From NCBI GenBank assembly GCA_000004985.1, contig GG738907.1: a stretch of DNA of 64,000 nucleotides; one strand, 5' to 3'. This document shows positions 1 to 64,000 of this stretch, one piece after another. This stretch comes from Naegleria gruberi (lineage: Eukaryota). Within the stretch, counting starts at the first letter, position 1; the number at the start of each line of letters is the position of its first letter. Position numbers and translations under genes: made by a program. The notes under the pieces were generated by a model. That model saw only the letters and a program-made list of their open reading frames with translations, ran no database searches and was not told the origin of the DNA.

Positions 1-167
1 CACAATTTATACATCACTACCTTTTTATCATCACCACAAGTATTTTTGACCATTATTGCAATACAGCTCTCTATTGTAAAGTATATTATCTCTTCCTCAT
101 CAAGAACCAATAGTAAAAAACGTGCTAAGAATATTTAGAGTAAATAATAATATATTTAATTTAAAAA

Positions 168-2324
168 ATGATAAGTGGAGGAAGCGCATCTAATTCCAAT
201 GTTGTTGGTCCAATTTCATCTTCCCTCCATACAACAACAACAACATCCAACTCAAGTGCTTCTAATGATAATAATAATAATAATAATACACAGATCCTTC
301 CACAACAACAGCAACATCAACAAGAAGCAAGTAGTTTGACCTCTTTCTTAACTTCACAACAAGGAGTAGGTAATAACAACAACAACAATAACAACACTAC
401 TCCAATAACAACAACAACAATATTAGCATCAGGAGGAGGGGAACAAATTTCCCAGCAACAATCTTCTCATCATGCTATTGTTATTGGTGGTGCAAATACT
501 AATACCTCACTTTTACCACCATTGGCTAAATCCACTCCAATCATGACTACAACAACACTTAATGGTACTAGCGCTGCTAATCAACCAAGTTCATCATCAA
601 CAACATCACAATTTGTGCCTATTGCCCCAGCAACGAGTAATCCACACAATAATTCACTAAGTGTACAACCAGCTCATTCCTCAGATCATGTAGCTGAACA
701 TCATACAAAGAGTGTTCCGTCAAATTCCTCCGTGAATGTATCCAATAACAATGTGCCATCTAATGTTTCTTCCTCACAACAAGCTAGAAGACCCAAACCT
801 GTTCAAATTGGTTTTATGCCACCAGTATCCTTGTGTGTTTTGATGGAACAAATGGCCTCTAAGATTCATCAACACTATCAACCTCAAAAACCACCTAGTT
901 CATCTAAGAAATCAGAATTATCCTCTCAAAAAAAGGATGTAGCAGGGGAATCATCTTCCACCCTTAATTCCAACAGTAGTGAAGATGCTAAGAAAACAGA
1001 AACAATGTTAACTGATGATAAGACTAACAATCAATCTAACGAAACAAATGCTAATGTAATATCTACTTCTAGGAATGTTTCATCAACTAGTCAAGGAAGA
1101 TCCAAGTCACCAGGGTCAACTCCATCTCTCTACGATATTTTAAATGAGGAATATCATTCCAACTATTCCAATTATCAAGAATTGATTCATGCAACAAATT
1201 TGATTGTTGAATTTTTATATGGAAATACTGATCTTAAAGAGAGATACCATCCATTTCATTCACAGTTTGCTAGTCAACAACATCCATCCTTTTCTTGGGT
1301 TTATATGGTACCACCTGACCAAACTCCTCCAGTTATGTACCCTAGTGCACCATCAACAATAGGTTCATCATCTTCACATTCTGGAGTTGCAATTCCAATT
1401 TCTACTCCTGTAAAATCTGGAAGAGGCACAAGATCTGACATTACGCCAACTTCTAATTTCAAATCTGCTTCAACGGGCAGTAGTTCAGCAGCAAGTTCAC
1501 ATGATACATTGGAAATTCCTCCTCCAGTTTTTGCCATGCCAAAACCAAATAATGGCAGTTCAGAGGCTTCAACTCCAATGAGAGTAAGAATTGCACCAAA
1601 TACTGGTGGCGGTACTGCCATGCTACCAATACCTGAACATCAACATATTTCACCATTCCCAATACGGGCCAAGGAAGAAGATTTGATGGAAGAAGATAAA
1701 AGAAAGAGAAGAATCAGCAAGAAACCAGAAACTGGAGAAGGAACAACTGGAAGTGATGAACAAGAGAATAAGTTCGTTTGTTATATTTGTGACAAATCTG
1801 TTATTGATAAGAGTACCAAATATACACTCACCTCAAGTAATTTTTCATCATTCCATGAAGTTTTCCCTCATTTAAAGACTCCACTTTTGGGTGAATCAAA
1901 GAGAATTTGTGCTAATTGCTATCACAAAAAGTATAGAAATTCTAGAAAAAAGAAGGCTGACGATAAGAAGGATGTAATTAGTCAAGGTTCTTCCAATGTC
2001 ATGTCAGTTGATGCACAATCTGAAAGTTATGAACCAACTTACTGTTGTTGTGTTTGTAAAAAGAATGGAAGTGATGAATTTACTGAAACTAACTTTGTAA
2101 ATGTACAAAATTATAGATCATATCTTACCTACTTCCCATTCATATCGGATACTCCAACTGCAGATAGACAAATACCTGTTTGTGATGCCTGTCATGCAAC
2201 ATATTTACAAGCAGAAAATCAAGAAAAGAAGAGAAAGTTCATGCATATGCCAAATATTCCAAATGCTGTTGACACCCTTGAATCCCTCAATAAGAAACTG
2301 AAACCAGATACAAGCCATCTGTAA
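168..2324 (+). CDS. Low-complexity N/Q/S/T-rich protein with two C-terminal Cys-x2-Cys...Cys-x2-Cys zinc-ribbon-like modules (hypothetical)
   Basis: A 718-aa ORF opens with ATG in an A-rich context (aaaaATGata). It has poly-N, poly-Q and poly-T tracts. The C-terminus holds CYICDKS...CANCYHKK and CCCVCKK...CDACHATY paired-Cys motifs. A polyA-like aataaa follows the stop. Confidence 0.5.
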   Translation: MISGGSASNSNVVGPISSSLHTTTTTSNSSASNDNNNNNNTQILPQQQQHQQEASSLTSFLTSQQGVGNNNNNNNNTTPITTTTILASGGGEQISQQQSSHHAIVIGGANTNTSLLPPLAKSTPIMTTTTLNGTSAANQPSSSSTTSQFVPIAPATSNPHNNSLSVQPAHSSDHVAEHHTKSVPSNSSVNVSNNNVPSNVSSSQQARRPKPVQIGFMPPVSLCVLMEQMASKIHQHYQPQKPPSSSKKSELSSQKKDVAGESSSTLNSNSSEDAKKTETMLTDDKTNNQSNETNANVISTSRNVSSTSQGRSKSPGSTPSLYDILNEEYHSNYSNYQELIHATNLIVEFLYGNTDLKERYHPFHSQFASQQHPSFSWVYMVPPDQTPPVMYPSAPSTIGSSSSHSGVAIPISTPVKSGRGTRSDITPTSNFKSASTGSSSAASSHDTLEIPPPVFAMPKPNNGSSEASTPMRVRIAPNTGGGTAMLPIPEHQHISPFPIRAKEEDLMEEDKRKRRISKKPETGEGTTGSDEQENKFVCYICDKSVIDKSTKYTLTSSNFSSFHEVFPHLKTPLLGESKRICANCYHKKYRNSRKKKADDKKDVISQGSSNVMSVDAQSESYEPTYCCCVCKKNGSDEFTETNFVNVQNYRSYLTYFPFISDTPTADRQIPVCDACHATYLQAENQEKKRKFMHMPNIPNAVDTLESLNKKLKPDTSHL

Positions 2325-4265
2325 TTGTAATAAATAACTGTAGACTAGTTTTGTAAAATATTATCTTTTAAACAGTTACTCAGGAGTGCTGCAGAATACC
2401 CAACAACTAATTTTGATGACTCAACATCCTCTTACGGACTGAAATTAGGCGAAATCAATCCTCACACAAAGGAGTGTTAACAAACATGTACGAGGAATTG
2501 CAAACAATCATGCATTTCTCAGTCTTTGAATACAATAAAGTGTGAGAACAGTTACAATCTTCCAAAATCATTACCATGTCATGATGGAATGGTTTCTAAC
2601 TTGCTAATGAGAAGGAAACAGTTCTATTTCATAGATTTTTAACTTTGATGCCCAAATCCAAGCAACCACTTAATTACTTAAGATTGTTATTAGCAGACAT
2701 TGTTAATAAATTCAAGTGCAAACCATTAAAATTGTTGACAATTGACGCTTTAACTGAAAACTAACCATGTTTATGCTCCGCCCACAGCCATGAAGAGAAA
2801 ATGTGGCAAGTGTAGCTTGTTTCGTTTTTGATTGTTTGGGAGATTTAATTTTCCACATCACTTTATCTGAGCAAGGTGGAAATCCTCACACAAACGCAAC
2901 TTCTACAAAGAGCAAGCACGTTTCTTCCACGGAAACACACAGCAAATAACAATGTAATCTTGATGAAGATAACAACAGTATTATGTTAGGACCACACCAA
3001 CTGTAACACTTTGTTAATATAATCAATGACATGCAGCTCTCTTGTGGAGGTAAACTGCACGAAACTTCAAACGAAAGAGAACGATCACGTGTGGAGATTG
3101 AATATCCTCCACAACCAAAATAAAATTCCCCACAACAGGCTATTTCTAAACAATTACTATCTTACAAAAAAACTCAAAGAACTCTGCGTCTCATCATCGT
3201 TTCTGACTCAATTAGAAAGGAAGACACACAAGCAACAGCTGCAGATATTTTCATCCTTCATCACCATTATCAAATAACCAACAAGAATCAACATCATCAC
3301 CCACACAGAAACAATATATTGTCCATTTCTTGAACAAATATATTCATCGTGGTGCACTTGCAAAAAAGACATAATAACAATTACAGTAGACACATTGCGA
3401 TCTTGTTATTAGGTTTTAAAAACATTGTTATAGAAGTGGAAGCGAAATTCTTCTTGCTGATTTTTCTCTATCTCTCTCTTGCTTACCAAGTAAGTTTTTC
3501 AAACTGTCTTGAATGTGCTAATACCCAAAAATGATTGCCAATTTTTACATGTGTACATATTTTACATACATCGTAATGTATTGGATCGATTTAATGTTCC
3601 ATCATTGAATCTACTTGCAAATTCCCAAATGTAATCATGTGTGTGTAATGATGTGGCTACTCGGTTTCATCCAAAATTATATTGTATGCTTGCTCTATTG
3701 ACTTTAAATGTTAACTTTTTGTTCAGCCTTAAACGAACATATTCATCAGAATAAGGTAGTACAGCACCAAAATAATTCGACTGGTCAATAACAAAAGAAC
3801 CGCTTAACTCTTTAAGGCATTTATTCAGCCTTATTTGAAGAACTTTAAGAAGCGAAATTCTTGGTTCCTTATTTTTAACTTGTTGCCCTTATTTTACTTT
3901 AACCTGTAGATTTCAAGTCAGCAAGAAAAACATTGTTTGACTCATTTCGCGAAACACTCTTTTCCAGAGAGAGAATTAGTATTTATTTCACGCTTAGATT
4001 CCTGCAGCAATACCTCAAGAGTTCGCGTTCCTCCTTAGAGAAGGGTCATCATCATCTCTCGCACTTTTTACCAAACTAAAATTCGAAGAGCCTCTTACCG
4101 CTGTAAACAGAGTTAGAAACACAGAACAACAAGAACTACCAAAACATCTTAAGAGGGATAAGTTTCAATCATTCAGAAACATTCCTTCGCCATATTCTTC
4201 AATAACACTCTCAAAAAAATTGCCTCTGCCTTAATAGAGTTCTCAGAACAGGTCATTAATAACTT

Positions 4266-6197
4266 ATGAATAGTCATCATCAAATTTTTGGTGCTGCTTC
4301 CTCTCATCATCAGATGCAACCACAACAGAAACCATTATCACCTACATCATTGTTAGCAGCCACCACTGCTAATACATCTACTCATACAAATATTGCAAAT
4401 AATACTACATCCAGTCATACTATGAATTCACAACAATTAAAACCTCTAAACATGGTTGTCCCACCAACAACACACTATAGTGAAATGAAATCTTCCATAT
4501 CCTCCTACCCTTTTAATCAACCATATTCCATGCCATCATCGACGACGACGACCACCAATAATTCAACATCCCCAAATCCAACTTTGCAATCATCCACTAA
4601 GATGTACAATAATTCAGATTCCTATCATGGTAGCAATTATCAGACTTCCCTTTATTCGAGTGCAGTTCAATCCAATAACCATCCATCATATACATCCAAT
4701 GCTACTGTCTCCAATGCTGCTAATACATATACATCCTCCATGTTACCTCAAAACACTAATCCATATCAACAAACCTACTATACATCTTCATCATTCCAAT
4801 CCTCTCCTCCTTCATCACACCACCACTATACTTCCTCTCAAGCACATGTGCCAAGTAATCCAAGCAGTAGACATAGCCCAAATAGTTATTCTACAAATCT
4901 TCAATCTACACCTTCCGTAACAGTAGCTACATCATCTTCTGTTCATTCCATGTGGTCTTCAGCACAGCAGCAACAAGAGAAACTTCCCAACATGAAGGAT
5001 ATATTTGGTAGTCCAAATAGTACATGGTCACCATCAACATCGAAACAACAATTACCAAGTTTTATGGATGAGTCAAAGAAGAGTGAATTACCATCCTACA
5101 ATAATTTTAATAATCAAAATTCTCATTCATCATCCACTTCAACTACGCATGTGTCTCCTATAAATTCTTCGGAACATGTTGCTACTGCATTCATGGAGGA
5201 ATTGCAACAAAAGTTGAGACACCAAGATGCAATCATTAAGAGATTGGAAAAGGAAAATATTAGATTGAAAAATGAATTGGATTCTTTCAATAGAAGTATT
5301 AATCAATATAGTAGTAGTGGTAATTCAAATAATATGAAAGCATCCTCTCCAAAGAAGAGAAAGATTGCAACAGATGCAACTGCTGGGACTTTGGAAATGA
5401 AATCACAATCATCTCATTCCTCAATCTCTTCTGACCAATATTCGAATAGTAATGAAGACATGAGTGATGCATTGGATGATGAAGACGATGCAGATGAATT
5501 TGAGGATGGAACAGATGGTAAATCCAAGAAGAGAAAACAACCATCCAATCTAGTTCGTTCTAAAAAAGCAAAGGATGAAATCAAGAAACAAAAGCCCTCC
5601 TCTTCAAGGAGTAGTGGCAGAAGAGATGCTACAGTTGGAGATTTGGAAAAGTATACAGTAACATGGAAGGGAGAAACCTATGTCTTGGTGAATGCATTCA
5701 AGAATAGAACTCAAATATTGAACTATTATGTTCCACTCTATCAGAATAATTTCCCAGAAAAGACATGTAAATTAGTATTATGCAATGACGAATATAAGGT
5801 TCTCTCTTCGGAAAATCCAAACACTGTTGAAAAGAAGAAGCATGCTTGGAGAGTTTCTGTCTTTACTATGGATTTTTATAACTTTGTTAAGAACTTTGAT
5901 AAGAGAACATTGAAGATTATTAATTCATCCTCTGGTTTCATTCCAAATGTAAACTTTGAAGGTGGATCAGTATCCTCTCCTTCTGTTCCAACATCCTCTC
6001 GTTCCAATCCAACTCAGAATGCACCTCCTTCATCAATGAACACTTCCAGTTCTACACCACTATTAATTGACAATAGACGTCCTTCTCTCCCTAATTTGCA
6101 ACCAACACTTTTGCCACCACCAATCCTTTCCTCTTCAACAGATGTAAATGCATTGGACATGGCACCAAAACCAATTTCTACCATTCACAATAAATAA
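4266..6197 (+). CDS. Hypothetical S/T/N-rich protein with central coiled coil and basic KKRK stretches
   Basis: A 643-aa ORF starting at ATG. The heptad-like segment EELQQKLRHQDAIIKRLEKENIRLKNELDSF is followed by nuclear-localisation-like basic runs and a conserved-looking C-terminal region. I recognise no family. Confidence 0.45.
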   Translation: MNSHHQIFGAASSHHQMQPQQKPLSPTSLLAATTANTSTHTNIANNTTSSHTMNSQQLKPLNMVVPPTTHYSEMKSSISSYPFNQPYSMPSSTTTTTNNSTSPNPTLQSSTKMYNNSDSYHGSNYQTSLYSSAVQSNNHPSYTSNATVSNAANTYTSSMLPQNTNPYQQTYYTSSSFQSSPPSSHHHYTSSQAHVPSNPSSRHSPNSYSTNLQSTPSVTVATSSSVHSMWSSAQQQQEKLPNMKDIFGSPNSTWSPSTSKQQLPSFMDESKKSELPSYNNFNNQNSHSSSTSTTHVSPINSSEHVATAFMEELQQKLRHQDAIIKRLEKENIRLKNELDSFNRSINQYSSSGNSNNMKASSPKKRKIATDATAGTLEMKSQSSHSSISSDQYSNSNEDMSDALDDEDDADEFEDGTDGKSKKRKQPSNLVRSKKAKDEIKKQKPSSSRSSGRRDATVGDLEKYTVTWKGETYVLVNAFKNRTQILNYYVPLYQNNFPEKTCKLVLCNDEYKVLSSENPNTVEKKKHAWRVSVFTMDFYNFVKNFDKRTLKIINSSSGFIPNVNFEGGSVSSPSVPTSSRSNPTQNAPPSSMNTSSSTPLLIDNRRPSLPNLQPTLLPPPILSSSTDVNALDMAPKPISTIHNK

Positions 6198-6938
6198 CTC
6201 TTAATCCTTTAAAGTATGTTATTAAGGCAAGTAAAGTTTTGACTCTTGGAGATTAAATTGGTTAGCCATATAAATAAATTTTACAGCTTAGCTCTAGTGT
6301 CTTTTATGGAAAAAATCATGGTACCTGACTAATAAGAGTTTTGTACTTATCTCAGCTTATTTAAACATGTTTGCAGTTCAAATTACTTGATATTACAATA
6401 AAAATCATTTTCTACATGTATGTAGCGGTTATTCCTTATCAAGATTTAAGGAATAATCATCACAAACATGCAGCAATTCCTTTCAATTCCAATCTTAAAT
6501 ATACAACTATTGTTTTCCAGTCCAATTAATATCTCTTCAATCTTATTGAATAATTACTGAAACTCATCTTAATATTTTTTGATTATTGAAAAGTATCAAT
6601 CAGCCAATTACCCTTGCAAGTCCAAAAACAAACCATTAACACTCGATATTGAGATGGAGAATCATGTCATGCATGGTTCATAATAATAATCATTATAAAT
6701 AATTGTAATCCCGAATGATAATGAAAATTTCATTTTCCCAACTGCGAAAAAAACCAATCATCATTCAGCAAAGAAAAGAGGGTTGTGTGTTTTTCGGATA
6801 ACCGCCACAAGAAGAGATTTTCATCATCATCATTAATAAATTGTGTGTGATTGGAAGGACGGGATTATCTGTTACTACTACTTTGCTTTGATTTAATAAT
6901 ATATTCATTCTAACTTTTACATATTTATATAAAAGATC

Positions 6939-9238
6939 ATGAGTAATATTGCACTTCGTTTAACGGATTATAAAATTGAGTATGATTCACAGCTGACGAA
7001 TAACAAACCACTCTATGTAAATTACTTTATTCGATGCTCGTACAAGGCTAAAACTTCATCATTATCCAATGAACAATCCTACACGGTGATAAAGAGGTAT
7101 TCCGAAATATTAGAGTTACACAAAAAGATTTTGAAACAATTGGGAAAGAGGCTAACATCAAATAATGAGAAAAAGTCGAATAGTAATATTGAGGAGGGAC
7201 TTAAATTTCCTGGAAAATTGTTATTTGGTAATTTTAAGGTAAATTAATTTTACATTAATTCATCATAAATTAATTACATAACATTTTACGTATTAATATC
7301 ACTTAATTGTATCATATATATATTTGATAATTTAAATAGGATGAAAATATAATGAAGAGAAAGGATGAATTGCAAAAGTATTTTGATCAAATTACCTCAA
7401 TGCCAATGATTACTCAGGATCCATTGGCTTGTCAAATTATTTATGCATTCTTCAGAAGAAGTTTGCAACGCATTTCACCAAGGAGTGTATTTGGAGATTA
7501 TTATGACAGAGTTTTGGAAAAGGTCAAGAAAATGTCTGTTACATCCGATGAGGATTTGAACATGTTCAATTCTGTTACTTCACAAGCTTCAAAAGGTACT
7601 TCTGATGTTGTTTTCCAAACCATCGATCAAATTAAGGGGTTGGATCAACTAGTTTACTTGAACATGGATGTTCCAAGTGTGAGTACTACTCACATGAAAA
7701 ATGAAGAAGATGACTTGGATGATTTGTATTATATTGTAAATAATTCACCAAAGGATAATTTCAATGAGGACAGAAGTGGAAATCATGGTAAAAAGAAGAA
7801 GAATACTCGAGAATTGAAATCAATGTGGTGCAACATGTTAATGGAAGATTGTATTCCAGCATTTGTATCTGAAGATTTGGATGTGTTAAATAATTTGGAT
7901 ACATCATCAGTTTTCAGCTTGGATTGGAATGGAATGATTACCAATCTGTGTCAAGTGATGAATAATTACAACAAGGCCATTCAATATCCTAGAATGATGA
8001 TGTATAAGGAATGTTGTGAAGTTTATGAAAAGTTAAAGCAAGAACGTGAGATTGCCCTCATTCTGATCTACAATAGAATGAAGAAACTGTTCGAAGATGA
8101 TAAGAAAAATCCAAGAACTACTGAACAAGGAAAGGCAGCCAAGAACTGTCTCTCCGCTTTGGCCCAAAACTGTGTCGATATGGCAGTAACTTTTGAAGAA
8201 ATTTCAGAGAGTTTTTCCTTATTGAAAAAGTACTTTTCTGAGCTTGCTAGTAATAATCCAATCACTCAAAGAGAGGAATTTATTTGTACTCTTGGCTATT
8301 TGAATGAAATTTTAACCATCCTAATTGAACAAGTCAAGAAGGGGCATCAAAAGAATGTTACACTCCGTCAAATTCTCAAGACCATGTTTGTTGTTTTTGA
8401 AGATATTGCCACAAGTAGAATGAAGCTATTCAAACAAAGTCAAACCTCTCAAACATCAAATAGTTCTGATGAAGAAAGCAAATCTAAAACATCTGAAAAT
8501 GAAGATCCAGACACTGATACCTATAATGTTCATTGCAGAGAATACTTGGAACATTTCTTGCTTCCATTTGCTTCTATCGGTTTCCTTTCAGAGTTGACTT
8601 TTATGGTTCCAGACTCGATGAAATATTTCATCATGTATAATTGTGCCTTAAAAGAAAAGAGAATCAAGGCAATCATTTCACAAAAATCAGAAAATGACAA
8701 TAATGTTGATATCCAAATGAGACAGTATGCTGAAAAATTCTTCACAGAGAAGATGCCACACTCAGATGAGACAAGAGAGGCCTTGGCTAGAGCATTCCAA
8801 TCTGAACTTCAAAGTTTAAGCAATAACGATATTGTCAATCCAGACAATTTGCTTTTTTGTATTCCCGAACCATTGCACAGAACATGTACATTATACTGTA
8901 TGCGTTTCTTGAGCTTTGTCAATGAATTACCAGAGATGGAAGGTATTCAATTTTGTAAATTAGTTCACCAACAATATTCCAGAACAACAATGCAAGAAAT
9001 TGATCAGTGGAATGTAATGATTCATGTATGTGAAAAGACACTGAACATTGTCAATCAGGTACACAAGAGCTACTTGCAAAATAATTCAGTAGATATTGCC
9101 AGTACTTCTGACTCGGTCAAGATTTCCATAACATACGAAACCAAATCCAGATTAGATTTAATTTCCAAACAATTTTCAGGCTATTCAGATAGATTACATT
9201 TCTATAATAACGAATCTAAACGTCTCAGATTACTTTAA
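6939..9238 (+). CDS. PX (phox homology) domain protein, 2 exons (6939..7238, 7340..9238; intron 101 nt)
   Basis: Exon 1 ends in GNFK followed by the donor gtaaat. Exon 2 starts in frame after the acceptor aatag. The joined N-terminus reads YTVIKRYSEILELHKKIL...FPGKLLFGNFK|DENIMKRKDELQKYFDQI. This fits the PX-domain pattern R-Y-S-D/E-F...LP-GK...R...L-Q-Y. Confidence 0.6.
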
Positions 9239-9621
9239 CTTTGTTAATTTATTAAAATAATCAATTCTAACAGGGTAAAAATTGTTCATGAAATCTTATT
9301 CTTCATATCCATATATTTCAATTCCGATCATGAACAATTTTAACAGTAAACTTTCAAAGTTTTATAATGTAATGACATCGTTGTTTTGGTGAATAATTGT
9401 TTTTCAATAAAATTAAAATTAACCTCCTTACCAAAAAAGACAAACAAAGATATTACATGAAGCATATGAAAATTCTGCATCCCATCATAATATTGTTAGT
9501 GGATTCAAAGAAGCTTGTGTTGTACCACTTGATACAAAGTCAGCACTTGCCAAAATTCAACATTCCAAAAATAGTAATCAAGAAATTTGGAAATTTATTA
9601 TCGGAATTAAATTATTTTGCC

Positions 9622-10377
9622 CTATTTACACATTTTACAACAACAAACACAACAGCAAACCAAGATTAAGATTATAAATCCTAAAATCATAGCTCCTCCA
9701 ACAACAACACCAGCAACAATTCCACTTGAGGCACTTCCAGGTGATTTGTAAACAAGTGCCAAATTGGTAACACCACTACTTGATTTCTGGCATGAAGGTG
9801 TGAAATTATCAACTGAGGAACACAAGATAAAATCAGAGGTGAATGCAATTTCACCTTCCTTAATATTGAAACAAATTGGAACACTATCGGAATTGTACTT
9901 TAGAATGGCATTGTACAAATTACTTAATGGTCTCTTAACAATAGTTCCAATTGAATAGGTAAACTTGACAATGTTATGAGAAACTTCAATACTGCTCGGT
10001 GTTGAATTCAACATGGTGAGTGGAATCATTTGTTGATTGCAATTTTCATCGTACAAGGTTAAATCACCTAATAACCAAGTTCCGGATGGGATTGTTGAGG
10101 ATTGACGAGTGTGTTTGTTGTTACTTTCGAGTTGGTTGATAAAGTTTTGGCGAGCTTCTTGGCTGTATCTTGTCTTGGCTGTTTGGATGAACGAGTTTAG
10201 TTTGGTTTCGACTTGGTTGAGCTTTTTGTTCCATGATGATCGGAAAGGATTGTCAATACAGTGGACACTGTTTACCATGAGCAAAGCTGCAAGAGAAAGC
10301 AATAGGAGAATTGGGAGAAGGAAATTTCTTCTCTTGTTAATGTTGCGAATTGTGTTATTCGAAACTTGTGACGACAT
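9622..10377 (-). CDS. Type I membrane protein with signal peptide, ~200-aa ectodomain, single TM and poly-cysteine tail (paralog A)
   Basis: A 251-aa ORF. It has an N-terminal hydrophobic signal (FLLPILLLLSLAALLMV) and a C-terminal TM (IVAGVVVGGAMILGFIILILV). The protein ends in CCCVCCCKMCK. It shares blocks with the neighbouring ORF: PLSNLYNAILKYNSDSVPICFNIKEGEIAFTSDFILCSSV against PFSTLYNGVLTYQKDSAPVCFDLKNGALSLSTDFLLCSSV. Confidence 0.5.
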   Translation of the reverse strand: MSSQVSNNTIRNINKRRNFLLPILLLLSLAALLMVNSVHCIDNPFRSSWNKKLNQVETKLNSFIQTAKTRYSQEARQNFINQLESNNKHTRQSSTIPSGTWLLGDLTLYDENCNQQMIPLTMLNSTPSSIEVSHNIVKFTYSIGTIVKRPLSNLYNAILKYNSDSVPICFNIKEGEIAFTSDFILCSSVDNFTPSCQKSSSGVTNLALVYKSPGSASSGIVAGVVVGGAMILGFIILILVCCCVCCCKMCK

Positions 10378-10697
10378 TTTTTTATCTTGTTAGAAGAGAA
10401 TCATGTAATTCATCTCCTTCCTTTTATTCTCCTTTCTCAATTAGTTTTTTTGGAATGGCCCTCTCACGCATTTCCTTACCACTTTGAATTGGCAACGATT
10501 CATCACCCAACGTCAGTTTCGACAAGTTTCTATCATTGATTTTTTCACACAAACATTCTAAAAGGAAAAGTCAACTACAGTATTCCATCTCATTCTCCTA
10601 AAATATTGAAACTCTTGTCAATTTTATTAATAGCGAACACTTGTTGTGGTAGTAGTATTGGGAACCGAACCATTGTGCGAGATGAGAAGAGTTTCGT

Positions 10698-11504
10698 TCA
10701 TTGAACCCATAGCCATTCTGTTTCTTCTTCTTCTTCTTCGGCCATGCAACAGCAACAACAGACACAACAAGCAATACAGAAAACAATTACCAAGACAATG
10801 ACAATGACAACACCAGCAATGGAAGCTGAAGTAATTGTTCCTGGACTATTGTAAGTAATTGTAACGGCATCTAATACGGATGAACAAGTTGGTTTTTCAT
10901 TCACTGAGCTACACAATAAGAAATCAGTTGATAATGATAAGGCACCATTCTTGAGATCGAAACAGACTGGAGCTGAATCCTTTTGGTAAGTTAAGACACC
11001 ATTATAGAGAGTGCTAAAAGGTCTTTGAACTACACTGTCAATTGTCAATAAGGAAACTCCAACAACTGAAACAGTAATGGAAGATCCAGTTGATTTCATT
11101 TGAATGAATGGATAGGTTTTAGTTTCACATCCTCCACCACCACCAGATTTGGCAGTATAGACAGACATATCACCTGTATACCAAGATCCAACTAACAGAG
11201 TTGTATCAAGAGCCTTTCTCTTAATGGATTCCCGAGCTAGTTGTGATGAAAAATCAACTCTCATCTCCTCTGAATACATTTCCTTAGATTTCTTAATCAA
11301 TTCTTCAATGGCTTGATAATTATTTTCGGAAGAGCCATAGGATGACCATTGCTTAATTCTATTATTTACAGTTTGATCTTGGACCGCTTGTTCCGAAACC
11401 CTCAATGATGATGATCCCTCCACTGCTACCTTCATCATTATCATCATCACAAAAACAAGCAACAATCCAAGCTTACTTGAGAGAGAAAAATTAACGTTCA
11501 TCAT
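10698..11504 (-). CDS. Paralog B of the poly-Cys-tailed type I membrane protein
   Basis: A 268-aa ORF with the same architecture as 9622..10377: signal peptide, a coiled-coil-like segment, the conserved ectodomain blocks, a TM, then CIACCVCCCCCM and an acidic tail. The two genes are tandem on the same strand, about 320 bp apart. Confidence 0.5.
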   Translation of the reverse strand: MMNVNFSLSSKLGLLLVFVMMIMMKVAVEGSSSLRVSEQAVQDQTVNNRIKQWSSYGSSENNYQAIEELIKKSKEMYSEEMRVDFSSQLARESIKRKALDTTLLVGSWYTGDMSVYTAKSGGGGGCETKTYPFIQMKSTGSSITVSVVGVSLLTIDSVVQRPFSTLYNGVLTYQKDSAPVCFDLKNGALSLSTDFLLCSSVNEKPTCSSVLDAVTITYNSPGTITSASIAGVVIVIVLVIVFCIACCVCCCCCMAEEEEEETEWLWVQ

Positions 11505-11653
11505 TTAAGATTTTTTTTTAAGGTTCAAATTTTCCGTGTTTTTGAGGAAATTTCCTGGATCATCCACAATTGGGAAGGATTATTGGATGTTGAGATGAAA
11601 TTTTGTTTATTTGGGAAGAATTGAGTTATATTGAGGAGAAAAATTGGCACATT

Positions 11654-12469
11654 TTATATGGAAATGAGTGGAACAGAAGGATCTCTATAATAATTCTTAT
11701 CAATTACTCTTTCAGAGAGGAAGGTAGTATCAATCTTTGTCCACAATGATCTGTTTGAGGAGAGATGTTCATGAATATCGACGTTTGGTGGTCGATTTGC
11801 AACTTTTTCCTTTTCAATGCAATGAATTCCACCACTTACATACTCCTCAATGCAATAACACTTGGAATCGGTCATGAGATATGGATTCACAACGTCATTA
11901 TTGCCAATTGGACAGTAGACAGCTTGAATTGGTTCATTAACTGTGAATTTTACAATACAAATTCCAAAGAACCAACATTCATTGGCAGATTGTGGAAATC
12001 TGAGTAATACACATGCTCCATTGTAATCTCCATTTTTAGAAGCATATGCTTCTCCATATTCTTCTCTAGTAGTATCAACTCCAATATAAATTTCGAATGG
12101 AGTTTCGTCTGCATTAAATTCCTTGATAAATGCCTTGAAATATGATTCAGATTCAATAATTGGATCTCTGTAATACATGCCATCACGAGAAATGACAGTT
12201 CCATTGTCCAATTCCATATCCTGATGGACCATGCACTCGGAAGTTTCCCTTCTTGCTTGCTTGTTAAAAGTATCTTCGAATATTTTCACAACTTTCTTAT
12301 CCTTTCGAACAAGAAAAACGAAAGAACGACCACCATTATCATGAGTAGCATAACAATCATAATCAGCAAATGATTGTTCGGTAAGATCGGTTTCCTTGAA
12401 GGAAGTAATTTGTGGTACGGTTGTTTGTGTTTGACATTTTTTTGAAGTATTTATTCTGTCAGCAGTCAA
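11654..12469 (-). CDS. Hypothetical Cys-containing protein (no recognised family); true start uncertain
   Basis: A 271-aa ORF whose first called codon is TTG. The first in-frame ATG is far inside (ECMVHQDM). A nearby aaaaaaATG lies in another frame. A short upstream exon or a downstream start is therefore possible. Confidence 0.35.
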   Translation of the reverse strand: MTADRINTSKKCQTQTTVPQITSFKETDLTEQSFADYDCYATHDNGGRSFVFLVRKDKKVVKIFEDTFNKQARRETSECMVHQDMELDNGTVISRDGMYYRDPIIESESYFKAFIKEFNADETPFEIYIGVDTTREEYGEAYASKNGDYNGACVLLRFPQSANECWFFGICIVKFTVNEPIQAVYCPIGNNDVVNPYLMTDSKCYCIEEYVSGGIHCIEKEKVANRPPNVDIHEHLSSNRSLWTKIDTTFLSERVIDKNYYRDPSVPLISI

Positions 12470-12664
12470 ATTTTTGTTTAAATTGCCGGTAAAGAATGTT
12501 ACTGTTTGGATTTTGAGACTGTTTCTAAAGAAAATTGAAAATAGTAACCTTCAGAAGGGTAATACTGTAAATTTTAAGTTACAAAATATTATGATCGTTG
12601 TTTCAACTTTTCTTCGAATGAACTAACACCCTTAGATGAACTTGATTTCCCATTACAAAAAAAA

Positions 12665-13483
12665 ATGCCGTTATCATCATCCTCATGGTTTGGGATGTCC
12701 CAATGCAATGATAGTGCAAATTCAGATGTTGATGAATTCTCCACCGAGAACCAACATGAAAGCAATCTCTTTTCCGATCAATTATCATCGGAAATTGTAA
12801 TTTTAATTGCCTCCTATTTGGATTTACGATCCTTGTATTGTTTTGCTAGAATTGATTCGTTCATGATTAAATTATTATTCAATATGGACAGGAATAGAGT
12901 GATGAAATTGGGTTATTTGAAAACTGTTATAAAAAAGCAGAAAAAGCAAGTGACACAGAATGAATTGATTCAATCAGATTCATTGATTGAGGAATACTCA
13001 AAAGAGGAAGATTGTAATTTTACAATGACACAAGAACAAGTTTGGAAAAATCTCGTCTGTTATTATTTTCCTCAATTTAAAAAGGATTTGACTGTAAAGA
13101 ATTGGATGCATATTATGAGGAGAAGAGTAGCTCATTTGAAATTATACGCTCCTGAACATTTACCTTTGGGAAATAGTATTCCAAGAGAGGTTTTCTCATT
13201 GGATTCTAAAAAGACGAGTAGAAATTTCATTGAGGGATGTGAATTTAATTACAAATGTCCACTTACGATTGAAATGACTGATAGTACGTATGATTGTACA
13301 GTTTGTAATAAGATTGTGTATTATGTTGACAATGAGATTTCATTCAAGACTCATGCTTCTCAAGGTCATTGTATCTATTATAAGAATATTGAAAACAATA
13401 TTGAATTTATGGGTGATATTTATGTACCTCCGGTTACTGGGCGTACCACTGGCATTAGCAATTTTTTTAATTTCCTAAATTAA
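12665..13483 (+). CDS. F-box domain protein
   Basis: A 272-aa ORF opening with ATG. The F-box-like motif is SEIVILIASYLDLRSLYCFARIDSFMIKLL. The C-terminal part is Cys/His-containing (CPLTIEMTDSTYDCTVCNKIVYY...HASQGHC). Confidence 0.5.
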   Translation: MPLSSSSWFGMSQCNDSANSDVDEFSTENQHESNLFSDQLSSEIVILIASYLDLRSLYCFARIDSFMIKLLFNMDRNRVMKLGYLKTVIKKQKKQVTQNELIQSDSLIEEYSKEEDCNFTMTQEQVWKNLVCYYFPQFKKDLTVKNWMHIMRRRVAHLKLYAPEHLPLGNSIPREVFSLDSKKTSRNFIEGCEFNYKCPLTIEMTDSTYDCTVCNKIVYYVDNEISFKTHASQGHCIYYKNIENNIEFMGDIYVPPVTGRTTGISNFFNFLN

Positions 13484-13519
13484 AACTAAGGAATTGAAAA
13501 TAGGTTACAAAAATTTAAG

Positions 13520-14480
13520 TTACAAAACATTGTGTAATTTTGAATCGTTGAATAATTTTCTTCCAAGTCTGATATTCATCTTGACCATTTCACTCTCCAA
13601 TTTTGATTCTGCACTCACAATTACCATAATAAAAGTATTCATTGTAAATTCCTCAAAGAATGCAGAAAAATCACTTTTCACTAGTTCCATACTTGAGAGT
13701 TGGGAATGAGCTTTGGAGCAGCTCAGTTTGAATTGTTTGGTAATGTTGGCAATCTTTTCAAATCTGTGATCATCTTGGGTGACTTTCTCATTGGACCATT
13801 GAGAAATTAGGAGAAAGGTAGATCTTTCGAATAGGACAACTTCTTCAGCTCCACAAATTTTTGCAAATTCTTCGAGTTTGGATTTGATTTCATTAATTTG
13901 AGGAATCAATGTATTGAGAATTGATCCCCAAGCTCTATACAATGACTCATCCCAAATTGAAGTCCTAAAACAAGTCAAATCAGTCAATTCAGCCACAGCC
14001 ATAATTTCCTTTTCCTTCCTTTGTAAAATCTTTTCTCTCTCACTTGGAATTAACACATCAGTCTTATGCAGCAAACAGAATACCTTTGTATTTGATGAAT
14101 TTTCCCCAAGAGCTTGCAAACTTTCATGAAAATCCCTCAAAACTTCCTCATCTCCATCCGTAGAAACATCAAACACATAGACAAGTGCATTCACTTGTGA
14201 AAATATCGATTCTCTCCGATTTTTGAAATAATTCAACATCATATTTTGCTGTCCTCCACAATCCCACAAATTAACCTTCATATTTTCCATCAATTTAATC
14301 GGAATGTATTCCACATCAATTGTCGGAGCTAATTTTCTGCACTCCATCGGAGATGTCATTGCAAATAATATGGAACGCATTGAAGTCTTTCCAGAGCCAT
14401 TCTATTAATTATTTTAATATTCATCAAATCTCTCTTTACACAATTAATTATCATACCTTTCCCATTAACAATAGTTTCAT
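13520..14480 (-). CDS. ragA: RagA/Gtr1-family small GTPase, 2 exons (14457..14480, 13520..14401; intron 55 nt)
   Basis: Exon 1 (MKLLLMGK) is joined across gtatga...aatag to [14 protein letters not shown]. This rebuilds the P-loop GKNGSGKTS. Downstream motifs are DCGGQ and LLHKTD, and the C-terminus is a Rag-type roadblock-like half. It matches the RagA/B pattern [23 protein letters not shown] and not RagC/D. Confidence 0.75.
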
Positions 14481-14570
14481 TTTTTTTAAAATGTGTAAAT
14501 TTAGAAAATGCACTTTATTGTAAAGTTATTTACAATGAATTTTGTAAAGGTTCAACCTTTGTCTCACTAA

Positions 14571-16076
14571 TTATTGATTAGTAAGACCTTCAATAGAATG
14601 TGTTGGGAAGGCAGAGTAGGAAATCAATCCAATGGCTATGAAAATTAGTAAATACGAAATGGCTATCAGAATCTTTTCTGCCAATTTAGTTCCTCTCAAT
14701 TCCAAGAAACACAATCCACAAATAATCGATGTCAAAATGGCAAAGAATGCATGAATGATAATTGGGAAATTACTTCTCCCTCCATATAAATGTTCTGCCA
14801 AGATTAACAGTAAAATGCTGCCATACCAAAATAATCCTTGGAAAATTGAGACAATGAGTCCTAAAATTCTGAAAACTCTGACATTCATACCACCTCCCAT
14901 GCAGACAAATCCACCAGAGCACAGGGCCATCTTTTTGATTGTTCTATTGTAGAGCAACAAGACGAAACATCCCATAAATACGAAAGGATACGAAATTGGG
15001 AATGAAATGCCAATAATAAAAACTCTAGCTCTAAAGAAATCAAATGGAGTATTAGCCAAATTATTTGGATCTACAGTTCTTTGTAACTTGTCAACCAAAG
15101 ATCCTGAACTGGTTGTCACCTTTGCAAGAAATGCAACTTCAAATAGGAAAAAGACAATCCCTGCCAAAGCTCCCAAAAACAATCCAATATAATACTTGAA
15201 GAGAACTCTCATTTTCAATGTTCGTGAAACATTTTTCTGACGTTCTGTCTCCTTCTTTACAACCTCAGTCCAATTAATTGTTTTTTCCATGTGTTCTCCT
15301 TCAGTTCGAGAAACAGTTTCGTCCTCCATTCTCTTCTCTCTCGTATTCTTCTCCACGAAAAAGTATCCCAGACACAGAAACAAAACTCCGAACACTATAA
15401 ATGGTAATGCCACACAAAACACAATTCCCTTCGAATTGGTAAAGATGTATTGAAGTGGATAGGCATAAATGGAAGAATTTGCACCATTCTCATAATCAAC
15501 ATCCTTTCCAGCAACCCAATATGTCATTATATTGAAGAATGAAGCAACTCCATAGACCATTATTCCACTCCATCCGAATCCAATGTATTCACTCGAGAGA
15601 GCCCACATTGAAAAGCCAAACACGACCCAAACAACGTGAGCTACCACCACACCAATCCAATCCTCGACTAGAAATAATCTAGACGAATCTAAACCATCCG
15701 AAACTTGTGAAAGATAGGTCGAATTAGTCGACGATTGATGAAAGTAATATTCCAGTGATGAGATTGGAACTAAACCCTGACAGAATAGCCCTACCAGTGG
15801 CCAAAACACCAAACCAAAGAACATACTAATCAACCAACTATTCTCAAATCTCCACAAAGTTTTCCTGTGAATTAGTTTAGTAAAGACTGGAGTGGGAACT
15901 AGGAAGAGAATGGAAAATATGCCACCAAATGCAGCACACAAGACACCTAGACCTGCGTTTTGTGCTGAGATAATGTCACTGGTAGATGTAGAGTTGGTGA
16001 TGGTGTCATTGACAAGTGACGTTGTGTTGTCTAGTAGTTGATAGATAAAGACATCATAAGATGATAAACTGGACAT
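14571..16076 (-). CDS. Multi-pass membrane protein, possible transporter (family not recognised)
   Basis: The ORF track gives 14571..16166 from a TTG start. The likely start is the ATG at 16076 (aaaaaaaATGtcc, MSSLSSYDV). There are about 10 predicted hydrophobic helices in two halves, separated by a charged loop (EKNTREKRMEDETVSRTEGEHMEK). Confidence 0.4.
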   Translation of the reverse strand: MSSLSSYDVFIYQLLDNTTSLVNDTITNSTSTSDIISAQNAGLGVLCAAFGGIFSILFLVPTPVFTKLIHRKTLWRFENSWLISMFFGLVFWPLVGLFCQGLVPISSLEYYFHQSSTNSTYLSQVSDGLDSSRLFLVEDWIGVVVAHVVWVVFGFSMWALSSEYIGFGWSGIMVYGVASFFNIMTYWVAGKDVDYENGANSSIYAYPLQYIFTNSKGIVFCVALPFIVFGVLFLCLGYFFVEKNTREKRMEDETVSRTEGEHMEKTINWTEVVKKETERQKNVSRTLKMRVLFKYYIGLFLGALAGIVFFLFEVAFLAKVTTSSGSLVDKLQRTVDPNNLANTPFDFFRARVFIIGISFPISYPFVFMGCFVLLLYNRTIKKMALCSGGFVCMGGGMNVRVFRILGLIVSIFQGLFWYGSILLLILAEHLYGGRSNFPIIIHAFFAILTSIICGLCFLELRGTKLAEKILIAISYLLIFIAIGLISYSAFPTHSIEGLTNQ

Positions 16077-16445
16077 TTTTTTTGTGTTGGTTATTTGGAC
16101 ATTTTGCAGTGACAATGTTGTGATGAATTTTTGCCAATAACGTTGATGGCTGACATATGGTGTCAAGTTTTTTCAAACATCATTAAAATTTAGGATGTAG
16201 GTGGCATTTTGGGAATTTCTTTGAGTTTCAGTGAATGTATTTAGGGTGAAGGCCTGTTTTTGTAATAAGGAAGTGATTCAAGTCAATTATTTTTCACACA
16301 AAGTTTACTTGAAAACTGTTAGAAAGTTCTTTAGAATTCAGTGATAATTCTTCAGTCATTCACATTCAAATATTCAAATATTTGTTGCTTTAGAGAATAT
16401 TACCTGATTATCTAACTCAATTCACTTTTTGTAAAGTTTTTATTT

Positions 16446-17237
16446 TCAACGATTGTTACACATGACAGCAATTATGATGATTCCTGTCAAGAAAGCAAAG
16501 AAGAATAGAACGGAGAAAACAATGCTAGCTGCTCCCCATCCAAGTAAATTCTTGTATAAATAGCTATATCTATTAGAAAAGAGAGTTTCTCCATTCGAAT
16601 TCGTATAACAATTCATATAGTCTCCTACTTGTTCTTGTTTCGAAACTTGAACCTTGTCGCTTACCTGCGATCTGAGTACTTTCTCTATCATTGTTAGAGA
16701 AAGTGAACTATTAAACGATGCTAAATTTGGATAATTTGAGCTTGTGAAAGAATTGGTCAACTCTGAATTTGTTCCATTTACAACATATTCAACCATAGCT
16801 CTACAATTAAAATCCAACCACAAATTTCTAGGATAATCCTCAGAGTAATATTCATATAAACTAACATTATTTGGATTAAAATAAAAAGGTGCATTAATTT
16901 CTTCTCTCTTTTCATATTTTTGCGTATCTGTTGTGAGTTTGTAATAAGCAGAATTCGATTTTTGAACTATTTCGATCAGATTTTGTAAATTTGATGGATA
17001 TTTGACAGTAGCTCTGCAAAATGTTGTTCCCCTGCTGCTCGTCTCACAATTTTGTAACGATGTAATTTGACAACAGTTGACCATCTTGAATTTCACAGCA
17101 TCAGGATCATTTACATAGTAATAATCAATATTAATACAGACAAAGGTAACGATAGTACTAATTAAAAAGAGTGCCATTCCAATAAATCCTCCAATCAAAC
17201 AGGAACTTCCCAATATTTTGTAAAATCCAAAAGACAT
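16446..17237 (-). CDS. Hypothetical two-TM membrane protein with Cys-containing extracellular loop
   Basis: The ORF 16446..17348 starts at TTG. The likely ATG is at 17237 (acaacATGtct). It has an N-terminal TM (LIGGFIGMALFLISTIVTFVCI) and a C-terminal TM (AASIVFSVLFFFAFLTGIIIIAVM), with a loop of about 200 aa between them. A tttttcag just upstream of the ATG suggests a 5' UTR intron. Confidence 0.35.
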   Translation of the reverse strand: MSFGFYKILGSSCLIGGFIGMALFLISTIVTFVCINIDYYYVNDPDAVKFKMVNCCQITSLQNCETSSRGTTFCRATVKYPSNLQNLIEIVQKSNSAYYKLTTDTQKYEKREEINAPFYFNPNNVSLYEYYSEDYPRNLWLDFNCRAMVEYVVNGTNSELTNSFTSSNYPNLASFNSSLSLTMIEKVLRSQVSDKVQVSKQEQVGDYMNCYTNSNGETLFSNRYSYLYKNLLGWGAASIVFSVLFFFAFLTGIIIIAVMCNNR

Positions 17238-17643
17238 GTTGTATTTATAATGGTAATAACTGAAAAAAGATGGTTGTGTGTGTTTTCTTTTTGTTTTGAA
17301 TTTTAATGTGGGGACTGGTGATTTTGATGCTGTTGTTGCTGGATGCAATTTCAGTGACTCACAGATGGGTGTGTTGGTTGAGATGTTGCGATGGTTTTAG
17401 AAACAGTTAACAAACAAGGCAATTAGATGGGATCATGAAACTTTTTGAGCTATGGGTCTTCTCATGGCCAGATGGAAGATAAGTTCAATGGGACTTGAGT
17501 AACTTTACCTTCCTAACCGAGTTCTTGGATTCTTGGCTAATGAAAAGCTGGTATCTTGGACTATTAGAAATGTTCAACCAGGTTTGTGCTCAAAAGTCAA
17601 CAAAGCTAATTGGAAGTAAACTATTCGTTTCGAATAATCTGTA

Positions 17644-18186
17644 TTATTTATTTTTGAGTCTTTTCTCAAGATCTTCTGCATCAGATGACATTACAGCATG
17701 CCAAGCAAATTTCAATAAATCCTTTCCATAATTCACAACAATATAATAAATGAGGAGAAGTTTCAAAATTAGTAAAATTGCAAAACGCAGGGCTGAAGAA
17801 AAGATTTCCTCCATCAATCCAGAGATAATTTCACGAATGTTTCCGATAAATGACAATTTTTCTTCTTTTTCTTCTTTTTCTTTAGGAATTTCTTTCTCTT
17901 GATCTGCTGGAATTTTCTTTTTGAAAAATTGGCGGGAAATTACATTATTTAATTGAAAATTATTTGTAGATTTAATTAATTGACCATGTGATGATGGCGA
18001 TGATAGGGGAAGCACTGATTTTGTAAATTTGCAATTCCACAACGGTTTTGTGTTAATGGAGGTAATAACTCGTTTCAACATTTTTTTTCTGAGCGGGAAT
18101 GAAATTTCAGCCAACTGGAAGGTTGCCACATAAAGGTCAATGGAGGATCTTGTTAAGTGTGAGAACACAAGACATAAAAAGAACAA
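17644..18186 (-). CDS. Hypothetical small protein with C-terminal hydrophobic anchor
   Basis: A 180-aa ORF. The alternative start in the aaaaaaaATGttg context is at 18081. The C-terminal segment ILLILKLLLIYYIVVNYG resembles a tail-anchor. Support is weak. Confidence 0.25.
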   Translation of the reverse strand: MFFLCLVFSHLTRSSIDLYVATFQLAEISFPLRKKMLKRVITSINTKPLWNCKFTKSVLPLSSPSSHGQLIKSTNNFQLNNVISRQFFKKKIPADQEKEIPKEKEEKEEKLSFIGNIREIISGLMEEIFSSALRFAILLILKLLLIYYIVVNYGKDLLKFAWHAVMSSDAEDLEKRLKNK

Positions 18187-18592
18187 AAAATGATATTGAT
18201 TTGTAGAAATGATGAGTTTAAGAGAGGATGTTTAGAAAGTTGAGAATTCCCAACTCTATTTGATATTGATTCAATCCCTTCAAATCAAATTCTTGGTATT
18301 TTGTAAAGTACAGAGAATCAAGACGCCATTTCGCTCGATTTATCTCTTAAATTACTGGTCATCTTTTAAAAATCACAAATTGGTTTATTTCAGATTTCAA
18401 TAATTAAATACAACTTTCACTCCATTTCATTGTATTATGAATTGTATATTTTGAATAGTGTTTCTTCAAAGTATTGTTGTTATTATTTTGGCGGGTTGTA
18501 GTTTTCAAAAATACACCATGTGTCACTTGACATTTAGAAAATTCCTTAAATACTGAACTGTTTTCGAGAAATGATTGAATCAAAACAAAAAA

Positions 18593-20473
18593 ATGAATCA
18601 AAACAATAGATTCCTAGTGTTTGCGCTTCTAGGTCTTACTTGCTTGATTAGCTTCATTCTTACTAGCTCTGTAGTTGAAGGTAGAAGAGCTGCAGTTGTG
18701 CGTAAAGTTGCAGCTGTCAAGAAGCAATTGACCTACAAGAAATGTGAATCTGTTGGTGACCCTCATTATCTTTCTTTCACTGGTCAACGTTTCGATCACA
18801 TGGGATTAGGTGATTATGTTCTTGCTCAATCATCTGACAATCAATTCACAGTCCATGTTAGAACTAGTAAGTGGGGAGGTGCTGCAGCTGTCAATTCCAA
18901 TGTTGCTGTCAGATTAGGTAAAGGCGAGGATGATACTTTCGAATATGATGTCGAACAAGATGTTTTTTACCTTTCTGGTGTTAAGGCAAGTTTGGGTGTC
19001 AATCAAAAGGTTTCTCTTGGAACTGGTGATGTTCAAAGAATCAACACAAACACTGCTGTAGTTTCTGGCTCAAATGGTATCAAGATGACCATGTCTTGGT
19101 ATCGTCATGCTGCTTGGAAGCAACAATTGGGTTCTGTTGGTTATATTTCAGTTGTCATTGATGCTCCAAGTGATATTACTTTCAATAAGGGTATGTGTCT
19201 TGGTGCTTCCGAAGCTTCTCAACAAGCCATTGATATTCTCCACAACCATGTCCAAAGAAGAATTGCTAGAAAGGCTGAACTCAAGAAGGCTACTCCAAAG
19301 AGATCTAGATCTGCTAGAAAGGTCTGTAAGAAGGCTGGTTTGAATAAGAAGCAAAATCCATTCGCTTGGAAGTCTTGTGTCAAGGATGCTATTCAATCTG
19401 GATCCAAGATTGGTTTGAAGATTGGTCAAAACATCAAGAAGGTCAAAGTTGCTGAAAAGAAGGTTTTGAAGAAGGAAATCAAGAAGAAGGCTAAGAAGAT
19501 TGTTCGTAAGGAAAAGAAGGCTATTGAAAAGGCAAAGAAGGAAGCTGACTTGTTGAAGAAGAAGGCCGATCAAGCTCAAAAGAAGGCAACTCAAAAGAGA
19601 GCCAAGTGTGCTAAACGTGCTTCAAGAAAGGCCAGACGTGCTGCTAGAAGAGCAAGACGTGCTGCCAAAAGACTTGCCAAGAAGAAGCAAATTCTCAAAA
19701 AGGTCAAGAAAACCATTAAGAGATCTGTTCGTACCAAGATTACTATTGTCAAGAACTGGAAGAAAATCATCAAGAAGGTTTTGAATGATAGAAAGAAGGC
19801 CCTCAGAGCTGCTAAGAAGGCAAGACAAGCTGCTAAGAAAGCTATTAAAGAAGCTTCAAGAAAGGCCAGAAAAATTGCTGAAGAAAAGAAGAGACAAGCT
19901 GAAGAATTGGCCAGAAAGCTCCAAAGAGATGCTGAAGCTGCTGCTAAGAAATTGAGAGATGCTGTTGAAGCTGCTGCTAGAAAGGCAAGAGAAGCTGCTG
20001 AAAGAGCTAGACAACAAGCTGAAAATGCTAAATTGGAAGCAACTCGTCGTGCTAGAGTAAAAGCTGCAAGATTGGCCAAGTTAGCTAGAGAAGCTGCTGA
20101 AAGAGCTGCCAAGCAACAAAGAGCTATCCTTGAACAAATCCAAAAGCTTGCTAAATTGGCTGCTATCAAAAAGGCTCAACAAGAAGCTGAAGCAAAGAAG
20201 AGAGCTGCTGAAGCATTGAGACTTGTTGAAGAAGCCAAGAGAAAGGCTGCTGAAGCTCTTGAACGTGCTAAGGCTGAAGCAACCAGAAGAGCCATTGAAA
20301 TTGCTGACAGATTAAGAAAGGCTGCTGAAAAGGCTGCTGAAGAAGCTGCTAAAAGAGTCAAGATGGTTGAAGAATTGAAGAAGAAAGCCCTTAAGGATGT
20401 TGAAAAGCAAGCTAGAAAGCTCCTTAATGGTGGTGTTTCCAAGGGAAAGACTGTATGTTTCAGACTTCCTTAA
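18593..20473 (+). CDS. Secreted protein: signal peptide + von Willebrand D-like domain with GDPH motif + ~430-aa Lys/Ala/Glu/Arg-rich helical repeat
   Basis: The ATG at 18593 gives MNQNNRFLVFALLGLTCLISFIL, a signal peptide. KCESVGDPHYLSFTGQRFDHMGLGDYVLAQSS matches the VWD start C-x-x-GDPHY-x-TFDG, the motif that flanks the autocatalytic Asp-Pro site in VWD/RGM proteins. From about 19380 to 20440 the sequence is an uninterrupted K/A/R/E-rich helical low-complexity region (KKAKKIVRKEKKAIEKAKKEADLLKKKADQAQKKA...). Confidence 0.6.
   Translation: MNQNNRFLVFALLGLTCLISFILTSSVVEGRRAAVVRKVAAVKKQLTYKKCESVGDPHYLSFTGQRFDHMGLGDYVLAQSSDNQFTVHVRTSKWGGAAAVNSNVAVRLGKGEDDTFEYDVEQDVFYLSGVKASLGVNQKVSLGTGDVQRINTNTAVVSGSNGIKMTMSWYRHAAWKQQLGSVGYISVVIDAPSDITFNKGMCLGASEASQQAIDILHNHVQRRIARKAELKKATPKRSRSARKVCKKAGLNKKQNPFAWKSCVKDAIQSGSKIGLKIGQNIKKVKVAEKKVLKKEIKKKAKKIVRKEKKAIEKAKKEADLLKKKADQAQKKATQKRAKCAKRASRKARRAARRARRAAKRLAKKKQILKKVKKTIKRSVRTKITIVKNWKKIIKKVLNDRKKALRAAKKARQAAKKAIKEASRKARKIAEEKKRQAEELARKLQRDAEAAAKKLRDAVEAAARKAREAAERARQQAENAKLEATRRARVKAARLAKLAREAAERAAKQQRAILEQIQKLAKLAAIKKAQQEAEAKKRAAEALRLVEEAKRKAAEALERAKAEATRRAIEIADRLRKAAEKAAEEAAKRVKMVEELKKKALKDVEKQARKLLNGGVSKGKTVCFRLP
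19380..20440 (+). repeat. Coding low-complexity repeat: ~1 kb of Lys/Ala/Arg/Glu codons (aag/gct/aga/gaa periodicity) inside the VWD gene
   Basis: Visible as reiterated aagaaggc, gctgctaagaa, gaagctgctg units. This creates spurious long ORFs in other frames on both strands. Confidence 0.7.
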
Positions 20474-20858
20474 TTGAAAGTTCTAAAACATTCCGAATGT
20501 TGGAAATGTAAATATTCAATTATTGTAAAATAAAATCATCTATAAAAATTAATGTAAAAAACAGTGAGTGAATAGGAAGTGTAAATATTAATAGAGTAGT
20601 GTATTTAAAATAATTAAATTGAATGAAATTTAAACAACATTTTTTTAACGATGGTCCAGTTAATAGTATTTTAAACAACAATTTTAAAAACAAAAAATTG
20701 GGCGGGAAATAGTTTTAAAAAATAAGGTGACATGAAACTCTCACAACACATCATCAACAATTAAAATACATCATTCTCAATTAATTTAAAATTAGTTGAA
20801 TCCGATTGTATAATGGATCCCGCCATTACATATTGTTTCCATTCATTAATCATAAAAA

Positions 20859-22378
20859 ATGTCTTTGAATATCAATAGTCATTCAGGATCAAGAAATCAC
20901 TCGCGTAATCCCTCACCAATGGTGCCACCAACTTCGATATTGAAGAAGGCTGTGATTCCTCCGAATAATTCGGCACAGAATAGTGTCACAATTAATATGT
21001 CAAAGAATGAAACAAAGAGTACAAGTTTTAAATGTTGTTGGTGCATGGATATTTTGAAAGAACCTATTCAATTATCGAGCACGTGTTCTCATTATGGATG
21101 TGCCAGATGTATCAATCTGTTATTGAATTTTGAAAAGTTGAAACGTTGTTGTGATAAATAGTTGAGAATAGGAAACCTTATGAGATACCATGTCCTTGTT
21201 GTCCCAATAGATTGTCATTGTTGTATGATAAGGTACATTCAGATCCTTCGGTATTTGAGCAGAACCAGGAGGGCTATTATTCTACATTTAACAGTGCTCG
21301 ATCAGATGGATTTGGCGGTGAAAAGATTAATCCTTACCTATTTACTCTTATTGATGAAGAGTTTAAATCACTCGCAGATGAGTATGGTAATACAGAATTG
21401 GAAGGTAGAATGTGTGCCAATTGCGAGACTACTCTAGCTACTTGCCAATGTGAAACATGTAAATTTATTCTTTGTGGTGAGTGTTTTGCCTCCATTCATG
21501 ACCAAAAGTTATTGAGCTCACACAAAAAGGCTGATCTAAGGCCTGGAAATTATATTCCTATTAATGAAAAATGTATGAAACATGGAAAGGATTTGGATTT
21601 ATTTTGTATGAACGATAATGAGAAAGTTTGCAGTTTATGTGCCATATCTGAAACTCACAAAAATCATCAGTGTATTCCTGTAAACGAGCATATTTCACAC
21701 TTACACGATGATTTGAGGGTTCAAGCTGAACATCTATTTGCAGATGATGATTCAGCCATTCATAATGAAATTAGTAATATTACCAGTTTTTTACAACATG
21801 CAAATGATTACTATGTACAGTCTAAGAATTTTATTGAGGAAAACTTTGGAAAAATTGAAGCAGCACTAAAAAAGAGAAAGGAAGGCTTGTTGAACACAGC
21901 TTTAAAAACTTACAAAAATCCCAACATGGAAGAAAAGGTTAAATTGCTGAAAACATTCTCCTTCTCTGGTTGGAGAGATTCTATTGCACGATTTTCACGA
22001 AAGCTCAATGAAGAAGACAAGATTAATCAAACATCTAAACGATTGGAATTCATTGAAAATCATCTCACCATTGATCACATGTTGAACTCGGGAGATATCA
22101 TACCTGGTAATAATTTGGAATCTAGTCAAGAAGATAATGCTTATTCCAGATCTCAAACACCAATGTTGGAGGATGGTATTGTTTCAGATATTATCAATAT
22201 GATTGAAATGATTACGATATCAAAAGATGAACATGCTCAAAATCAAGAAAATATCAAACATGATAAGAAATTCAAATCAATAATCGGAGACATGATGCAC
22301 CAAAATGAAAATTCAATACGAAAGTCCATTTCCATCACTTGTTTGAGCTCTAAAAAACGATTAGGATCTACGCAATAA
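20859..22378 (+). CDS. RING + B-box1 + B-box2 + coiled-coil (RBCC/TRIM-like) protein, 2 exons (20859..21118, 21172..22378; intron 53 nt)
   Basis: Exon 1 carries the first part of a RING (CCWC...STCSHYGCARC). A read-through stop at 21159 is avoided by the donor gttattg at 21119 and the acceptor aatag at 21170-71. The junction codon ct|g then restores CARCINL|KPYEIPCPCC, a complete C3HC4 RING. B-box1 is CANCETTLATCQCETCKFILCGECFASIH. B-box2 is CMKHGKDLDLFCMNDNEKVCSLCAISETHKNH. A coiled coil follows. Confidence 0.6.
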
Positions 22379-22486
22379 TCTCATTCAATCATTATTTGCA
22401 TTCTTTCAATAAAGTATAATATTAGGGATGTAAATTGATCTCCGATCCTTTATTTACAGAGATATCACAATAGTGATTCAAATTTT

Positions 22487-23196
22487 CTAATAAAAGTTTT
22501 GATCGATTTGAGTTCCACAAATGTTTGTTGTTCCTTGGAATTGCTTAATGCTTGGGTGACTAAAAGATTTGAATTGTAAAAATACGAATTAAATAAAAAG
22601 AATACTTACCTCCATCCTCCAAAAGATTGGAAGTTATCAAATGATGCATTGTTATCATAGTAAGCCCACCATAATTGCAAATTGGAGAAGGCAGTAGAAC
22701 CACAAGTAATTGGTTGCCATTGAGAATGAGAAGAATAGATGTGAACTGGATAACCTGTAGCTCTACCAGCATTAACCATTCTAGAGATAAAGTTAACATT
22801 GGTTTGACAATTATTAGTCCAGTATTGAGGACCTTCAATATCGAGCCAAATTTGACCAAAGGTTGCACCATTACTCTTGATAAAGTTGACAGTATTTTGA
22901 ACTTGAGCAGCAGCATCTTCATTAATATTTGGGAAGATGTAAATATCAACATATTTAATACCAGCAGCCTTGGCACGATTGATGTCATTAGCAACATATG
23001 GATTGACACGTCCAGTTGATAATTGAGCTTGAATAATAGCAAATTCACGTCCAGATTGCTTTAAACAATTCCAAGAACTTTGAGAAACATCTCCTTGGAA
23101 ATACGACAAATCAAGACCCAATGTAGCATTGGCAACAGAGGCAGCAAATGCCATCATCAAAACCAAACCAACAATCACAGAGCAGTATCTCTTCAT
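22487..23196 (-). CDS. GH25 (Chalaropsis/Entamoeba-type) lysozyme, secreted, 2 exons (22610..23196, 22487..22559; intron 50 nt)
   Basis: Signal peptide MKRYCSVIVGLVLMMAFAASVA. GLDLSYFQGDVSQSSWNCLKQSGREFAIIQA...AKAAGIKYVDIYIF matches the GH25 N-terminus GIDVSHWQG...DFAIIKA...AGI. The ORF stop is really a gtaagt donor (tgg ag|gtaagt). The downstream exon SHPSIKQFQGTTNICGTQIDQNFY resembles the GH25 C-terminus (ISGNVDLN-F). Confidence 0.7.
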
Positions 23197-23791
23197 TTTT
23201 TTTAATTGTTAGTTGTTTGATTTGTAACATCAGATGATTGCTTTATTGCTTTTCATAAGATGATTGCAATCATGTTATCTTCCTGATGAAGATCAGCTGG
23301 CTGCCTCCAACAGACAAAAATTCAACTCATTGGACAACGATGATGATCATAAAAGTTTAATGTGGCTTGTTTTGTGTGGCGTTTAATGTCCTATCGGAAT
23401 GAATCCATTTGGTAGACAATTATTTTCGTTATAGTAATCAGGAATGATGGTTCCTTTCTCTTTACAAAGTTGCTGTTGTTAGCAAAGAAATAGGATTGTT
23501 CAATTCATTGTTTGGAAATTTCCAAGTTGTATTATTAAACGTTTTTGTTCATGTAATTAGCGCCATATTGACCGTTACATATTTTTTAAATATTCAAATT
23601 TTTTTAAAAAAACAATTTCAAACAAATAGGATGAAAAGGAATAATTGTATTATTGGCAATTTTGGCGGATGATAATAGTGCATACCCGTGATACTTTTCA
23701 GGTCCATACAACAAGTGGTGCAAAATTGGTTTAGATAGTGAATAAGTGGTAAAGTAATGGCAAAAAATTGGTGGAATTTTCAGAAAACAAA

Positions 23792-26700
23792 ATGTTCAAA
23801 GGCTCATACTACGAGAAGGTTCTTGATGAAGAGGAGAGTTTCAAACCAACAACAACACCATCATCACCATCAGAACAACATGAAGATGTAGATAGTACTT
23901 CTTCGGAGGAAAATAATATACTTCCACCAATGATATCATCTCCAATGGAAAAGAAGGAAAATATAACGGTTGATCGAATGGAAACAAAGGCTTGTTCGAA
24001 GGCTTGTTGTTCTTCATCATCATCATCGAAGGCTGGTTGCTCAGAGGAAGAAGAACAACACGAACATTCGGCAGTTAATAGTACTCACAAACATAGTAAA
24101 AGAGGAACGAAATCAAAGTTGATGTATGGAAAGAAGAAGATCAAAATTAGTCAACTGCAACATTTGACAAAACAACATGATGAACATCATCACGAAGAAG
24201 AAACGACGTCAGAAACAACAAACATTTGCGAGAAGTCAAGCTCTTCTAATTGTTGTTCTTATGGTTCTTGCTCAAAGGAAAAACAAAAAGAACCAAACAA
24301 TGCAATTGTTTCAGATTGCTGTTCTTCAGGTTCCTGTTCCAAGAAAAGCAATGTTCCAGTTGAGAAGAAATCAACATGTACTTCTGGTTGTTGCCAGTCA
24401 GTATCAACTTCCACTGAGAGCAGAACAGAATTGAAATTGGATAATTTACTTCCTAATCACAAGTCTCTGCATTTGACTGTGAGAAATTTGCATTGTGCTG
24501 ATTGTGCCAATATGGTTGAGGGAGTTTTAATTAAGAAGAATGGTATTCTGAATGCCAGAGTGAATAGTATGACAGATTCAGCTCATGTAGTATATGACGA
24601 ATTAATTATACAAGAAACATTAATTGTAAAATCAATTCAAGACCTTGGATTTCCAACTAGTGTCTCTCTATTGAAAAACATTTCAAATTCTGATCAGGAA
24701 ACTCTTACAACCATGTTCGAATTCAAACAGGAGTTACAAACACACAAAGTAGATGAATTAGTTAAGAGCATTGAAAAAGGGGATGGCATTATTCATACGG
24801 CCTATGATACATCGAGTTGTCTCCTCCAAGTGGCTTACAATCCTGATATTACAGGTACAAGAGATATTAAGAAAATGATTGAAACCATCGATTCGAGCCA
24901 TATGTTTACAATTATGAGTGGTAGTAAAGCTAACGAGATTACCGATCAGAACAATAAGAATGAAATCAAAATATGGAGGAGAAACCTTATTGTTTCCTTC
25001 ATTCTTAGTATTCCAGTCATATTTACAGCATTCATCTTTCCAATGATCAAACCAGTTGATGAATTTTTGAAGAAGGAATTCTTACAAGGCCTCAATAGTT
25101 ATATTCTTATTGGATTTATTTTCTCAACACCAATCCAATTTTATTTTGGAAGACCATTGTACATGTCAGCTTACAGAGCTCTACGATATGCAAAAAAGCC
25201 AAACATGGATACACTTGTAATGCTGTCAACTACCACTGCTTATGTTTACTCGTTAGTGAGTACAATAATTGCAATGTTTGTTGAGACTTACAAGGCCGAA
25301 GCATTCTTTGAAACTTCGGCACTCTTGTTGACATTTATCATTTTGGGAAGGTAGGTTTTCTTACTTGTTATTAATTTTATTTATAATTACTATTAAGGTT
25401 TTTGGAAATACTTGCCAAAGGACAAACTTCGAGCATACTTACTTCCATTTTGAAACTCAGATGCACCAAAGCTTTTTTGATATTCAGAGGAAACTATGAA
25501 AGAATAACATGTCAAACCGAACTTGTAAATAATTCACATGCTGTAGAGGAAGAGGAGATTGATACTGATCTTGTTCAAAGAGGCGACATTTTAAAATGCC
25601 TTCCAGGTTCAAAAATTCCAACTGATGGAGTAGTGTTTTATGGCACTACATCGATTGATGAATCAATGATTAGGTAAGTTTTGAACCATAATTTAATTTG
25701 ACATTATTCAACCATAATAGTGGTGAATCTATTCCAGTTAACAAGGATGTTGGAGATTTTGTTTATGGCAGTACAATCAATCAATTTGGAACAATCTATA
25801 TCCGTGTAACAAAAACTAGTTCTGAAAATACTCTTTCTTCAATTGACAAATTAATTCACGAATCTCAAAATGCTAAAGTACCCATTCAAAGAATTGCTGA
25901 TAATGTTAGTGCAGTGTTTGTACCTGTAATTATTGGTATTTCCTTATTGGCTTTTATTATTTGGATCAGTTTGTGTTATGCTGGAGTTTTGGAAACTGAC
26001 CTGCATCCAATCACCTTTGCTTTACAGTTCTCTCTTGCAATTTTGGTAATTAGTTGTCCTTGTGCTATTAGTTTGGCAGCTCCAACAGCTGTGATGGTCG
26101 GTATCGCCAAAGGTGTTGAGTATGGTGTACTATTCAAGAATGGTGCTGTAATTGAGATGTGCCACAAGGTTAACACAGTCATATTTGACAAGACTGGTAC
26201 CTTAACCAATGGAAAACCAGTTGTTACAGACGTGTTGCTTTTTGAGGGAGATGATTTGAAGCAATTCAAAGCAATTATAGGTTCTGCAGAGTTGGGAAGT
26301 GAACACGTTATTGGAAAGGCTATTTCAACACACGTAGAAAAGGAGGGAATAGCTATAGAACAACCTGTTGATTATCAAGCAGTTCCAGGAAAAGGATTAA
26401 AATGTACAGTCTATGGAAAACAAGTGATTGCAGGTAATTGCACTTGGATGAAGGACAATTCAATTGAAATTTCAGAAACACAACAAGAACAAATTTTAAC
26501 TTTGGAGAATCAAGGAAAGACAATTGTTCACGTTGCAATCGATGGTTCTTTACATGGAATTGTTGCCCTCTCTGATACTCTCAAGGTGGAATCCAAACGA
26601 GTTATTGATGAATTGAAGAAGAAGAATGTGGAAATTTGGGTGGTTAGTGGAGACAACCAAGTCACAACTAGATATATCGCCAACCAATTAGGCATTGAGA

Positions 26701-27155
26701 ATGTAATGGCCAATGTCCTTCCAGCCTACAAGAGAGAAAAAGTGCTTGAATTGCAACAAGGTAAAACTTCCAATGGTAAAAAGAGAGTTGTTGCAATGAT
26801 TGGAGATGGTATCAATGATTCACCATCTCTAGCCCAAGCAGATGTTGGTTTTGCAATTGGATGTGGTTCAGATATTGCCTTAGAAACTGCGGATATCATT
26901 TTGGTAAAGAGTGATTTGAGAGATGTGCTTGTGGCTTTGGATTTGTCAAGGACTACTTTCAGAAGAATCAAACTCAACTTTTTATGGGCCTTCCTTTATA
27001 ATGCTGTTGGTATTCCATTATCTGCTGGAGCATTCTATCCAATCCTTGGTATTGCAATTCCACCAGCTATTGCAGGATTATCTGAGATTTTCTCTTCCAT
27101 TCCTGTAATTCTCTTCTCCTTACTTTTGAAATTCTACAAACCAAAGATTTATTAA
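23792..27155 (+). CDS. Copper-transporting P1B-type ATPase, 3 exons (23792..25350, 25398..25673, 25721..27155; two 47-nt introns)
   Basis: The N-terminus is Cys/His-rich, followed by an HMA-like domain (LTVRNLHCADCANMVEG). The CPC transport motif is ISCPCAISLAAP. Exon junctions restore ILGR|FLEILAKGQTS and DESMI|SGESIPV, the actuator (T/S)GES motif. Other motifs are DKTGTLT and GDGINDSPSLAQADVGFAIG. The first ATG is at 23792; the called ORF begins at an upstream TTG. Confidence 0.8.
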
Positions 27156-27306
27156 CAAAGAAATACAACACTTTTATTGTAAACTCACTGTCTGTTAAAG
27201 AGAATTGATCGCGCTAGGCTTAGTTGAGCTCAACTAACCTTTCTATTTTGATTGTAGTAATCTTGCGGTCCTGACATTGACTATTTGAAACGAAAAAAAC
27301 TAAACA

Positions 27307-28619
27307 ATGACCTCCACTATTTGTGAAGAAGAAACTAACCAAACGAATGTGGAGCAACAACTTTCAACTAGTAGTAGTATCAACAATACACCATTATCGG
27401 ATACTGTGGAAACAAATCAGGGTGCTAATATAGGAGAAACCAAAAAGATGGGAGAAACTAATCATGCAAACAAACGCAAGTCTCAAAATCAGCACAAAAG
27501 AGAAGAAACTCCAATAATATACAAGGTGAAAACACCGGAAATTATATTATTCAACTCTCCCAAGATGGTGCTGGAAAGGATGAAAGTAGATGGTATTCGA
27601 AAGTCCAAGCTAACGGTTGACCAAATAATAATCCTCTCCTTGTTTGCTGGTTTATTCATCGGATTGGCTTGTGCTATGGCCATATTGATTGGAGGAAACG
27701 TTCCAGACCTAGAAGAAAAAAACCCAGGTCTCCAGAAACTTCTCTCCGGTGCGTAAGTTTTTCACACTTTCATTTTCATTTCACACACGAGATTCGAATA
27801 GTGTTTTTCCTATTGGATTGATTCTTATAGCCATGACTGGTTCTGAATTGTTTACTGGTAACGTTTTGGTCTTGTTAGTTGCCTTGTTTTCAAGAAAATG
27901 GAGAGCCAAAAAGTTTCTTCTTCAGTAAGTGAAATAGTTTGAAATTAATAATTGAAATTTTCAAAGATATACACAATTTTCAAAGAATTTGTTCGTGAGC
28001 TACTTGTTCAATTGCTTGGGAGCATTTCTATTTGCCTACTTTTTCGTGTATTTACCACAACCTTGCTGCTCTGCTTATTGGATTAAATACATACAGAACA
28101 TGTCAGTTGCCAAAACGACAAAAACTTTTGGAAATTTAGTGTTATTGGCAATTATTTGTAACATGTTAGTGACTGTTTCTGTATTCTGCTGTAATGCAGC
28201 AACTACATTGGGAGGAAAATTTCTTGGCATTTGGTTTCCATTAATGACATTTGTTTGTTTAGGATTTGAACATAGCATTGCAAATGCTTTTTACATTCCT
28301 CTTGGCATGCTTGTAAGTAATTTTTCAATTAATTTATGAAAATTTATTGTAAACTCAATGTTAGTATGGAGCTAATGTAACAGGATATGATTTTCTTATT
28401 GGAAACTTACTACCTGTCACTATTGGAAATATAATTGGAGGAGCAATTATTAATGGATGTTTATTATATTATGTACATGATTTTAGAGTGAGACATCATA
28501 GAGCCATATTCAATTTTGCAGAGAAAATATGGGAAAAGATAAAGAAGAGGAAGGAAAATACAGAATCAAACACATCTTCATCTATTGAACTATCCGAAAG
28601 TAAAGAGAATATGGTCTAA
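27307..28619 (+). CDS. Formate/nitrite transporter (FNT) family channel, 4 exons (27307..27748, 27820..27913, 27967..28312, 28365..28619)
   Basis: Motifs MTGSELFTGN, LFVSYLFNCLGAFLFAYFF, GFEHSIANAF and GNLLPVTIGNIIGGA are FNT signatures. Introns of 71, 53 and 52 nt keep the frame. Exon 1 needs the donor g|gtgcgt at 27749, not the adjacent gtaagt, to stay in frame, so that boundary is less certain. Confidence 0.65.
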
Positions 28620-28831
28620 ATATTTGTACAATTTTGATTACAACAAGATTTTCAATTTTCATATGAAAGTTATTCAATAAACTTATCAATTTTGTCCACT
28701 AAATCTCTTATTTCAATTAAATCATTGAATATCTTCGAACAATCTATTGAATTCTTCAATGCCAAAATGTAAACTTCAACATTTGATCAACAATTTCAAT
28801 AAGCGATTTCGAATAACTTTTTCAAAAAAAA

Positions 28832-31273
28832 ATGTTACCTCCTCATCTCTTCAAATCTTCTGTTAATATCAAACCTGATCGTTCCAATTTTACATTGGAA
28901 AGGAATTATGATCTGATTCAGGAATCTCTGATGGAAAAACGTGAAATTTTAATTCCTGGCGAGGAAATTGAAATTGATTCACATGTTTATTGTGTTAATT
29001 TGTTTAAAGTAGCAAATTCGGGTGATGAAAATAAAGTAGTGGAAACAGTTGATGAAAAGATGAATTCGGGTGATGGAAAGGAATTGATTCGAAATAAGGA
29101 TCATTTGTTCTTGGTTGACCATTTGTTGCATCAGGAAGAGTGTAAAGAAATATTAAAGAAGGAAGAATCGTTGGGTTTCGAATCAATTACTTCTGAATAT
29201 CCGGTTGAGTATAGAAATAGCAAGAGAATTCTTTACAATGACAAGGAATTGGCTGCCAAGTTATGGAAAAGATTGAAAAAGTACATGATTGATTGTAATT
29301 TTATGAAACCTTATGGTTTAGACAGTGAAGGTTATTGGATTCCAATATCTGTAAACGAATGTATGAGATTGAGCAAGTATGAACCTGGAAATTATTTCAA
29401 ACCTCATACTGATGGTCAATTTGTGAGAAATGATGATGAGAGAAGTATTTACACATTGATCATCTATTTGAATGATGGATTTGTTGGTGGCGAAACTAAA
29501 TTCATGAGAAGAGTTGATCCTCTCGCTGAAAATGAAATGAAATTCAAGAATTTATGTGAAATTAGTCCCAAGATGGGAAGTGCATCTGTGTTTAATCATG
29601 ATTTGTATCATCAGGGATGTCTAGTAACAGAGGGTGTGAAATACATTTTAAGAACTGAAATAATGTTCAAGAGAATTGACTCAGCTGAGCAATTAGTGAC
29701 TAAACAAGATAATGATGAGATCTATAACAAAGTTATGGATCTTTTGCATGAAAGCGACCAACTGGAAAGGAAGGGGGACACTTACCAAGCAACCAAACGT
29801 TATATAAGTGCACAGGAATTATTGATCAAAAGTGGACATTCAACTTCAATGTTAATGAATCCAAAATTTCTTTCTAAAAGGAAAACTCTCAATGCTGAGA
29901 ATTATTCAATGAAGAGCTCAATTTCTCGATTACCAGATGAGATTATCTCACATATTTGCAAATTTTTGAATGACTGGGAAATTTGCAAGCTCATTCTTCC
30001 ACTCGACAGATATTTCAATGATATTGGACGAAACTCACCATTATGGGAATGGATGTATATGAAAAAATGGGGACATTCTATCACTAATTTACTGAAACAA
30101 TTTCACTCAAGAAATATTGAGGAGCTTAGAAATCTCAATTCACAAGACAATACAAGCTCACTTGAAGAAACACCAACTGAGGAGCAGGATTGGTTCCATA
30201 TTTATATCATGAAACGATATTTTGAAAAGGAGTTTGAACCAATTTGTGTGGATTTTGGTCCTGATATGTATTCCTTTACATATTTTGCAACCATTAATGG
30301 AGATATCGAAAGAGTTGTAACTAGACCCATAAAAGGGGCCACCAGACAGTAAGTAGAATATTTGTGAAACTTTCCAAGATCTTTTTGAAAATAGTGCAAC
30401 CATCACTAAATTTTGCAGTTATATCTTACCAGATTATCATAATCAAAACTCTCGATCTCTGGCTGGAGCAGTTAAAATTCATGATTTAAATAATGGTGGC
30501 TATTCGAAATATGTTCAACCATTCGTCAACTTGCTTTACAAAAAATTGAACAAGAGTTGTCAAAGGAATCCGATTATTATCAGTTGTGGATCGAGTGAAT
30601 TTATGAATTTCAATTCTTGGAAAGAAGTATTATTGGATTACATGGTAAGTATTTCACATTAGTTCATCAAATATATTCTGAAATCGTCTAGTTCAAGATT
30701 AAGATCCCAGCTGTTTGCGTGCTCCCAAGATGTTATCTATTAGCAATTTACTTTAATCTACCAACATGTCTAGTTATTGATGTTTTAAGTAATGCAGTTT
30801 ATGTACATGCCATCATTCAAAATGACAAGGATCAAATTAGAACTGTCTATAAACCCATCACATCTAACAGGAACGTGTATCCTATAAGGCCAGCAGAGGA
30901 TAAAAACTCATTCGAGGGGCCAATAATTAATGCCATTGACACCCTCTTGGATCAATTTTCAGATAATGCCAATCTGAAATCTCATTTAATGGAAAATATT
31001 ATACTTTCTGGAATTATTGTTGAAAATTCTTACGAATTTAATTTCAGAAATCTTGGTGAAGAACCAAAATCAAAAAGAAAAGATTTGGAACGTAACGATA
31101 TTCTCGAGGTATTCAACTCTCCAAATTCCAAATATCAAGTCAAATATCAAGCTAGTGGCGAAGAGGCCATTAAGGGAGCTCAACAATTTTCTAAAATTCC
31201 AAACTTTAAGGATTATTGCACTTATTGGTTCGATTGTGAGAAGTTTGTCAAGCAATTCGATGCATTTGAGTAA
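28832..31273 (+). CDS. Fusion-architecture protein: prolyl 4-hydroxylase-like 2OG-Fe(II) dioxygenase + F-box + compact actin-related (Arp-like) domain; 3 exons (28832..30348, 30419..30644, 30692..31273)
   Basis: The P4Hc motifs are YFKPHTDGQ (H-x-D), YTLIIYLNDGFVGGETKF, the second His in NHDLYHQG and the Lys in VKYILRT. The F-box is LPDEIISHICKFLNDWEICKLILPL...WEWMYMKKW. Then, in the same ORF, ICVDFGPDMYSFTYFATINGDIERVVTRPIKGATRQ resembles the actin N-terminus [33 protein letters not shown]. The joined exons give PIIISCGSSEFMNFNSWKEVLLDYM|FKIKIPAVCVLPRCYLLAIY, resembling [66 protein letters not shown] resembles [32 protein letters not shown] resembles NTVLSGGTTMYPG. The introns are 70 and 47 nt. 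Confidence 0.55.
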
Positions 31274-31297
31274 ATGATGAATTCATTAGTAAGGTAT

Positions 31298-32248
31298 TTA
31301 CACTTTATCGTCATGCTGCTGCTGCTGTGGTTGTGGAGGTGCTTGTGGTGAGGGAATATATATTGTGGTTGGTGCCTCATTATCACATGTTGATTTTCTA
31401 TAATTCATTGAGTATTGAATGGATTCGTTTGATTCGAATTGTTGATTGGAAATATTTGGATTGACCATTCCATGATTATTCGTCATTGCTAATTCAGATT
31501 CGTTGTGATTGTAATATTGTAAACTTGCATCTGATGTGTTGTTGGTACCAGCAACAATATTACTTTGAAAATTATTGTAATAGATGGGCTGTTGTTGATT
31601 AGGTGGAATGACAGTTGCATTATTTGGAGGATATTGATAATAATTCATCATCATTGGATTCGGTTGACTAAAATAATAACGGTTTACAAAACCTGTATTT
31701 TCAATAATCATAGGATGTTGCTGCACTGTTTCGCCTGTTTCTAATTGCATCACAGAAACATTTGCCAAACCAATTTCACTTCCAGTATTCATTGCAGCCA
31801 TCTTTCTTCTCTGAATAATCATTCGAATAGACAATAGAATAAACAAAACACCCATCACCAACAAAATACCAGCTGATGCACCCAGAGGAATCATAATCGA
31901 ATCATAAACTGGACAATTATCTTGTTTCGGTTGCTTTACACAAGTTGCCATCAAGACTCCCAACACCAAACATGCAATCAACTCTGCAATTGCAATCAAA
32001 CTGAAAACTCCACCCAAAATCAGAAGTGTTTTTGGATTATTTCTAGAACTGCCACCTGAAACTCGTAGAACTCCACCACTTGGCCTTCCAGTTGTGGTAT
32101 GGAGATTAGTTCTGTGGTTTCGTCTTGAGAATGCACTTCTTGAGGGAGTGTGGTGATGAGTTCTGTGTCCAACACCACCTGTCCTTCTGGCTCCGTGTGA
32201 TCTATTGCCTCCACTTCTGCCACTTCTGCCACTTCTTCCTTTGGCCAT
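31298..32248 (-). CDS. Hypothetical membrane protein with Arg/Gly/His-rich N-terminus and two TM helices
   Basis: A 316-aa ORF opening with ATG (aaaaaaATGgcc). The N-terminus is MAKGRSGRSGRSGGNRSHGARR...HRTHHHTP. Two hydrophobic helices follow (LLILGGVFSLIAIAELIACLVLGVLMA and GASAGILLVMGVLFILLSI), then a N/Q/Y/P-rich C-terminus. Confidence 0.4.
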   Translation of the reverse strand: MAKGRSGRSGRSGGNRSHGARRTGGVGHRTHHHTPSRSAFSRRNHRTNLHTTTGRPSGGVLRVSGGSSRNNPKTLLILGGVFSLIAIAELIACLVLGVLMATCVKQPKQDNCPVYDSIMIPLGASAGILLVMGVLFILLSIRMIIQRRKMAAMNTGSEIGLANVSVMQLETGETVQQHPMIIENTGFVNRYYFSQPNPMMMNYYQYPPNNATVIPPNQQQPIYYNNFQSNIVAGTNNTSDASLQYYNHNESELAMTNNHGMVNPNISNQQFESNESIQYSMNYRKSTCDNEAPTTIYIPSPQAPPQPQQQQHDDKV

Positions 32249-32522
32249 TTTTTTGATTTTGATTTTGACACAAAATATCTATTTTTCAAATGTCAACACT
32301 TTGATTACATGAGTTCTACTTGAACTTATGTTGTTTTTAGAGAAGTTTTTAATATTAAGACAACATATTAGATTCTGTGTTTGAGGACATGGTTGTTGGT
32401 TATTATTGTTCGAGCCAGAGCTCGAAGTCAAAAAGTTTGTTTTTCAGAACAAAAAAAAACTTGGAAAGAAGTATTGCAAATTTTCTCTTTGGATTTTCTA
32501 AACGGTTGTTTCAAAACTTAGA

Positions 32523-34733
32523 ATGTGCCAAATCATGATGAGGAGTACTAGTTTCGAAGAAGAAGAGGAAACATCTGATGAGGAACAACAAGAACATACC
32601 AGTCCTATTCATGCTGATGAAGAAGAAACTGCTGAACAAAGTTCCTCCGAAGATGAAGAAGAAGAAATTATGCTAGCAGAAGATGACGATTTATTAACCC
32701 AACAGAATAATCACCATCAGCATCACCCTAACGAAGAAGAAGAAGAAGAGGATTTAAATAATCAACAAGAAGAAGCAGCACCAATTATTGAAGAAGAACA
32801 GGAGGATGAAGATTCCGATTCAACTAAATTATCATCACCTGTTATTAGTACTCATCATAATAATCAACACAACACATCTACAGCTAATAGCAGTAGTGGT
32901 GCTGCTGAGGAATCCATTCAAATTGATGAAGATGATTTAGAGACGCTGAGAAGGGATGATCATATGGAAAATGGTCTTTTGGAATGCGATGAGGAGATGG
33001 ACTACTTGTTGAATGATGAGAAGATCATGATGCCACAAACACCTCTGCTCATTAATAATGATAATTTTACGACGCCAAATAGTGCTGGATCTGTAACTGT
33101 GGCTATGCCTTTTTTGGATGATGTGGATGGTTGTGTGGAATCAAAACCATTGAATGAGAACGAAATAGAGTGTAAATTAGAATGTAATATAGTAACAACA
33201 GAGGAAGTATCAGAGAAAGAAAATGTAGAATTGGCCACTGAGAGCTCAGTTCTACAGATGAATCAGCCAATTGCACATAACTCTGAGAGTTTAATCGAGA
33301 ATCGTCAAACAATTTCTATTGCAGATGAGCAAATGAATGTTTTAGTGATGGAAGATGATCAGATTGTTGTGAATCAAGAAGTAATAGAGAAACCATCTCT
33401 AATTCAACAACAGGAAACCCAACCAAATAACACAGATATCATCTCATCAATTAATTTGGATGAAGATTTAGATATTGAAATGATTAATGACTTCCTGCAA
33501 TCAGAAAAGGGAGCCGATTTGTGTGAAGAACATTCAAAGGAAAATTCCCCTCATGGAGACTCTATCAGTAATCAGAGTATGAATGATTCTTGGAATACCA
33601 ATTACACCACCGATAGTTTAGGTTCAACAATGCACCATCGACAACCAATGCAAGGTTGTACTCCATTGATATCGAGAAAGAACTTTAATCATCATGCTCA
33701 AAGTATTCCACTGGAAGACTTGCTGCAAAATTATGATCATCGAATTGAGTACTCTACATTGGAAATGCTTATTAAGGAGCTTGAGGGAATAGGTGTTTAT
33801 ACAGTCAATAGTTTACCGCTAGTGCCAAAGAAACATATAATGGCTCTTCCAGGTATGGATGATAGATTGTATGAAAATTTGATGGATTCTGCTCAAAGCT
33901 TGGATCCTTCTCAATCCTTTGGATTTTCCACAGCAACACAATTTCTGCACGAGTTTCACACCAAAAGATACAAGGTCACTACTGGATGCACTGCTTTTGA
34001 TGAGTTGATTGGTGGTGGTTTTGAATCCTCCTCAGTGAGTGAACTTTTTGGAGAGTCTAGCTGTGGTAAAACTCAAGTGTGTTTCACACTCTGTTTAACT
34101 GCACAACTACCACTAACTGAAGATGGTCCCTCTGGAAAGGTTTTGTACGTGGATACAATGGGAACATTTAATCCGAGTAGAATTCAGAGTATTGCAGAAA
34201 GATTTTCTAAAGATGATGAGAGAATGACCACCCTCTTCATGAATAATATTTTGAAAGAAAGAATTTATACATCAGATCAATTATTTTCAAATCTCAATAG
34301 AATTACAACTCTTTTGAAAAGTAATAAGGGAAAACCATTCAAATTGATTATTGTTGATAGTGCTGTCAGTGTTTTCAGGTCTGAATATAAGGGAAAGGAT
34401 GAAATCAACATTCGTCAACAATACTTGTTAAAATATTTGGATTCTCTGAACAAACTAGCTGAACAATTTAATATTGCCATAGTAATTACCAATCAAGTTA
34501 TGGACACATTCGATAAGCCACTAATGTACTCACCTTACAAACAAAATACTTCATCTACCATTAAACCAGTTGGAGGACATATTATGGGTCACACCATTCC
34601 AACAAGAATCCAACTTTGTAGAGAGAAGCAGAAGAGAATTGCCAAAGTATTTAAATCTTCAACCAGGCCAGAAGGTGTCTGCAACTTTTCAATACAAGCA
34701 ACAGGTATAACAGATTATGAAGATGTAGACTAG
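32523..34733 (+). CDS. Rad51 paralog (RecA-fold ATPase) with ~430-aa acidic N-terminal extension
   Basis: The C-terminal region TTGCTAFDELIGGGFESSSVSELFGESSCGKTQVCFTLCLTAQLP...GKVLYVDTMGTFNPSRIQSIAERF matches the Rad51 Walker A block [24 protein letters not shown]...GKAMYIDTEGTFRPERL..IAERF. A Walker B-like LIIVDSAVSVFR follows, and an HhH-like segment LEMLIKELEGIGVYTVNSL precedes. The N-terminal half is E/D-rich low complexity. Confidence 0.65.
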   Translation: MCQIMMRSTSFEEEEETSDEEQQEHTSPIHADEEETAEQSSSEDEEEEIMLAEDDDLLTQQNNHHQHHPNEEEEEEDLNNQQEEAAPIIEEEQEDEDSDSTKLSSPVISTHHNNQHNTSTANSSSGAAEESIQIDEDDLETLRRDDHMENGLLECDEEMDYLLNDEKIMMPQTPLLINNDNFTTPNSAGSVTVAMPFLDDVDGCVESKPLNENEIECKLECNIVTTEEVSEKENVELATESSVLQMNQPIAHNSESLIENRQTISIADEQMNVLVMEDDQIVVNQEVIEKPSLIQQQETQPNNTDIISSINLDEDLDIEMINDFLQSEKGADLCEEHSKENSPHGDSISNQSMNDSWNTNYTTDSLGSTMHHRQPMQGCTPLISRKNFNHHAQSIPLEDLLQNYDHRIEYSTLEMLIKELEGIGVYTVNSLPLVPKKHIMALPGMDDRLYENLMDSAQSLDPSQSFGFSTATQFLHEFHTKRYKVTTGCTAFDELIGGGFESSSVSELFGESSCGKTQVCFTLCLTAQLPLTEDGPSGKVLYVDTMGTFNPSRIQSIAERFSKDDERMTTLFMNNILKERIYTSDQLFSNLNRITTLLKSNKGKPFKLIIVDSAVSVFRSEYKGKDEINIRQQYLLKYLDSLNKLAEQFNIAIVITNQVMDTFDKPLMYSPYKQNTSSTIKPVGGHIMGHTIPTRIQLCREKQKRIAKVFKSSTRPEGVCNFSIQATGITDYEDVD

Positions 34734-35923
34734 ATTTATCTTTTGGTTATTGCCAATCTGAACTCAAAACCTTTTCTCCAAATAACCATACTTAATCTTT
34801 CTTAGATCACCTCTTGGGATCATCTTTGTTTTGATTAATCTTTGGAAGGTTATTCAAGTAAGCAACAATCTCTGGTACCAATTTTTCTAGTGCTTCCCCT
34901 CTAAATAAATTGCATTCTTTGAATAGATTTCTGATAAGTATTGGTCGCTGAGAAAGTAAGTGTTTAGAATATAGATAATCACTAATTCTGTCGGTAAAAA
35001 TGATTCGTCAAAAAACAGCATATTTTCCATAGTTATGGACTTCCTAACTTGACCATCTGAACTAGCTGATCATATCTAATTTTTTATTGAAATACAGCCC
35101 GGTAATGACACTCTTACATTTTTCTCTTCCAACGTCCTTAATAATGTATTTCTTTGCTTTTTAGGTAATTTTCCTCTGTTTTTCCTATTAGCTCAATATT
35201 AAAGCAATTTCAATAATATCCATTTTTCATTTCATTTGGCAAATAAGGATAACTTTTAGGATCCAAAGCAACCAACTTTTTAACAATTTTCTTATCTGAT
35301 AAAACCTCTCCAAAAAAGAGATCGTCTTTTTCAGGGTGTTGTTTAGCTCTGTTTCTTAATCCTCCATAGAGAATCGAACTTGTCACTCTCTATCACTATT
35401 GATCTCTTATCGATCGTCCAGTATGTAGTAATACCACTAACCATCACAGTCCTCGTTGTTTTAATTGCTGGCTTCCTGTGGGCTCTAATTATTCAATTAA
35501 TCAAATAATAATAATAAATTGTAAAAGAAAATAAAAATCAATTTAAAAAAAAATGTCTTCTTAGGGAACAAGGATTTTGTTGAAGATGCACACAAGTGGC
35601 AACAAATTATGGAAGTTGTAAAGGATATGCAGCTTCCATTCTAATGAATTATGTAAAATGAAACCTTCTAAAAACAATTCAATTTTTTAAATTCAAATAA
35701 TTATCAAAAAAATGATACGAAACGACAAGTATCTACCAATCGAGCTAGGTGATCCAATTTCCAAGTTATGGTTATTCAAACACAATTTAAAACTTTATGA
35801 TATTTGTCCCTTGTTGTTGGGATCAGAAAATGCCTTGACACACTCTCCGATCTTATTTTTCTGTAGAGGTTTGTTTCAAATGTTTAGAAGAAACTAACAA
35901 AATGTCATATTATAAAAGAAACC

Positions 35924-36868
35924 ATGTTTATTTTGAAATTATCGAGCGTGATAAACTCATGGAATAATGACAAATCAACACACTGTGAAATTGTAGAAGA
36001 ATTGATCTGGGAAGAAATCATTCCAAATAATGTAATGAAACCACCTGTGGACCAATACTCATCTTGCTATGACAAACTCTCTCAATTTATTTACTTATTG
36101 GGTGGAAGTGGCAACTTGTGGAAATTTGATTTGAAAACCAAGACATGGGCTAATATTGTAACTGTTAGGGAAATACCAATAAATCAAACTGGTCATTCAA
36201 TCATGTATACTAATGGAAAGTTGTATGTTTATGGAGGAAAGTATATGGGCTATTCATGTCTGAATGATTTTTATGAGCTAGATTTGCAGACTAAAGTGTG
36301 GAAAGAACTGAAATATGAAAGTGTTAAACGGTCAGGCTCTAGCATGAACTCTTATTTTTCTAACACTAATGGGTTTAGTATATATAATTTGGAGAAGAGG
36401 AAGTGGTCAGGATGTTTTCATATTTTTCACAACTTTAATTTCAATACTAGAATGTGGAATAGCAAATCATATCAATCATATAACTACTATGATCCAATTT
36501 GCATTTGTTGGCAAGATTCTACAAGATTCAACAATATATTGAACAATAGTTTTTACATTCTTTATCAGGATTCTGGATATTTTGATTCAGAAAACGAGGT
36601 CTATGTACATGGAGAGAACCAATATTTATATGAGTTTGATGGAGATAGGGAACAACTAATTACTCACCCAGTTTCGAAAGAATTGAATTATCGCTTGAAA
36701 GGAGGGGCATTTATGAAAATGTTCAATAATACCATAATTGTGATTGGTTCAAGTGAATTATATCTTTTAAAAGTTAAAGAGAAATCTACAAATAATTTGG
36801 ATTTTTTCCTTAATAATCTAAAAGCAAGAAAGAACTTTGTGGATTTGTCATTTATTTACACTCATTAA
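35924..36868 (+). CDS. Kelch-repeat-like protein (possible extra 5' exon 35712..35868 joined by a 50-nt intron)
   Basis: The kelch-like blade signatures are LGGSGNLWKFDLKTKTWANI and KLYVYGGKYMGYSCLNDFYELDLQTKVWKEL. The upstream ORF 35712..35897 could splice to this one (ag|gtttgt ... aaaag|aa) in frame. That link is unverified. Confidence 0.4.
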   Translation: MFILKLSSVINSWNNDKSTHCEIVEELIWEEIIPNNVMKPPVDQYSSCYDKLSQFIYLLGGSGNLWKFDLKTKTWANIVTVREIPINQTGHSIMYTNGKLYVYGGKYMGYSCLNDFYELDLQTKVWKELKYESVKRSGSSMNSYFSNTNGFSIYNLEKRKWSGCFHIFHNFNFNTRMWNSKSYQSYNYYDPICICWQDSTRFNNILNNSFYILYQDSGYFDSENEVYVHGENQYLYEFDGDREQLITHPVSKELNYRLKGGAFMKMFNNTIIVIGSSELYLLKVKEKSTNNLDFFLNNLKARKNFVDLSFIYTH

Positions 36869-37117
36869 TAAGGCAAAGGAAATGGGTTTCTACCACCGCT
36901 TCTCTCAACAACAATTTGAGGAACGAACTTGTTTGGTATAGTTTTCAGTTAGATCAAACTGAAAAAGTTTATTTGAAGAAAATGAACAACTGATCTAGAC
37001 AATAGAGCTCTTCCAAAAAATCCAAATTTTCATATCATCTTTGATTTCATTGTAATAGATTGATCTTTCCGTCATCATAAAAGAACAGAAAAAAAAATAT
37101 CAACAACAACCTATTAA

Positions 37118-37822
37118 ATGATCGTCTTTGATTTTATTGCCGATTTGATCTATGAAAAAGTCTTTCGATTTTTCTATTCAATTTATGATAATTTCCGACC
37201 ACAGAAAAAGTTTTATTGCTATTCTTTTGGAATGAAGGATACAACGCAAAGCCATTCGTATGATGGCAACTTAATTACGATAAAGGAAATAAGTCGTCTC
37301 CTCCACCGATCGAATGATATCATAGATAATCCTGATGATCCGAAGAATATCTATATCAACCAAATAGAATATAGGAATTTCTATTTGCAGGATTGTTGTG
37401 TTGATTATTTATCGAAACAATATTTGTATCCGTATTACATGAGAGGAACCGAAGGAATAATTATTGGTATTTCTTGTAACAAGAAAGAAGATATTGAAAA
37501 AACACTAACTACAAAACATCAGGTTTCATTGTTTGATATGGTGAAAATTGCAAAGTGTGACGATCGATTGCCCTTGCCATCTAATATGCATTTACTTTCA
37601 TGTTCTAGCGTACCTGAAAGGAAGAAGGATTTTAGACCAATATTGTTTTTCATTCATTCGGTAGAAAGAAAGGATGTAATTATACAGATCAAATCGATTA
37701 TTGAGAGAGTTATCGAGGATACTGGATATGAAACACATAATACCATGATAGTAGTTCATTCGGATGAGGAAAGTAATTTCTATGAGGGTTTGGAATGGCT
37801 TTTTGAAAAGAGATCTGATTAA
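37118..37822 (+). CDS. Degenerate small-GTPase-like protein (probable pseudo-GTPase)
   Basis: A 234-aa ORF opening with ATG. The segment NQIEYRNFYLQDCCVDYLSKQYLYPYYMRGTEGIIIGISCNKKED follows the Ras-superfamily switch II/G3 layout (IWDTAGQERF...YYRGA.GII.VYD.T). Here DTAGQE is replaced by QDCCVD. No P-loop GxxxxGK(S/T) is present and the NKxD box is degenerate (HSVERKD). Confidence 0.4.
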   Translation: MIVFDFIADLIYEKVFRFFYSIYDNFRPQKKFYCYSFGMKDTTQSHSYDGNLITIKEISRLLHRSNDIIDNPDDPKNIYINQIEYRNFYLQDCCVDYLSKQYLYPYYMRGTEGIIIGISCNKKEDIEKTLTTKHQVSLFDMVKIAKCDDRLPLPSNMHLLSCSSVPERKKDFRPILFFIHSVERKDVIIQIKSIIERVIEDTGYETHNTMIVVHSDEESNFYEGLEWLFEKRSD

Positions 37823-38015
37823 TTTTTTCAAAATCTAAAGATCAAATTCACTGTACTTGAGAAGGATATTGTGGCCTTTAGGTAGAATAGTTTGAGTGTT
37901 TCAACAAAGGAGTAAAGCTATTGAAAACAACCCAATATGACTCATCAATACATTAATTGAATAAATCATTATGTTTGCCCAACATATTTAGTTTATTTTC
38001 CTTTCCATTTAAAAA

Positions 38016-39206
38016 ATGTCTCAAATGCTAGAGGAAGATTTTACAGAGGAAGGAGGAGAATTAAATCTTCAACATGATGAGCTTCAAGAACACAATAATA
38101 ACGATACAATAATCAAACAATTATCACCATCATCCGAATATATTGATTTAAATACATCCACTCTAAAACCTCTTCATCGTTACCTTTTAATTGGCTTTGT
38201 TACATTTCTCGTCTTGATATTCTTCGGATCATTGATGGGAGTGATCATCAAGAATCGGAAGAAACTCAGACAAAGTGGTTTGACCTTTCCACAGCCTACC
38301 TATACTCCAAGTGATGATAAATTACATTTTCTAGTGATTGGAGATTTTGGTAGAGAAAACGATGCTCAGAGGAAGGTTGCCAATTCAATGGGTGAATATT
38401 GCAAGGAGAATGATGGTTGTGATTTTGTGGTTGGAGTTGGGGATAATATCTATCAGAGTGGAGTTGAGTCTATTTATGATGAACAGTTTAAAACCAAGTT
38501 TGAAGATATTTACAATCATAAAGCATTGGAAGATTTGGATTTTTACATGATTTTGGGTAATCATGATTATAGGAATGATGTAAAGGCACAGATTCTGTAT
38601 ACTCAATTGAGCAAAAGGTGGAAAATGTTGGATTTCTTCTATGAAATTAACAAAAAGTCGAGATTGGGAGGATTTGATCTCAATTTACTTTTCACAGATA
38701 CCAATCCATTCCACTTTTTATTCTTTTTGGATCCATTGACTAACAAGACTGTCATTAATGAACAGGCCAAGAGAATTCCAGAACAAATGGAATGGCTCAA
38801 GAGCAAGTTGAGAAAGCCAAAAGGAGACGATCAATGGACCATTGTGGCAGGTCATTCACCAGTTTATTCTGCCTCCCAACACTACGATTCTCAACCATTA
38901 ATCCAAAACTTTGAACCTCTATTTAGAGAATACAGAGTCCCACTCTATTTGTGTGGGCACGATCACCAGTTGGGTTGGATGGCAAATAGAGAAATAATCA
39001 ATTCAAGAGAGCAAACTCAATATATTATTTCAGGTGCTGCTGGTGGATCCATCTATAGAACAATCAAGTACAATCCCAACTTGTTTAATTATTATGTGGG
39101 AGAGGGTGGATTCTACTCTGTAGAAGTTCAACATGATTTCATCTTTGTAATAGCCCTTAATGAAAATGGAGAAGAGATTTACAAGTTCAGAATTGACAAA
39201 CAATGA
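38016..39206 (+). CDS. Tartrate-resistant (type 5) acid phosphatase-like metallophosphoesterase, N-terminal membrane anchor
   Basis: LHFLVIGDFGRENDAQRKVANSMGEYCKENDGCDFVVGVGDNIYQSGV...YMILGNHDYRNDVKAQILYTQLSKRWKM...AGHSPVYS...CGHDHQLGW is collinear with the ACP5 motifs GDWGG...GDNFY...GNHD...GHYPVWS...GHDH. The N-terminal TM is LLIGFVTFLVLIFFGSLMGVII. Confidence 0.75.
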   Translation: MSQMLEEDFTEEGGELNLQHDELQEHNNNDTIIKQLSPSSEYIDLNTSTLKPLHRYLLIGFVTFLVLIFFGSLMGVIIKNRKKLRQSGLTFPQPTYTPSDDKLHFLVIGDFGRENDAQRKVANSMGEYCKENDGCDFVVGVGDNIYQSGVESIYDEQFKTKFEDIYNHKALEDLDFYMILGNHDYRNDVKAQILYTQLSKRWKMLDFFYEINKKSRLGGFDLNLLFTDTNPFHFLFFLDPLTNKTVINEQAKRIPEQMEWLKSKLRKPKGDDQWTIVAGHSPVYSASQHYDSQPLIQNFEPLFREYRVPLYLCGHDHQLGWMANREIINSREQTQYIISGAAGGSIYRTIKYNPNLFNYYVGEGGFYSVEVQHDFIFVIALNENGEEIYKFRIDKQ

Positions 39207-39489
39207 GAGCAATTGAATTATTGTAATGAAACAATCTAGTCCGTAAGAATAATGATGAACTTGTTTACTCAAAACACTTTTTAAATGTTCTGGTTGACTT
39301 TAGTGATGGCAAGTTACCGACACTGGTCCACTCTCACTTGAGAATGGTTATCAGGTCAAGTTGGAGTTCAACGTTATTAAAGGAGGAGTAGGACTATTGG
39401 TTGGAGATAAGGGTGTCAATACCGGCATTCTCAAGATGGAATAAAGTATTTCAATTATTCCAAAATATTAAAAAACATTACAAAAAAAA

Positions 39490-41763
39490 ATGATTAAACA
39501 AACCTCTTTCTACGCTTGCGGAAAGGGTTTTTTTCAAGATTGTTTGCCCACTTGTTGTTCATCAAATACCACAAAACTACCAACAAGTGCAACATCGGGA
39601 ATTAGTGAATTGACCAAAATCAAACTTTTCGATCATTTGTTTCATGGTGACGAAGAATTGATCAAGATTGAAATTAAAGGCTTGAATATGATCATGCTCA
39701 CCAAGTCAGGCTCTGTCTATTTTACCAATTCCATGATTAGATATCCATCCCAATTCACTCTTCCGAATAATAATGATGAAAATCATGCTCGGATATTTAT
39801 TGATTGTTCTTTAGCAACGAGTCATGCATTGTTTTTGACGAGGGAAGGACACGTCTATTCATGGAATTTGAAAAAGAAGACTTTGGATGATTGGAGTGGC
39901 ATCAAGAAAGTGGAACATAGCTTTGATTGTAGGATTTTGAGAGTTTTGGCATTTGATAATGGTCAATCGTACTTTATTGGGTTGAATATGAAAGTTTATA
40001 TGAGTGAAGGTGGAGGATTACCAAAAATTATTGATATTCGAAAGATTCAACTGTGTGAAGAGAAGGCATTTGTGTTTGGCTGTGACAAAGAAGAGCAATA
40101 TTTCAAAAAGTTAGATAGAGTGAGAGTGACCAATTATCATGAGGTTGACCAGTCAGATGAGAATATTTTTCTGGTGGGAGAGGTTTATACTTACAGATAC
40201 GAAATGGGAAGTTTTGTTTGCTTCAATGTATCGAATGGTGAAAAAATTGTGGACATGTCATGTTCTAATAACCATATGATTATCGCAACAAATCAGAATA
40301 GACTTTTGGCCATGGGACATAATATATCAGGTCAACTAGGTGCCAAGCATTTTAATACCATGTTTTATAATGATAATTGTGAGATGATTCTGCCATTTGA
40401 AAGAGAGGAAGATGATAAGATTATATTGGCTACGGATGATAATATGACCTTGGTTGCTCATACACGGTTAGTTAAGAAGCAATACATGAATTATCCATCT
40501 CTTTTTAAAAATATTGAGAGCTTGACAGTTGGAAATTTCATTCCATTGATTGAGTTGATCTCCAAGGATTGCTCAAATTTGATTAAGAATGACAATTTTC
40601 AATCCTCTCTCAATGTGGAAGAAAAACAGTTATTTATCAAATTGTTGGAATTTTTTTCTTTCACATTGTTTGATTTTAATTCAATTGAAGATGAAAGCTT
40701 CACAGATTTATTACATGTAGATTTTAAAAAAGATATTAAGAGTACTATAACAACTCTCTTCCTTCTCAATGACATTTCAGATATTGGCAGCAGAATTAAG
40801 GAAACTCTATTCTTAATCTTTGTAGAACAAATTAGTTTGGAAAATGTATTGGATTCATTAGAACAAATATCAAAATATTTGAGTATGAAGGTCTTGACTA
40901 ATTCCAAGACTAGTGTACTAATGGTGGCAGTTAAAGCATGCTTTACATTTATGAAAAAGAATTATCAATCAGTTTCTGGATTGTACAAGAATAATCCACA
41001 TTTTCAAAAGATTGACACGAAAGTGCAACAATGCAAGAATTCCTCACTTTTAGAAATTTCAATTACTTGGATTGACCCATATGAATGTAATACCCCATCT
41101 GCTGAAGTTATTAACAATCTTTACAACAAGGGAGAGTTGTCATTTATTGTGGATCATTTAGGAGAAAGGATAGTCAAGGTACACAAATCAATAATTTCCT
41201 CTAGTCCTGTGCTTGGTACATTGACTGATGATGTTTTTGGAAATTCAGATTCTGATACTTATAACATTTTTGATTTTGTAAGAAATTCACAGGATTCTGA
41301 AGAGGAAATGGTATTAAAATCGAATGCCATTGAGTTTATCTTACAGGCATGTTACATGAACATGAAATCAATTGATAATTCTGATTTTAGACAATTGATT
41401 CATGTATTCCTCATAGCACACCAATTCCAAATTGAACACATTCTAAAATATTCTGTTCACAAGCTCTTAGACCAAATGAGTGTTGATAATTTTGAAAATC
41501 TCCTCTACATTGCCTCGATGGCCGAACAAGAGGAATGGAGTACTGATTTTCTGGACCGATTGACTGTAGAATATTTGAGAAATGTGGAACCTTTACAAGT
41601 GTCATTCCAAGCTGATACTGAATTTAAGAAAAAGCTCTTGGAATACAGCAAGAGTTTCTCCAAGACAGCATCCCTTTCTGTTGCATTACCAAAACCAACA
41701 CTAGACAAATTCCACTTCTCTAGGCAGGTATTTTTCACAGCTTGTAATCTCCAAAGTTTTTAA
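39490..41763 (+). CDS. RCC1-repeat + BTB/POZ domain protein
   Basis: The RCC1-like blades are HALFLTREGHVYSWN and HMIIATNQNRLLAMGHNISGQLG. A BTB-like core (SFIVDHLGERIVKVHKSIISSSPVLGTL) sits in the C-terminal half, followed by a BACK-like helical region. Confidence 0.55.
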   Translation: MIKQTSFYACGKGFFQDCLPTCCSSNTTKLPTSATSGISELTKIKLFDHLFHGDEELIKIEIKGLNMIMLTKSGSVYFTNSMIRYPSQFTLPNNNDENHARIFIDCSLATSHALFLTREGHVYSWNLKKKTLDDWSGIKKVEHSFDCRILRVLAFDNGQSYFIGLNMKVYMSEGGGLPKIIDIRKIQLCEEKAFVFGCDKEEQYFKKLDRVRVTNYHEVDQSDENIFLVGEVYTYRYEMGSFVCFNVSNGEKIVDMSCSNNHMIIATNQNRLLAMGHNISGQLGAKHFNTMFYNDNCEMILPFEREEDDKIILATDDNMTLVAHTRLVKKQYMNYPSLFKNIESLTVGNFIPLIELISKDCSNLIKNDNFQSSLNVEEKQLFIKLLEFFSFTLFDFNSIEDESFTDLLHVDFKKDIKSTITTLFLLNDISDIGSRIKETLFLIFVEQISLENVLDSLEQISKYLSMKVLTNSKTSVLMVAVKACFTFMKKNYQSVSGLYKNNPHFQKIDTKVQQCKNSSLLEISITWIDPYECNTPSAEVINNLYNKGELSFIVDHLGERIVKVHKSIISSSPVLGTLTDDVFGNSDSDTYNIFDFVRNSQDSEEEMVLKSNAIEFILQACYMNMKSIDNSDFRQLIHVFLIAHQFQIEHILKYSVHKLLDQMSVDNFENLLYIASMAEQEEWSTDFLDRLTVEYLRNVEPLQVSFQADTEFKKKLLEYSKSFSKTASLSVALPKPTLDKFHFSRQVFFTACNLQSF

Positions 41764-42100
41764 TGCATTGGATTAAGTGATAATCACTTTGTCCAATTGG
41801 ATGACTGTTAAACAGTAGCACTCAGTGCAAGAGAGTGTGAACTTTTAATGGTACTAACAAGAAGAAATTTCTTAGAGGGTAATGAAAGCAAGAATGAAGA
41901 GTGACGATTGGCAATTCTTATATTGTTCTCTCTTTGCTTTGTACTATTATTTTCTCAGAAATTCACAATTGTTCCGATATCTTTCAGTCAACAGCAAATT
42001 CTTCATCAAAAATTTTTCATCAAATATTTTGAATAACCTCAAAAAAACGATTTTCAAATAAAATTTAAAATTATAAAATTTGGATAAAAAAATTGAAAAA

Positions 42101-45100
42101 ATGTCTACGGCTACGACATCATCGAAAAAGAAGTCAAGATCCTCATCATCTTCGGGTGGTGTTGAACGTGGCAAGACCATCAAAAAGTCGAATTATTACT
42201 TGATGGGAGAGCGTGAACCAACCAGTGAAATGTTTCAAACTCATATGGACAAGTTGGTTCAACCTCATGTTTCATCATTCGATGCTTTTGGTAATGAAAT
42301 GATGGAAAATATTGCTAAATTTTTATTTCCACTTCACTTGTTCCCAATTAGAGTCGGAGGTAAGAAAACAGATGATAGTACTACTACTACTCCAAATACT
42401 ACAGCAGCAACAACAACAACCATAACCACAACAACAACTACTCTCAGATACTCAACATATATTGAATCAATGAGTTTATCAAAGCCTGTTGTTGGAGATA
42501 ATTTAGTAGACCAAACTGTTTTATCCGAGAAGAGAATGGATGATGAATCACAACAAACACTAGGTGCTTTTACTTCTTCACAAAAAAGAAAAGGCTTACG
42601 TAAGGAAATGTATCCAAAGGATGCTCGTATTGCTGGTGTTAACTATGGAGGAAGTTTAAAGGCAACAATTTTGTTAAAGAACGAAGAAACAGGAGCCATT
42701 GAACGTATTCCTGATATCCAACTTATGGAAGATTTCCCAGTTATGATTAATTCATCATTCTGTAACTTGCCTAAACTTTCTCCAAAACAAAAGATGTTGC
42801 AAGGTGAAGAAGAACACGAATCTGGTGGTTATTTCGTTGTTAGAGGAAGTGAAGTTGTCTATCGTCTCTTAACACAACAACGTGCCAATTTCCCATTTGC
42901 TATTACACGTCCTTCTTGGATGGGTTATAAGGAAGATTTTACTGATAAAGGTATTTTGGTGAGATGTAGACATCCAAAGACACTTATAACGAGATTGGTA
43001 AATATTCACTACAGAAGAGATGGTGTCGTTTTCATGAGAGCTGGTAATCCAGTGCCATTCTATATTAACATTGTTTTGGCATTGAAAGCTTTGAGAGAAT
43101 GTTCCGATAGAGATTTGTTCTTGCTACTTACTGCTGGTACCAAGAATAAGGTTACTTTGGATCGTGTTGTTGAACTTTTGGGTGATTTTAGAAAGACTTT
43201 CCCAACTGTTCAAACTCGTGAAGATGCCATCATTGCTTTGGGTACAATTTATGATCCACACGGATTGAGAAGATTGGAAGAACCAGTTGATAAGAACAAA
43301 TTAATCAAATCTGGTTATGAAGTTCTTAAAAATATCATTTTACCAATGTTTATTGATGAAGATGCGGATATGGAAACAAAGGAAGATTTGAGAATTACTC
43401 CAACTGCTTCAGAATGTCAAAAGAAATTCGATTTTTTGGTTTATTGTGTTCAAAAATTATACAAATTTGTCGATGGTGAAATTGCTGAGGAAAATTTGGA
43501 CGATTTTGATAACCACGAGCTGTTGACTGTTGGTGAAGTTCTTTCCAACGTTATTCCACTTATTATTTATAACAAGATTCAACTTGCACATGGTACTTGT
43601 GCCAAACTATTGATGAAATCGGCAACTACAATGCAACCAGATATGTTGGAACAAAAATATCTTGCTCTCTTTAGAGACAAGTGTAAGAGTATTCTTTCTA
43701 AGGCATGTCCAAATGATATTAACAGACTTTTCAGTGTTGGTGATGTTTCAGTTTCTGCTCCTTTCCGTCCAGAATTGTCTCAAACTCGTGCTCTCTTTAC
43801 CAAACTTGAAAGAATCAACTTTTTGAGAGTTATTTCTCACTTCCGTGCTACTCACAGAGGTATTGCCTTCTTGGATTCTAATTCAACACGTATGAGAAGA
43901 TTGACACCATCATTCTGGGGGTTCATTTGTCCTGTTCACTCTCCTGATGGTCACTTGTGCGGTCTCGTAAACCACTTGTCACAAACCACTGAAATTGTTA
44001 CACATCAAGCCAAACCAAAGGAATTGAGATCTGTTGTCGAAATGTGTTTGAAATTGGGTATGCTTCCTTCATCTACTGAAAAGTGTATTTCAGTTTCTAT
44101 TGAAGATGAAGCTCCGGTCATGCTCGATGGTGCCATTATTGGTAAGGTTTCACATGATAAATTGCAAAATCTTGCTGATCAATTGAGATATTGCAAGGTT
44201 TCTGGAAAGTATGGATTACCTAAATTCATGGAAATTGCTTGTCAACCAAAGTACTCTGCTATGGATATTCCATATTTGCCACAATTGAACATCTTTACCG
44301 ATATTGCCAGAGCTGTCAGACCAGTCAGATATTTACCAACAGGTCAAGATGAATGGATTGGTAGTGCTGAACAAGTTTTTATGAATATTGCTGTTACTGT
44401 TGAAGATATTAAGCCAAATACTACTCACATGGAAATTGATCCAACTAACTTTATGAGTTTCCTTGGTAATTTGACACCATTCTGTAACTTTAACCAATCT
44501 CCTCGTTGTATTTATCAGTGCCAAATGGCCAAACAATCTATGGCAGCAGTTTTCCACAGTGTTGACCATAGAGTTGATACCAAGTTGTTCGACATGAAAT
44601 TACCACAAAAACCACTCACCAGAACTAAGCATCAAACTGATTTACCTTTCGACGAATTTAACAATGGTTGTAACGCTGTTGTTGCTGTCATTTCTTATAC
44701 AGGTTACGATATGGAAGACGCTATGATTATGAACAAGACATCATATGAAAGAGGTATGATGCACGGTACTGTTTTCAAGACTGAAGATATAGATTTAACT
44801 GAAGGAACAGCTTTCCTTACAAATAGAGTTTTCGACAAGACTGAAATGGATTCTGATTATCAAGCTAAGGAATTTGAAGATTTGGATTATGATGGTCTCC
44901 CAGAAGTTGGTTTACCACTCGATGAAGGATCTATCTTTGCTAATTATTATGATCCTGAAAAGCAAAAATTCATGCCAATGAAATGGAAAGATGTTGACTC
45001 TGCTACTGTACACAGCGTTAAAGTTATTGCAACTGACCCATCTGACTACAAGAAGGTTAAACATGCTTCCATAACTTTCAGACTCAATCGTAACCCAATT

Positions 45101-45919
45101 ATTGGTGACAAGTTTTCATCTAGACACGGTCAAAAGGGTGTCTTGTCCATTTTGTGGCCTCAAGAAGATATGCCTTTCACTGATGGTGGTATTGTCCCTG
45201 ACATTGTTATTAACCCTCACGCTTTCCCTTCACGTATGACTATTGGTATGTTAGTCGAATCAATGTCCTCCAAAGCTGGTGCTTTGCATGGTTACTTCCC
45301 AGATGCTACACCATTCAGTTTCAGCGAAGAAAATACTGCTGTTGATCACTTTGGTGAACAATTAAAGAAGGCAGGTTACAATTATCATGGTAATGAAGTT
45401 ATGTACTCTGGAGCTTTGGGTACAACTTTGAAAGCTGATATTTATATGGGTGTTGTGTACTATCAAAGATTGCGTCACATGGTTTCTGACAAGTATCAAT
45501 GTCGTGTTGGTGGTCCAACTAATGCCATTACTCATCAACCTGTTAAGGGTAGAAAGAAGGCTGGTGGTGTAAGAATGGGTGAAATGGAACGTGATGCTCT
45601 CGTTGCTTATGGTGCTGCTGCTGTTGTTAAGGATCGTTTCTTTGATTGTACAGACTCTTCAACTGCAATTGTTTGTACATGTTGTAACCAAATGAATACC
45701 ATTGTTAAACCTGATATGGGAACTGGAAGTGGTCCAATTGTTAGTGGATCAGGAATTGGAGCTAATTTGGATGAACTGTTATGTTGTGTTTGTAAAACTA
45801 ATCAACATTTGCGAACAATTTACATTCCATACACAACCAAATATCTGCACAGTGAATTGGCTGCTATGGGAGTTAATTTGAAGATTTGTGTTGATGAACA
45901 CACTAGTAGGAATATGTAA
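42101..45919 (+). CDS. rpa2: DNA-directed RNA polymerase I second-largest subunit (RPA2/A135)
   Basis: The Rpb2-family motifs are NGCNAVVAVISYTGYDMEDAMIMNKTSYERG, SSRHGQKGVLSILWPQEDMPFTDGGIVPDIVINPHAFPSRMTIG, GGVRMGEMERDALVAYGAA and a C-terminal Cys4 zinc ribbon. The N-terminal blocks LVQPHVSSFDAF, GGYFVVRGSEVV and YPKDARIAGVNYGGSLKATI match yeast Rpa135 (AVQPHIGSFNAL, GGYFIVNGIDKL), not Rpb2 or Rpc2. The ATG is at 42101; the called ORF begins at an upstream TTG. Confidence 0.85.
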   Translation: MSTATTSSKKKSRSSSSSGGVERGKTIKKSNYYLMGEREPTSEMFQTHMDKLVQPHVSSFDAFGNEMMENIAKFLFPLHLFPIRVGGKKTDDSTTTTPNTTAATTTTITTTTTTLRYSTYIESMSLSKPVVGDNLVDQTVLSEKRMDDESQQTLGAFTSSQKRKGLRKEMYPKDARIAGVNYGGSLKATILLKNEETGAIERIPDIQLMEDFPVMINSSFCNLPKLSPKQKMLQGEEEHESGGYFVVRGSEVVYRLLTQQRANFPFAITRPSWMGYKEDFTDKGILVRCRHPKTLITRLVNIHYRRDGVVFMRAGNPVPFYINIVLALKALRECSDRDLFLLLTAGTKNKVTLDRVVELLGDFRKTFPTVQTREDAIIALGTIYDPHGLRRLEEPVDKNKLIKSGYEVLKNIILPMFIDEDADMETKEDLRITPTASECQKKFDFLVYCVQKLYKFVDGEIAEENLDDFDNHELLTVGEVLSNVIPLIIYNKIQLAHGTCAKLLMKSATTMQPDMLEQKYLALFRDKCKSILSKACPNDINRLFSVGDVSVSAPFRPELSQTRALFTKLERINFLRVISHFRATHRGIAFLDSNSTRMRRLTPSFWGFICPVHSPDGHLCGLVNHLSQTTEIVTHQAKPKELRSVVEMCLKLGMLPSSTEKCISVSIEDEAPVMLDGAIIGKVSHDKLQNLADQLRYCKVSGKYGLPKFMEIACQPKYSAMDIPYLPQLNIFTDIARAVRPVRYLPTGQDEWIGSAEQVFMNIAVTVEDIKPNTTHMEIDPTNFMSFLGNLTPFCNFNQSPRCIYQCQMAKQSMAAVFHSVDHRVDTKLFDMKLPQKPLTRTKHQTDLPFDEFNNGCNAVVAVISYTGYDMEDAMIMNKTSYERGMMHGTVFKTEDIDLTEGTAFLTNRVFDKTEMDSDYQAKEFEDLDYDGLPEVGLPLDEGSIFANYYDPEKQKFMPMKWKDVDSATVHSVKVIATDPSDYKKVKHASITFRLNRNPIIGDKFSSRHGQKGVLSILWPQEDMPFTDGGIVPDIVINPHAFPSRMTIGMLVESMSSKAGALHGYFPDATPFSFSEENTAVDHFGEQLKKAGYNYHGNEVMYSGALGTTLKADIYMGVVYYQRLRHMVSDKYQCRVGGPTNAITHQPVKGRKKAGGVRMGEMERDALVAYGAAAVVKDRFFDCTDSSTAIVCTCCNQMNTIVKPDMGTGSGPIVSGSGIGANLDELLCCVCKTNQHLRTIYIPYTTKYLHSELAAMGVNLKICVDEHTSRNM

Positions 45920-46535
45920 ATTTTCAATTTTATAAAATAATATGTTATCATTAAGAATGTTGCAAAATCCTTAATGTACTAAGGCAAAATACCAAATCCA
46001 TTTGCACGTGATTTCCTTTTCAAAGAAACTAAGAACACCAGAAGAATCGTATTATTGTGTTATCATCTCTTCCTTGTTTCGTCTTTACATTTATCTGTTA
46101 TCCTAATATTGACGATAGCATCACTGCTGAAAACAAAGCCTGAATATCCTTTAAGTCGTTCTTGCATTACCCCACTAATAAAGTAGAAAATTGATGGCTT
46201 TCAATTTTTTTTTAAAATTTATTTTTGAAAAAAATACAACAAGCGCGCGGACAAAATTTGCCTTCATTTTTTGGTCAATTCATCATCATTATTCATCAAG
46301 AGTGTGCGCTGTGGCCAAATTAGCATCATCATCGTCTATTGTTTTCAGTTCTCTTCGTTTTGGTTTTGGATAGTATTGGAGAGTTGAAGAATTGAGTTGA
46401 ACATTTAATATATTCGAAAGAGTTTCATTTTGTATTAATTGTTGTTGTTTGATAAGAAAAGTAAATTAATTGTCATCATCAATACGTGATCATCATCAAT
46501 TTAAAATAATATATAAATAATAACAAGAGAGAATA

Positions 46536-47735
46536 ATGGGAAATTGTTTCGGCGGTGATCAACCGGATAAAGGCAAACAAACACCAGTTGGTGACCCGAA
46601 TACTGTAAAGAAGAGTAATGGAAAACGATTATTGTTGGTGGGTGCAGGAGATTCAGGAAAAAGTACGTGATTGATATCTAGTTGAGTCTTTAACTATTTT
46701 ATTATTATTATAGGTACGATATTTAAACAATTGAAAAGATTATTCTCGCAAGGTTTCGCACCAGATGAACTGCAGAATCTGAGACCATATATTTTGGATA
46801 ATGTCAGTAGAAATATGATAAACCTGTGCTATGCCACACAACAATTAAATATTCCAATAGATCAGGAAAATATAGAGAGAAGAGATTTGTTTGCTGGTAT
46901 GTATGCAGATACGAGAGCATCGATGGCAAATGCTAAAAAGTGGAATGCAAATACAGCAAACGATTTTAAATTACTGTGGAAAGATAATGGGTAAGTGAAA
47001 AACAAATAATAATTATCGAATTAATTTGGAAATTCAATAGAATTAAAACAGCATTCAGACAATACAGAGGTACATATCAAATAGAAGATGGTGCACCTTA
47101 TTATTTCGATAAAATAGAAGAGTTAGCTAATCCTGAATGGGTACCACTTGAAGAGGATATTTTAAGAACAAGAATCAAGACAGTTGGTCTTGTGGAGCAG
47201 CAATTTGTTTGTGATGGAACCAATTTTTCAATTATTGATGTTGGTAAGTTTTGTAATATAATTCAGAATTTTGTAAAATATTGTAATCATAGGTGGTCAA
47301 AGAAATGAACGTAAAAAGTGGTTGCGTAACTTTGAGGATGTCGACGCAATTATATATGTCTGTAGTTTATCAGAGTTTGATCAATCGTGTTATGAAGATG
47401 GTATCACAAACAGAATGATAGAATCTCTATCATTATTTGACAGTTACATTTCATCAGATTATTTTAAAACATCACTGGTGTACTTGGTAATGAACAAACA
47501 AGATTTATTCGAAGACAAAATCAATCTCGGAATTAGATTGCAAAACACATTTTCAGATTACACTGGTAATGACGTAGCATCAGCAAAACAATTTATTGAA
47601 GAAAAATACAAAGTGTTAGATACTTTTGAGAGATTACGATCGGTAATGTATTTAACTGCTTTGGACACTGCAAAAATTAAGGAAATGTTAACTTTTATCA
47701 TAGGAGACATGAATCAAGCTGAAACTGAAATATAA
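46536..47735 (+). CDS. Heterotrimeric G protein alpha subunit, 4 exons (46536..46662, 46714..46990, 47041..47243, 47293..47735; introns 51, 50, 49 nt)
   Basis: MGNCFGG supplies a myristoyl-Gly and a palmitoyl-Cys. The splice junctions restore LLLVGAGDSGKS|TIFKQLKRL, ...KDNG|IKTAF, DILRTRIKTVGLVEQQF...IIDVG|GQRNERKKW, and then VMNKQDLFEDKI. These are the canonical G-alpha G1-G4 boxes. Confidence 0.8.
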
Positions 47736-47742
47736 TTATTTT

Positions 47743-50700
47743 CTACAAATCATCAAGATATGACAAGTCATCAAAATCTATTTCTGTTGGAGTATTCTTT
47801 TTTCCTTCATCTGTTTTAGTATTGTCCTGTGTCAATTTGATATCAGAGTTCATTTCACTAAAATTAATCGTTGGTTTAAGTGTTTGGATAGGTTCATTAA
47901 ATGATAAATCCTTTTCCAAGTTTGTTGAACTGGTATCTTTCTCAGGAGTCGGTGTCATGAACTCAAACTCTTCAATAATTTCCACTTCACTTCCTGTTGA
48001 AAGTTTTTTCTTTTTTGGAGTGTTATCTTGAGCTTGAATTTCCTCTTTTTCAGGTAGGGAAATTTGATCTATCTTTCGTTTAGAGCTACTACCCTCTTCC
48101 ATTTCTTTCATAATCTCATCAGCGGCATTAAAATCAACTTCTTCATCGCTGAATTCATACTCATTTTCTTCTTCCGTGGTGTTATTAATATTAGTGGTTG
48201 GCTCTTCAGGTGAACCTGATGGTTTGTTCTCTTCAAAGTCATATTCCATTTCATCTTCATCAACCTCAATTTTATGTTTGTGTCGAACAGCAGAGAGCTT
48301 TTCCAAGTGCTTGTTCTTTTCTTTTGGTTTTGAAACCAAAAGATCTTCACTCAGAATACTGTCATCAATATCATCGTCGTCCAATAAAAGTTGCTTACTA
48401 GGCTTATTGATAGGATGATAACAATGTTTAAACTTGCTTAAAAAGTCAAAATCGTTATTGGCCAAAATAATGTCGCTAAGCCAAATAGAACCTGGAATTT
48501 TTTGGGCATGTCCAATAACTTTGCTCCAATATGATCCTCTCAATAGAGTTTTCATTTTACCAACAATAACCAAGTGATTTCTTGCTCTAGAGAGTGCTAC
48601 ATTCAAACGTTGTTTTTGTTCAATGAAAGCCAATCCGTATTCACTTGTTCTTGATGTTGAAACAAAGACAATATTCTTTTCACCACCTTGGAAGGCATCA
48701 ACAGTACTCACTTTAACTGGCTTTAAATTGTTGGTAATGAATTGAGTTTTAAGGTATGTCTCTTGCGTCTTGTATAAGGCAATGACACCAATATCTTCGT
48801 GTGCAATACCATTTTGAAGCAAGAGTTGAATAAAGTGGATTATAGCCTTGGTTTCAAGTTCATTCTTATACGAGTTGTTTTCTAAAGTTTCAGTTCCATT
48901 TTCACAATCAATTACAAGTACAGGTGGCATTCCAGGAATGAGAGCCTCTCTGTCTTCTTCAGTTATACCATCCACCAGTTTTTTGTCATAGAATAGTTCA
49001 TTGGTAATTCTTGAAATTTTTGGATGGCAACGATATTGTGTTCTAAGCAAGTGAGGTTCACAACCAATATTTGACAATCTGATAAATATTGTCTTTTCAA
49101 GAGAATCTTCCTTATTTTCGCCACTTCTACTACCTGTAAGAGTTGGTGGAAGCTGCAAAGGATCACCAACAGCAACAAATTTCATGCAACTAAATCTAGC
49201 AAGTGGAAGTAAAGCAAGAGGTTCCAAACACTGAGAACTTTCGTCAAGAATGAGAATGGAGAACTTTTGATTTTTTAAAACTTCAAAACCAGTGGCTGCA
49301 CATGTAACTCCAACAACACGGGCATCCTTGATAGATTGCTTTCTGTTTTCATAGACACCACTTTTGAGATCCTTGATAGCTTGCTTGATACCAGCTTCTT
49401 CATCAGCATCAATGTCCTTATCCTTTAACATATCCTGAAGGGATTTGATTTGGTCTTTAACAGATGTGTTCTCAGTGCTAACAGTGTAGGGAAGGACCGA
49501 TTTGGCGATCTTCTTTTGACTACCAACTCTGACAAGATTTTTGTAATTTTCAGTGATAAGACCTTCCAGAATGTTATCTACGGCAACATTAGTAACTGAG
49601 GCAATGAGAATTCTTATTGAAGAGTTGTCTGCCTCATCCAATATTCTACACATAAATAATATGAGAACAATCAATAATGTGGTCTTTCCCGCACCAAAAA
49701 CACCATGAACTAGTTATTGTTAGAATAATCAATTAAAGGAAATTAAAAACATACCTAAACAAATTGGAGAAGAAACATCACCCTTCTCAAACCACTTGGC
49801 ACATCTGTAAATAAGATTACCCTGATCCTCATTAAGCTTGTATTCTTCTATAAATGATTTGGCAGTATTGTATATTTCGTCGTGATCCATTTCCAATTCA
49901 AAAGAAACAACTTGTTGATCGGATGCATCTTGTTTCTCTTCATTATCACCCTTGGATTCATCTTCGGTTGCAGTTTTTTCAATTGGTGGTTTAAATTTTG
50001 TTTTCAATCTCTTTCTGAACAATTCCAGTGATTCTTGTTCTGTTGTACCCAATATTTCAGTTAGGAGTGGTAACTTGAGTGGATCCAATTCTGTCAAGTT
50101 TTCAATCATTTCAAATTCAGTAGAAAAGTTTGGACCTCTAATAGCAAATAGTGTCTCTTGCTCTAAATTGACTCCAAGTCCACTAATAATTTCCAATTCA
50201 ACTTTACCATCCTTGTCAGGTCCATGGAAAACACTTTTGGCAAGTACCAAGTGGCCAGTTTTGTATTGGAAATCCTTAGACTTTGACAATATCCAAATGT
50301 CATCCTTGGCATAAACGGCACTCTTTTCCTTGTTTTCTATTTGTAAGAACCATTGAGTAATGGCAGTCTTCTTTCTTGAAGAACCAAAAGTTTGCTTTAC
50401 AAGATCACAACCAAAATAAAAATGAATTCCATTTCTTCTAAAGAAGGACATTCTATCAAAGTCTCCTGTCTTATTTTCCAAGAAACCATTTCTACTATTT
50501 GTAACAAAGGATGGATGAACATTGTTGGCCCAAGAAAAAAAGTTGCAGGTATCATTCATAGTTGACTTTCCGCATCCATAGAATGGTTTGCCCTTGTTTG
50601 GTCCATCTTTCTTGACAATCTTCAATTTGGCCTTGAGGCTACATTTGCAATTAGGAGCATTATCATTCTTTGGTGCTCCTGCCATTGATCCAGTCTGAGT

Positions 50701-52896
50701 AATCTTACGATAGGTTTTGTAAAAATTATTGGCCAGATTGAACATTTGTAAATTCATTTCCTCAAAGATGGCATCCAAAAAAACAGCCTTATAGTGTTCA
50801 ATAGTTGTGAATTTGTTTGGAACCTCAATAAATCGTTTTGGATGAGTATTGTTCTGTTCATAAAGATCATTCATTTCCATATCTGGAAAGATTATTTCAT
50901 GTTTGGTCCTCTTGAGTTTTTGTACCAATGATAGAATTGGAATATCGGTTGTATTGGAGTGAGATACTGATGATTCTTTTGGAGATTCTTTCTGACCCAT
51001 ACTCAATTGAGTTTGTTTAAATTTCTTATTAGGTGAAACTCTTGTTGGTGGAGCAAACTTTTGAGCGGGAAGAGAGTTTGGTGGAGTAGCATGTTGACAA
51101 GAGGAAGAGGATGATGCAGAAGAAGGAGAAGGAGGAATAAATCTTTGAGGAGGTGTGAAGGTAGTTGAACCACTAGACTTGTTACTGGACACTGATGATG
51201 GAGCTTGAGGAGTTGTGAAATTAGAGGAGCCAGTATCATCATCATCGTCGTCATCGTCCATTAAAAGTTGTCGCTTATGTGGTTGACTTGGTTTTGGTGT
51301 CGATTTCACTGGGGGTTTCACTGTTTGGGTTGGTGGATTAAATGTGGACTTTTTAACTTTTGGTGGACTATCCAATTTCAAATCCTCATCTGAATCTACA
51401 TCAAGATTTTCCAAACTGAGATCAAGTTGTGGGGTTGGTAGTTTTTGTTTTTGTACAATTCTCGAAGCTGACTGAAAGTTTGAGCTGGTATTTACATTAT
51501 TTACACTCGTAAAAGGAGTTGTCTTTTTAGGGATATTGGTTTGTGATTGAATGTTTGGTCTAGAATTTGATTTGGTTTCTGGAATGGAAATCAGACCATC
51601 TTGGAAGTCATCGTCATCCATAAGAAGATCAATTTTTGGTTTGTTGGCTTGGTTGTGAGAAGCTGGCTTACTCATTGATTGTCCTCCTACAGCTCTGTTT
51701 GATGAAGCACTCACGGGAGGGTGCTGTTGTGCCTTAGGTACTTGAATCTCGTCCTCTTCCTCTAATATGTAATCACTTTCATTGTACGGCACCTCCTTTT
51801 CCTCTTCTTCAAATGATGGAGGTCTGTACAGGGCTCTAGTAGGCTTATTTTGATTATTTTCAAATTTACTCTTTAGGAATGAAGCTGTTGAGGAGTGATT
51901 GGAAGTTTCCTTTTCAAACTCGAGTTCAGTAAAATCAAATGTTTCGTCATCCTCTTCGTCGTAGATCTGTGGAGTGGATGATGCCCCTCTTGCATAACTA
52001 GGTTGTTGTTGTTGAGGTGGATTATATCTATTATTTAAATTAGTATTTTGATTGGCAAGGTTTGAAACTTTTTGTTGGTTGACGACCTGCTTCGGAGTAG
52101 CTTGACTAGCACTCTTAAATGATGAAGTATTATTTGCTTGACCGTAACGACTAGTTGGTGTTGTTGTGGCAGAATCATTCTTGAAGAATTTACTTGTTAC
52201 AGCAGGTTTTGTTGATGGAATATCAACATCTCCAAAATCTATTTCACCATCCTCCAAGGAAAACTCATCATCCAAGTCTTGTTGTTGTTGAACAGCTCGT
52301 GCTGGAGGAAGCCTTGAAGTGTTAGTGGAAACAGCTGAAGGTTGTTGTTGTTGGAAAATTGGTGATGGAGTCAATCTGGAAGGCTTTGGATTGCCTTCTT
52401 GTTGATTTCCCTGTTGTTGCTGGTCGCTACCATAATTCTTCTTCCATGAATCATAATTCTCCTTTAGAGGAGGCTTGAATTTCTTGACTGATGTAGTAGT
52501 AGTAGTTGTTCTGGTTATTGTTGGAGTGGTCCGAGAAGGCTGCTGAGAAGATTGGGAAGGCCTTGATTGTTGTGAGGTTGATGTTATTGATGATATATTA
52601 CTATTATTATTATTGCTACTCGATGATGAAGCCTCTGATGATGATGAAATTTCGTCTTCAATTTGAATTTTCAGACTCTTTGTTGTAAATTCCTCTCCAT
52701 TCTCCACATTTGTTATGCCATCACAGTGAGACATGAAAGTTTGCTCCACCTTGTTATTCTTCTCATCGAGAATGATCAATGATTTAGTATCCACATTGTA
52801 CTTTAAAAATCCGTCCTTGTATGATGGAGCCTTCTTTCTCAATTGATTGGTGTAGAGAATTCGGAAGGTTTTAATATTATTAGTATTAGAAGACAT
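47743..52896 (-). CDS. ZGRF1-like protein: N-terminal DUF2439-like region + GRF zinc finger + C-terminal UPF1-like SF1 helicase; 2 exons (49755..52896, 47743..49709; intron 45 nt)
   Basis: N-terminus: FRILYTNQLRKKAPSYKDGFL. The GRF zinc finger is CKCSLKAKLKIVKKDGPNKGKPFYGCG...CNFFSW. Exon 1 ends ...PICL at a gtatgt donor. Exon 2 starts HGVFGAGKTT, which is Walker A. The remaining helicase motifs are ILILDESSQ (II), VAVGDPLQLPP (III), QYRCHPKI (IV), VDAFQGGEKNIVFVS (V) and NVALSRARNHLVIVG (VI). An acidic C-terminal tail follows. Confidence 0.7.
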
Positions 52897-53127
52897 TCAC
52901 AGAGAGATCGGAACCTTCTGTTAATTCCGATTAATGATGATGATAGCTGAAGCCTTCTCAACTAAAAGATTTGATGACTGGATAAGAGCAGAAAAACACA
53001 GCTTGAAATTTTTTGTTTTTTTTGTTTGTGGCAATTTTTATCGACTCTTCACTGGAATTTCGCAATACCAAAAAAACAAAGAAACTGGAGGCTTGATGGT
53101 GAATGAATTGACAAGTCTTTTAAAAAA

Positions 53128-54219
53128 ATGCATTGTTGTTTTGATTCAGTTGTCTCGTTGTGTGTATTGAGTTTTCTTCATCACAGAGACTGGCCAATCA
53201 CAAAGCCTTTCCTAATTTCCTACACTTTCCGCAAGGTATTCAATTCCGATCGTTTCACCAGAGAATTTTTACAAAGACAATTGAAATTGGAGGATTGTGA
53301 TAAATTGGAGGAGACAATTCACAACATGTACTACAAATTTAATTCATCAAATATTAAATGTTACAAAAGAGATCAAAACAAATACCAAATGATTACCAAG
53401 CCAGGTTCTTTGAGGGATGTTTTTCGAATTTATTTTATTTCATCTATTAATGGTGAAGAATCAATGCTCACTAATAAGATTGACACTATTATCAAAGTGT
53501 TTAACAAGGAACGAAATGCCAAATTGTTGGATACGGTTGTAGAACTTGTCAAGGATGTCAAAAATAGTGTAGCTACTTTAGATTCTTTTTATGACTTGAC
53601 AGAGAATGAAGATACTCACAGTACTGTTTATTATTACTTTGGAGTTGATGAGATATCATCTGAAATCTTTCCAAGAATATTCAAGAAATTGAAAGGAGTT
53701 TATTTCCTCAATCAAGAAGAAACAGACATTTATGATTGTGCAGCATTTAACACATCAGTCGTAGTATTCACAAATTCTGGCTATCCTCTACTTATTAAAA
53801 CAGAATACACAACTAACACGGATACTTATAGAGGCCGTATTGTTGAGGAGGAAAATTGTTCAATTTATTCAGATATGATATTCACACACTCGAAACATTT
53901 CGATCAACGTGGAGATTTTCGTCCTGAATTTGAATGTAGCAGATCTAAATTATTGAAAAGTATTCAACCTTTGATATTTAAAAAAGATAGTGCAATAACT
54001 TTGATGGATGAAGTTGAACATCCTGAAAACCAAGCGAAGGATGGCTTGATTTATGCATTCTTCCAATGTGCATTTGGAGTAAAGAAAAATTATTTTGCTC
54101 AAAATGTGAAGGATGATGATTGGGTACCTCTTTGCATAGTTAAAGATGGTAAATTCATTGAAAACCATGCAGATAGTTCAGATGACGAATTTCCTTCCAA
54201 AAAAAGAAAATACAAGTAA
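53128..54219 (+). CDS. Hypothetical protein (no recognised family); possible upstream exon
   Basis: A 363-aa ORF opening with ATG (aaaaaaATGcat) and ending in a basic KKRKYK tail. An upstream small ORF (52934..53170) and a ttgattcag acceptor-like motif suggest the 5' end may be spliced. Confidence 0.3.
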   Translation: MHCCFDSVVSLCVLSFLHHRDWPITKPFLISYTFRKVFNSDRFTREFLQRQLKLEDCDKLEETIHNMYYKFNSSNIKCYKRDQNKYQMITKPGSLRDVFRIYFISSINGEESMLTNKIDTIIKVFNKERNAKLLDTVVELVKDVKNSVATLDSFYDLTENEDTHSTVYYYFGVDEISSEIFPRIFKKLKGVYFLNQEETDIYDCAAFNTSVVVFTNSGYPLLIKTEYTTNTDTYRGRIVEEENCSIYSDMIFTHSKHFDQRGDFRPEFECSRSKLLKSIQPLIFKKDSAITLMDEVEHPENQAKDGLIYAFFQCAFGVKKNYFAQNVKDDDWVPLCIVKDGKFIENHADSSDDEFPSKKRKYK

Positions 54220-54315
54220 ACAACAAGTTGTTGTGGCAGAATGGCAAACAAACAAATCGAACAAATTTCGTTCAACTCAGAAATCTTCCCAGTTGTTGTT
54301 TATTTTAAACCTAGC

Positions 54316-57300
54316 TTAAACAGAAGAAACAGTTACTTTCTTTCGATGTGTCAAAAACCATAATCTCAGTCCAAATGCTATACATGCCACAAGTCCCATA
54401 CCTCCAACTATTGGAATACTAATTAAGGCAAATAAGGCATACATGCTATTATCATTGGATTGTGAACAAATATTACTTTTACATCCATCTCCACAATAAT
54501 TAGCTTGGCACTGATCACAATTTGATCCAGTCCAATAACCATCTGCAGAATTGGCTTTACACTGACATATGTTTTGTGAAATGCAAAGTCCGTGACCTCC
54601 ACAAACAGCAGAATTGGTTTTTGGAATTTCAAAACATGTCCAAGAATCTGAATTGCCTGGAGTTTTTGTGGAATTTTGTGTTGTTGATTGAGTAGTATTA
54701 TTTACAAGAGTGTTATTATTACTTGTCGTGGTAGTATTTACATTATTGCCTATAAGTGTATTATTATTTACAATTGTGTTATTTGAAGAGTTAGTATTTG
54801 TAATATTATTATTTGTTATATTGTTTACAGTAGAATTATTATTCAATGACACAGTCTCATTTGTATTCATTGTTGTATTATTCGAATTATTGACAGTAGT
54901 GTTATTTGTAATAGTATTATTTGTAACGGTAGAATTTGAATTAAGTGTTGAGTTTGAAATAGCGTCATTGCTTAATGTTCCATTATTGTTTGGAATTGAA
55001 TTATTGGTATTGGAATTATTCATCTCTAGAGTGGTAGTATTTACAATAATTGAGCAATCCAATCCCTTCCATCCAAATTGACAATCACACTTATTTACAG
55101 TTGAACAGTTTCCATTTCCGGAACACACTGAACTATCATTGGCAAAAATGTTAAAGCAAGAAGGGATGGAACAATCGAATCCAAACCATCCATTAAAGCA
55201 TTGACAAGAATCAGTTGCTGTGCAATTACCATTTCCAGAACAAACTGAGCTCTCATTGCTTACAATTCCAAAACAAGTGGACAATTCACAATTATTTCCA
55301 TAAAAACCAGGATTACAAATGCAAGTATTTGGTGAATTACAAACTCCTCTTGATGAACAAACTTTTGAAGAATTTGAAATAATTCCAAAACATTTAGAGA
55401 ATTCACAAAATTGACCACCGTATAAATCTCCACAATCACAAACATCAGGTGCAAAACAAACACCCAAGCCATTACAGACATTTGGATTGTTGGCAAAGGT
55501 TCCATTGCATGTACGAAGTGTGGATATTACTCTTAGTCGACTATTGTCAGAGTCAATTACAATTATTTCACCATTTCGTCTTAAAATTACTCCAGATGGA
55601 TTATTGATTTTTGAAGCGGAGGCAGTGGTTCCATCTTCACTGTAACCCAAATCACCAGTTCCTGTAATGGTGGTGATATTACCATTAGAGAGAACTCTTC
55701 TAATTCTATTATTGTACGAATCTGCAATCAAGAGTTCATCACCGTCAATGGCAATTCCTTGTGGATATTTGAGTTGTGCATTTGTTGCTTCGATTCCATC
55801 ACCGTTATAACCTAATGTGCCTGTTCCTGCAACAGTTATAATTGTTCCATTAGTAAACATCTTTCTTATTCTATTGTTATAAGTATCTATTTGAATTAGT
55901 TCATCAATTGAAGATTCTTATTTCACTTACCTGCAATGTACATGTTATTACTTGAATCAAATGCGATAGATTGTGGATAATTCAGCTTGGTATTGTTCGG
56001 TAAGAGATAATCACCATTAAAACCAACAGAGCCTCCAATAACTGTGGAAATATTTCCACTTGGTAATATTAGTCTAATTCTATGATTATACGTATCTGTA
56101 ATATAAACAAGATCATTTGAATCAACAGTTACTGAAACTGGGGAATTGAGTTTCGCATTTGTTGCTGGAATTCCATCGCCATTGTAGCCACCTAATCCAA
56201 CTCCAGCTATAGTAAGAATTGTACCATTTGTCAAAATTTTTCTAATTCTATTATTACCAGAATCTGGTAAAGTTTCAATACAAAAAATAATGGAAGATTA
56301 CTTACCTGCAATATAAATATTACCAATGGAATCAAATGCAATTCCTGTTGGTTTGTTAACTTGAGCACTTGTTGCCAAAATTCCATCTCCATTATAACCA
56401 AAAGATCCAGTACCTGCAATGGTTGTGATGGTCCCATCCAAGTACGAAATCTTTCTAACTCTGTGATTGCTTGTATCTGTGAAAATCATTGAAACCTTAA
56501 TAAATTTCACACAATCAACTGAAAACTTACCAGCAATGTAAATATTTCCCAATGAATCCAATGCAGCACCTTTAGGTTTACTCAATGCGCTCAATCTAGA
56601 ATCAACATTTTCACCACAATATGATGGAGAACCTTGTCCAGCTATTGTGGTAATAAATCCATTTGAAATCTTTCTAATTCTGTGATTTCCCTTATCAGCA
56701 ATATATAAATCACTTGTGTTCTTGGCAAAATTCATCAATTCAGGAGAGGCAAGAGTTGCCAAATTGACCGTAGTATTATCAGTAAAACCATACAAACTCG
56801 TTCCTGCAAATGTTGTAATGGTTCCATTGGTAGACACCTTTCTAATTCTATTAGAATCTGAAAAATAAACTTCGCCTAATGATGAAACTGCAACTCCATA
56901 AGGTGAATTAATTTTAGCTAAGGTTGCCAGGCCTCCATCTCCATAATAATCACCTGTTCCAGTACCGGCTATGGTTACAATAGTGCCATTCAATAATACT
57001 TTACGAATTCTGTTATTATTGGTGTCAGCAATATAAATATTGTCTTTCGTATCAACAGCAACACCAAAGGAAAGAAACAAAGTTGCACTCGTAGCTTTCA
57101 TGTTATCTCCATTGTAACCTGTGAAAAAGTAATAAATTAAAAAACAGTTCCGTTAAAATACATACCTTGAGAATTGCTTCCTGCCACTGTTATAATTGTT
57201 CCATTGTTGAACACTTGGCGAATTCTATTATTGTTCACGTCGGTAAAGAGTAATTCTTCCTTGCTATTTAATGTAAGGCCATAAGGATAATTAATAGCTG

Positions 57301-57790
57301 CATTTCTGGCCAATCCATTATCTCCAGAAAAGGAATCAACTCCAGTTCCGACAATGGTTATAATAGTACCATTGGTTAATATCTTTCTAATTCTATTGTT
57401 GCCATTATCACTGAACAACACCTCTCCCATAGAATTAACAACTACTGATACAGGATTTTTCAATTGAGCTCTAATTGCTTCAATTCCATCTCCGTTATAT
57501 CCTGAAAATCCAGTCCCTGCAATTGTTGTAATGGTGCCATTTGGAAATACTTGACGAATTCTGTGATTATTGCTATCTGCAATGAAGAGTGAACCATCTG
57601 GACCCAATGCTGATGATGCAGGATTTGCCAAAGAAGCCTTAATTGCCAAGCCACCATCACAAACACCTCCACCTGCAATTGTTGTGATTCTTCTCAATGA
57701 TGTAGTATTCTGTGCTTGAATTGTTGCAAGAGCGCTTGAAAGTAATAGGAAGACGCTGAGCCAGTAGAATGGATTTTGAGTATTGTACAT
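54316..57790 (-). CDS. Type I transmembrane receptor-like protein: signal peptide + ~14 NHL repeats + tenascin-type EGF repeats + Asn/Thr-rich stalk + TM; 4 exons (57166..57790, 56306..57118, 55931..56263, 54316..55886; introns 47, 42, 44 nt)
   Basis: Signal peptide MYNTQNPFYWLSVFLLLSSALA. The NHL-type repeat ...DSNNHRIRQVFPNGTITTIAGTG..GYNGDG... recurs. All three splice junctions fall within the repeat and restore it: NSQ|G YNGDN, IAG|D SGNNRIRKI, IAG|D TYNNRIRKM. The EGF repeats are CNGLGVCFAPDVCDCGDLYGGQFCE, CSSRGVCNSPNTCICNPGFYGNNCE and further copies. The N/T/S-rich stalk carries many NxT/S sites. The TM is LFALISIPIVGGMGLVACIAFGL, followed by a short basic tail. Confidence 0.65.
54640..55040 (-). 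repeat. Coding Asn/Thr-rich low-complexity tract (aat/act/aca/att repeats) forming the stalk of the NHL-EGF receptor
   Basis: The sequence is dominated by attatt / tgttatt / agtatt units. It translates to NNTITNNTTVNNSNNTTMNTNETVSLNNNSTVNNITNNNITNTNSSNNT. Confidence 0.6.
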
Positions 57791-58187
57791 GGTTTTGATG
57801 TCAACTGGGTTTTTTTCTTTTTGTTTTCCTGTTGCATATATGATTAATAAATGTTCTAGAGATGCAATGAAGTGTAAGAGCTCAAATTCTAGCTGCATCC
57901 AACCAAATTAAGCCCTTAATCATTTGATCTCTATTGGAATGATATATTTGGATTTCCATGGAGATCCTTGGGTTGTTGAGGAAGAGTTCAACACACAACT
58001 CGTCGAACAACATAAGAATCCAAAATTCCTTAGATATCCTACACTACACTCGATCTTATTAGAATTAATAAATAAATCTGTTGAGTTTCCACATGAGTTT
58101 CTCTAATTGTCAACAAATGTCATTGAATTACACAATCATTGCTAGACACATTCATATGATTTATTCAATTCCAAAACAACTTTGAAA

Positions 58188-58697
58188 TTAGACACTGCAA
58201 ATAAAATTAGTGTCAACCCAACCAATAGAGCTTCCAACCAAAACCTTTGTAACATAAATTCCTTGTTCAGTATAAATTGGATCAGACAATACATAACCGA
58301 ATTGACCTTGAACAAATGTGAAAGCAGGCTTTCCATAAAGCAATGGAGTTGAATACACATTCAATGAGCTTCCCTTACAAACAACTACTTTATCACCACC
58401 TCTAAACTCTGACTTGATTGCACACAAATTACTCAACAAGACATCTCCCTGAATGCCATAAACTGAAATTGGAAACATGAGTTTTTCTCTGCCACAGAAG
58501 AAACTTTGACCAATAATTTCGACACGAGTGTTGGCTGGAAGGAGGAGTGTGTAATTGTTGAGATTGCATTTATCATTGTTAATGATTGGTGCAAGTTCTT
58601 CTTTTGCTAAATTGCAAATTTCAACATAGATTGGCTTTCCAATAACTAGAAAACTCAATGCTAAGACGAAACAAGTGAATAGAATTGACTTGAACAT
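58188..58697 (-). CDS. Small secreted Cys-containing protein (hypothetical)
   Basis: A 169-aa ORF opening with ATG in an A-run. Signal peptide MFKSILFTCFVLALSFLVIG. There are 8 Cys. I recognise no family. Confidence 0.4.
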   Translation of the reverse strand: MFKSILFTCFVLALSFLVIGKPIYVEICNLAKEELAPIINNDKCNLNNYTLLLPANTRVEIIGQSFFCGREKLMFPISVYGIQGDVLLSNLCAIKSEFRGGDKVVVCKGSSLNVYSTPLLYGKPAFTFVQGQFGYVLSDPIYTEQGIYVTKVLVGSSIGWVDTNFICSV

Positions 58698-59579
58698 TTT
58701 TTTTTCAATAGGAGTTTGAATCTAGTTGGATATTCGAATGTTTTATAGTTTTGGATTGAATGTTAAAGCAAATTCTTAATAATCTTCAAGTAACATTTAT
58801 TTGAAAATCTTTGAATTGCTTTCATCCAATTTAGTTTGAATGTTACCGTGATTTTCACCGAAATGTCACTCTGAGTAGTTCAATTTTGATTCTACTAAAA
58901 GAAGAACATATGAAACACTTGAAATATGATTATATTCGAATCGTTTCACATGATTCTGCCCTCCAATAACATTACGGTAAACTAATAACCTCAATGTTAA
59001 TTTGAAACCAATCAGAAATTTATTTTTTACAACAAATATTATAAAGGTCAATAAGGAAACTTTATAAATTTTTGAGAATCAATACTACTAGTTTCGAATA
59101 GGTTCCGTTTGGAAATTTCTTGCACCTTTAGCAAGAGATAGCATTCGTCCTCAGCACAAACAAACATCACAACCCATCAAAAAAGTGTTTTCCCTCCATA
59201 AAAATAGAATTTACAGCTCTACCAAAAAAATTTGCAATCAAACTTTTCCTTGCCAACAACTTTCAATAGAAGAAGATAACCAAAATTGTTGTGTTGTGAG
59301 GCAAACCCTATATTCATCTATTCATCATCAAGAAGAAGAGAAGATTTATTCTGTAGTGTACCGTTCATTTGAATTATTGTCTCTTGATTGTGATCATCAT
59401 CAAGTCAACCCGGTTGTTCAAATCATCATTGTATAAAAAAACATCAAAACATCATTAGCATCATCATCAATATTATTAACGTTAAACTTTTAAAAGAAAC
59501 AAAATCATATAACAACAACAATAATAACAAATTTATAAATTTCTAAAGAGAAATCACAAGAAATAATAATAATAACAAT

Positions 59580-61047
59580 ATGGGATTAGGAAGTTCAACG
59601 CATGCAGGAGAGGAATTTAGTGCTCCCAAGAGACAATCATCTGCTTCATCATCAACTCAGAAAAAGCCTGAAGATGTTGTTTTGGAGAAGGTTTTAGCCA
59701 ATTCGATTATTAAACAAAAACTTGGTAACAATATTCAACAAATGAAGATGTTTGCTCAGCAGTTGGCCTATCCAGAAGAATTGAAGGAATCGTATTTACA
59801 CACTGATTGGGTACAAACAACAAAGTTGATATCAGACATTTCGACCAAAGTTAACGAAGATGTTTCTAATTTAAATGATGGCAGCAGTAGCCAAGATTTG
59901 ATTAGGAGAGGATCTCAATTACTTCAATCGACACAATCGGCCAATGATATGAAGATTATTGGCTCTTTTAATTCTACAATGAACTCACAAGAAGGAGATA
60001 ATTTTAATAGCGAGCTTGCTAAACAGCCTCCTCTCCAATTGAAGGACAAGATTAGAATTAAATTATTAGTAACCGAAACTGCAAGAAATAATACTGATAG
60101 AACTATTAGACAATTGTTGTCGCCTGTACTGAATCAATTTAATGTTCTACCAGAGATGGGTATGTTCCATACTGCTCTTATTGTAGGTCCATGGAAATTG
60201 GAGGTATGTTCTAATTAACTGACATTTAACTAACATTTAATTTTCTAATTATGTTCTTCATGGTGGACAATGAATATTAATCATCATCATCATTTAATAA
60301 TAATAATAATATGAACTATAGTTTAATGATTCGGGTATTGTAGTACCTAGAAAAATCATGTCACAAGCAGCTGTAGTTACTGCTGATATTGATTATATTT
60401 CGACTGTTGACAGATTGGAACAAGTTATCGACAGTCTTGCTAAAGTAATTTGTAAATGGAACGTGACAATGTATTATAAACAAACAGGTGGAGACAAGTC
60501 AAAATATGGAAATTGTCAAGATTTTGTGGATGACTGCATGGAAGCATTAGGAGTAAAATTAAACTTTGATGGAGCCTTGAAGAATTTCCTGACGCGTTTG
60601 AGAAAAACAGGAAATAGCAAACTTCAATTCGAAATGACCAGAGAATTTATTGAGACTTTTAATCTAGTTGAAATTTATCCATCACTTCAGCGAGCTTTAC
60701 AACAACACCAAGACAACTCGAGTAGTGGATCGAATAATTCTTCAGAGCAGGATGAAGATCCAGCTGGTGCTCTTATTTTTAATACCCATAAGGAACTCGA
60801 CAAGTTTGTTTGGATTTTGATGAATAAGGACTTTGAATTTCAAAATCATTACCCATGTGAATATCAACTTTTGAAATCATTTGATAGAGCTTTCTGGGTT
60901 AAGGCTATCACTTATCCAGACATGCAACAATTCCATCCACTCTATGAAGATGAGGAAAAGAATCAACCACCACCAAAGAATGAAGAAAGGAAACACAAGT
61001 GTCCTTTCGGAGATCCTTGTGCAGCATCATTCATTTATCTTCAATAA
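59580..61047 (+). CDS. PPPDE/DeSI-like (peptidase C97) domain protein with N-myristoylation motif; 2 exons (59580..60203, 60322..61047; intron 118 nt)
   Basis: MGLGSS is an N-myristoylation consensus. Splicing gives GMFHTALIVGPWKLE|FNDSGIVVP, matching the DeSI motif G.(F/Y)HTG(I/V).V.G.EY.FG..GI around the catalytic His. Downstream, KYGNCQDFVDDCMEALG matches the DeSI block NCNHFSDALCQFL around the catalytic Cys. Confidence 0.6.
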
Positions 61048-62804
61048 ATGTCACATTTTATTTCCAAATCACAAAAGAATCTCCTATCGATTCGAATATC
61101 TGAAATCGCCTCCTCCTTAATGTGGAAATAATTGGTAAAGTGTGCAACAGGTAACATTTCTGCTTTCATCAATTCAAAAGCATGATTATCAACCTTGGAT
61201 GAGGTAAGGAAAGTTTTCACAACAAAGCAATCCTGATTCTTACGAAATGGTCTGAAAGAATACATGCTTCTCTTATTGATTGTGAATTTTGGCATATTGA
61301 GTTTTTCCAATTCATTCCTAGTAAAGCCATTAATTTCTCCTCCATAATTAGTTAGGAAATGTCTTGGTTGTTGTTTCCTCTTCTTTGAAACGGCTGTGAA
61401 TCCATCTTCTAGCATTTCTTCGCTTCTAGTCTTGTAAACTGTTGGCCTAGTTTCAGTAAGTGTCTTTTTGGATAGATCCATAATTAACCATTTGGAATTT
61501 TCAAACAATTCCAAGAGAGTAATCTCTTCTGTATTGGTTCCATTATTTGCCCTTTCTAAAAGAATCAAATATTTTGATTCTGTTAATTTACAAACTTCTC
61601 CAATTTTTAAACCTTCCAAGTGTTTTGTTAAGCTTTCCGAAAGAATTTCATCCTTTTCCAAAGTAAAAGCTGATCCATTACTTCCAATAGAAAAAACATC
61701 AGAATTAGCAATCATGAACATGCCTTTGTGAGATGGTAATTCACAAGAAAGGAGCAGTTTCTTTGAGTTTTGAAGTAAACTAGGAAGAGGAAATAATCTC
61801 TTCTCAATTGTATCCAAATCGTACAATACCAACTGATTTTCATTGATTGTGAGAGTATTTGTAGACTTTCTATCTGGGAATATTCGATTCAAAGGAGTGA
61901 ATTTACCAGAAATTAATTCAGATTCTCTTTCAAATGGTGAACTCTTTACATACTTTTCAACCAAAACTCGCGTGTTTGCAATTTCCAATCTATCCATAAT
62001 TAATCTAAACTGTACATACATTCCTTCACTCAAGAATGTGAATTTCCCACTATTCACAATATGATTATCCTCATTCTCAATTTTCACGTCATTTTCAAAA
62101 GTAAACATGTAATGATTCCTCCTGGAAAAATCACCTTCCAATTCCAAATACTTTTTCATCTTGCCATCGATTTCCAAATCCAAGAATATGAAATCCTCCA
62201 AATCACTCACAATCCTAAACTTTCTCATATTTATGAGTGCAATCTTGTATTGAGATATTCCCTGAGTGAAATACTCTCCCTCCACACGTTCAGAATCATG
62301 ATGAAACAAACCACTCGTGTCCTTCCTAATCATCACCAACATGAAAGCATTCGTCATTGCACTCTTAAACCCCTCAAATTCTCTCAATTCCACGCCATTC
62401 TCCTCTACAAAACTAAAGTGCGCAGCCATCATTTTACTCTTAAACAATTGTCTTCTCTTTTCCTTCCGAGCATCCTTAGCATTCATCGTTGTATTTACAT
62501 TCTTATTATTTACATTATTTGATGATGATGAATTATTCCTTTTCAAAGCCTTTGATTTTGTATTATTATTATTATTATTATTAATTTTAATATTATTATT
62601 ATTCAAAGCCTTTGATGATGCGGAATTAATTGGCTTAAATGTTTCATGGCAAATCAAGCCTAAAGGAATGACCTCAGTGGAGGCGATGAAACTCTGTTGT
62701 GTTTCCTCTGGTTGATAATAGTAGTAATCATCGGTTTGGTAGAGATCGTTTTCATAGCCTAATAGACTGTTATATTTGATCGGAATGATACGATCGGCCA
62801 CCAT
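61041..62804 (-). CDS. Hypothetical 587-aa protein with poly-Asn tract (no recognised family)
   Basis: The ORF opens with ATG (atcatcATGgtg). An N-rich low-complexity insert (NNNNIKINNNNNNNTKSKALKRNNSSSS) is encoded by (att/tta)n DNA flanked by the direct repeat caaagcctttgat. The rest is well balanced in composition. The stop overlaps the convergent upstream gene's stop by 7 nt. Confidence 0.4.
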   Translation of the reverse strand: MVADRIIPIKYNSLLGYENDLYQTDDYYYYQPEETQQSFIASTEVIPLGLICHETFKPINSASSKALNNNNIKINNNNNNNTKSKALKRNNSSSSNNVNNKNVNTTMNAKDARKEKRRQLFKSKMMAAHFSFVEENGVELREFEGFKSAMTNAFMLVMIRKDTSGLFHHDSERVEGEYFTQGISQYKIALINMRKFRIVSDLEDFIFLDLEIDGKMKKYLELEGDFSRRNHYMFTFENDVKIENEDNHIVNSGKFTFLSEGMYVQFRLIMDRLEIANTRVLVEKYVKSSPFERESELISGKFTPLNRIFPDRKSTNTLTINENQLVLYDLDTIEKRLFPLPSLLQNSKKLLLSCELPSHKGMFMIANSDVFSIGSNGSAFTLEKDEILSESLTKHLEGLKIGEVCKLTESKYLILLERANNGTNTEEITLLELFENSKWLIMDLSKKTLTETRPTVYKTRSEEMLEDGFTAVSKKRKQQPRHFLTNYGGEINGFTRNELEKLNMPKFTINKRSMYSFRPFRKNQDCFVVKTFLTSSKVDNHAFELMKAEMLPVAHFTNYFHIKEEAISDIRIDRRFFCDLEIKCDIY

Positions 62805-62927
62805 GATGATCTTGTTTTGCTAATTTTTTTTTGTTAATTTTATATATAGAATTATTTTAAATACAGTTTACAATAATATTTTGTAAACTTTGAACTCTAA
62901 TTACCCTAAAAACATGTCCAAAAAAAA

Positions 62928-64000
62928 ATGTCGCAACTCAAACTGCTATTCTCTTTGATGCTGCTCATTTCCATCATCCTGGTCATGACGATGAATTTTC
63001 AAATTAATGGAAAAATCAATCATCACACATTGATGAATATTAATTCCTCCGATGTAGACAAGAAGAAGATGATGAATTATAATAATCAAAAGCGAGTCAG
63101 GGTAAAATCAAACTCTCAATGTGAATGTTCTTCCTATCCAAATTTAGAAATTCATGATGACGAAAAATTGTCTCAAATTTTGTTGGAGGCCAAAATGGAA
63201 TTTATGAAGGGTGTTGTGATGGAAAAATTCAATAGTTTGGATGTTACGTTGATGCTACCTGTCAATGGGACTAAGGTTTGGAGGAGAGGAAGTGTCAATC
63301 CTAGAAAATTGACCTATCCAGCAAGTTGTGTGAAATTGGCTTATTTATTTAGTTCATTCCATTGGTGTAAGAATGTGAAGAGGGAGAGAATTGTGGATTG
63401 TATTGATATTCATACTCATCCAATGATTACTTGGAGTGATAATTTGGAGACTGGATATGTTGTGGATGCCATCTCTGAACAATTGAATTTGTACGATTTG
63501 AATTCTGTCAATGATGCAAGATTTCATTCATGGTTAGAGAAGAGAAATTTCACAATGAAATATTTGGAGAGTAGAAATTTGATTGGAAATCAAATTTTCA
63601 TTGCCAAGACCTATCCAACCAATAGTGGACAAATGCCAATTGGAGCAGAGGCAGTTCAGAGATCTTTCACTGGACCTAATGCAATGGCTCCATGTTGTGC
63701 TGCTTCATTGGTATTGCAGACAATGTATGGACTCGAGAAGGAGGAAACTGATTATGCAAAGAAGTTGTTATTCCATAGAAGATTTGATGATTGGAGTGCT
63801 ATTGCTCCAGCTCTTCCACCTGGAAGTAAGTTTATTTTAATATTATTCGAAATTGACTACTTATTTGAAATGCTCATCAAATGAATGAATTTGTAATGCA
63901 GCTCTCTTACATAACAAGATTGGAAATGCCTATGATAATATTAATGACCTAGTTCATCTTGTTCTTCCAAATGGAAAGGAAGCAATTGTGGCCATCTTAT
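62928..64000 (+). CDS. Class A beta-lactamase-fold serine hydrolase-like protein with signal peptide (3' partial; exon 1 62928..63825, intron 76 nt, exon 2 from 63902 running past window end)
   Basis: Signal/TM MSQLKLLFSLMLLISIILVMTM. The S-x-x-K motif is PASCVKLAYL (compare STFKVLLC). The SDN motif is ITWSDNLETGYVV. ARFHSWLEKRN resembles LDRWEPELN. After the gtaagt...tgcag intron, HNKIGNAYDNINDLVHLVLPNGKEAIVAIL resembles DKTGAGERG...GPNNKAERIVVIY, but with KTG replaced by KIG. Confidence 0.55.

What the first reader, a model, noticed from the sequence alone, without database searches (positions are those of the whole stretch)
9622..11504. Tandem pair of novel membrane proteins ending in poly-cysteine tails
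Two adjacent same-strand genes encode paralogous type I membrane proteins with signal peptide, ectodomain, TM, then CCCVCCCKMCK or CIACCVCCCCCM. The runs of 6-9 cysteines immediately after the TM look like multi-palmitoylation or metal-binding platforms. The conserved ectodomain blocks do not match any family I recognise. A recent tandem duplication of a lineage-specific surface protein sits next to other secreted or membrane genes.
Basis: seen in the sequence. Interest (0 to 1): 0.5.

Follow-up and report, generated by a model that had tools for sequence, protein, structure and literature searches.

The report
Naegleria membrane proteins with cysteine-patch anchors
Two neighbouring genes of the amoeba Naegleria gruberi encode old paralogues of a small, Naegleria-only family of single-pass surface-type membrane proteins whose membrane anchor ends in a dense patch of cysteines, most likely a site for attaching several fatty acids; this is real and uncharacterised, but of an ordinary kind.

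Summary
There are two intact, separate, same-strand (minus) genes at 9622-10377 and 10698-11504. They are 36% identical (E 1e-33). Each has an N-terminal signal sequence, a ~170-aa luminal domain, one TM helix and a cysteine patch: 7 Cys in the last 11 aa of A, and 8 in 11 aa of B.

- The organism is Naegleria gruberi (NAEGRDRAFT_81609 and _53043), not a dictyostelid.
- B does not end at CCCCCM. It continues with AEEEEEETEWLWVQ.
- The duplication is old, not recent. Synonymous sites are saturated, and A is closer to dispersed paralogues than to B.
- The immediate neighbours are not membrane or secreted genes.

A profile search of 1.84 billion protein representatives found only 8 clusters. Those with a source name are N. 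gruberi (5 paralogues) and N. lovaniensis; the rest are unnamed environmental sequences. Every full-length member keeps 4-8 Cys in the cytosolic half of the TM helix or just after it, often as CCxxCCxxC. There is no Pfam or PDB sequence match.

The best reading is a type I membrane protein, multiply S-acylated on the cysteine patch. That step is inferred, not shown. Interest is modest.

The parts
9622..10377 (-). Gene A, single exon, 251 aa. It is NAEGRDRAFT_81609 / XP_002671262.1 / D2VXJ4, annotated 'predicted protein'.
   Evidence: ORF. It is 100% identical over 100% of its length to the N. gruberi protein P0001.
10258..10377 (-). A residues 1-40: a charged n-region (…NKRR), the hydrophobic core FLLPILLLLSLAALLMV and a putative signal-peptidase site VHC|ID.
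   Evidence: Hydropathy. The cleavage site comes from the -3/-1 rule and is an inference. No signal-peptide predictor was run.
9745..10077 (-). A residues 101-211: predicted eight-stranded up-and-down beta-barrel with the four family-conserved Cys (C113, C169, C186, C196). A helical hairpin (residues 44-85, nt 10123-10248) precedes it.
9658..9720 (-). A residues 220-240: TM helix IVAGVVVGGAMILGFIILILV (21 aa).
9625..9657 (-). A residues 241-251: cysteine patch CCCVCCCKMCK, which is the whole cytosolic tail. The stop codon is at 9622-9624. The DNA is (TGT)n-like.
10378..10697 (.). 320-bp intergenic spacer between the stop of B and the start of A.
   Evidence: There is no long ORF here and no continuity of frame between the two genes.
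10698..11504 (-). Gene B, single exon, 268 aa counted from the first ATG. It is NAEGRDRAFT_53043 / XP_002671263.1 / D2VXJ5. The public model (245 aa) starts at Met24 and so lacks the signal sequence.
   Evidence: All paralogues with intact N-termini carry an N-terminal hydrophobic segment.
11415..11504 (-). B residues 1-30: signal-like segment (K11, core LGLLLVFVMMIMM, putative site VEG|SSS).
   Evidence: The cleavage site is inferred.
10848..11189 (-). B residues 106-219: predicted eight-stranded beta-barrel. A helical hairpin (residues 64-97) precedes it.
10746..10820 (-). B residues 229-253: TM helix with its cysteine patch, IAGVVIVIVLVIVFCIACCVCCCCC. The 8 Cys lie in residues 243-253, nt 10746-10778.
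10701..10742 (-). The stop codon is at 10698-10700.
   Evidence: The (TTC)6 repeat on the plus strand is at 10722-10739.

Best explanation
A and B are two anciently diverged paralogues of a small family found so far only in Naegleria and unnamed environmental sequences. N. gruberi has at least five copies and N. lovaniensis one.

Inferred mechanism:
1. Each protein enters the ER through a cleaved N-terminal signal sequence.
2. It folds a luminal/extracellular domain: a helical hairpin plus a compact eight-stranded beta-barrel held by four conserved cysteines (probably two disulfides). The conserved Y-x-S-P-G linker places this domain within about 8 residues of the membrane.
3. It is anchored by one TM helix.
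4. The cysteines in the cytosolic-leaflet half of that helix and just after it are S-acylated (palmitoylated) by DHHC acyltransferases.
5. Several acyl chains then pin the very short tail to the inner leaflet. This would stabilise the protein and bias its sorting and its partition into ordered membrane.

The remaining tail differs between paralogues. A has none. B has an acidic cluster followed by WLWV. The other paralogues end in YxxPhi-like motifs (NYGRLN, MYTRVN, SYNQF). This suggests that paralogues differ in surface retention versus endocytic cycling.

Shown here: gene structure, paralogy, restricted distribution, conservation of the Cys patch, and predicted topology and fold.
Inferred only: signal cleavage, disulfides, S-acylation, sorting, and any ligand binding by the barrel.
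For: - Intact separate ORFs, identical to N. gruberi proteins.
- Paralogy, E 1e-33.
- Family restricted to 8 clusters among 1.84e9 representatives. A second word-index search added no new members.
- Every full-length member has SP + ectodomain + TM + 4-8 Cys at the cytosolic end, despite ectodomain identities of only 22-57% and saturated synonymous sites. The patch is therefore maintained by selection.
- Four invariant or near-invariant ectodomain Cys and a conserved SPG linker.
- Two independent AF2 models give the same architecture.
- Literature: coronavirus spike is acylated on 10 cytosolic cysteines (bioRxiv 10.1101/2021.03.14.435299).
- Literature: yeast CYSTM C-terminal Cys patches are palmitoylated (PMC10840359).
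Against: - There is no experimental or expression evidence for these genes. No paper mentions any of the five N. gruberi locus tags.
- I did not verify that N. gruberi has DHHC enzymes. That rests on general knowledge that DHHC acyltransferases are pan-eukaryotic.
- In most paralogues the Cys follow a CCxxCCxxC helical-face pattern. That would also fit helix packing or metal binding.
- The Cys tract is (TGT)n-like DNA that can expand by slippage. The exact number of Cys may therefore be partly neutral.
- B's tail is strongly acidic, contrary to the usual positive-inside bias.
Confidence: 0.6

Rival explanations
1. The cysteine stripe is a thiol-based metal-binding or redox module at the inner face of the membrane. 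This is the role originally proposed for CYSTM proteins and CDT1-type cadmium/copper tolerance factors. On this reading it is not primarily an acylation site.
For: - The CCxxCCxxC spacing in P0002, P0003, P0005 and P0007 puts the thiols on one helical face. This is the 'ridge of sulfhydryls' idea of Venancio and Aravind (PMC2804304).
- CYSTM has 3-4 consecutive Cys followed by an acidic residue. B has CCCCC-M-A-EEEEEE.
Against: - The Pfam CYSTM model does not match, even at E<=10.
- The architecture differs: signal peptide, folded ectodomain and a separate TM, whereas CYSTM proteins are small and tail-anchored with a disordered N-terminus.
- The yeast CYSTM patch itself turned out to be palmitoylated and is not a TM helix (PMC10840359).
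- Accessible juxtamembrane Cys are acylated generically (PMC5668376).
Confidence: 0.15
2. The cysteines are mainly small, mildly hydrophobic TM residues used for helix-helix packing or oligomerisation. Alternatively they are a tolerated by-product of T/G-rich triplet slippage (TGT/GTT/TTG), and their number has no specific function.
For: - (TGT)n-like tracts detected by TRF at 9637-9660 and 10747-10774.
- Cys number varies from 4 to 8 between members.
- V, C and L, the three reading frames of (TGT)n, dominate the segment.
- Poly-Cys strings are common in out-of-frame readings of this genome's low-complexity DNA.
Against: - The patch is retained in every full-length member, across saturated synonymous divergence and in two named species.
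- Cys codons are mixed TGT/TGC. The tract is not a pure recent repeat.
- The position is fixed at the cytosolic end of the TM helix.
Confidence: 0.2
3. Annotation artefact. The two ORFs would be exons of one gene, or the poly-Cys ends would be out-of-frame read-through.
For: Poly-Cys strings do arise in wrong frames elsewhere in the window. The public model of B has a questionable start.
Against: - Each ORF has a full SP-ectodomain-TM-Cys architecture and aligns end to end with paralogues and with the N. lovaniensis protein.
- A 320-bp spacer with stops lies between them.
- They are separate NCBI models.
- The Cys patch is in the same frame as the TM helix.
Confidence: 0.02

Closest known systems
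Cysteine-rich juxtamembrane endodomains of type I viral glycoproteins (coronavirus spike)
   Same: Both are type I membrane proteins with a dense Cys cluster where the TM helix meets the cytosol. In spike, 10 cytosolic Cys are S-acylated (10.1101/2021.03.14.435299). The tail is short, and the lipidation is thought to organise surrounding lipids and trafficking.
   Different: There is no sequence or fold relationship. Foldseek spike matches have probability <=0.09. The Naegleria proteins are tiny (~250 aa) and cellular, with a single beta-barrel ectodomain. Their acylation is untested.
CYSTM / CYSPD (Pfam PF12734) cysteine-rich C-terminal modules
   Same: Both have a C-terminal hydrophobic stretch with 5-6 or more Cys, including 3-4 consecutive Cys. 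An acidic residue follows the patch, as in B. The module sits at or near the extreme C-terminus. The yeast members are palmitoylated (PMC2804304; PMC10840359).
   Different: CYSTM proteins are under 150 aa and have no signal peptide. Their N-terminus is a cytosolic, non-globular Pro/Gln-rich region, and they have no separate TM helix. The Pfam model does not hit A, B or four relatives even at E<=10.
Calycin-type eight-stranded beta-barrels (lipocalins, YceI-like, nitrobindin)
Prominin TM1 with Cys-rich cytosolic boundary, and CYYR1
   Same: Sub-threshold Pfam alignments cover the TM helix plus the Cys cluster.
   Different: E-values are 0.02-0.5, far below the gathering scores. The matches are compositional only, and the overall architectures are unrelated.

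Membership tests
CYSTM / CYSPD (PF12734) | Significant match to the CYSTM profile | tested here: not met
   hmmscan against Pfam-A at E<=10 on A, B, P0003, P0007, P0008 and P0011 lists no CYSTM hit.
CYSTM / CYSPD (PF12734) | Small protein (<150 aa) without a signal peptide, with a non-globular Pro/Gln-rich cytosolic N-terminus (PMC2804304) | tested here: not met
   Members are 234-268 aa. They have an N-terminal hydrophobic signal segment and a predicted folded ectodomain with 4 conserved Cys.
CYSTM / CYSPD (PF12734) | C-terminal hydrophobic segment with 5-6 Cys, 3-4 of them consecutive, followed by an acidic residue, at the extreme C-terminus | tested here: inconclusive
   A has CCCVCCC four residues from its end, with no acidic residue. 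B has CCCCC followed by M-A-EEEEEE. The other paralogues follow the patch with basic residues. This is a resemblance in composition only.
S-acylated (palmitoylated) type I membrane proteins (a functional class, not a homology family) | Single-pass topology with Cys at the cytosolic TM boundary, accessible to DHHC enzymes | tested here: met
   Hydropathy and AF2 place the Cys in the C-terminal third of the TM helix or just after it, on the side opposite the disulfide-containing domain. [quoted passage not shown]
S-acylated (palmitoylated) type I membrane proteins (a functional class, not a homology family) | Thioester-linked fatty acid demonstrated on those Cys | not testable with these tools
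   This needs acyl-biotin exchange, acyl-PEG exchange or click chemistry.
Lipocalin / calycin superfamily | Sequence signature (structurally conserved regions; Pfam Lipocalin or YceI models) | tested here: not met
   No Pfam hit. No PDB sequence hit at E<=10.
Lipocalin / calycin superfamily | Eight-stranded antiparallel up-and-down beta-barrel enclosing a ligand cavity | tested here: inconclusive
The Naegleria family itself (A, B, NAEGRDRAFT_63015, _81655, _66875, N. lovaniensis C9374_011079) | Ectodomain profile match, four conserved Cys, SPG linker, TM helix and Cys patch | tested here: met
   Profile E-values are 6e-79 (A) and 8.5e-65 (B). Conserved columns.

The most novel reading that the evidence does not exclude
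The family could be a Naegleria invention: lipocalin/YceI-like hydrophobic-ligand-binding barrels tethered a few residues above the plasma or phagosomal membrane. A multiply acylated anchor would concentrate them in ordered lipid domains, and the paralogue-specific tails (none, acidic, YxxPhi) would partition them between the surface and the endocytic route. They might capture lipids or sterols for an amoeba reported to prefer lipids as fuel (PMC7526813). On this reading the Cys patch would be one of the densest natural S-acylation platforms in a cellular protein.
Probability: 0.1. Interest if true: 0.55.

Novelty: new variant of a known kind. Interest (0 to 1): 0.3.

Why it matters
If the patch is acylated, these would be compact natural models of extreme multi-site S-acylation (7-8 sites within 11 residues). 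They come from a deep-branching eukaryote, which makes them useful for asking how acyl number tunes the sorting of single-pass proteins. The family also adds an uncharacterised set of surface or endomembrane proteins, found so far only in Naegleria, to a genus that includes the pathogen N. fowleri.

Two practical corrections follow. The public gene model of B (XP_002671263) probably lacks its first 23 codons, and with them the signal sequence. The 'recent duplication' idea is wrong.

Otherwise the finding is ordinary. Lineage-specific small membrane proteins with juxtamembrane cysteines are common in eukaryotes.

Tried and rejected
- Pfam scans at E<=0.01 and E<=10 gave no family. The weak hits were all compositional TM matches: Prominin, CYYR1, EphA2_TM and RIFIN.
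- A PDB sequence profile search gave 0 hits.
- Foldseek against PDB gave nothing with E<0.06. The afdb50 library was unavailable.
- Scans of JGI metagenome contigs and IMG/VR viral contigs with ectodomain patterns found no relatives. An origin in or link to giant viruses is therefore not supported. One alignment was too diverse to make patterns from.
- Exact look-ups of P0003 and P0005 for genomic context failed. I could not check whether other N. gruberi paralogues are also tandem.
- dN/dS between A and B is uninformative: pS is 0.75, which is saturation, and NG86 dS is about 6.
- Literature searches for the locus tags, Naegleria + palmitoylation, Naegleria + DHHC and Naegleria + palmitoyltransferase found nothing about these genes or about Naegleria S-acylation.
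- The gene downstream of the environmental member P0011 (L005:1149-1532) is not a family member.
- The 'one gene, two exons' and 'out-of-frame poly-Cys' ideas were rejected (see rival explanations).
- The copper P-type ATPase 13 kb away was considered as a link to a metal role. It is too distant and unrelated to count.

Full report
**What is in the sequence.** The interval holds two uninterrupted ORFs on the minus strand.
- A spans 9622-10377 (251 aa) and B spans 10698-11504 (268 aa). A 320-bp spacer separates them.
- A is 100% identical over its full length to the Naegleria gruberi 'predicted protein' NAEGRDRAFT_81609 (XP_002671262.1).
- B matches NAEGRDRAFT_53043 (XP_002671263.1), the next accession on the same 275-kb scaffold.
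- So the window is N. gruberi, not a dictyostelid. This fits its ~34% GC, its long and mostly intron-free ORFs, and its eukaryotic neighbours: RagA/Gtr1, Rad51 and RNA polymerase I Rpa2.

**Check of the observation.**
- A and B are paralogues: BLASTP 36% identity over 171 aa, E 1e-33.
- Each has an N-terminal hydrophobic segment after a short charged n-region and one C-terminal hydrophobic segment.
- A ends with the TM helix IVAGVVVGGAMILGFIILILV followed by CCCVCCCKMCK and a stop.
- B has IAGVVIVIVLVIVFCIACCVCCCCCM. Contrary to the finding, it then continues with AEEEEEETEWLWVQ. No GT follows the ATG codon, and the public model keeps this tail.
- Cys is 2.07% of residues in the window's long ORFs, so 7 of 11 and 8 of 11-13 are far beyond chance (P about 5e-10 and below 4e-11).
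- Poly-Cys strings do appear at 15 other places in the six-frame translation. All of these are stop-ridden, out-of-frame readings of CAA/CAG/ACA low-complexity DNA.
- Only A and B carry such strings in ORFs of 80 aa or more. They are in frame with the TM helix and conserved in homologues. The 'read-through artefact' and 'two exons of one gene' refutations therefore fail.

**The family.**
- A word-index search found three further N. gruberi or near-identical environmental relatives of A.
- An exhaustive HMMER profile search used the ectodomain against 1.84 billion representatives. It found only 8 clusters with E<=1e-3.
- Those clusters are A, B, NAEGRDRAFT_66875 (within the P0007 cluster), N. 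lovaniensis C9374_011079, and unnamed environmental sequences or fragments.
- With NAEGRDRAFT_63015 and _81655, N. gruberi has at least five paralogues on four scaffolds.
- A third search with a broader alignment added no new members.
- Pattern scans of JGI metagenome and IMG/VR contigs found none.
- No Pfam family matches, even at E<=10. No PDB sequence matches. No paper mentions the locus tags.
- The family is therefore an uncharacterised orphan family, seen so far only in Naegleria and unnamed environmental sequences.

**Age of the duplication.**
- In the ectodomain, A is 53% and 49% identical to the dispersed paralogues 63015 and 81655, and 57% to an environmental sequence. It is only 37% identical to its neighbour B.
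- In a neighbour-joining tree, B branches outside the A + 63015 + 81655 group.
- Nei-Gojobori synonymous differences between A and B are at saturation (pS 0.75), with pN 0.49.

**Architecture.**
- Alignments show four conserved ectodomain cysteines (A: C113, C169, C186, C196), conserved motifs (RPxSxLYN, PxC, DFxxCSSV) and an invariant Y-x-S-P-G linker directly before the TM helix.
- AlphaFold2 models of A (pLDDT 70.5, pTM 0.60) and of B (pLDDT 70.0, pTM 0.57) were built from different alignments.
- Both models give a helical hairpin, then eight sequential beta-strands, then a long TM helix.
- Foldseek finds nothing significant.
- I read this as a small up-and-down eight-stranded barrel with calycin-like topology. 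It is not evidence of lipocalin membership or of a ligand pocket.

**The cysteine patch.**
- Every full-length member carries 4-8 Cys in the cytosolic half of the TM helix or just after it.
- This conservation holds across saturated synonymous divergence and two named species, which argues for selection.
- In the less dense members the pattern is CCxxCCxxC (CCFICCIVC, CCVVCCVVLC, CCIGCIACC), which places the thiols along one helical face.
- In A and B the intervening positions have also become Cys.
- The DNA is (TGT)n-like, so slippage probably modulates the number of Cys.

**Cytosolic tails.** What follows the patch differs between paralogues:
- A has nothing beyond KMCK.
- B has an acidic cluster plus WLWV.
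- Three paralogues and the N. lovaniensis protein end in YxxPhi-like motifs a few residues from the C-terminus: NYGRLN, MYTRVN and SYNQF.
- From general knowledge of tyrosine-based sorting signals, this suggests different trafficking for different paralogues. That is inference only.

**Most likely mechanism.** These are type I insertion proteins with a disulfide-stabilised luminal barrel. The cysteine patch is multiply S-acylated, and the acyl chains pin the tail to the inner leaflet and influence stability, sorting and lipid environment.

The acylation step rests on three published findings:
- The coronavirus spike endodomain is acylated on 10 cytosolic cysteines (10.1101/2021.03.14.435299).
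- The yeast CYSTM Cys patch is palmitoylated (PMC10840359).

Acylation was not tested here. I also did not verify that Naegleria has DHHC enzymes; their presence is assumed from their pan-eukaryotic distribution.

**Rivals.**
- A thiol-based metal or redox function in the CYSTM/CDT1 sense. The one-face Cys stripe and B's acidic follow-on fit the description in PMC2804304, but the CYSTM profile and architecture tests fail.
- A mainly structural or neutral TM-packing/slippage explanation.

**Context.**
- The immediate neighbours are soluble proteins: a 628-aa coiled-coil ORF, two unassigned ORFs and RagA.
- The nearest membrane ORF (multi-pass, 14571-16166) and a VWD-domain secreted ORF (18575-20473) lie 3-7 kb away.
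- There is no meaningful clustering with secreted genes.

**Verdict.** This is a real, conserved and uncharacterised feature. It belongs to a familiar class: single-pass membrane proteins with juxtamembrane cysteine clusters. It is notable mainly for the density of the patch and for the orphan beta-barrel ectodomain. Interest is 0.3.

Noticed in passing
window 11435-11504 (first 23 codons of gene B): The public model of B (XP_002671263, 245 aa) starts at Met24 and omits the hydrophobic signal segment encoded from the upstream in-frame ATG at 11504. All paralogues with intact N-termini have such a segment, so the public model is probably N-terminally truncated.
   Followed up: partly
L002:4574-5331 and L003:2180-2937 (unnamed Naegleria contigs, syntenic with N. 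lovaniensis L004:8001-8726): The orthologue of N. lovaniensis C9374_011079 is broken by a ~7-nt insertion and a 2-nt deletion about 50 nt apart, which creates a stop. The break is identical in two independent assemblies (Logan SRR29240419, ENA ERZ2098899). This looks like a recent pseudogene, since the rest of the frame, including the Cys patch, is still open.
   Followed up: partly
Paralogue C-termini (P0003, P0005, P0007/P0012, P0008): Their tails end in YxxPhi-like motifs (NYGRLN, MYTRVN, SYNQF) 1-2 residues from the C-terminus. A has no tail, and B has an acidic EEEEEETEWLWVQ tail. This may reflect differences in sorting between paralogues.
   Followed up: no
window 9637-9660 and 10747-10774: The Cys patches are encoded by (TGT)n-like low-complexity DNA (TRF periods 12 and 9). 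On the plus strand the same DNA reads as ACA/CAA repeats. Fifteen other poly-Cys strings in the window are out-of-frame readings of similar repeats.
   Followed up: yes
window 23768-25354 and 25698-27155 (+): A heavy-metal (HMA domain) P-type ATPase is split over two ORFs, presumably by an intron. It lies ~13 kb from the Cys-patch genes, which is probably coincidental.
   Followed up: no
window 54316-57898 (-): Three consecutive ORFs carry NHL repeats and teneurin-like EGF domains. They are probably exons of one large secreted or surface protein.
   Followed up: no
window 18575-20473 (+): An ORF with an N-terminal signal-like segment and a von Willebrand factor type D domain. The opposite strand carries an overlapping 192-aa ORF (19591-20169) in a GC-richer stretch, and out-of-frame readings of the region also contain poly-Cys strings.
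   Followed up: no
window 11654-12469 (-) and 12665-13483 (+): These are the two ORFs between gene B and RagA. They have no Pfam match and no hydrophobic segments, and they were not studied further.
   Followed up: no

Follow-up and report, generated by a model that had tools for sequence, protein, structure and literature searches.

Mucins and von Willebrand factor polymerise through head domains of the von Willebrand D (VWD) type, which are usually treated as animal inventions. An open reading frame in the amoeba Naegleria gruberi raises the question of whether such a domain and a long, strongly basic tail belong to one gene and, if so, what their product does. VWD domains in Naegleria had earlier been noted only in passing (Lang et al. 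2016). The window analysed here is a stretch of 64,000 nucleotides of contig GG738907.1, and all positions refer to it.

The gene and its relatives

The frame and the start of its product are located as follows:

18593-20473, plus strand: complete single-exon coding sequence of 626 residues, followed by a TAA stop (ORF listing, translation)
18593-18682, plus strand: signal-peptide-like N-terminus, residues 1-30, reading MNQNNR, then FLVFALLGLTCLISFILT, then SSVVEG (hydrophobicity, relatives)

We conclude that 18593-20473 on the plus strand is a genuine, uncharacterised Naegleria gruberi gene. The frame is uninterrupted from 18575 to 20473, with its first in-frame ATG at 18593 and its stop at 20471-20473, and at the local base composition a run of 626 open codons would arise by chance with a probability of about 1e-21. 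Neighbouring ORFs match N. gruberi proteins exactly. The exact 626-residue product is absent from the protein collection by exact look-up, and a full HMMER search returned no self-match, the top match being a paralogue of 42% identity. The public N. gruberi protein set apparently lacks this gene, or the gene is mis-modelled there; its annotation status is judged only from the missing self-match in the HMMER search. These absences, and the long ORFs that low-complexity sequence also produces on the opposite strand, would fit an annotation artefact in which the K/A-rich stretch, either low-complexity DNA that codes for nothing or another gene altogether, is by chance in frame with a VWD exon. 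We find this hardly credible, given the chance figure above, the presence of head and tail in single ORFs of N. fowleri (where the gene has a single exon), of a metagenome contig, of Willaertia and of the N. gruberi paralogue, and the conserved Cys339 spacing and C-terminal cysteine motif within the tail itself. The joining of a VWD domain to a K/A-rich tail, as first predicted, is thus borne out by one ORF here and by a single-exon homologue of the same architecture in N. fowleri. No synteny was seen between the N. fowleri locus and this one, so that orthology between them is by similarity only.

The HMMER search gave 449 matches at E ≤ 1e-3, reaching down to E 1e-115. The closest relatives, covering residues 40-274, are N. 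fowleri XP_044566319 (51% identity, E 3e-77), a metagenome protein (52%), N. gruberi EFC38641 and Willaertia KAL9649995, and all four have basic K/R/A tails. A separate homologue search found no match for the N-terminal 274 residues, and with the family alignment as query it returned only three JGI proteins; it missed the relatives from N. fowleri and N. gruberi that HMMER recovered, so that its negatives are uninformative. Judged by sequence, the VWD domain is part of a conserved amoeba family nearly all of whose members are extremely basic: 28 of the 29 full VWD modules lie in proteins of pI 9.6-12. The relatives named from Naegleria and Willaertia are all uncharacterised, being entered as "predicted protein" or "VWFD domain-containing protein", and a weak RGM_C match was observed in 16 of 23 relatives. 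Our literature searches returned nothing relevant on the family genes, on Naegleria VWFD proteins or on Naegleria adhesion footprints, and for all members of the family they turned up no data on expression, localisation or binding.

The named relatives in Naegleria and Willaertia (XP_044566319, EFC38641/XP_002671385 and W. magna KAL9649995) share with the target a signal peptide, a VWD domain with GDPH, a two-cysteine stub and a K/R/A-rich tail, and the mid-tail and C-terminal cysteines are shared with XP_044566319 and the metagenome protein (P0011). They differ from it in that head identity is only 38-51% and the tails cannot be aligned; EFC38641 has two VWD modules rather than one, and a "WNP" mini-domain with two cysteines, absent from the target, forms the end of both it and the Willaertia protein. 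The original prediction considered the fusion unusual and proposed searching related genomes for the VWD part, as a way of learning whether the tail is lineage-specific. That search shows the basic tail to be common to Naegleria and Willaertia, and the architecture, recurring in N. fowleri, W. magna, the N. gruberi paralogue and the metagenome protein and with a precedent in the flatworm protein Mlig-ap1 (see below), is less unusual than first thought.

The protein is probably secreted, or at least of secretory type, to judge from its N-terminus. Arg6 is followed by an uncharged core of 18 residues and by SSVVEG|RR, and the highest Kyte-Doolittle mean of any 15-mer is 2.68. Although the signal peptide was called by sequence heuristics only, a hydrophobic N-terminus followed by VE(G/A/S) and R/K recurs in the relatives P0009, P0010, P0011 and P0016, in agreement with the signal peptide first proposed. 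Alternatively, the N-terminus may be an uncleaved signal-anchor, which would make this a cell-surface protein.

The VWD head and the GDPH motif

The head comprises four overlapping or adjacent features:

18683-18760, plus strand: basic N-terminal peptide and strand beta1, residues 31-56, with Cys51; the predicted Asp56-Pro57 cleavage fragment (sequence, model)
18731-19207, plus strand: VWD beta-sandwich, approximately residues 47-205, including Cys202 in a "KGMCLG" segment (Pfam, AlphaFold, Foldseek)
18755-18766, plus strand: GDPH motif, residues 55-58 (six-frame motif scan, family alignment)
19295-19462, plus strand: conserved helical stub in the position of C8, with Cys245 and Cys262, C.KAG...C..D.IQSG.KIG (family alignment, AlphaFold)

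The proposed VWD-type domain is supported by both sequence and predicted structure. Pfam VWD (PF00094) matches residues 51-174 with E=1.2e-7 and 32.6 bits, above the cut-off of 22.9, and matches 23 of 23 aligned family modules; sequence matches in the PDB are to FCGBP, mucins and VWF. The AlphaFold model of residues 31-290 has a mean pLDDT of 91.9 (mostly above 90 in the VWD part) and a pTM of 0.85. With this model Foldseek returned 49 PDB matches at E ≤ 0.001, nearly all of them VWD-containing structures with probability 1.0, with VWF, MUC2, MUC5AC, MUC5B, FCGBP and RGMB among them (E 1e-10 to 1e-4).

These structural alignments are about 270 columns long and reach over the stub, which the model builds as three helices (205-217, 226-239 and 241-259 in model numbering, residues 235-289). 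Cys245 and Cys262 are invariant in 23 sequences, and head and stub together contain only four cysteines. The stub is possibly a remnant of C8, a domain for which Pfam gave no match at this position in any of the 23 members; VWD domains without C8 or TIL have been reported from protists (Lang et al. 2016). Two assignments suggested by the fold were rejected. A D assembly or gel-forming mucin does not fit a protein in which VWD is the only Pfam match at E ≤ 1, the stub has two cysteines rather than eight, and a Ser/Thr/Pro-rich region is absent. Membership in the RGM family is contradicted by the lack of any RGM_C match at E ≤ 1 in the target and by a C-terminus (...KTVCFRLP) that is not hydrophobic, as a GPI signal would be.

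As predicted, a GDPH motif is present; its Asp and His are both unaltered, and it is found between model strands beta1 (48-54) and beta2 (58-60), on the N-terminal margin of the VWD domain. It occurs only once in the window by six-frame scan, the other G[DN]PH match being a single GNPH in a stop-interrupted frame. Across 23 family modules Gly55 and Pro57 are invariant, and Asp56 and His58 are conserved in at least 90%. In FCGBP the motif likewise lies between beta1 and beta2, a disulfide tethers the beta1 fragment, and cleavage at GDPH is abolished by changing Asp to Ala or Asn, or His to Asn (PMC10880436). Cys51 and Cys202 occupy the positions expected for such a tether. Most family members have both and the P0026/P0028/P0042 subfamily has neither, a joint loss that fits the beta1-tether disulfide of FCGBP.

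We infer that the Asp56-Pro57 bond would self-cleave in the ER or Golgi and that this cleavage would stabilise the VWD domain. The 26-residue N-terminal fragment would be expected, by analogy with FCGBP, to stay tethered through Cys51-Cys202, and the tail would remain on the VWD body. Release of the tail at GDPH, which the original prediction had suggested, is impossible because the VWD body lies between the motif and the tail: a cut at Asp56-Pro57 would part only residues 31-56.

The basic tail

The remainder of the protein divides into a proximal and a distal part and a short end, with one conserved cysteine in the proximal part:

19463-19852, plus strand: proximal hyper-basic tail, residues 291-420 (composition)
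19607-19609, plus strand: Cys339, a conserved mid-tail cysteine (spacing in relatives)
19853-20428, plus strand: distal A/K/R/E helix with many charge pairs, residues 421-612 (composition, AlphaFold)
20429-20470, plus strand: non-helical C-terminal end NGGVSKGKTVCFRLP with conserved Cys622 (relatives; pLDDT <50)

Since residues 215-290 belong to a structured linker that is conserved, the low-complexity tail measures some 340 residues (330-340), not the 430 first estimated. Residues 286-626 (341 residues) carry a net charge of +82 and contain one Pro and three Gly, all within the last 14 residues. The description of this region as helical and almost entirely Lys, Ala, Arg and Glu holds for its predicted helical and its strongly basic character only, since these four residues make up just 67% of residues 231-626 (K 24%, A 22%, R 12%, E 9%). 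About 95% of the tail is predicted to be helical; the full-length AlphaFold model places helices at 256-376, 388-515 and 526-612, with pLDDT of about 65-80 from a shallow alignment of eight sequences. A helix of net charge +82 may nevertheless be disordered when it lacks counter-ions.

The two parts differ in their charges. Acidic residues are nearly absent from the proximal tail (residues 301-420: K 33%, R 13%, E 3%), which also contains the Arg/Ala amphipathic peak RKARRAARRARRAAKRLA with a hydrophobic moment of 0.98. The distal tail (residues 421-626: A 27%, K 16%, R 14%, E 14%) is rich in opposite charges spaced i/i+3 and i/i+4, with 76 pairs against 38 ± 4.8 in shuffled sequences (z of about 8), yet K+R still clearly exceeds E+D. 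Cysteines of the tail stand at conserved positions: Cys262 and Cys339 are exactly 77 residues apart, as are their counterparts in P0010 (250 to 327) and P0011 (246 to 323), and a C-terminal C(F/L/I)R(L/I)(P/A) is common to the same three proteins. The helix lengths of the full-length model make it geometrically conceivable that Cys339 and Cys622 of one molecule pair in a disulfide and so close a tail of three helices running up, down and up.

What is conserved in the tail is its composition and periodicity, not its sequence. A period of 3.65 residues has a power of 153 against 58 ± 13 in shuffles, the autocorrelation peaks at 4, 7, 11, 18, 22, 29, 33 and 40, and the hydrophobic stripe that keeps this period is mostly Ala. 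The same period is found, with larger z, in three of the four relatives tested, including those of N. fowleri and N. gruberi; the Willaertia protein (P0016) peaks at 3.50. Between closest relatives the tails are unalignable (BLASTP E>20), the tail matches no Pfam family, and its only PDB matches are marginal ones to de novo designed helical proteins (E 0.05-0.4). A tandem repeat was considered and rejected, TRF yielding only two to three imperfect copies of 12-33 bp units; the "repeat" of the original prediction is instead a periodic and compositionally biased sequence without a repeat unit.

The tail had also been likened to histone H1, a comparison that does not survive closer inspection. 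Linker histone was rejected on the grounds that there is no H1 Pfam match and no globular H1 domain, that S/TPKK motifs are missing, that the tail has a single Pro in 341 residues, and that a signal sequence is present. This bears on the proposal that GDPH autoproteolysis frees an H1-like repeat tail, which would then build or coat DNA traps outside the cell. Arginine-rich helices bind nucleic acid, and Arg/Ala helical segments such as RKARRAARRARRAAKR recall them; the GDPH motif, too, is in place. With the tail held on the VWD body by the N-terminal position of that motif, and being neither a repeat nor H1-like, we think DNA traps very improbable; literature searches aimed at other topics brought up no report of them in Naegleria.

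Possible functions and likeness to known systems

We tentatively propose, at somewhat less than even confidence, that this is a secretory protein in which a VWD head carries a polyelectrolyte helical rod that binds polyanions and serves in matrix or adhesive cohesion. Binding of polyanions is a reasonable inference, since the tail is predicted to be helical and is polycationic. Outside the cell the tail, as a long helical rod of positive charge, would bind polyanions electrostatically, its candidate partners being nucleic acid, the envelopes of bacteria, and matrix or acidic glycans; cellulose, which had been suggested as a ligand, is a poor fit to N. gruberi. The VWD head, possibly together with Cys339 and Cys622, could provide self-association or cross-linking. 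By analogy, the most likely role is in a cohesive or adhesive extracellular matrix. There the protein would be the positively charged equivalent of the genus's own Ser/Thr-rich VWD proteins, and comparable to the cohesion protein Mlig-ap1 of a flatworm.

Naegleria feeds on bacteria, and the protein could instead be a prey-directed antimicrobial polycation, delivered to phagosomes or onto bacteria, whose tail, whole or cut at dibasic sites, binds envelopes and permeabilises or agglutinates them. The tail offers 48 dibasic sites in 341 residues and a mean hydrophobic moment of 0.52, in the range of magainin, cecropin and LL-37, and the basic flanks of some relatives resemble other classes of antimicrobial peptide (Pro/Arg-rich in P0028 and P0042, His-rich in P0107, Cys/Arg-rich in P0084). 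Its hydrophobic face, however, is mostly Ala, LIVMFWY accounting for 17% of the tail as opposed to 29-38% in reference antimicrobial peptides; mean hydrophobicity is -0.49, falling to about -1 in the strongest amphipathic (Arg/Ala) windows; and there is no anionic pro-region that could neutralise such a cargo. The positional conservation of the first 77 tail residues and of two cysteines suggests a structural role over a peptide precursor, and we regard the antimicrobial explanation as unlikely.

A cyst-wall or desiccation protein, secreted at encystment, would have a tail that binds acidic wall polysaccharide or acts as an LEA-type amphipathic 11-mer helix, and a VWD head that cross-links the wall. 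The 3.65-residue (11/3) period and the A/K/E-rich, charge-paired distal tail recall helices of the group-3 LEA and apolipoprotein type; the Giardia cyst-wall protein CWP2 has a basic C-terminal extension, and the named family members all come from cyst-forming vahlkampfiid amoebae. Pfam LEA and apolipoprotein families are nonetheless unmatched even at E ≤ 10. We consider a cyst function distinctly unlikely, though it overlaps with the matrix polycation proposed above and does not exclude it.

A wider conjecture, which is probably too ambitious as it stands but which we would not call far-fetched, extends the matrix reading to the whole family. Heterolobosea and several uncultured protists would possess secreted VWD-headed polycations, a cationic mirror image of mucins with an origin outside animals. 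These would act as an extracellular electrostatic glue with which the cells adhere to substrate, capture prey or, together with the Ser/Thr-rich VWD proteins that their genomes also encode, condense matrix. A nick at GDPH would make the head more stable or cross-link it and, in the subfamily with a Pro/Arg-rich N-terminus and no tether cysteines, would release a basic peptide. Should the proteins prove to be extracellular glues or to bind prey, they would represent a pre-metazoan use of the VWD/GDPH module and a simple system for GDPH chemistry, with one domain and four cysteines, and they may be relevant to the attachment of Naegleria, the pathogen N. fowleri among them, to surfaces, bacteria or host mucus.

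Among known systems, the tail may be compared with the ER/K single alpha-helices, in which charge is roughly balanced, and with the 11-mer helices of apolipoprotein, alpha-synuclein and group-3 LEA proteins. It shares with them a long Pro/Gly-free, helix-favouring composition and, with ER/K and 11-mer amphipathic helices, the i/i+3 and i/i+4 opposite charges and the 11/3 periodicity; it differs from them in its net charge of +82, in belonging to a secreted protein, and in having no sequence or Pfam relationship to them.

At the level of architecture the nearest parallel is Mlig-ap1 of Macrostomum lignano, a secreted VWD protein with extremely K/R-rich regions whose positive charge gives cohesion that polyanions block (PMC6410801). 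Homology is considered for the VWD domain only. Unlike the target, Mlig-ap1 is a metazoan protein of 5,407 residues with C-type lectin, C8, TIL and EGF modules, and its KR regions are true repeats with prolines (PMC6410801).

The head, finally, shares with FCGBP, the D4 assemblies of MUC2 and MUC5AC, MUC4, BMPER and RGM the beta-sandwich and a GDPH motif that lies between beta1 and beta2 with its Asp and His present; its cysteines in beta1 and beyond the last strand are placed as expected for the tether disulfide. FCGBP, MUC2 and RGM self-cleave, and cleavage of the target is predicted from the motif and its placement. In contrast to FCGBP, mucins and RGM, the target has a single VWD domain, no C8, TIL or E by sequence, and four cysteines in head and stub, and whereas the VWD domains of the known systems are joined to PTS, CTCK or GPI-anchored parts, that of the target is joined to a polybasic helix.

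The gene and its neighbors

The window is gene-dense nuclear DNA (~34% GC) with mostly intron-poor genes, and four of its long ORFs exactly match N. gruberi proteins of a 275-kb scaffold (EFC38448, EFC38449, EFC38457, EFC38461). The gene considered here is real: as originally described, one uninterrupted ORF spans head and tail, and 626 open codons would arise by chance with a probability of ~1e-21 at the base composition of the window. The long ORFs also found antisense to the tail are by-products of its low complexity. The features discussed below are:

18575-20473, + strand: uninterrupted target ORF; first ATG at 18593, giving 626 aa
18755-18766, + strand: GDPH motif, residues 55-58, between model strands 48-54 and 58-60
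Residues ~235-290: helical stub, conserved in the family, in which Cys245 and Cys262 are invariant (C.KAG...C..D.IQSG.KIG)

The exact product has no match in a collection of 15 billion proteins, and an exhaustive HMMER search (library clustered at 50% identity) returned no self-match, the top match being a 42%-identical paralog; from these absences, the gene seems to be unannotated or mis-modeled among the public N. gruberi proteins.

Downstream, ORF 20859-21161(+) encodes the first half of a RING-like Cys/His pattern (KCCWCMD...CSHYGCARC) and ORF 21212-22378(+), ~50 nt further on, two B-box zinc fingers (Pfam zf-B_box, E=5.7e-13); the two are probably one heterolobosean TRIM-like RING/B-box/B-box gene with a short intron. 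At 23768-27155(+), two adjoining ORFs specify parts of a copper-type P-type ATPase, namely its HMA metal-binding domain and its E1-E2/HAD core; these too are probably one intron-split gene.

The VWD head and its GDPH motif

Residues 51-174 score above the curated cutoff for Pfam VWD (E=1.2e-7), and the top solved-structure sequence matches are FCGBP, MUC5B/5AC, VWF, and MUC2. An AlphaFold model of the head, built from a 23-sequence alignment of the VWD module, consists of a beta-sandwich (residues ~48-200) followed by three helices (~235-289), with a mean pLDDT of 91.9 and a pTM of 0.85. In the PDB, Foldseek matched this model to VWF D assemblies, MUC2, MUC5AC, MUC5B, FCGBP, and RGMB (E 1e-10 to 1e-4, probability 1.0 throughout). 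Together, these results confirm the predicted VWD fold, as modeled. The Foldseek alignments (~270 columns) run across the stub, which in more distant family members has a third cysteine (C..D.C..G) that recalls the start of a C8 domain; the stub is possibly a C8 remnant. Pfam C8 matches no aligned family member. The protein is not a D assembly.

The GDPH motif is present as predicted, with the Asp and His both required for FCGBP cleavage (PMC10880436); the family alignment shows no variation at G55 or P57 and at least 90% conservation of D56 and H58. It occupies the same beta1/beta2 position as the self-cleaving motif of FCGBP D10 (PMC10880436). Cys51 (in strand beta1) and Cys202 (in the 'GMCLG' segment that follows the final strand) are placed like the FCGBP disulfide that holds beta1 after cleavage, and their joint loss in three members (P0026, P0028, P0042) is covariation evidence for the candidate pair.

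This topology contradicts the original suggestion that GDPH cleavage could release the tail, with DNA among its possible ligands, a clear error since the motif is N-terminal to the VWD body. The predicted Asp56-Pro57 cut would detach only residues 31-56, and by analogy with FCGBP even these would probably stay attached unless the protein is reduced. The tail follows the entire VWD body and would remain joined to it after cleavage. In the same three relatives (P0026 is N. fowleri FDP41_011818), a Pro/Arg-rich N-terminal region leads directly into 'GRGRGDPHY', and here a cut at GDPH would indeed release a basic polypeptide from the N-terminus.

The polybasic tail

Residues 286-626 comprise 23% K, 24% A, 13% R, and 10% E (net charge +82), with the only Pro and three Gly confined to the last 14 residues. 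Describing this tail as a repeat was an overstatement: TRF detects no more than 2-3 imperfect copies of any unit (12-33 bp), and among the closest relatives the tails cannot be aligned (E>20). Searches of Pfam and the PDB gave no family, only marginal likeness to de novo designed helical proteins.

Hydrophobicity has a period of 3.65 residues, coherent along the entire tail (power 153 versus 58 +/- 13 in shuffles), with autocorrelation peaks at 4, 7, 11, 18, 22, 29, 33, and 40. The same period occurs, with higher z, in the tails of N. fowleri P0010, metagenome protein P0011, and N. gruberi P0009, while that of Willaertia P0016 peaks at 3.50. The tail is thus predicted to be an amphipathic helix of undistorted (11/3) type whose stripe is mainly Ala, rather than a heptad coiled coil of the classical kind; residues ~336-435 depart from this and tend toward 3.5. 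Opposite-charge i/i+3 and i/i+4 pairs are twofold enriched in the distal half (421-612; 76 versus 38 +/- 4.8 expected), resembling charge-stabilized single helices. Full-length AlphaFold predicts helices at 256-376, 388-515, and 526-612 (pLDDT 65-80), broken at SVRTKITIVKN and residues 516-525.

Amphipathicity is highest in Arg/Ala windows (RKARRAARRARRAAKRLA; muH 0.98, mean hydrophobicity -0.99), and bulky hydrophobics make up 17% of the tail, versus 29-38% in reference antimicrobial peptides. This composition favors polyanion binding over membrane insertion. The Cys262-Cys339 spacing is exactly 77 residues in the target, P0010, and P0011, while the distance from the mid-tail cysteine to the C-terminal one (Cys622, within a C(F/L/I)R(L/I)(P/A) motif) varies (283, 202, and 276 residues, respectively).

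The protein family and a possible role

Searching 1.84 billion representatives by HMMER, with residues 1-274 as the query, produced 449 matches at E<=1e-3, from which the 23-sequence alignment was drawn. A word-indexed search missed every Naegleria relative recovered by exhaustive HMMER (E down to 1e-115), and its negatives for this locus are untrustworthy. The nearest relatives over residues ~40-274 are:

N. fowleri XP_044566319 (P0010): 533 aa, 51% identity
Metagenome protein (P0011): 603 aa, 52% identity
N. gruberi EFC38641 (P0009): 926 aa, two VWD modules and a long K/R/A tail
Willaertia magna KAL9649995 (P0016): 455 aa
N. fowleri and N. lovaniensis proteins: module flanked by mucin-like Ser/Thr/Lys/Pro-rich regions

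More distant modules, from environmental protists, have Pro/Arg-rich, His-rich, Cys/Arg-rich, or Lys/Cys-repeat flanks; the remaining matches are metazoan multi-VWD proteins. Proteins holding 28 of the 29 full modules have a pI of 9.6-12, and basic-VWD relatives with complete N-termini have signal-like starts. The VWD-basic tail fusion is less unusual than first supposed: the single-exon N. fowleri XP_044566319 gene shares this architecture, as do other relatives, with no synteny seen between its locus and that of the target. The original observation is partly confirmed, and its interpretation partly supported.

A ~65-aa basic two-cysteine mini-domain without a Pfam name (L..LKK.L..KWNP..(H/Y)L...I.K......C.R........L..LA.C) lies at opposite ends of different VWD paralogs, C-terminal in P0016 and P0009 and N-terminal in P0026 and P0042, and is missing from the target. 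P0093 (L005 7970-12532) and P0135, secreted ~1,500-aa proteins of a low-GC (28%) eukaryote, carry ~ten Lys/Cys-rich ~100-aa repeats, then a C-terminal module of the target's VWD type.

VWD domains without C8 or TIL have been noted in Naegleria (Lang et al. 2016; PMC4948705), and we found no paper mentioning genes of this family. We regard the target as a putative secreted VWD-domain protein, unusual for its polybasic and predicted helical tail, from an uncharacterized amoeba family. Building on the observed sequence features, fold, and family conservation, we propose that it would enter the secretory pathway, where the GDPH nick could stabilize the head, the N-fragment staying tethered; Yeshaya et al. 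showed that FCGBP becomes more protease-resistant on cleavage. The long cationic helical rod could then bind polyanions, and Cys339 and Cys622 may permit disulfide-mediated multimerization. The protein may instead be a prey-directed antimicrobial polycation, or else a component of the cyst wall or LEA-like. A cohesive or adhesive role in the extracellular matrix is favored by analogy with the nearest functional precedent, Mlig-ap1, a secreted cohesion protein of the flatworm Macrostomum lignano that likewise combines VWD with extremely K/R-rich regions and whose function is blocked by heparin (PMC6410801).

What the first reader, a model, noticed from the sequence alone, without database searches (positions are those of the whole stretch)
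20859..22378. TRIM-like RING-B-box-B-box-coiled-coil protein, with a 53-nt intron cutting through the RING
The tripartite RING/B-box1/B-box2/coiled-coil architecture is classically associated with metazoan TRIM proteins. Here it occurs in an amoebozoan-like genome. The RING is complete only if a 53-nt intron (gttattg...aatag) is removed. Naive ORF calling instead ends the RING exon at a stop and starts a separate B-box gene. Automated annotation would therefore likely mis-split this locus.
Basis: partly seen in the sequence, partly recalled or inferred. Interest (0 to 1): 0.6.

Follow-up and report, generated by a model that had tools for sequence, protein, structure and literature searches.

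The report
Frameshifted TRIM-like gene, not an intron
This Naegleria gruberi locus does encode a TRIM-like RING/B-box/B-box/coiled-coil ubiquitin-ligase-type protein, but the supposed 53-nt intron is conserved coding sequence, and the gene is broken in this reference sequence by a 22-base frameshifting deletion, which is why it is annotated as two separate genes.

Summary
The window is Naegleria gruberi NEG-M (Heterolobosea, not Amoebozoa). The RING–B-box1–B-box2–coiled-coil architecture is real. The proposed 53-nt intron (21119..21171) is not supported. A ~99% identical contig from another N. gruberi strain or haplotype (L001) reads through as one 513-aa ORF and has 22 extra bases at this spot. 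The window therefore carries a 22-nt deletion, flanked by AAAT microhomology, that shifts the frame. The residues the "intron" would remove (LLNFEKLKRCC…) are conserved in homologues at 65%, 32% and 27% identity. They form the confidently modelled central helix of the RING, and all relatives have 25–74-residue C6–C7 loops. The donor GTTATT scores −3.1 bits against 3.6–11.3 for 14 real introns of this window, which all start GTA..T. There are 21 different frame-restoring GT…AG pairs nearby, so finding one is expected. pN/pS of 0.07 between the two copies shows the gene was recently functional. Whether the deletion is a true null allele or an assembly error is open. Similar R-B1-B2 proteins occur in Pelomyxa, Ploeotia and Tetraselmis, so novelty is modest.

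The parts
20859..21161 (+). Upstream ORF, annotated as XP_002671197.1 / NAEGRDRAFT_73778 (100 aa). It holds a low-complexity N-terminus, RING ligands C1-C6 and the start of the RING helix. It ends at the TAG (21159-21161) brought into frame by the deletion.
   Evidence: tblastn P0001 aa 1-100 = 20859..21158, frame 3
21033..21110 (+). RING ligands C1-C6 (C59..C84: CCWC-x13-C-x-H-x2-C-x2-C)
   Evidence: weak RING profile hits on residues 57-93
21119..21171 (+). It is actually coding sequence for the RING central helix (LLNFEKLKRCCDK) plus the remnant of the C6-C7 loop (IVENR), now in two different frames.
21156..21159 (+). Deletion junction. 22 nt (TGGAAGGTGAGGAACCTGAAAT, encoding LEGEEPE plus 1 nt) present in L001 are missing here. 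Placement is ambiguous within the AAAT microhomology.
   Evidence: DNA alignment; CDS alignment gap of 22
21158..22378 (+). Downstream open frame: rest of the RING loop, C7-C8, linker, B-box1, B-box2, coiled coil and C-terminal helical tail.
   Evidence: tblastn P0001 aa 108-513 = 21158..22375, frame 2
21191..21202 (+). RING ligands C7-C8 (CPCC)
21410..22378 (+). Annotated downstream model XP_002671198.1 / NAEGRDRAFT_81611 (322 aa), starting at the first in-frame ATG
21413..21526 (+). B-box type 1 (C-x2-C-x8-C-x2-C-x4-C-x2-C-x4-H-x7-H)
   Evidence: PF22586 E=7e-4, below cut-off; MID1 tandem B-box alignment; pLDDT 92-96; CONSTANS/MID1 tandem B-box fold hits
21563..21682 (+). B-box type 2 (C-x2-H-x7-C-x2-D-x4-C-x2-C-x5-H-x2-H)
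   Evidence: PF00643 40.2-45.3 bits against 24.1; TRIM39/TRIM21/TRIM5 B-box2 hits; 0.5 A rmsd to TRIM5 B-box2
21680..22099 (+). Coiled-coil region: a 78-residue helix directly after B-box2, then return helices
   Evidence: AF2 helix 282-359 of P0001 with pLDDT about 90, then helices to 421; Foldseek matches to KAP1 RBCC and TRIM5/TRIM72 B-box-CC

Best explanation
The locus is a single-exon Naegleria gruberi gene for a TRIM-like (RBCC) protein: C3HC4 RING with a long C6-C7 loop, B-box1, B-box2, coiled coil, and a helical tail with no known domain. By homology the intact protein most likely acts as a dimeric RING E3 ubiquitin ligase. The RING would recruit E2~Ub, the B-boxes and the coiled coil would drive self-assembly, and the tail would bind substrate. 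All of this function is inferred. In the sequence of this window (reference strain NEG-M) a 22-bp deletion flanked by a 4-bp AAAT microhomology removes part of the RING loop and shifts the frame. Translation from ATG 20859 therefore stops at 21159 after ligand C6, and the rest of the gene lies in another frame. The '53-nt intron' is just one of many GT..AG pairs that can paper over the frameshift. It is coding sequence, not an intron. The deletion is either a genuine recent null allele (favoured roughly 2:1, because a microhomology-flanked 22-bp loss is typical of real slippage or MMEJ events) or an error of the reference assembly. In either case the two annotated genes are fragments of one.
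For: (1) L001, ~99% identical over 20728..22443, is one 513-aa ORF. The only frame-breaking difference is 22 nt absent from the window, and the other coding indels are 3 nt each. (2) tblastn shows the frameshift signature: aa 1-100 in frame 3 abut aa 108-513 in frame 2 at nt 21158. (3) The residues encoded by the 'intron' are conserved: CINLLLNFEKLKRCC (L001), CVNMLLNFEKLKRCC (P0003, 65% id), CVKVLVGQEQLKRSS (P0004, 32% id, an uninterrupted ORF on the 7-kb genomic contig L002), CIMANINFKKLKLK (P0006). Similar helices occur in the Pelomyxa and Ploeotia proteins. (4) P0003's 32-residue loop polarises the change: the intact state is ancestral. (5) All relatives have C6-C7 loops of 25-74 aa, while the splice would give 9. 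(6) AF2 puts a confident helix (82-99, pLDDT about 93) on exactly these residues. (7) 14 forced introns in this window all start G-T-A-x-x-T (13/14 have G at +5). The candidate GTTATTGA scores -3.1 bits against 3.6-11.3 leave-one-out, and 27% of random GTs do as well. No consensus donor exists in the RING-coding DNA of L001, L002 or L003. (8) 21 alternative frame-restoring GT..AG pairs exist. (9) pN/pS = 0.073 (10 synonymous, 3 non-synonymous) shows a recently constrained coding gene.
Against: The indel is the only one in the CDS that is not a multiple of 3, which is also what an intronic indel would look like. The candidate's length (53 nt), GC (0.26) and acceptor (AATAG, 4.6 bits) fit Naegleria introns. 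The spliced product keeps all eight zinc ligands and still models as a RING (pLDDT 81-92). The equivalent 75 nt in L001 is a multiple of 3 and stop-free, so read-through there is not proof on its own. No cDNA or read data could be examined. The deleted allele was not found in any independent assembly, and the intact allele was seen in only one sample. Whether that sample is DNA or RNA is unresolved.
Confidence: 0.85

Rival explanations
1. 21119..21171 is a genuine 53-nt spliceosomal intron (75 nt in the L001 strain), and the mature mRNA encodes a 488-aa RBCC protein with a 9-residue C6-C7 RING loop.
For: GT..AG ends, in-frame junction, all RING ligands kept. Length, GC and acceptor are typical of the window's introns. 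A non-multiple-of-3 indel would be tolerated in an intron. The spliced RING is still foldable in AF2.
Against: The donor GTTATT lacks the invariant A(+3) and the G(+5) found in 13 of 14 introns, and scores like a random GT. The translation of the segment is conserved at 65/32/27% identity and across other protist RBCC proteins. It forms the high-confidence RING helix. No relative has a short loop. There are 21 alternative frame-fixing pairs.
Confidence: 0.04
2. The 22-nt deletion is an artefact of the reference assembly (or of a collapsed or minor haplotype). NEG-M really carries the intact 513-aa single-exon gene. This overlaps the best explanation on 'no intron' and differs only on whether the frameshift exists in the organism.
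For: pN/pS of 0.07 and otherwise near-identical sequence. The deleted form appears in no independent assembly. Naegleria is described as mainly a heterozygous diploid (PMC9928731), so a consensus may carry one haplotype.
Against: A clean 22-bp loss bounded by AAAT microhomology is typical of biological deletions, not of Sanger base-calling errors. No read data could be inspected.
Confidence: 0.28
3. The two ORFs are now two genuinely separate functional genes: a small RING-fragment protein and a RING-less B-box/coiled-coil protein.
For: Both are annotated. RING-less TRIM-like proteins exist in animals (general knowledge). The first in-frame ATG at 21410 sits just before B-box1.
Against: The 100-aa ORF lacks ligands C7/C8, so it cannot form the second zinc site. 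There is no promoter-sized gap, since the ORFs overlap. The split is absent from the sister allele and from all homologues.
Confidence: 0.05
4. Translational recoding. A -1 ribosomal shift at GAT AAA TAG (21153-21161) yields a 506-aa protein lacking only seven loop residues.
For: The downstream frame opens at 21158, exactly at the stop, so a -1 shift there would keep the helix and all ligands.
Against: There is no X XXY YYZ slippery heptamer and no known recoding in Naegleria. The AAA-UAG motif promotes +1 frameshifting in Euplotes (general knowledge), which is the wrong direction here.
Confidence: 0.01

Closest known systems
Animal TRIM/RBCC proteins with two B-boxes (MID1/TRIM18, KAP1/TRIM28)
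   Same: Same order: RING, B-box1, B-box2, coiled coil. The B-box2 Cys/His spacing is identical, with 37-46% identity to TRIM5/39/41 B-box2 and 0.5-0.9 A rmsd. The tandem B-box aligns to MID1 (E=2.5e-7). The RBCC model matches KAP1 over 300-348 columns.
   Different: The RING has a 34-residue C6-C7 loop and scores below Pfam RING cut-offs. The RING-to-B1 linker is about 70 aa. There is no recognised C-terminal domain (no SPRY, NHL, PHD, COS or MATH). The host is a heterolobosean. In this window the gene is frameshifted.
TRIM37-like 'subfamily A' TRIMs of non-animal eukaryotes (Marin 2012, PMC3503706)
   Same: RING plus B-box plus coiled-coil proteins already reported outside animals, including in excavates.
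   Different: Subfamily A has one B-box and a MATH domain. This protein has two B-boxes and no MATH hit.
Protist R-B1-B2 proteins: Pelomyxa schiedti 'midline 1' KAH3746276.1, Ploeotia vitrea EP01006_P055117, Tetraselmis astigmatica EP00192_P003964
   Same: RING with a long C6-C7 loop (25-35 aa), two B-boxes, and a coiled coil (TRIM_CC 24.7 bits in Pelomyxa). The Pelomyxa protein aligns to query residues 54-415.
   Different: Only 23-27% identity, with different C-terminal regions. Orthology is untested.
Plant BBX / CONSTANS tandem B-box proteins
   Same: The tandem B-box fold is the top Foldseek hit (7wsj, E=1.2e-4).
   Different: BBX proteins lack the RING and the TRIM-type coiled coil. By sequence the B-box2 is much closer to animal TRIMs (E about 1e-7) than to CONSTANS (E about 0.1).

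Membership tests
TRIM / RBCC | N-terminal C3HC4 RING with all eight zinc ligands in one reading frame | tested here: not met
   In the window's own ORFs the RING is cut after C6, so the regex fails on XP_002671197.1. It is met in the intact allele L001/P0001 (C59..C122, 34-residue loop).
TRIM / RBCC | RING recognised by curated profiles | tested here: inconclusive
   P0001 gets only zf-RING_6 at 14.6 bits (cut-off 35). P0004 gets zf-C3HC4_4 at 29.8 against 30. Paralogue P0006 passes zf-C3HC4 (27.9 > 21) and zf-RING_UBOX (28 > 25.2). The AF2 RING has pLDDT 85-94.
TRIM / RBCC | B-box type 1 (C-x2-C-x7-12-C-x2-C-x4-C-x2-[CH]-x3-4-H-x4-9-H; consensus from general knowledge) | tested here: met
   The sequence reads C-x2-C-x8-C-x2-C-x4-C-x2-C-x4-H-x7-H. 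It aligns with MID1 B1-B2. The Pfam ANCHR-like_BBOX hit is only 20 bits (<27). pLDDT is 92-96.
TRIM / RBCC | B-box type 2 | tested here: met
   PF00643 scores 40.2 bits (window product) and 45.3 bits (P0001) against a cut-off of 24.1. Rmsd to TRIM5 B-box2 is 0.5 A.
TRIM / RBCC | Coiled coil directly after B-box2, in the order R-B1-B2-CC | tested here: met
   AF2 gives helix 282-359 starting at the last B-box2 ligand, pLDDT about 90. Foldseek matches the KAP1 RBCC and TRIM5/TRIM72 B-box-CC. Antiparallel dimerisation was not tested.
TRIM / RBCC | E3 ubiquitin-ligase activity | not testable with these tools
   Needs an in-vitro autoubiquitination assay with the intact allele.
TRIM37-like subfamily A | C-terminal MATH domain and a single B-box | tested here: not met
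   No MATH hit, and two B-boxes are present. Definition from PMC3503706.
Naegleria spliceosomal intron (for 21119..21171) | Donor consensus GTA[AT]GT | tested here: not met
   14/14 forced introns have A at +3 and T at +6, and 13/14 have G at +5. The candidate GTTATT scores -3.1 bits against 3.6-11.3, and 27% of random GTs do as well.
Naegleria spliceosomal intron (for 21119..21171) | Short (42-52 nt), AT-rich, with a [TCA]AG acceptor | tested here: met
   53 nt, GC 0.26 (set range 0.14-0.28), acceptor 4.6 bits.
Naegleria spliceosomal intron (for 21119..21171) | Segment not conserved as protein in homologues | tested here: not met
   Its translation is conserved in P0003, P0004, P0006 and in the Pelomyxa and Ploeotia proteins. 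It is in frame and stop-free in L001, L002 and L003.
Naegleria spliceosomal intron (for 21119..21171) | Removal seen in cDNA | not testable with these tools
   No transcript data were available. The DNA or RNA origin of L001 is unresolved.

The most novel reading that the evidence does not exclude
The 22-bp deletion is real, and the cell rescues the gene by splicing out the 53-nt GTTATT..AATAG segment. That would be coding sequence turned into a nascent intron ('intronization') caught between two strains of one species, giving a RING with a minimal 9-residue loop. A milder novel reading is more likely (about 0.5): the two-B-box RBCC architecture with a long-loop RING is an ancient, pre-metazoan family shared by Discoba, Amoebozoa and green algae. 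That would contradict the view that all TRIM subfamilies except TRIM37-like are animal-specific.
Probability: 0.04. Interest if true: 0.65.

Novelty: new member of a known kind. Interest (0 to 1): 0.3.

Why it matters
For annotation, two N. gruberi reference gene models (NAEGRDRAFT_73778 and NAEGRDRAFT_81611) are fragments of one RBCC gene. They should be merged or flagged as a frameshifted allele, not joined by an invented intron. For evolution, this is a clean example, supported by intact homologues, of a RING–B-box1–B-box2–coiled-coil protein without a MATH domain in a heterolobosean. Related proteins occur in an archamoeba, a euglenid and a green alga. This adds to the evidence that TRIM-type architecture predates animals, and splitting of the gene model would have hidden it from domain-architecture surveys. 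For method, it shows that a frame-restoring GT..AG pair is weak evidence for an intron in an AT-rich genome.

Tried and rejected
(1) Exact-sequence look-ups of P0002, the GH25 exon ORF, the 100-aa ORF and the 388-aa ORF in public assemblies found nothing. So there is no independent view of the deleted allele and no way to tell whether sample ERZ929261 is DNA or RNA. (2) A literature search for PRJEB11402 returned nothing. (3) A raw hexamer census of GTNNNN was uninformative. I replaced it with forced-junction analysis that is unbiased on donor motif and a leave-one-out PWM. One intron coordinate was off by one and was corrected. (4) The word-indexed homologue search missed P0004 and P0006, and the first run missed P0153. 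The exhaustive HMMER search was needed. (5) AF2 of the spliced product did not discriminate between the models. (6) A -1 recoding at AAA-TAG was considered and rejected, because there is no slippery site and the direction is wrong for the Euplotes-type motif. (7) tblastn found no paralogues in the window. (8) I looked for consensus donors in the RING-coding DNA of L001, L002 and L003 in case homologues had an in-frame retained intron, and found none.

Full report
**Organism and locus.** The window has 34% GC. Its ORFs at this locus are 100% identical to two adjacent Naegleria gruberi NEG-M 'predicted proteins' on a 275-kb scaffold. They are XP_002671197.1 / NAEGRDRAFT_73778 (100 aa) and XP_002671198.1 / NAEGRDRAFT_81611 (322 aa). 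N. gruberi belongs to Discoba/Heterolobosea, not Amoebozoa.

**Checking the observation.**
- The ORF from ATG 20859 stops at 21159-21161 after ...CARCINLLLNFEKLKRCCDK.
- A second frame is open from 21158 to 22378.
- Removing 21119..21171 (53 nt, GTTATTG...AATAG) joins them into a 488-aa product. Its RING pattern is C-x2-C-x13-C-x-H-x2-C-x2-C-x9-C-x2-C.
- B-box2 is significant (PF00643, 40.2 bits against 24.1). It matches TRIM39, TRIM21 and TRIM5 B-box2 at E = 1e-7 to 1e-5.
- B-box1 has the exact type-1 ligand spacing and aligns together with B-box2 to the MID1 tandem B-box (2jun). It is below the Pfam cut-off (20 against 27 bits).

**The intact allele.**
- The homologue search returned P0001, a 513-aa protein on a 1,740-nt ENA contig (L001). 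It covers the whole spliced product but carries 25 extra residues in the RING.
- At the DNA level L001 is ~99% identical to window 20728..22443.
- Within the CDS there are 13 substitutions (10 synonymous, 3 non-synonymous; pN/pS 0.073) and two 3-nt indels.
- There is also one 22-nt stretch, TGGAAGGTGAGGAACCTGAAAT, present in L001 and absent from the window. It is bounded by the direct repeat AAAT.
- tblastn of P0001 on the window gives the textbook frameshift picture. Residues 1-100 match frame 3 up to nt 21158, and residues 108-513 match frame 2 from nt 21158.
- The window copy therefore differs from an otherwise constrained, uninterrupted gene by a frameshifting 22-bp deletion in the RING C6-C7 loop.

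**Could the segment still be an intron (75 nt, in frame and stop-free by chance in L001)?** Three independent lines say no.

*(i) Protein conservation.*
- An exhaustive HMMER search found P0003 (65% identity), P0004 (32%) and P0006 (27%).
- Aligned, the residues encoded by the 'intron' are among the best conserved of the N-terminal half:
  - L001: CINLLLNFEKLKRCC
  - P0003: CVNMLLNFEKLKRCC
  - P0004: CVKVLVGQEQLKRSS
  - P0006: CIMANINFKKLKLK
- Comparable helices occur in the Pelomyxa (CLQGHFHLQSLIP) and Ploeotia (CIAGIYGFQKIRA) proteins.
- P0004 is an uninterrupted ORF on a 7-kb multi-gene genomic contig (L002). P0006 is uninterrupted on L003.
- Every relative has a C6-C7 loop of 25-74 residues. 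The splice would leave 9.
- P0003's 32-residue loop shows that the long form is ancestral and the window's state is derived.

*(ii) Structure.* AF2 of P0001 with 65 homologues puts a helix on residues 82-99 (ARCINLLLNFEKLKRCCD) at pLDDT about 93 within a confident RING. Only the deleted stretch (101-110) is lower, at 68.

*(iii) Splice signals.*
- Junctions in this window that are forced by flanking long ORFs, found without any donor filter, almost all offer a GTA[AGT][AG]T donor.
- For 14 such introns the donor is G14 T14 A14 (A10/T3/G1) (G13/A1) T14. Lengths are 42-52 nt (plus one of 101 and one of 118), and GC is 0.14-0.28.
- The candidate donor GTTATTGA scores -3.1 bits against 3.6-11.3 leave-one-out. 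27% of all GT dinucleotides in the window do as well.
- The candidate's acceptor, length and GC are acceptable.
- There are 21 different GT..AG pairs around 21040-21300 that restore the frame, none with a consensus donor. Finding one that also keeps the cysteines is not remarkable.
- No consensus donor lies in the RING-coding DNA of L001, L002 or L003.

**What favours the intron model.**
- The 22-nt indel is the only coding indel that is not a multiple of three, which is also what an intronic indel would look like.
- The spliced product keeps all ligands and still models as a RING, with its helix cut to residues 82-86 and pLDDT 81-84.
- I could not examine cDNA.

I put the intron model at about 4%.

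**Architecture and relatives.**
- The AF2 model shows both B-boxes at pLDDT 92-97. A 78-residue helix starts at the end of B-box2 and is followed by return helices.
- Foldseek finds the CONSTANS and MID1 tandem B-boxes, TRIM5 B-box2 at 0.5 Å, TRIM5/TRIM72 B-box-coiled-coil, and the KAP1/TRIM28 RBCC over 300-348 columns.
- No C-terminal domain is recognised.
- RING profile scores are sub-threshold for P0001 but pass in the paralogue P0006.
- Outside the Naegleria clade, hits include animal TRIM-type proteins and protist proteins with the same R-B1-B2 layout and long RING loops: Pelomyxa schiedti 'midline 1', Ploeotia vitrea and Tetraselmis astigmatica.
- Marín 2012 (PMC3503706) already reported TRIM37-like (one B-box plus MATH) proteins in excavates and other non-animals, and regarded the other subfamilies as animal-specific. 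This protein is not TRIM37-like, since it has two B-boxes and no MATH domain.
- It is thus a further, modestly interesting, non-animal RBCC member rather than a new kind of system.

**Mechanism.** These steps are inferred from family knowledge and were not tested. The intact protein should act as a RING E3 ligase that self-associates through its coiled coil and B-boxes. In the window's sequence, translation from 20859 yields a 100-aa fragment lacking ligands C7/C8, which cannot complete the second zinc site. A RING-less B-box/coiled-coil product could arise only by internal initiation at 21410.

**Is the deletion real?** This remains open. The microhomology-flanked 22-bp loss looks biological, and Naegleria is described as mainly a heterozygous diploid (PMC9928731). 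However, no independent assembly shows the deleted form. I weight a true allele against an assembly error at roughly 2:1.

**Verdict.** The intron interpretation is rejected in favour of a frameshifted single-exon gene. Interest is low to moderate. The value lies in correcting an annotation and adding a data point for the pre-metazoan history of two-B-box RBCC proteins.

Noticed in passing
window 22560..23196 (-): A secreted GH25 muramidase (lysozyme) gene lies immediately downstream. It has a signal-peptide-like N-terminus, a PF01183 match at E=3.8e-17, and a textbook 50-nt intron (GTAAGT...TTTTAG) at 22609..22560. It is a bacterial/fungal-type lysozyme in a bacterivorous amoeboflagellate.
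   Followed up: partly
window 18575..20473 (+): The upstream gene encodes a signal peptide, a VWD domain (PF00094, E=1.2e-7) and a tail of about 400 aa that is extremely rich in K/A/E/R and predicted to be helical. Its composition generates several long spurious antisense ORFs (19591..20442, minus strand).
   Followed up: partly
window, 14 introns (e.g. 25351..25397, 25674..25720, 30349..30394, 56305..56264): Introns in this window are strikingly uniform. 12 of 14 are 42-52 nt, all have a GTA..T donor with G at +5 in 13 of 14, and GC is 0.14-0.28. This makes a useful local splice model for checking any proposed N. gruberi intron.
   Followed up: yes
L001 1..1740 and L003 1..1782 (ENA ERZ929261 / ERR1078381): L001 starts 131 nt before the ATG and ends about 30 nt after an AATAAA, so it looks like a transcript. 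L003, from the same sample, has a 489-nt ORF-free 5' flank, which looks genomic. I could not establish whether this 'metagenome' is DNA or RNA.
   Followed up: partly
L002 1939..3387 (P0004) and the RING regions of P0006, P0069, P0012, P0099: RING C6-C7 loops in this protist RBCC group are unusually long (25-74 residues). The 74-residue loop of P0004 exceeds the classical 4-48 spacing, which is why Pfam RING models match only the first two-thirds of the domain.
   Followed up: partly
window 21153..21161: The downstream frame opens at 21158, exactly at the premature stop (GAT AAA TAG). A -1 shift there would give a 506-aa protein lacking only seven loop residues. No slippery heptamer is present, so I regard this as coincidental.
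   Followed up: partly
window 28817..30348 (+): This exon encodes a 2OG-Fe(II) oxygenase domain (PF13640, E=1.2e-10) with a weak secondary match to the poxvirus C4/C10 family (PF03336, 23.7 bits, just under the cut-off of 25).
   Followed up: no

Follow-up and report, generated by a model that had tools for sequence, protein, structure and literature searches.

F-box motifs are handles that plug proteins into ubiquitin ligases, and the F-box proteins of protists are poorly charted. How Skp1/SCF takes part in oxygen sensing is under active study in Dictyostelium and Toxoplasma. Within the 64-kb stretch of DNA analyzed here (the window), a first-pass annotation had read one locus as a single gene fusing a prolyl-4-hydroxylase (P4H)-like dioxygenase, an F-box and an Arp-like actin-fold domain. 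We asked whether the locus encodes such a protein and what that protein might do. An Rfam scan of the window gave no matches. The neighboring genes encode a Cu-type P-type ATPase, a formate/nitrite transporter and a Rad51-like protein, the genome is eukaryotic, and a functional link to these neighbors was rejected.

The gene occupies exactly positions 28832-31273 of the plus strand, from ATG to stop, and its spliced product has 774 residues. Exon 1 (28832-30348, +; residues 1-505 plus 2 nt) begins with an ATG that follows an A-run, and its reading frame reaches a GTAAGT donor. It encodes the N-terminal region, the P4H domain, a helical hairpin, the F-box, a linker and the first part of the actin-like domain. 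Intron 1 (30349-30418, +) is a 70-nt GT-AG intron (GTAAGT...TTTTGCAG) in phase 2, which splits the His506 codon CA/T. Exon 2 (30419-30644, +; residues 506-581) carries a subdomain-2-like region and the PIIISCG segment, equivalent to actin 102-108, and is followed by a 47-nt GT-AG intron in phase 0 (intron 2; 30645-30691, +; GTAAGT...TCTAG). The remainder of the actin-like domain is encoded by exon 3 (30692-31273, +; residues 582-774 plus the stop), including a degenerate phosphate-2 loop (LVIDVLSNA), the NIILSG segment (actin 297-302) and a C-terminal G-A-x-x-F-S-K-I-P-N-F block. Removal of both introns yields a single in-frame product. Therefore, the continuous reading frame that had been claimed exists after splicing, but not in the raw DNA, where the open reading frame (28832-30352, 506 residues) stops within intron 1. 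All of the motifs quoted for the protein are present: HTD at residues 192-194, His260, Lys270, LPDEII at 367, ICVDFG at 471, PIIISCG at 557 and NIILSG at 683.

This gene model could be an artefact, in which a P4H-F-box gene and a small neighboring actin-like gene have been wrongly joined. Prokaryote-style gene callers do split the gene, giving the 506-residue metagenome ORF P0001, which is 99% identical to exon 1, and separate ORFs in the metagenome loci L001 and L002; in addition, the N. gruberi protein P0002 is annotated at just 576 residues. However, between the two parts lies neither a start codon nor a gap long enough to hold a promoter, and the first beta-strand of the actin fold (ICVDFG) is encoded in exon 1, upstream of intron 1. 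His506, the residue rebuilt by intron-1 splicing, is kept in at least 90% of 40 aligned family members. L002 is a paralogue whose own intron matches in position, phase and split His codon, and its sequence continues into an actin-like domain. L001 is an allele (99.35% identical) that retains the splice sites and has as its sole indel an in-frame 3-nt deletion in exon 2. The frame of exon 2 is continuous and aligns to the relatives P0003 and P0004 over both junctions, and the intron-2 junction LLDYM/FKIKIPAV aligns without gaps to VLSMMMEMRIPAA of P0003. Moreover, many taxa have transcripts and ORFs that each carry all three domains: the transcriptome homologues of Physarum, Arcella, Soliformovum, Dracoamoeba and Ancoracysta cover them in one alignment stretch, as do the unspliced ORFs P0007 and P0009. 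We consider the artefact highly improbable, and rejected two separate genes on the grounds of the conserved split His506 codon and the intron position, phase and split codon shared with L002. Judged by these conserved features, together with the canonical introns and the in-frame indel of the allele, the locus, from a Naegleria-like heterolobosean amoeba, is a genuine single gene with three exons and joins the three domains as originally proposed. Intron-blind or shortened gene models hide this architecture in some annotations.

The P4H-type 2OG/Fe(II) dioxygenase domain (29093-29686, +; residues ~88-285) matches Pfam PF13640 (2OG-FeII_Oxy_3) over residues 179-273 at E = 2e-10, with 41.8 bits against a gathering cutoff of 27, and all 40 relatives match the same model. 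The catalytic residues H192 (29405-29407, +), D194 (29411-29413, +), H260 (the distal His; 29609-29611, +) and K270 (29639-29641, +) are invariant in the 40 relatives. A phmmer search found a B. anthracis P4H at E = 4e-5, and the HxD...H triad aligns to its motif. In both proteins a Lys lies at +10 from the distal His, the basic residue that serves the 2OG C5 carboxylate. P160, G162, G167 and W169, within a family-specific insert of the form PYG(F/L)DxxGxWxP, are likewise invariant in the 40 relatives. The AlphaFold2 (AF2) model of the exon-1 product has pLDDT values of 80-94 over most of residues ~80-280 and folds as a double-stranded beta-helix nearest to known P4Hs; Foldseek searches with this model returned PiuC, PPHD, vCPH, Cr-P4H, P4H-TM, BaP4H, PhyA and PHD2 at E-values of 4e-9 to 1e-5. 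The family domain profile matches collagen-type P4Hs only (E = 1.8e-9 to 3e-4; threshold E ≤ 0.01). By these measures the dioxygenase is an apparently catalytically intact, collagen-type P4H, which agrees with the intact P4Hc domain that had been described.

Work in Dictyostelium and Toxoplasma has established that Skp1 is hydroxylated on proline by a cytoplasmic P4H, PhyA (PMC3515798, PMC9485057). Based on this precedent, the protein could be a cis-docked hydroxylase of Skp1 (or of a cullin), with its F-box holding the enzyme on Skp1, which would then be hydroxylated as it is by PhyA. D. discoideum PhyA (6t8m) is a Foldseek match of our model at rank 23, where PhyA and PHD2 are lower-rank structural neighbors. 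However, neither PHD2 nor PhyA matches the domain profile at E ≤ 0.01, and the query enzyme therefore belongs to a different clade from PhyA/PHD; since the profile retrieves collagen-type enzymes only, we rejected orthology to PhyA. Dictyostelids have PhyA and the query family side by side, so the family is no PhyA substitute. Finally, a cis-docked Skp1 hydroxylase would leave the conserved actin-like domain without a role. We regard this explanation as quite unlikely.

The P4H domain had been described as running directly into the F-box. The order of the two is correct, but they are not adjacent: approximately 80 residues intervene, including a conserved helical hairpin linker (29714-29830, +; residues 295-333) with the family motif S..LE+.G....ST..Y..A. 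In the AF2 model the hairpin helices span residues 295-313 and 317-333 with pLDDT values of ~75-80, and S308, G315, Y324 and A327 are conserved in family alignments.

The F-box itself (29921-30061, +; residues ~364-410; LPDEIISHICKFLNDWEICKLILPLDRYFNDIGRNSPLWEWMY) lies below the Pfam thresholds when the query is searched alone, scoring 16.5 bits (E = 0.007) against a cutoff of 24.3 for F-box-like and 12.3 bits against 20.5 for F-box, in each case over the N-terminal half only. Among the relatives, 33 of 40 match F-box-like and 25 of 40 match F-box at E ≤ 0.01, with a best value of 3.7e-13. A profile built from eight heterolobosean segments, including that of the query, matches FBXL5 (1.3e-4), FBXO4, Cdc4, FBXW and KDM2B over positions 6-50, and its matches to FBXL5, FBXO4, Cdc4 and KDM2B span E = 1e-4 to 0.03. 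The pattern LPxE(I/L)...I/F..L ... LW is present over ~45 residues (LPDEIISHICKFL...SPLWEWMY in the query), and its W405 is invariant in the 40 relatives. The region forms three short helices in the AF2 query model, at low pLDDT (38-55). The claim of an F-box is thus upheld by the relatives and by a segment profile that retrieves Skp1-binding F-box proteins.

The C-terminal third domain, which we call actin-like or pseudo-actin, extends across all three exons (30233-31270, +; residues ~468-774). Pfam PF00022 (Actin) does not match the query, whether whole or as the C-terminus alone, even at E ≤ 10; 33 of the 40 relatives match it, the best at 9e-36. Of the three domains, the F-box and the actin-like domain are thus below their Pfam thresholds in the query, and it is family profiles and relatives that support them. 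Conventional actins are the best matches (9e-20) of a seven-sequence family profile, and a profile of the query with its N. lovaniensis and N. fowleri homologues matches actin (8e-4) and Arp4 (0.017) co-linearly. When the alignment of the C-terminal domain was used as the query of a homologous-protein search, the result was one protein. The three blocks that had been likened to actin (ICVDFG, a middle segment and NIILSG) do match actin residues 8-18, 102-165 and 297-305 in co-linear order.

For structural comparison, the domain of the N. lovaniensis homologue stood in for that of the query, to which it is 26-29% identical. Its model supports an actin fold at moderate confidence (pLDDT 66, pTM 0.72), with two RNase-H-like lobes nearer to eukaryotic actin and Arps than to MreB, ParM or Hsp70; an Hsp70, sugar-kinase or MreB identity was rejected accordingly. 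Of the proposed Arp-like actin fold, the fold is supported by profiles and by this model, but the affinity to Arps is not: no named Arp resembles the domain more closely than actin itself does.

Much of the actin machinery has been lost from this domain. Among nucleotide-binding and hydrolysis residues (actin numbering), the query retains D11, G13 and G301 only, and carries the replacements S14 to P, G15 to D, K18 to S, Q137 to R, G156 to L, D157 to S, H161 to Y and G302 to E. Family-wide, none of 40 members retains Q137 or H161 and only six retain D154, and no lineage has retained Q137, D154, D157 and H161. The query, P0003 and P0004 have no counterpart of actin residues ~181-269, which leaves them without subdomain 4, and the part that corresponds to subdomain 2 shows no conservation and has low pLDDT. 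The query does not have the full set of four subdomains, with subdomain 4 and a D-loop, that filament contacts require. Because subdomain 4 and the ATP-hydrolysis residues are absent, the domain is probably a docking module that does not polymerize, and the gene is an example of an actin fold that has been trimmed and put to new use as a protein domain.

These losses could also mean that the C-terminal domain is a decaying relic in the query lineage, and that the P4H-F-box part is functional alone. The actin-like domains of the query, P0003, P0004 and the L002 paralogue are the most eroded of the family, lacking subdomain 4 and the nucleotide loops and, in the query, any Pfam match. Because a stop directly follows the exon-1 donor, retention of intron 1 would yield just such a P4H-F-box protein of 506 residues. 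However, the frame stays open over 269 more codons and two introns, and the sole indel of the L001 allele is in frame. The C-terminus of the query is conserved with those of N. lovaniensis (BLASTP, 4e-25) and N. fowleri, with 65 invariant columns among the three, and several species and paralogues have kept the domain in this shortened form. A relic therefore seems very unlikely to us.

The architecture is shared well beyond this locus. Besides 12 close relatives, approximately 37 of the 150 best representative clusters can each be aligned in a single stretch that covers at least ~600 of the profile's 760 positions; in these alignments the query exons were entered as separate rows and the exon-2 piece was left out. 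The closest named relative, from Naegleria gruberi, is 46% identical by BLASTP and 52-53% in MAFFT alignments. The same architecture occurs in Naegleria, Willaertia, Acrasis, Dictyostelium (DDB_G0281783), Physarum, Arcella, chytrids and Ancoracysta, in proteins that are always annotated as hypothetical, and Naegleria species, including the pathogen N. fowleri, have several paralogues. The first-pass annotation had suggested searching "other" amoebozoan genomes for orthologues; the host is heterolobosean rather than amoebozoan, but amoebozoan orthologues with the same architecture do exist. The alignments indicate that the order of P4H, hairpin, F-box and actin fold is fixed in an old and widespread family that includes Heterolobosea, many Amoebozoa, chytrid fungi and Ancoracysta. 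The catalytic residues, the F-box tryptophan and the equivalent of actin G301 are invariant across these very distant eukaryotic lineages, which argues for a conserved function.

Our literature searches found no description of the P4H, F-box and actin-fold architecture or of DDB_G0281783/Q54TF2, in agreement with the first-pass annotation, which knew of no such protein. We found no account of the family in the paper on the Dictyostelium Skp1 interactome or its supplement, nor in the actinome paper or the Naegleria actin paper, and the actinome paper makes no mention of a hydroxylase, F-box or oxygenase. To our knowledge, no F-box protein with an actin-fold domain has been reported before this family.

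What might such a protein do? The architecture is observed, and for its mechanism we favor, with about even confidence, an Skp1/SCF-tethered, O2- and 2OG-dependent protein hydroxylase with a pseudo-actin docking domain. The F-box would dock the protein on Skp1, and thereby in an SCF-type cullin-RING ligase or in a Skp1 complex other than an SCF. With O2 and 2-oxoglutarate as cosubstrates, the dioxygenase would hydroxylate a residue of a protein, proline being the likeliest target. Given the family-wide loss of ATP-hydrolysis residues and, in the query lineage, of subdomain 4 and several phosphate- and adenine-loop glycines, we propose that the actin-like domain neither polymerizes nor turns over ATP. 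Instead, it may present a docking surface that mimics an actin protomer and binds actin, an Arp or an actin-binding protein. Through such a complex, oxygen- and metabolite-dependent hydroxylation and ubiquitin-ligase activity would be directed at one partner, and the family could tie protein turnover and the cytoskeleton to the sensing of oxygen. A bolder version, which we think unlikely, is that of an ancient eukaryotic module in which the pseudo-actin docks hydroxylase and SCF on actin, an Arp complex or an actin-binding protein, thereby coupling oxygen or metabolic state directly to turnover of the motility machinery. If so, the distribution across Heterolobosea, many Amoebozoa, chytrids and Ancoracysta would reflect amoeboid or crawling lineages. 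The hypothesis is directly testable, since there are an orthologue in the genetically tractable D. discoideum and paralogues in Naegleria.

The F-box need not imply the role of a substrate receptor, because that of the Dictyostelium dioxygenase JcdI/Fbxo13, which binds Skp1, is dispensable for the O2-sensing phenotype, whereas catalysis is required (PMC9485057). Skp1 association also correlates with lower JcdI levels (PMC9485057). By analogy, the query protein may be primarily a free-standing hydroxylase. Its F-box would then let Skp1/SCF control the abundance or solubility of the hydroxylase rather than present substrates, and its actin-like domain would serve only for localization, perhaps at the cortex or at complexes that contain Arps. 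Two features fit this explanation: the query's F-box lies within the chain and not at its N-terminus, and no part of the protein is better conserved than the catalytic residues. Yet W405 and the LPxE/LW pattern are retained across the whole phyletic range together with a C-terminal domain of interaction type, and an F-box followed by a receptor domain is the classical order. We view a JcdI-like role as possible but doubtful, and retain the Skp1/SCF-tethered hydroxylase as our preferred reading.

Several known systems share parts of this design. Animal KDM2A/FBXL11 and KDM2B/FBXL10 combine a JmjC domain, an F-box and leucine-rich repeats (LRR), and the query family has the same order of enzyme, F-box and C-terminal interaction domain. 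JcdI/Fbxo13, for which O2-dependent activity has been demonstrated, and JcdH also carry an Fe(II)/2OG dioxygenase and an F-box on one polypeptide (PMC9485057). In contrast to these JmjC-type proteins, which have C-terminal LRR or other domains and are not known to carry an actin fold, the query family has a P4H-type enzyme and an actin-fold C-terminus. We detected no sequence relationship to JcdI, JcdH or KDM2 beyond the F-box, that of KDM2B being among the PDB matches, and neither the query nor the 40 relatives have JmjC/Cupin Pfam matches; the resemblance is architectural only. The nearest catalytic domains are those of collagen-type P4Hs (B. anthracis 3itq/5hv0, Chlamydomonas P4H-1 2jig, PBCV-1 vCPH 5c5t and human P4H-TM 6tp5), which have the same triad, Lys at +10 and fold. 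Those enzymes are stand-alone, secretory or ER proteins that have no F-box or actin domain, and the PYG(F/L)DxxGxWxP insert is the query family's own. PhyA and the HIF-PHDs (EGLN) follow a similar logic, in which cytoplasmic O2-sensing P4Hs are tied to cullin-RING ligases (through Skp1 in protists and VHL in animals), but they act in trans without an F-box, whereas the query enzyme carries one.

The actin-like domain likewise stands apart from actin, Arp1-11 and the domain-fused actin filactin of Dictyostelium (PMC2441452), since it is not orthologous to any named Arp and Q137, D154 and H161 are lost family-wide. A prolyl hydroxylase has been linked to actin dynamics and motility before, in a report of PHD3-dependent prolyl hydroxylation of non-muscle actin (PMC4161513) that is disputed (PMC6739866). 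That link is trans-acting and animal-specific, with contested biochemistry and no fusion, and by eye the equivalents of Pro307 and Pro322 are not conserved in alignments of the family's actin-like domain. Dioxygenase-bearing F-box proteins such as KDM2A/B and JcdI are already known. What is new here is a second kind, after the JmjC type, in which the enzyme is a P4H and is joined to an actin-fold domain.

At 34% GC, the window is AT-rich, and its genes are densely packed, with long open reading frames (ORFs) and short GT-AG introns. From the ATG at 28832 on the plus strand, an ORF runs for 506 codons to a stop at 30352, two codons beyond a GTAAGT donor. Two plus-strand introns extend this frame: intron 1 (70 nt, GTAAGT...TTTTGCAG) joins 30348 to 30419, and intron 2 (47 nt, GTAAGT...TCTAG) joins 30644 to 30692. 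The spliced coding sequence is uninterrupted over 2325 nt (774 aa) and ends at 31273, exactly matching the coordinates 28832-31273 of the first-pass annotation. All motifs quoted there were found: HTD at aa 192-194, LYHQG at aa 258, LPDEII at aa 367 and, in the actin region, ICVDFG at aa 471, PIIISCG at aa 557 and NIILSG at aa 683. The exon 1 donor is directly followed by a TAA stop (CA/G TAA GT, window 30349-30354), and retention of intron 1 would yield a 506-aa protein with the prolyl 4-hydroxylase (P4H) domain and F-box and without the actin-like domain, a possible alternative isoform.

Upstream on the plus strand lie a heavy-metal (HMA) P-type ATPase (23768-27155), spread over two ORFs that probably form one intron-containing gene, and a formate/nitrite transporter (27952-28619), also in pieces. 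A convergent 316-aa ORF (31298-32248, minus strand) ends 24 nt after the stop of the query gene. The encoded protein is R/G/S/H-rich at its N-terminus, includes two or three hydrophobic segments and ends in a low-complexity tail rich in Q, N and P; its only Pfam match (PspC-TM) is sub-threshold. Farther downstream, a 736-aa plus-strand ORF (32523-34733) carries a Rad51 domain at aa 484-731, and its ~480-aa N-terminal extension gave no Pfam match.

The possibility that the model wrongly joins separate genes finds little support. Exon 1 already carries the first β-strand (ICVDFG) of the actin fold, ahead of intron 1, and therefore the actin-like region cannot be a separate gene. At least 90% of 40 family members retain His506, whose codon is split by intron 1 (CA/T). 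In a paralogue on a metagenome contig (L002), an intron of identical phase interrupts the same His codon at the corresponding position, and the frame stays open past it into an actin-like domain. A near-identical allele (L001, 99.35% identity) differs by 12 substitutions and one in-frame 3-nt deletion in exon 2, with its splice sites intact. A single alignment stretch covers all three domains in two unspliced single ORFs (P0007 and P0009) and in transcriptome-derived relatives from Physarum, Arcella, Soliformovum, Dracoamoeba and Ancoracysta. Together, these independent lines indicate that the locus is one continuous gene, as originally proposed. The closest N. gruberi model (P0002, 576 aa) ends a few residues past the intron 1 position, without the actin-like domain; this probably reflects truncated annotation, through read-through into an unrecognised intron, and not a real difference. 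Two metagenome ORFs (P0001 and P0006) were considered together with it.

L001, as a whole contig, corresponds to window 28813-31125, and the L002 paralogue (positions 1606-3632) is 38% identical. Both come from one public metagenome run (ENA ERZ929261 / ERR1078381, PRJEB11402), and therefore that environmental sample contained the window's organism or a strain very close to it.

Pfam 2OG-FeII_Oxy_3 matched the query above its gathering threshold (E=2e-10, aa 179-273), and phmmer against the PDB matched Bacillus anthracis P4H (E=4e-5), whose iron triad and 2OG-binding Lys align with H192-x-D194, H260 and K270. These four residues are invariant in 40 family members spanning very distant lineages, as is a family-specific PYGxDxxGxWxP insert, and the predicted P4H-type dioxygenase with H-x-D, distal His and Lys is thus upheld. 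A 12-sequence domain profile matched only collagen-type P4Hs (B. anthracis, 1.8e-9; Chlamydomonas, 7e-6; PBCV-1, 1e-4; human P4H-TM, 3e-4) and retrieved neither PHD2 nor PhyA at E<=0.01. An AF2 model of the exon 1 product reached pLDDT 80-94 over most of aa ~80-280, with PiuC, PPHD, viral and algal P4Hs, P4H-TM, PhyA and PHD2 as Foldseek neighbours. Weak Pfam matches to the poxvirus C4/C10 proteins (Pox_C4_C10), in 13/40 members, probably come from the common 2OG-oxygenase fold; weak 'Salactin' matches occur in 5/40.

On the query alone, Pfam recovered only the first half of an F-box, below threshold (F-box-like, E=0.007), yet F-box-like matched 33 of the 40 relatives (best E, 3.7e-13), and the query segment LPDEIISHICKFLNDWEICKLILPLDRYFNDIGRNSPLWEWMY fits the LPxEI...L...LW pattern common to all relatives. 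A profile of eight heterolobosean F-box segments, including the query, matched, over the full length of the profile (E from 1.3e-4), the structurally defined Skp1-binding F-boxes of FBXL5, FBXO4, Cdc4, FBXW proteins, FBXL2, KDM2B and Skp2. The AF2 model shows three short helices here, at low confidence. The relatives and the profile thus support the F-box assignment.

The C-terminal 311 aa of the query gave no Pfam match. They matched the C-termini of the N. lovaniensis homologue (E=4e-25) and an N. gruberi paralogue (3e-7). Pfam Actin was matched individually by 5/7 family C-termini and by 33/40 full-length members. A seven-sequence C-terminal profile found actins in the PDB at 9e-20, and a profile of the query and its two closest full-length relatives still placed actin (8e-4) and Arp4 (0.017) at the top, in co-linear register. 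Foldseek with an AF2 model of the N. lovaniensis domain (pLDDT 66, pTM 0.72) also returned actins (E~5e-11, TM 0.63-0.70). Therefore, the actin fold and its three alignment blocks were correctly recognised; no named Arp lies nearer to the domain than actin itself does.

We aligned 40 family C-termini to human β-actin, using a reference identical to PDB 'Actin, cytoplasmic 1'. Mostly kept are D11 (36/40), G13 (35/40), K18 (24 Lys and 6 Arg of 40), G156 (31/40), G301 (40/40) and G302 (34/40). Q137 and H161 are kept in 0/40 and D154 in only 6/40; in actin, these residues bind the γ-phosphate and activate the water used in hydrolysis. The query sub-lineage (query, N. lovaniensis P0003, N. fowleri P0004 and L002) has also replaced K18, G156 and G302 and lacks subdomain 4 (actin residues ~181-269), and its subdomain 2 equivalent is unconserved and poorly predicted. 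Judged by these residues, the domain is a pseudo-actin, which would neither hydrolyze ATP nor form actin-type filaments and may serve as an interaction surface. Relic status of the domain finds little support. The sequence comparisons show a single polypeptide that unites an F-box and an actin fold with an intact P4H-type catalytic centre, each of them long conserved.

The best named relatives are from N. gruberi (46%), N. lovaniensis and N. fowleri (32-33%) and Acrasis kona; the host is therefore heterolobosean and not, as first supposed, amoebozoan. An exhaustive profile search returned 1285 representative clusters at E<=1e-30, and among the best 150 of these, ~37 show a single unbroken alignment that covers ~600 or more of the 760 profile positions. 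Same-architecture orthologues were indeed found in Amoebozoa: across Dictyostelia (Tieghemostelium, Cavenderia, Acytostelium, Heterostelium, Polysphondylium, D. firmibasis, D. citrinum and D. discoideum AX4 DDB_G0281783/Q54TF2). Other named members are from Physarum, Arcella, Dracoamoeba, Soliformovum, Ancoracysta, Heterolobosea (four N. lovaniensis paralogues, Willaertia magna) and chytrid fungi (Nowakowskiella, Rhizophlyctis). Annotations read 'hypothetical', 'F-box domain-containing' or 'Fe2OG dioxygenase domain-containing', and 'actin' once. The Heterostelium album homologue has a precomputed Arf (PF00025) match in place of Actin, and two environmental members are much longer, at 2127 and 1290 aa (entries P0164, P0041 and P0046); these are either extra fusions or merged gene models. 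Every lineage with a named member (Heterolobosea, diverse Amoebozoa, chytrids, Ancoracysta) has amoeboid or crawling cell stages, and the proteins looked up included no full-length animal, plant, ascomycete or basidiomycete member. The distribution may track actin-based crawling.

The query is a new addition to a eukaryotic family of wide distribution. Full-text literature searches found no account of the P4H, F-box and actin architecture or of DDB_G0281783, in agreement with the earlier statement that no such protein had been described. The Dictyostelium actinome paper (PMC2441452) lacks the terms 'hydroxylase', 'F-box' and 'oxygenase', DDB_G0281783 is absent from the text and a supplement of the Dictyostelium Skp1-interactome paper (PMC9485057), and the sole relevant remark in the Naegleria actin paper (PMC7594500) is a count of 78 actins and Arps for N. 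gruberi. Hydroxylation of actin by PHD3 has been reported (PMC4161513), although PHD substrates other than HIF are disputed (PMC6739866).

The query is a P4H-type, actin-fold-bearing dioxygenase F-box protein, and the mechanism proposed here is open to direct testing in Dictyostelium and Naegleria. The F-box would dock on Skp1, the dioxygenase would catalyze O2- and 2OG-dependent protein hydroxylation, probably at proline, and the pseudo-actin domain would either localise the enzyme or recruit actin, an Arp-containing complex or an actin-binding protein as its partner. A recruited partner could be the target of both hydroxylation and SCF-dependent ubiquitination. That the protein is instead a Skp1 hydroxylase is less likely, because its dioxygenase lies outside the PhyA/PHD clade and dictyostelids carry both PhyA and this family.

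The nearest precedent for the family is JcdI/Fbxo13, whose animal analogues are KDM2A/B. JcdI/Fbxo13 combines a JmjC dioxygenase with an F-box, binds Skp1 directly, is conserved across protists and shows physiological O2 dependence (PMC9485057). By analogy with JcdI, the main rival to substrate presentation is that the F-box may set the enzyme's own level. The query family differs from the JmjC-type proteins in having a P4H-type enzyme in place of JmjC and an actin-fold domain in place of LRRs.

Follow-up and report, generated by a model that had tools for sequence, protein, structure and literature searches.

Introduction

Teneurins are type II membrane proteins with a large N-terminal intracellular domain, eight EGF modules placed before a single NHL domain, an FN-plug, a YD shell and an ABD/Tox-GHH region (PMC13018210). 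Together with the bacterial teneurin-like proteins (6fb3, 9ifo; PMC13018210), they are the top matches in the PDB, by sequence and by fold, to the product of the Naegleria gruberi gene NAEGRDRAFT_73793, with which they share a six-bladed NHL propeller, teneurin-type EGF modules and an extracellular setting. This gene is already annotated publicly as encoding an uncharacterised protein with standard domains, and literature searches on its identifiers, on Naegleria with NHL or EGF, and on Naegleria with teneurin found nothing relevant. Here we describe its splice structure, its domain architecture and its relatives within the 64-kb window, the whole stretch of DNA that was analysed, and beyond it. 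The account as a whole, which covers identity, architecture, a function as adhesin or co-receptor and the introns, we hold to be moderately likely to be right.

Results

The coding sequence runs on the minus strand from 57790 to 54316, with exact ends and a TAA stop at 54318-54316, and the splice model joins five exons into 3288 nt of coding sequence for 1095 amino acids. Protein comparison finds the modelled product letter-for-letter identical to XP_002671270.1 / EFC38526.1 / D2VXL6, publicly named "predicted protein", and we regard both the identity of the gene and its domain architecture as near certain. An in-frame ATG upstream, at 57898, was rejected as the start because the annotated product begins at 57790. 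A second, independent allele (L012) lies on a metagenome contig, is 98.45% identical and keeps all four introns with intact splice sites. Exon divergence between the two alleles is ~1.5%, and dN/dS is 0.20 overall, with regional values of 0.20 in the NHL array, 0.05 in the EGF modules and 0.68 in the stalk. A pseudogene reading was rejected, given an intact open reading frame in both alleles and the overall dN/dS. The product of the neighbouring gene, RPA2, is 75% identical to its N. fowleri counterpart; in a synteny check the gene order at the N. fowleri RPA2 locus differs, and an ortholog of NAEGRDRAFT_73793 is absent within 10 kb of it.

All exons and introns of the model lie on the minus strand, and all four introns are in phase 1. 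Exon 1 (57166..57790, 625 nt) encodes the signal-like N-terminus, NHL units 1-3 and part of unit 4, and exon 2 (56531..57118, 588 nt) encodes the remainder of unit 4 through to unit 7, ending in 'NIYIA'. Between them, intron 1 (57119..57165, 47 nt, GTATGT..CACAG) interrupts 'SQ|G|YNGD' within its Gly codon, in the long loop, at a repeat position that differs from that of introns 2-4. Intron 2 (56477..56530, 54 nt, GTAAGT..CACAG) interrupts 'NIYIA|D|TSNHRVRK' within its Asp codon (G|AT). This intron is in frame and stop-free, so its predicted removal rests on consensus splice sites, on the restored YIAD motif and on the public annotation, whose product also lacks it; a variant that retains it is absent from the protein collection searched. 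Exon 3 (56306..56476, 171 nt or 57 codons) is exactly one repeat period long and is bounded by phase 1 at both ends. Intron 3 (56264..56305, 42 nt, GTAAGT..ACCAG) falls inside the Asp codon within 'NIYIA|D|SGNNRIRK', holds a stop codon and differs between the alleles at 5 of its 42 nt, against ~1.5% in the exons. Exon 4 (55931..56263, 333 nt or 111 codons) spans two repeat periods, again with phase 1 at both ends, and intron 4 (55887..55930, 44 nt, GTAAGT..AATAG) likewise interrupts 'NMYIA|D|TYNNRIRK' within its Asp codon. Exon 5 (54316..55886, 1571 nt) carries NHL units 11-12, the EGF modules, the stalk, a Cys-rich module, the transmembrane segment and the tail. An earlier note on this DNA had counted three introns of 42-47 nt with the junction IAG|D. 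There are four (47, 54, 42 and 44 nt), short as it had said although the range is 42-54 nt, and the junction is YIA|D, the 'G' arising when the Asp codon's first base is read on into the intron. These are ordinary short Naegleria introns of a size normal for the genome; across the window, eight further candidates for short introns measure 42-52 nt.

The NHL array (aa 27-692, 55528..57712, minus strand) spans introns 1-4 and matches Pfam NHL (PF01436; E 5.8e-69, 225 bits against a cut-off of 20, in 7 stretches) and TEN_NHL (E 1.6e-59, 202 bits against a cut-off of 27.1). Twelve 'N.RIR' motifs recur with a period of 54-57 aa, and the array comprises 12 units, the sixth of them degenerate, where about 14 repeats had been counted before. 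The AF2 model of the array has a mean pLDDT of 89.8 and 48 strands (12 x 4). Three single six-bladed NHL propellers (6g7w, 7djj and Pizza6) each superpose on about half of this model, over ~310-350 columns, with a target TM of 0.79-0.86 and a query TM of ~0.3-0.4. From these fold matches and the strand counts, the array is modelled as two tandem six-bladed beta-propellers, with units 1-6 (~57712-56673, minus strand) forming the putative first propeller and units 7-12 (~56672-55528, minus strand) the second.

Four tandem 6-Cys EGF modules, recognised from cysteine positions and Pfam, follow the array (aa 699-850, 55054..55509, minus strand) with a period of 39 aa and one spacing, C-x10-C-x5-C-x5-C-x-C-x8-C, in all four. 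They match EGF_Teneurin (E 1.8e-13, 50.7 bits against a cut-off of 24.3) and EGF_2 (E 7e-10, 39.5 bits against a cut-off of 22.1), and the EGF_TEN model also matches. By composition, the next segment is a low-complexity stalk of ~135 aa (aa 853-985, 54649..55047, minus strand), rich in Asn, Thr and Ser and dense in N-x-S/T sequons; the 160 residues of aa 826-985 include 51 Asn and 34 Thr, and 26 of the 44 sequons of the entire protein fall within aa 826-990. The Pfam matches and this sequon density bear out the earlier description of NHL repeats, tenascin-type EGF modules and a glycosylatable Asn/Thr stalk. Next to the membrane lies a Cys-rich module with 10 Cys (aa 990-1046, 54466..54636, minus strand), laid out as a 6-Cys unit followed by C-x2-C-x4-C-x3-C-x4-C. 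We infer its EGF-like nature from the cysteine spacing, since EGF_Teneurin matches the module with an E of only 0.83.

The predicted signal peptide and transmembrane helix are both based on hydrophobicity only. At the N-terminus, a signal-like hydrophobic stretch (aa 1 to ~22, 57790-57725, minus strand), whose n-region has no basic residue, leads straight into the NHL units. The sole other strongly hydrophobic segment is the putative transmembrane segment at ~aa 1055-1084 (54441-54352), which contains the highest Kyte-Doolittle window of the protein (aa 1057-1075) and is followed by a cytoplasmic tail of 11-16 aa ending in -SSV (segment and tail together, 54319..54441, minus strand). Both hydrophobic segments had been anticipated in the earlier note. 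This arrangement supports a predicted type I single-pass surface glycoprotein with the order NHL, EGF, stalk and transmembrane helix.

Protein searches return no close ortholog of this protein; the best full-length match is C9374_014632 of N. lovaniensis (P0014), with 37% identity over 96% of the query. Full-length homologs with both NHL and EGF modules comprise P0014 and two genes on amoeba-like metagenome contigs, P0039 and P0094. Like the N. gruberi protein, all three combine a signal peptide with an NHL array of ~12 units whose middle unit is degenerate, tenascin/teneurin-type EGF modules in tandem and a hydrophobic anchor at the C-terminus, seen in P0039 as a transmembrane helix with a tail. 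They differ in being paralogs rather than orthologs, in having many more EGF modules (P0014 reaches 1879 aa) and in lacking the Asn/Thr stalk; none of these heterolobosean family members is characterised. The earlier note had proposed a search for paralog families of polymorphic receptor genes elsewhere in the genome; the 64-kb window, the only one examined, contains no other paralog of the gene. A protein search with the NHL/EGF junction retrieved mostly short bacterial NHL proteins, and when metagenomes were scanned with the EGF region, all relatives recovered were distant (29-42% identity).

Bacterial multi-NHL surface proteins carry a collinear 12-unit block of ~660 aa that is 40-47% identical to the N. 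gruberi array and has the same consensus with a 55-57-aa period. Their automatic names are 'YvrE' or NHL repeat-containing protein. Unlike the N. gruberi gene, they have neither EGF modules nor introns, combine the block with Ig, FN3 and T9SS sorting partners, among others, and use prokaryotic secretion or anchoring. Bacterial NHL arrays are nearer to the N. gruberi array than metazoan teneurins are, the top sequence match among solved structures being a teneurin-like protein of Bacillus inaquosorum (E 9e-67, against ~1e-28 for metazoan teneurins). Over the 650-aa NHL block the best matches are likewise bacterial or metagenomic (up to 46-47% identity, against 41-43% for the Naegleria paralogs). 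Such values would suit an NHL block of bacterial origin that was fused to eukaryotic EGF and transmembrane modules in Heterolobosea, a history that would independently parallel the way teneurins arose. However, consensus-like repeats inflate similarity, NHL surface proteins occur in Acrasis and other eukaryote-like contigs as well, and a blade-by-blade comparison with the bacterial 12-unit blocks reveals almost no positional orthology, so that the array cannot be dated in this way. We put the bacterial acquisition forward tentatively, as rather unlikely.

Three of the four introns, introns 2-4, share one phase-1 site, the split Asp codon of "YIA|D..N.RIRK", which lies between the second and third strands of the blade and has the common exonic context ATTGC[A/T]G|AT[A/T]C. 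All introns had been placed at this one phase-1 position in the earlier note; the phase is right for all four and the site for introns 2-4, while intron 1 lies elsewhere. Under uniform placement, the probability of at least three of four introns in one repeat phase is 9e-5. When placement is restricted to G|R, WG|R or phase-1 G|R sites, three nulls that all cover the four junctions seen here, the same coincidence has P = 0.003-0.015; an AG|R null, which does not cover all four, gives P = 0.02. The coincidence of three introns at one site of the repeat is real and non-random, and is a modest curiosity.

From this coincidence the propeller had been proposed to have expanded by exon duplication. 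In such a history, an ancestral NHL unit whose phase-1 intron preceded the Asp of 'D..N.RIRK' would have been duplicated in tandem, with most of the introns lost later. The identical codon and phase of the three introns, the improbability of a chance coincidence, and the symmetric 1-1 exons of one and two repeat periods all fit this history. The repeat units themselves speak against it. In unit-by-unit matrices they are 33-61% identical, with 31-57% identity at third codon positions, and synonymous sites between them are saturated or nearly so. The intron-flanked units do not cluster in the identity matrices and are not mutual closest relatives, and introns 2-4 show no homology to one another beyond their splice sites (z-scores against shuffled sequences of -1.1 to -0.2). 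In N. lovaniensis, the paralog has the degenerate sixth unit but no introns, and the multi-unit block is also present in bacteria, organisms without spliceosomal introns. Because the units are so diverged, their synonymous sites saturated, the introns unalignable and the N. lovaniensis paralog intronless, recent exon duplication is not supported by these sequences as the source of the same-site introns, and the repeat alignment that was run leaves the proposed expansion of the propeller without sequence support.

The homologs bear on an older duplication. Introns are absent from P0014 and P0094. A distant homolog in another organism (P0039, locus L003), 32% identical, has one predicted intron, which interrupts one unit at this very position of the repeat; it was spotted by eye from an open reading frame ending 'YFSGK..*' and is the sole exception to an uninterrupted site among the sampled paralogs. 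The other homolog loci sampled are uninterrupted there, and a regex scan of all sampled loci for further same-site introns returned only NAEGRDRAFT_73793 and its allele. A possible intron upstream of the L006/L007 open reading frame had no convincing placement and was dropped. The same-site predicted intron in the distant homolog fits an old intron that was sporadically retained, so a unit with an intron may have been duplicated long ago and its introns lost many times since, although these losses must have been independent and the remaining homolog loci are uninterrupted. All told, we give an origin by exon duplication clearly less than an even chance.

Alternatively, the array may have been intronless at first, and introns may later have entered the conserved motif TAYATTGCWG|AT in different units, either by separate insertions or by spreading through reverse splicing or repair. 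The absence of introns at this site from the sampled paralogs, bar the L003 unit, is as this scenario expects, as are the exonic context common to the three sites and the lack of sequence relationship among the introns, which separate events predict; the array also appears to predate the split of the paralogs. However, units 1, 4, 6 and 11 carry the ATTGCWG|A context without an intron, and the nulls limited to proto-splice sites give only 0.003-0.02, which would demand a very strong preference for the site. Neither a mechanism nor an introner-like element is evident, and blade-level positional homology with P0014 is weak (~3 sd). Parallel gain at this site is a possibility that we entertain with reserve. 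It is doubtful, in our estimation, that the YIA/Asp phase-1 site is a recurrent target of intron insertion in heterolobosean NHL genes, hit three times here and once in a distant amoeba homolog. If it were, the family would be a natural test bed for sequence-directed intron gain (through proto-splice sites or reverse splicing) in an intron-poor lineage.

With a predicted intron there in the distant homolog too, the shared site is either ancient or a hotspot. The same-site introns would represent an old repeat-unit intron that survives in a few units, or else insertions that recurred at ATTGCWG|AT. Their presence in a second organism makes a compact case for setting ancient retention against parallel gain, given a survey of Naegleria NHL genes.

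Discussion

The architecture suggests a surface adhesin or a ligand-binding co-receptor, a function to which we give an even chance. The protein would enter the secretory pathway through its N-terminal signal sequence and display two distal, bacterial-type six-bladed NHL propellers at the cell surface. The four EGF modules, an N-glycosylated Asn/Thr stalk and the Cys-rich module would hold the propellers off the membrane, and a single C-terminal helix would anchor the protein, leaving the short tail inside. The propeller faces may bind an extracellular partner, such as the substratum, the surface of prey or another cell. Because the tail has no signalling domain, any signal would need to be relayed by a partner protein. 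The proposal in the earlier note of a self/non-self or bacterial-recognition receptor was speculation: the tail is 11-16 aa long, and the NHL dN/dS indicates purifying rather than diversifying selection, in a comparison of two alleles and one window that has low power.

Related six-bladed propellers, and NHL propellers themselves, can be enzymes, and catalytic propellers of lactonase- or lyase-like type would make the product a membrane-tethered ecto-enzyme. Pfam Vgb_lyase matches aa 50-203 with 57 bits against a cut-off of 50, and bacterial homologs are auto-annotated as 'sugar lactone lactonase YvrE'. However, NHL and TEN_NHL match the same stretch much more strongly than Vgb_lyase does, the JGI names were assigned automatically, and the nearest solved structures are non-catalytic NHL propellers (a bacterial teneurin-like protein, teneurins, NHLRC2, SOQ1 and Pizza designs), and we consider an ecto-enzyme highly improbable. 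As an adhesin or co-receptor, the family could bear on the adhesion of free-living and pathogenic Naegleria to substrates or prey; its practical value is small.

Among known systems, the extracellular sensor domain of PknD (1rwi) resembles the product (E 2e-16) in placing an extracellular six-bladed NHL propeller, with presumed ligand binding, on a single transmembrane helix. PknD differs in coupling one propeller to an intracellular Ser/Thr kinase, whereas the N. gruberi protein has neither a kinase nor any other intracellular domain. LRP6 and LRP2, with the YWTD propellers and EGF modules of the LDL-receptor family, are among the fold matches and are analogous in combining tandem six-bladed propellers with EGF modules in a type I protein. 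They differ in their repeat family, in interleaving EGF modules with propellers and in having tails with signalling or endocytosis motifs; Ldl_recept_b (PF00058, YWTD) has no Pfam match in the product, and the likeness to this family is one of fold and architecture only. TRIM-NHL proteins carry RING, B-box and coiled-coil regions ahead of a cytosolic NHL propeller; RING, B-box and filamin have no Pfam match in the product, which has a signal-like N-terminus and extracellular-type modules.

The earlier note had called the protein teneurin-like with a reversed domain order. The domain types are indeed those of teneurins, as the TEN_NHL, EGF_Teneurin and PDB matches attest, but the PDB sequence matches to teneurins are confined to their NHL region. 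Across the whole protein, Pfam finds NHL-type and EGF-type modules and two minor matches, with none to RHS/YD, FN-plug or TTR. There is likewise no Pfam match to ABD/Tox-GHH or another toxin module, the C-terminus consisting of stalk, Cys-rich module, transmembrane segment and tail. The EGF modules come after the NHL array, in place of the type II topology with EGF modules before it. Since it lacks a YD shell or toxin domain and is type I, the product is not a teneurin; compared with teneurins, it has two propellers, NHL before EGF and a minimal tail. The family joins a bacterial-type NHL array to tenascin/teneurin-type EGF modules on a membrane anchor, and would thereby form a convergent counterpart to the presumed assembly of teneurins.

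Gene model and genomic setting

The interval 54316-57790 holds a single gene on the minus strand, NAEGRDRAFT_73793. In three-frame translation, its NHL-type repeats break frame or meet stops at four short GT..AG segments, all on the minus strand: intron 1 (57165-57119, 47 nt), intron 2 (56530-56477, 54 nt), intron 3 (56305-56264, 42 nt) and intron 4 (55930-55887, 44 nt). Splicing these out leaves a CDS of 3288 nt and a product of 1095 aa, identical at every residue to N. gruberi XP_002671270.1 / EFC38526.1 / UniProt D2VXL6, whose public name is "uncharacterized protein NAEGRDRAFT_73793". The gene spotted by an earlier note on this DNA is genuine and matches the existing annotation exactly, with four introns of 42-54 nt rather than the three of 42-47 nt proposed there. 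The public annotation already includes it, its domains are of standard kinds, and literature searches found no publication on it.

Introns of this length are usual for the genome; eight further candidates elsewhere in the window measure 42-52 nt. One of these (49754-49710, 45 nt, GTATGT..TAG), a further example of the 42-54-nt class, joins two adjoining ORFs of a ZGRF1-like helicase (47743-52896, minus strand), one with the ZGRF1 N-terminal domain and GRF zinc finger and the other with AAA_11/AAA_12. An in-frame ATG at 57898 would place 36 further residues before the annotated start at 57790, with no stop between (57791-57898, minus strand), and the two ATGs flank a TATA-like 'CATATATG'. The protein collection contained no entry for this upstream-ATG variant or for a variant retaining intron 2.

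The organism assignment is consistent with the neighbourhood, where the product of an RNA polymerase I subunit gene (42080-45919) shares 75% identity with the N. fowleri protein. A Rad51-domain gene (32523-34733, plus strand) carries an N-terminal extension of ~480 aa that Pfam does not match. The N. fowleri equivalent (L004, 15366-18416; 880 aa, weak NHL plus Rad51) stands directly after RPA2 and an OTU gene, so local gene order differs between the two Naegleria species. The product of the upstream neighbour of NAEGRDRAFT_73793 (58188-58697, minus strand) has 169 aa and starts with a signal-like segment; it could not be convincingly placed in any family (RcsF, E 0.017, falls under the cut-off).

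Three introns share one site of the NHL repeat

All four introns are in phase 1. Introns 2-4, in units 7, 8 and 10, each interrupt the Asp codon (G|AT) of 'YIA|D..N.R[IV]RK'; the G of the junction first read as 'IAG|D' is the first base of that codon. Exons 3 and 4 correspond exactly to one and two repeat periods, respectively. Intron 1 falls within a Gly codon of unit 4, in its long loop, and the single repeat position claimed for all introns therefore holds for introns 2-4 and not for intron 1. In the AlphaFold2 model, the common site lies between blade strands 2 and 3, not at the blade boundary. Three or more of four introns would fall in one repeat phase with a probability of 9e-5 if placed uniformly, of 0.003-0.015 if restricted to G|R, WG|R or phase-1 G|R sites, and of 0.02 under an AG|R null, which omits some of the four observed junctions. 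The coincidence is real and beyond chance.

Growth of the propeller by exon duplication, proposed earlier to explain this pattern, found no positive sequence evidence in unit comparisons, intron alignments or homolog loci, and repeat-by-repeat comparison leaves it unsupported: the units are diverged and the introns unalike. Units are 33-61% identical in protein and 31-57% at third codon positions, near saturation for the base composition, and the intron-flanked units have their nearest relatives elsewhere rather than in one another. Introns 2-4 show no mutual likeness above shuffled sequences (z -1.1 to -0.2). The N. lovaniensis NHL+EGF paralog C9374_014632 shares with NAEGRDRAFT_73793 an odd, degenerate unit in sixth place; overall positional correspondence of the blades is weak (~3 sd after double-centring). 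Its gene of 5640 nt accommodates 1879 codons plus stop and is therefore intronless. Three homolog loci (L002, L005, L006) have no intron at the YIA|D site, and the single intron of an Acrasis kona NHL gene lies in the signal peptide. Many bacterial proteins contain a collinear block of ~660 aa that comprises these 12 units and is 40-47% identical.

A predicted intron at the same repeat site occurs in another gene of another organism. P0039, a metagenomic NHL+EGF homolog (32% identity; contig L003, GC 37%), has a called ORF that terminates in '...EIYFSGKINRI' and a stop. Removal of a 43-nt, phase 1 GTAAGA..ATAG segment (L003 8312-8354) restores 'EIYFS|D|SNG...', and the frame beyond it encodes one more blade, five EGFs, a TM helix and a tail. 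Prokaryote-style gene calling appears to have cut at this intron a full protein of ~2121 aa (L003 2920-9328, plus strand), with a signal peptide, NHL array, EGF array, second NHL cluster, EGFs, TM helix and 42-aa tail in that order. Because of this predicted second occurrence, the YIA|D site may be either old, marking an intron of the ancestral unit since lost from most units, or a preferred insertion point for introns. The context ATTGCWG|AT common to introns 2-4 favours preferred insertion, but it is also found in four units without an intron, and we give the two readings similar weight.

A second allele

We compared the locus with L012, a metagenome contig of 3688 nt (ENA ERZ929261, PRJEB11402) that matches window 57822-54139 at 98.45% identity, which implies that an N. 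gruberi-like amoeba was present in the sample. All four introns are kept with intact donors and acceptors, and the coding sequence differs by one additional codon at aa 33, 27 synonymous changes and 19 non-synonymous changes, five of the last grouped at stalk residues 958-962. Between the two alleles, Nei-Gojobori dN/dS is 0.20 for the gene as a whole and likewise 0.20 for the NHL region; the EGF region is lower (0.05) and the stalk higher (0.68). The retained introns and the dN/dS of 0.20 indicate a functional gene under purifying selection, and the introns are a stable part of the locus. Intron 3 differs at 5 of 42 nt, against ~1.5% in exons, and intron 2 shows zero differences. As intron 2 is also in frame and stop-free, regulated retention may occur, and it would add 18 residues to blade 7.

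Protein anatomy

Pfam matches comprise NHL (E 5.8e-69), TEN_NHL (1.6e-59), EGF_Teneurin (1.8e-13) and EGF_2 (7e-10); YD/RHS, FN-plug, TTR and toxin domains were absent from the scan. The anatomy first described, an NHL array with tenascin-type EGFs and an Asn/Thr stalk, is borne out by Pfam, motifs and sequons, except that the repeats number 12 and not ~14, as counted by 'N.RIR' motifs (aa 27-692, period 54-57 aa). AlphaFold2, given 25 homologs as input, models aa 19-738 with a mean pLDDT of 89.8 and 48 strands in 12 four-stranded blades. The solved six-bladed NHL propellers NHLRC2 (6g7w), SOQ1 (7djj) and Pizza6 each fit about half of the model (target TM 0.79-0.86), and we read the array as two six-bladed propellers in tandem.

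Four 6-Cys EGF modules of identical spacing (aa 699-850) follow the propellers, and then an Asn/Thr/Ser stalk (aa 853-985), with 26 sequons within aa 826-990. A juxtamembrane module of 10 Cys (Pfam E 0.83) is judged EGF-like from its spacing. C-terminal of it are the top hydrophobic segment of the protein (~aa 1055-1084) and a tail of 11-16 aa ending in -SSV (54319-54351, minus strand). Judged by hydrophobicity, the N-terminal segment (MYNTQNPFYWLSVFLLLSSALA|TIQ) resembles a signal peptide.

Possible function

The gene model, domain composition, confident propeller fold and purifying selection on propellers and EGF modules are established. The protein would be secreted and N-glycosylated, displaying two propellers at the surface on an EGF/glycan stalk, with propeller faces that bind an extracellular partner. 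An ecto-enzyme role is a minor alternative, to which a Vgb_lyase match slightly over the cut-off and the automatic naming of bacterial homologs as 'YvrE' lend some weight. With so small a tail, a role as adhesin or co-receptor would be more plausible than one as a signalling receptor in its own right. The -SSV of the cytoplasmic tail is like a class I PDZ-binding motif and may be the sole hint of an intracellular partner. The polymorphic self/non-self receptor once suggested gains no support from a propeller dN/dS of 0.20 between two alleles and from a 64-kb window with no paralog elsewhere in it.

Relation to known families

The best solved relative by sequence is the NHL domain of a Bacillus inaquosorum teneurin-like protein (9ifo/9pt5, E ~1e-66), followed by designed Pizza propellers, metazoan teneurins (~1e-28), SOQ1, NHLRC2, TRIM71 and PknD. 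The NHL block is marginally nearer bacterial arrays than paralogs of its own genus; this hints only weakly at a bacterial origin, as the repeats are consensus-like. TRIM-NHL and LDLR-type YWTD receptor identities were rejected. The true relatives are NHL+EGF membrane proteins, so far uncharacterised, encoded in Naegleria and on amoeba-like metagenome contigs.

What value remains in the locus comes from the same-site intron, which recurs, and from a convergent teneurin-like domain combination. According to the paper on the bacterial protein, teneurins are defined by an FN-plug, NHL, YD shell, toxin and type II topology with eight EGFs (PMC13018210). The resemblance to them noted earlier stands for the module types, NHL and EGF, and for their reversed order; it does not extend to family membership, with FN-plug, YD shell and toxin all missing. 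The product has no modules other than those of NHL and EGF type, arranged the other way round and with the opposite membrane orientation, and is therefore teneurin-like in its parts but outside the teneurin family.
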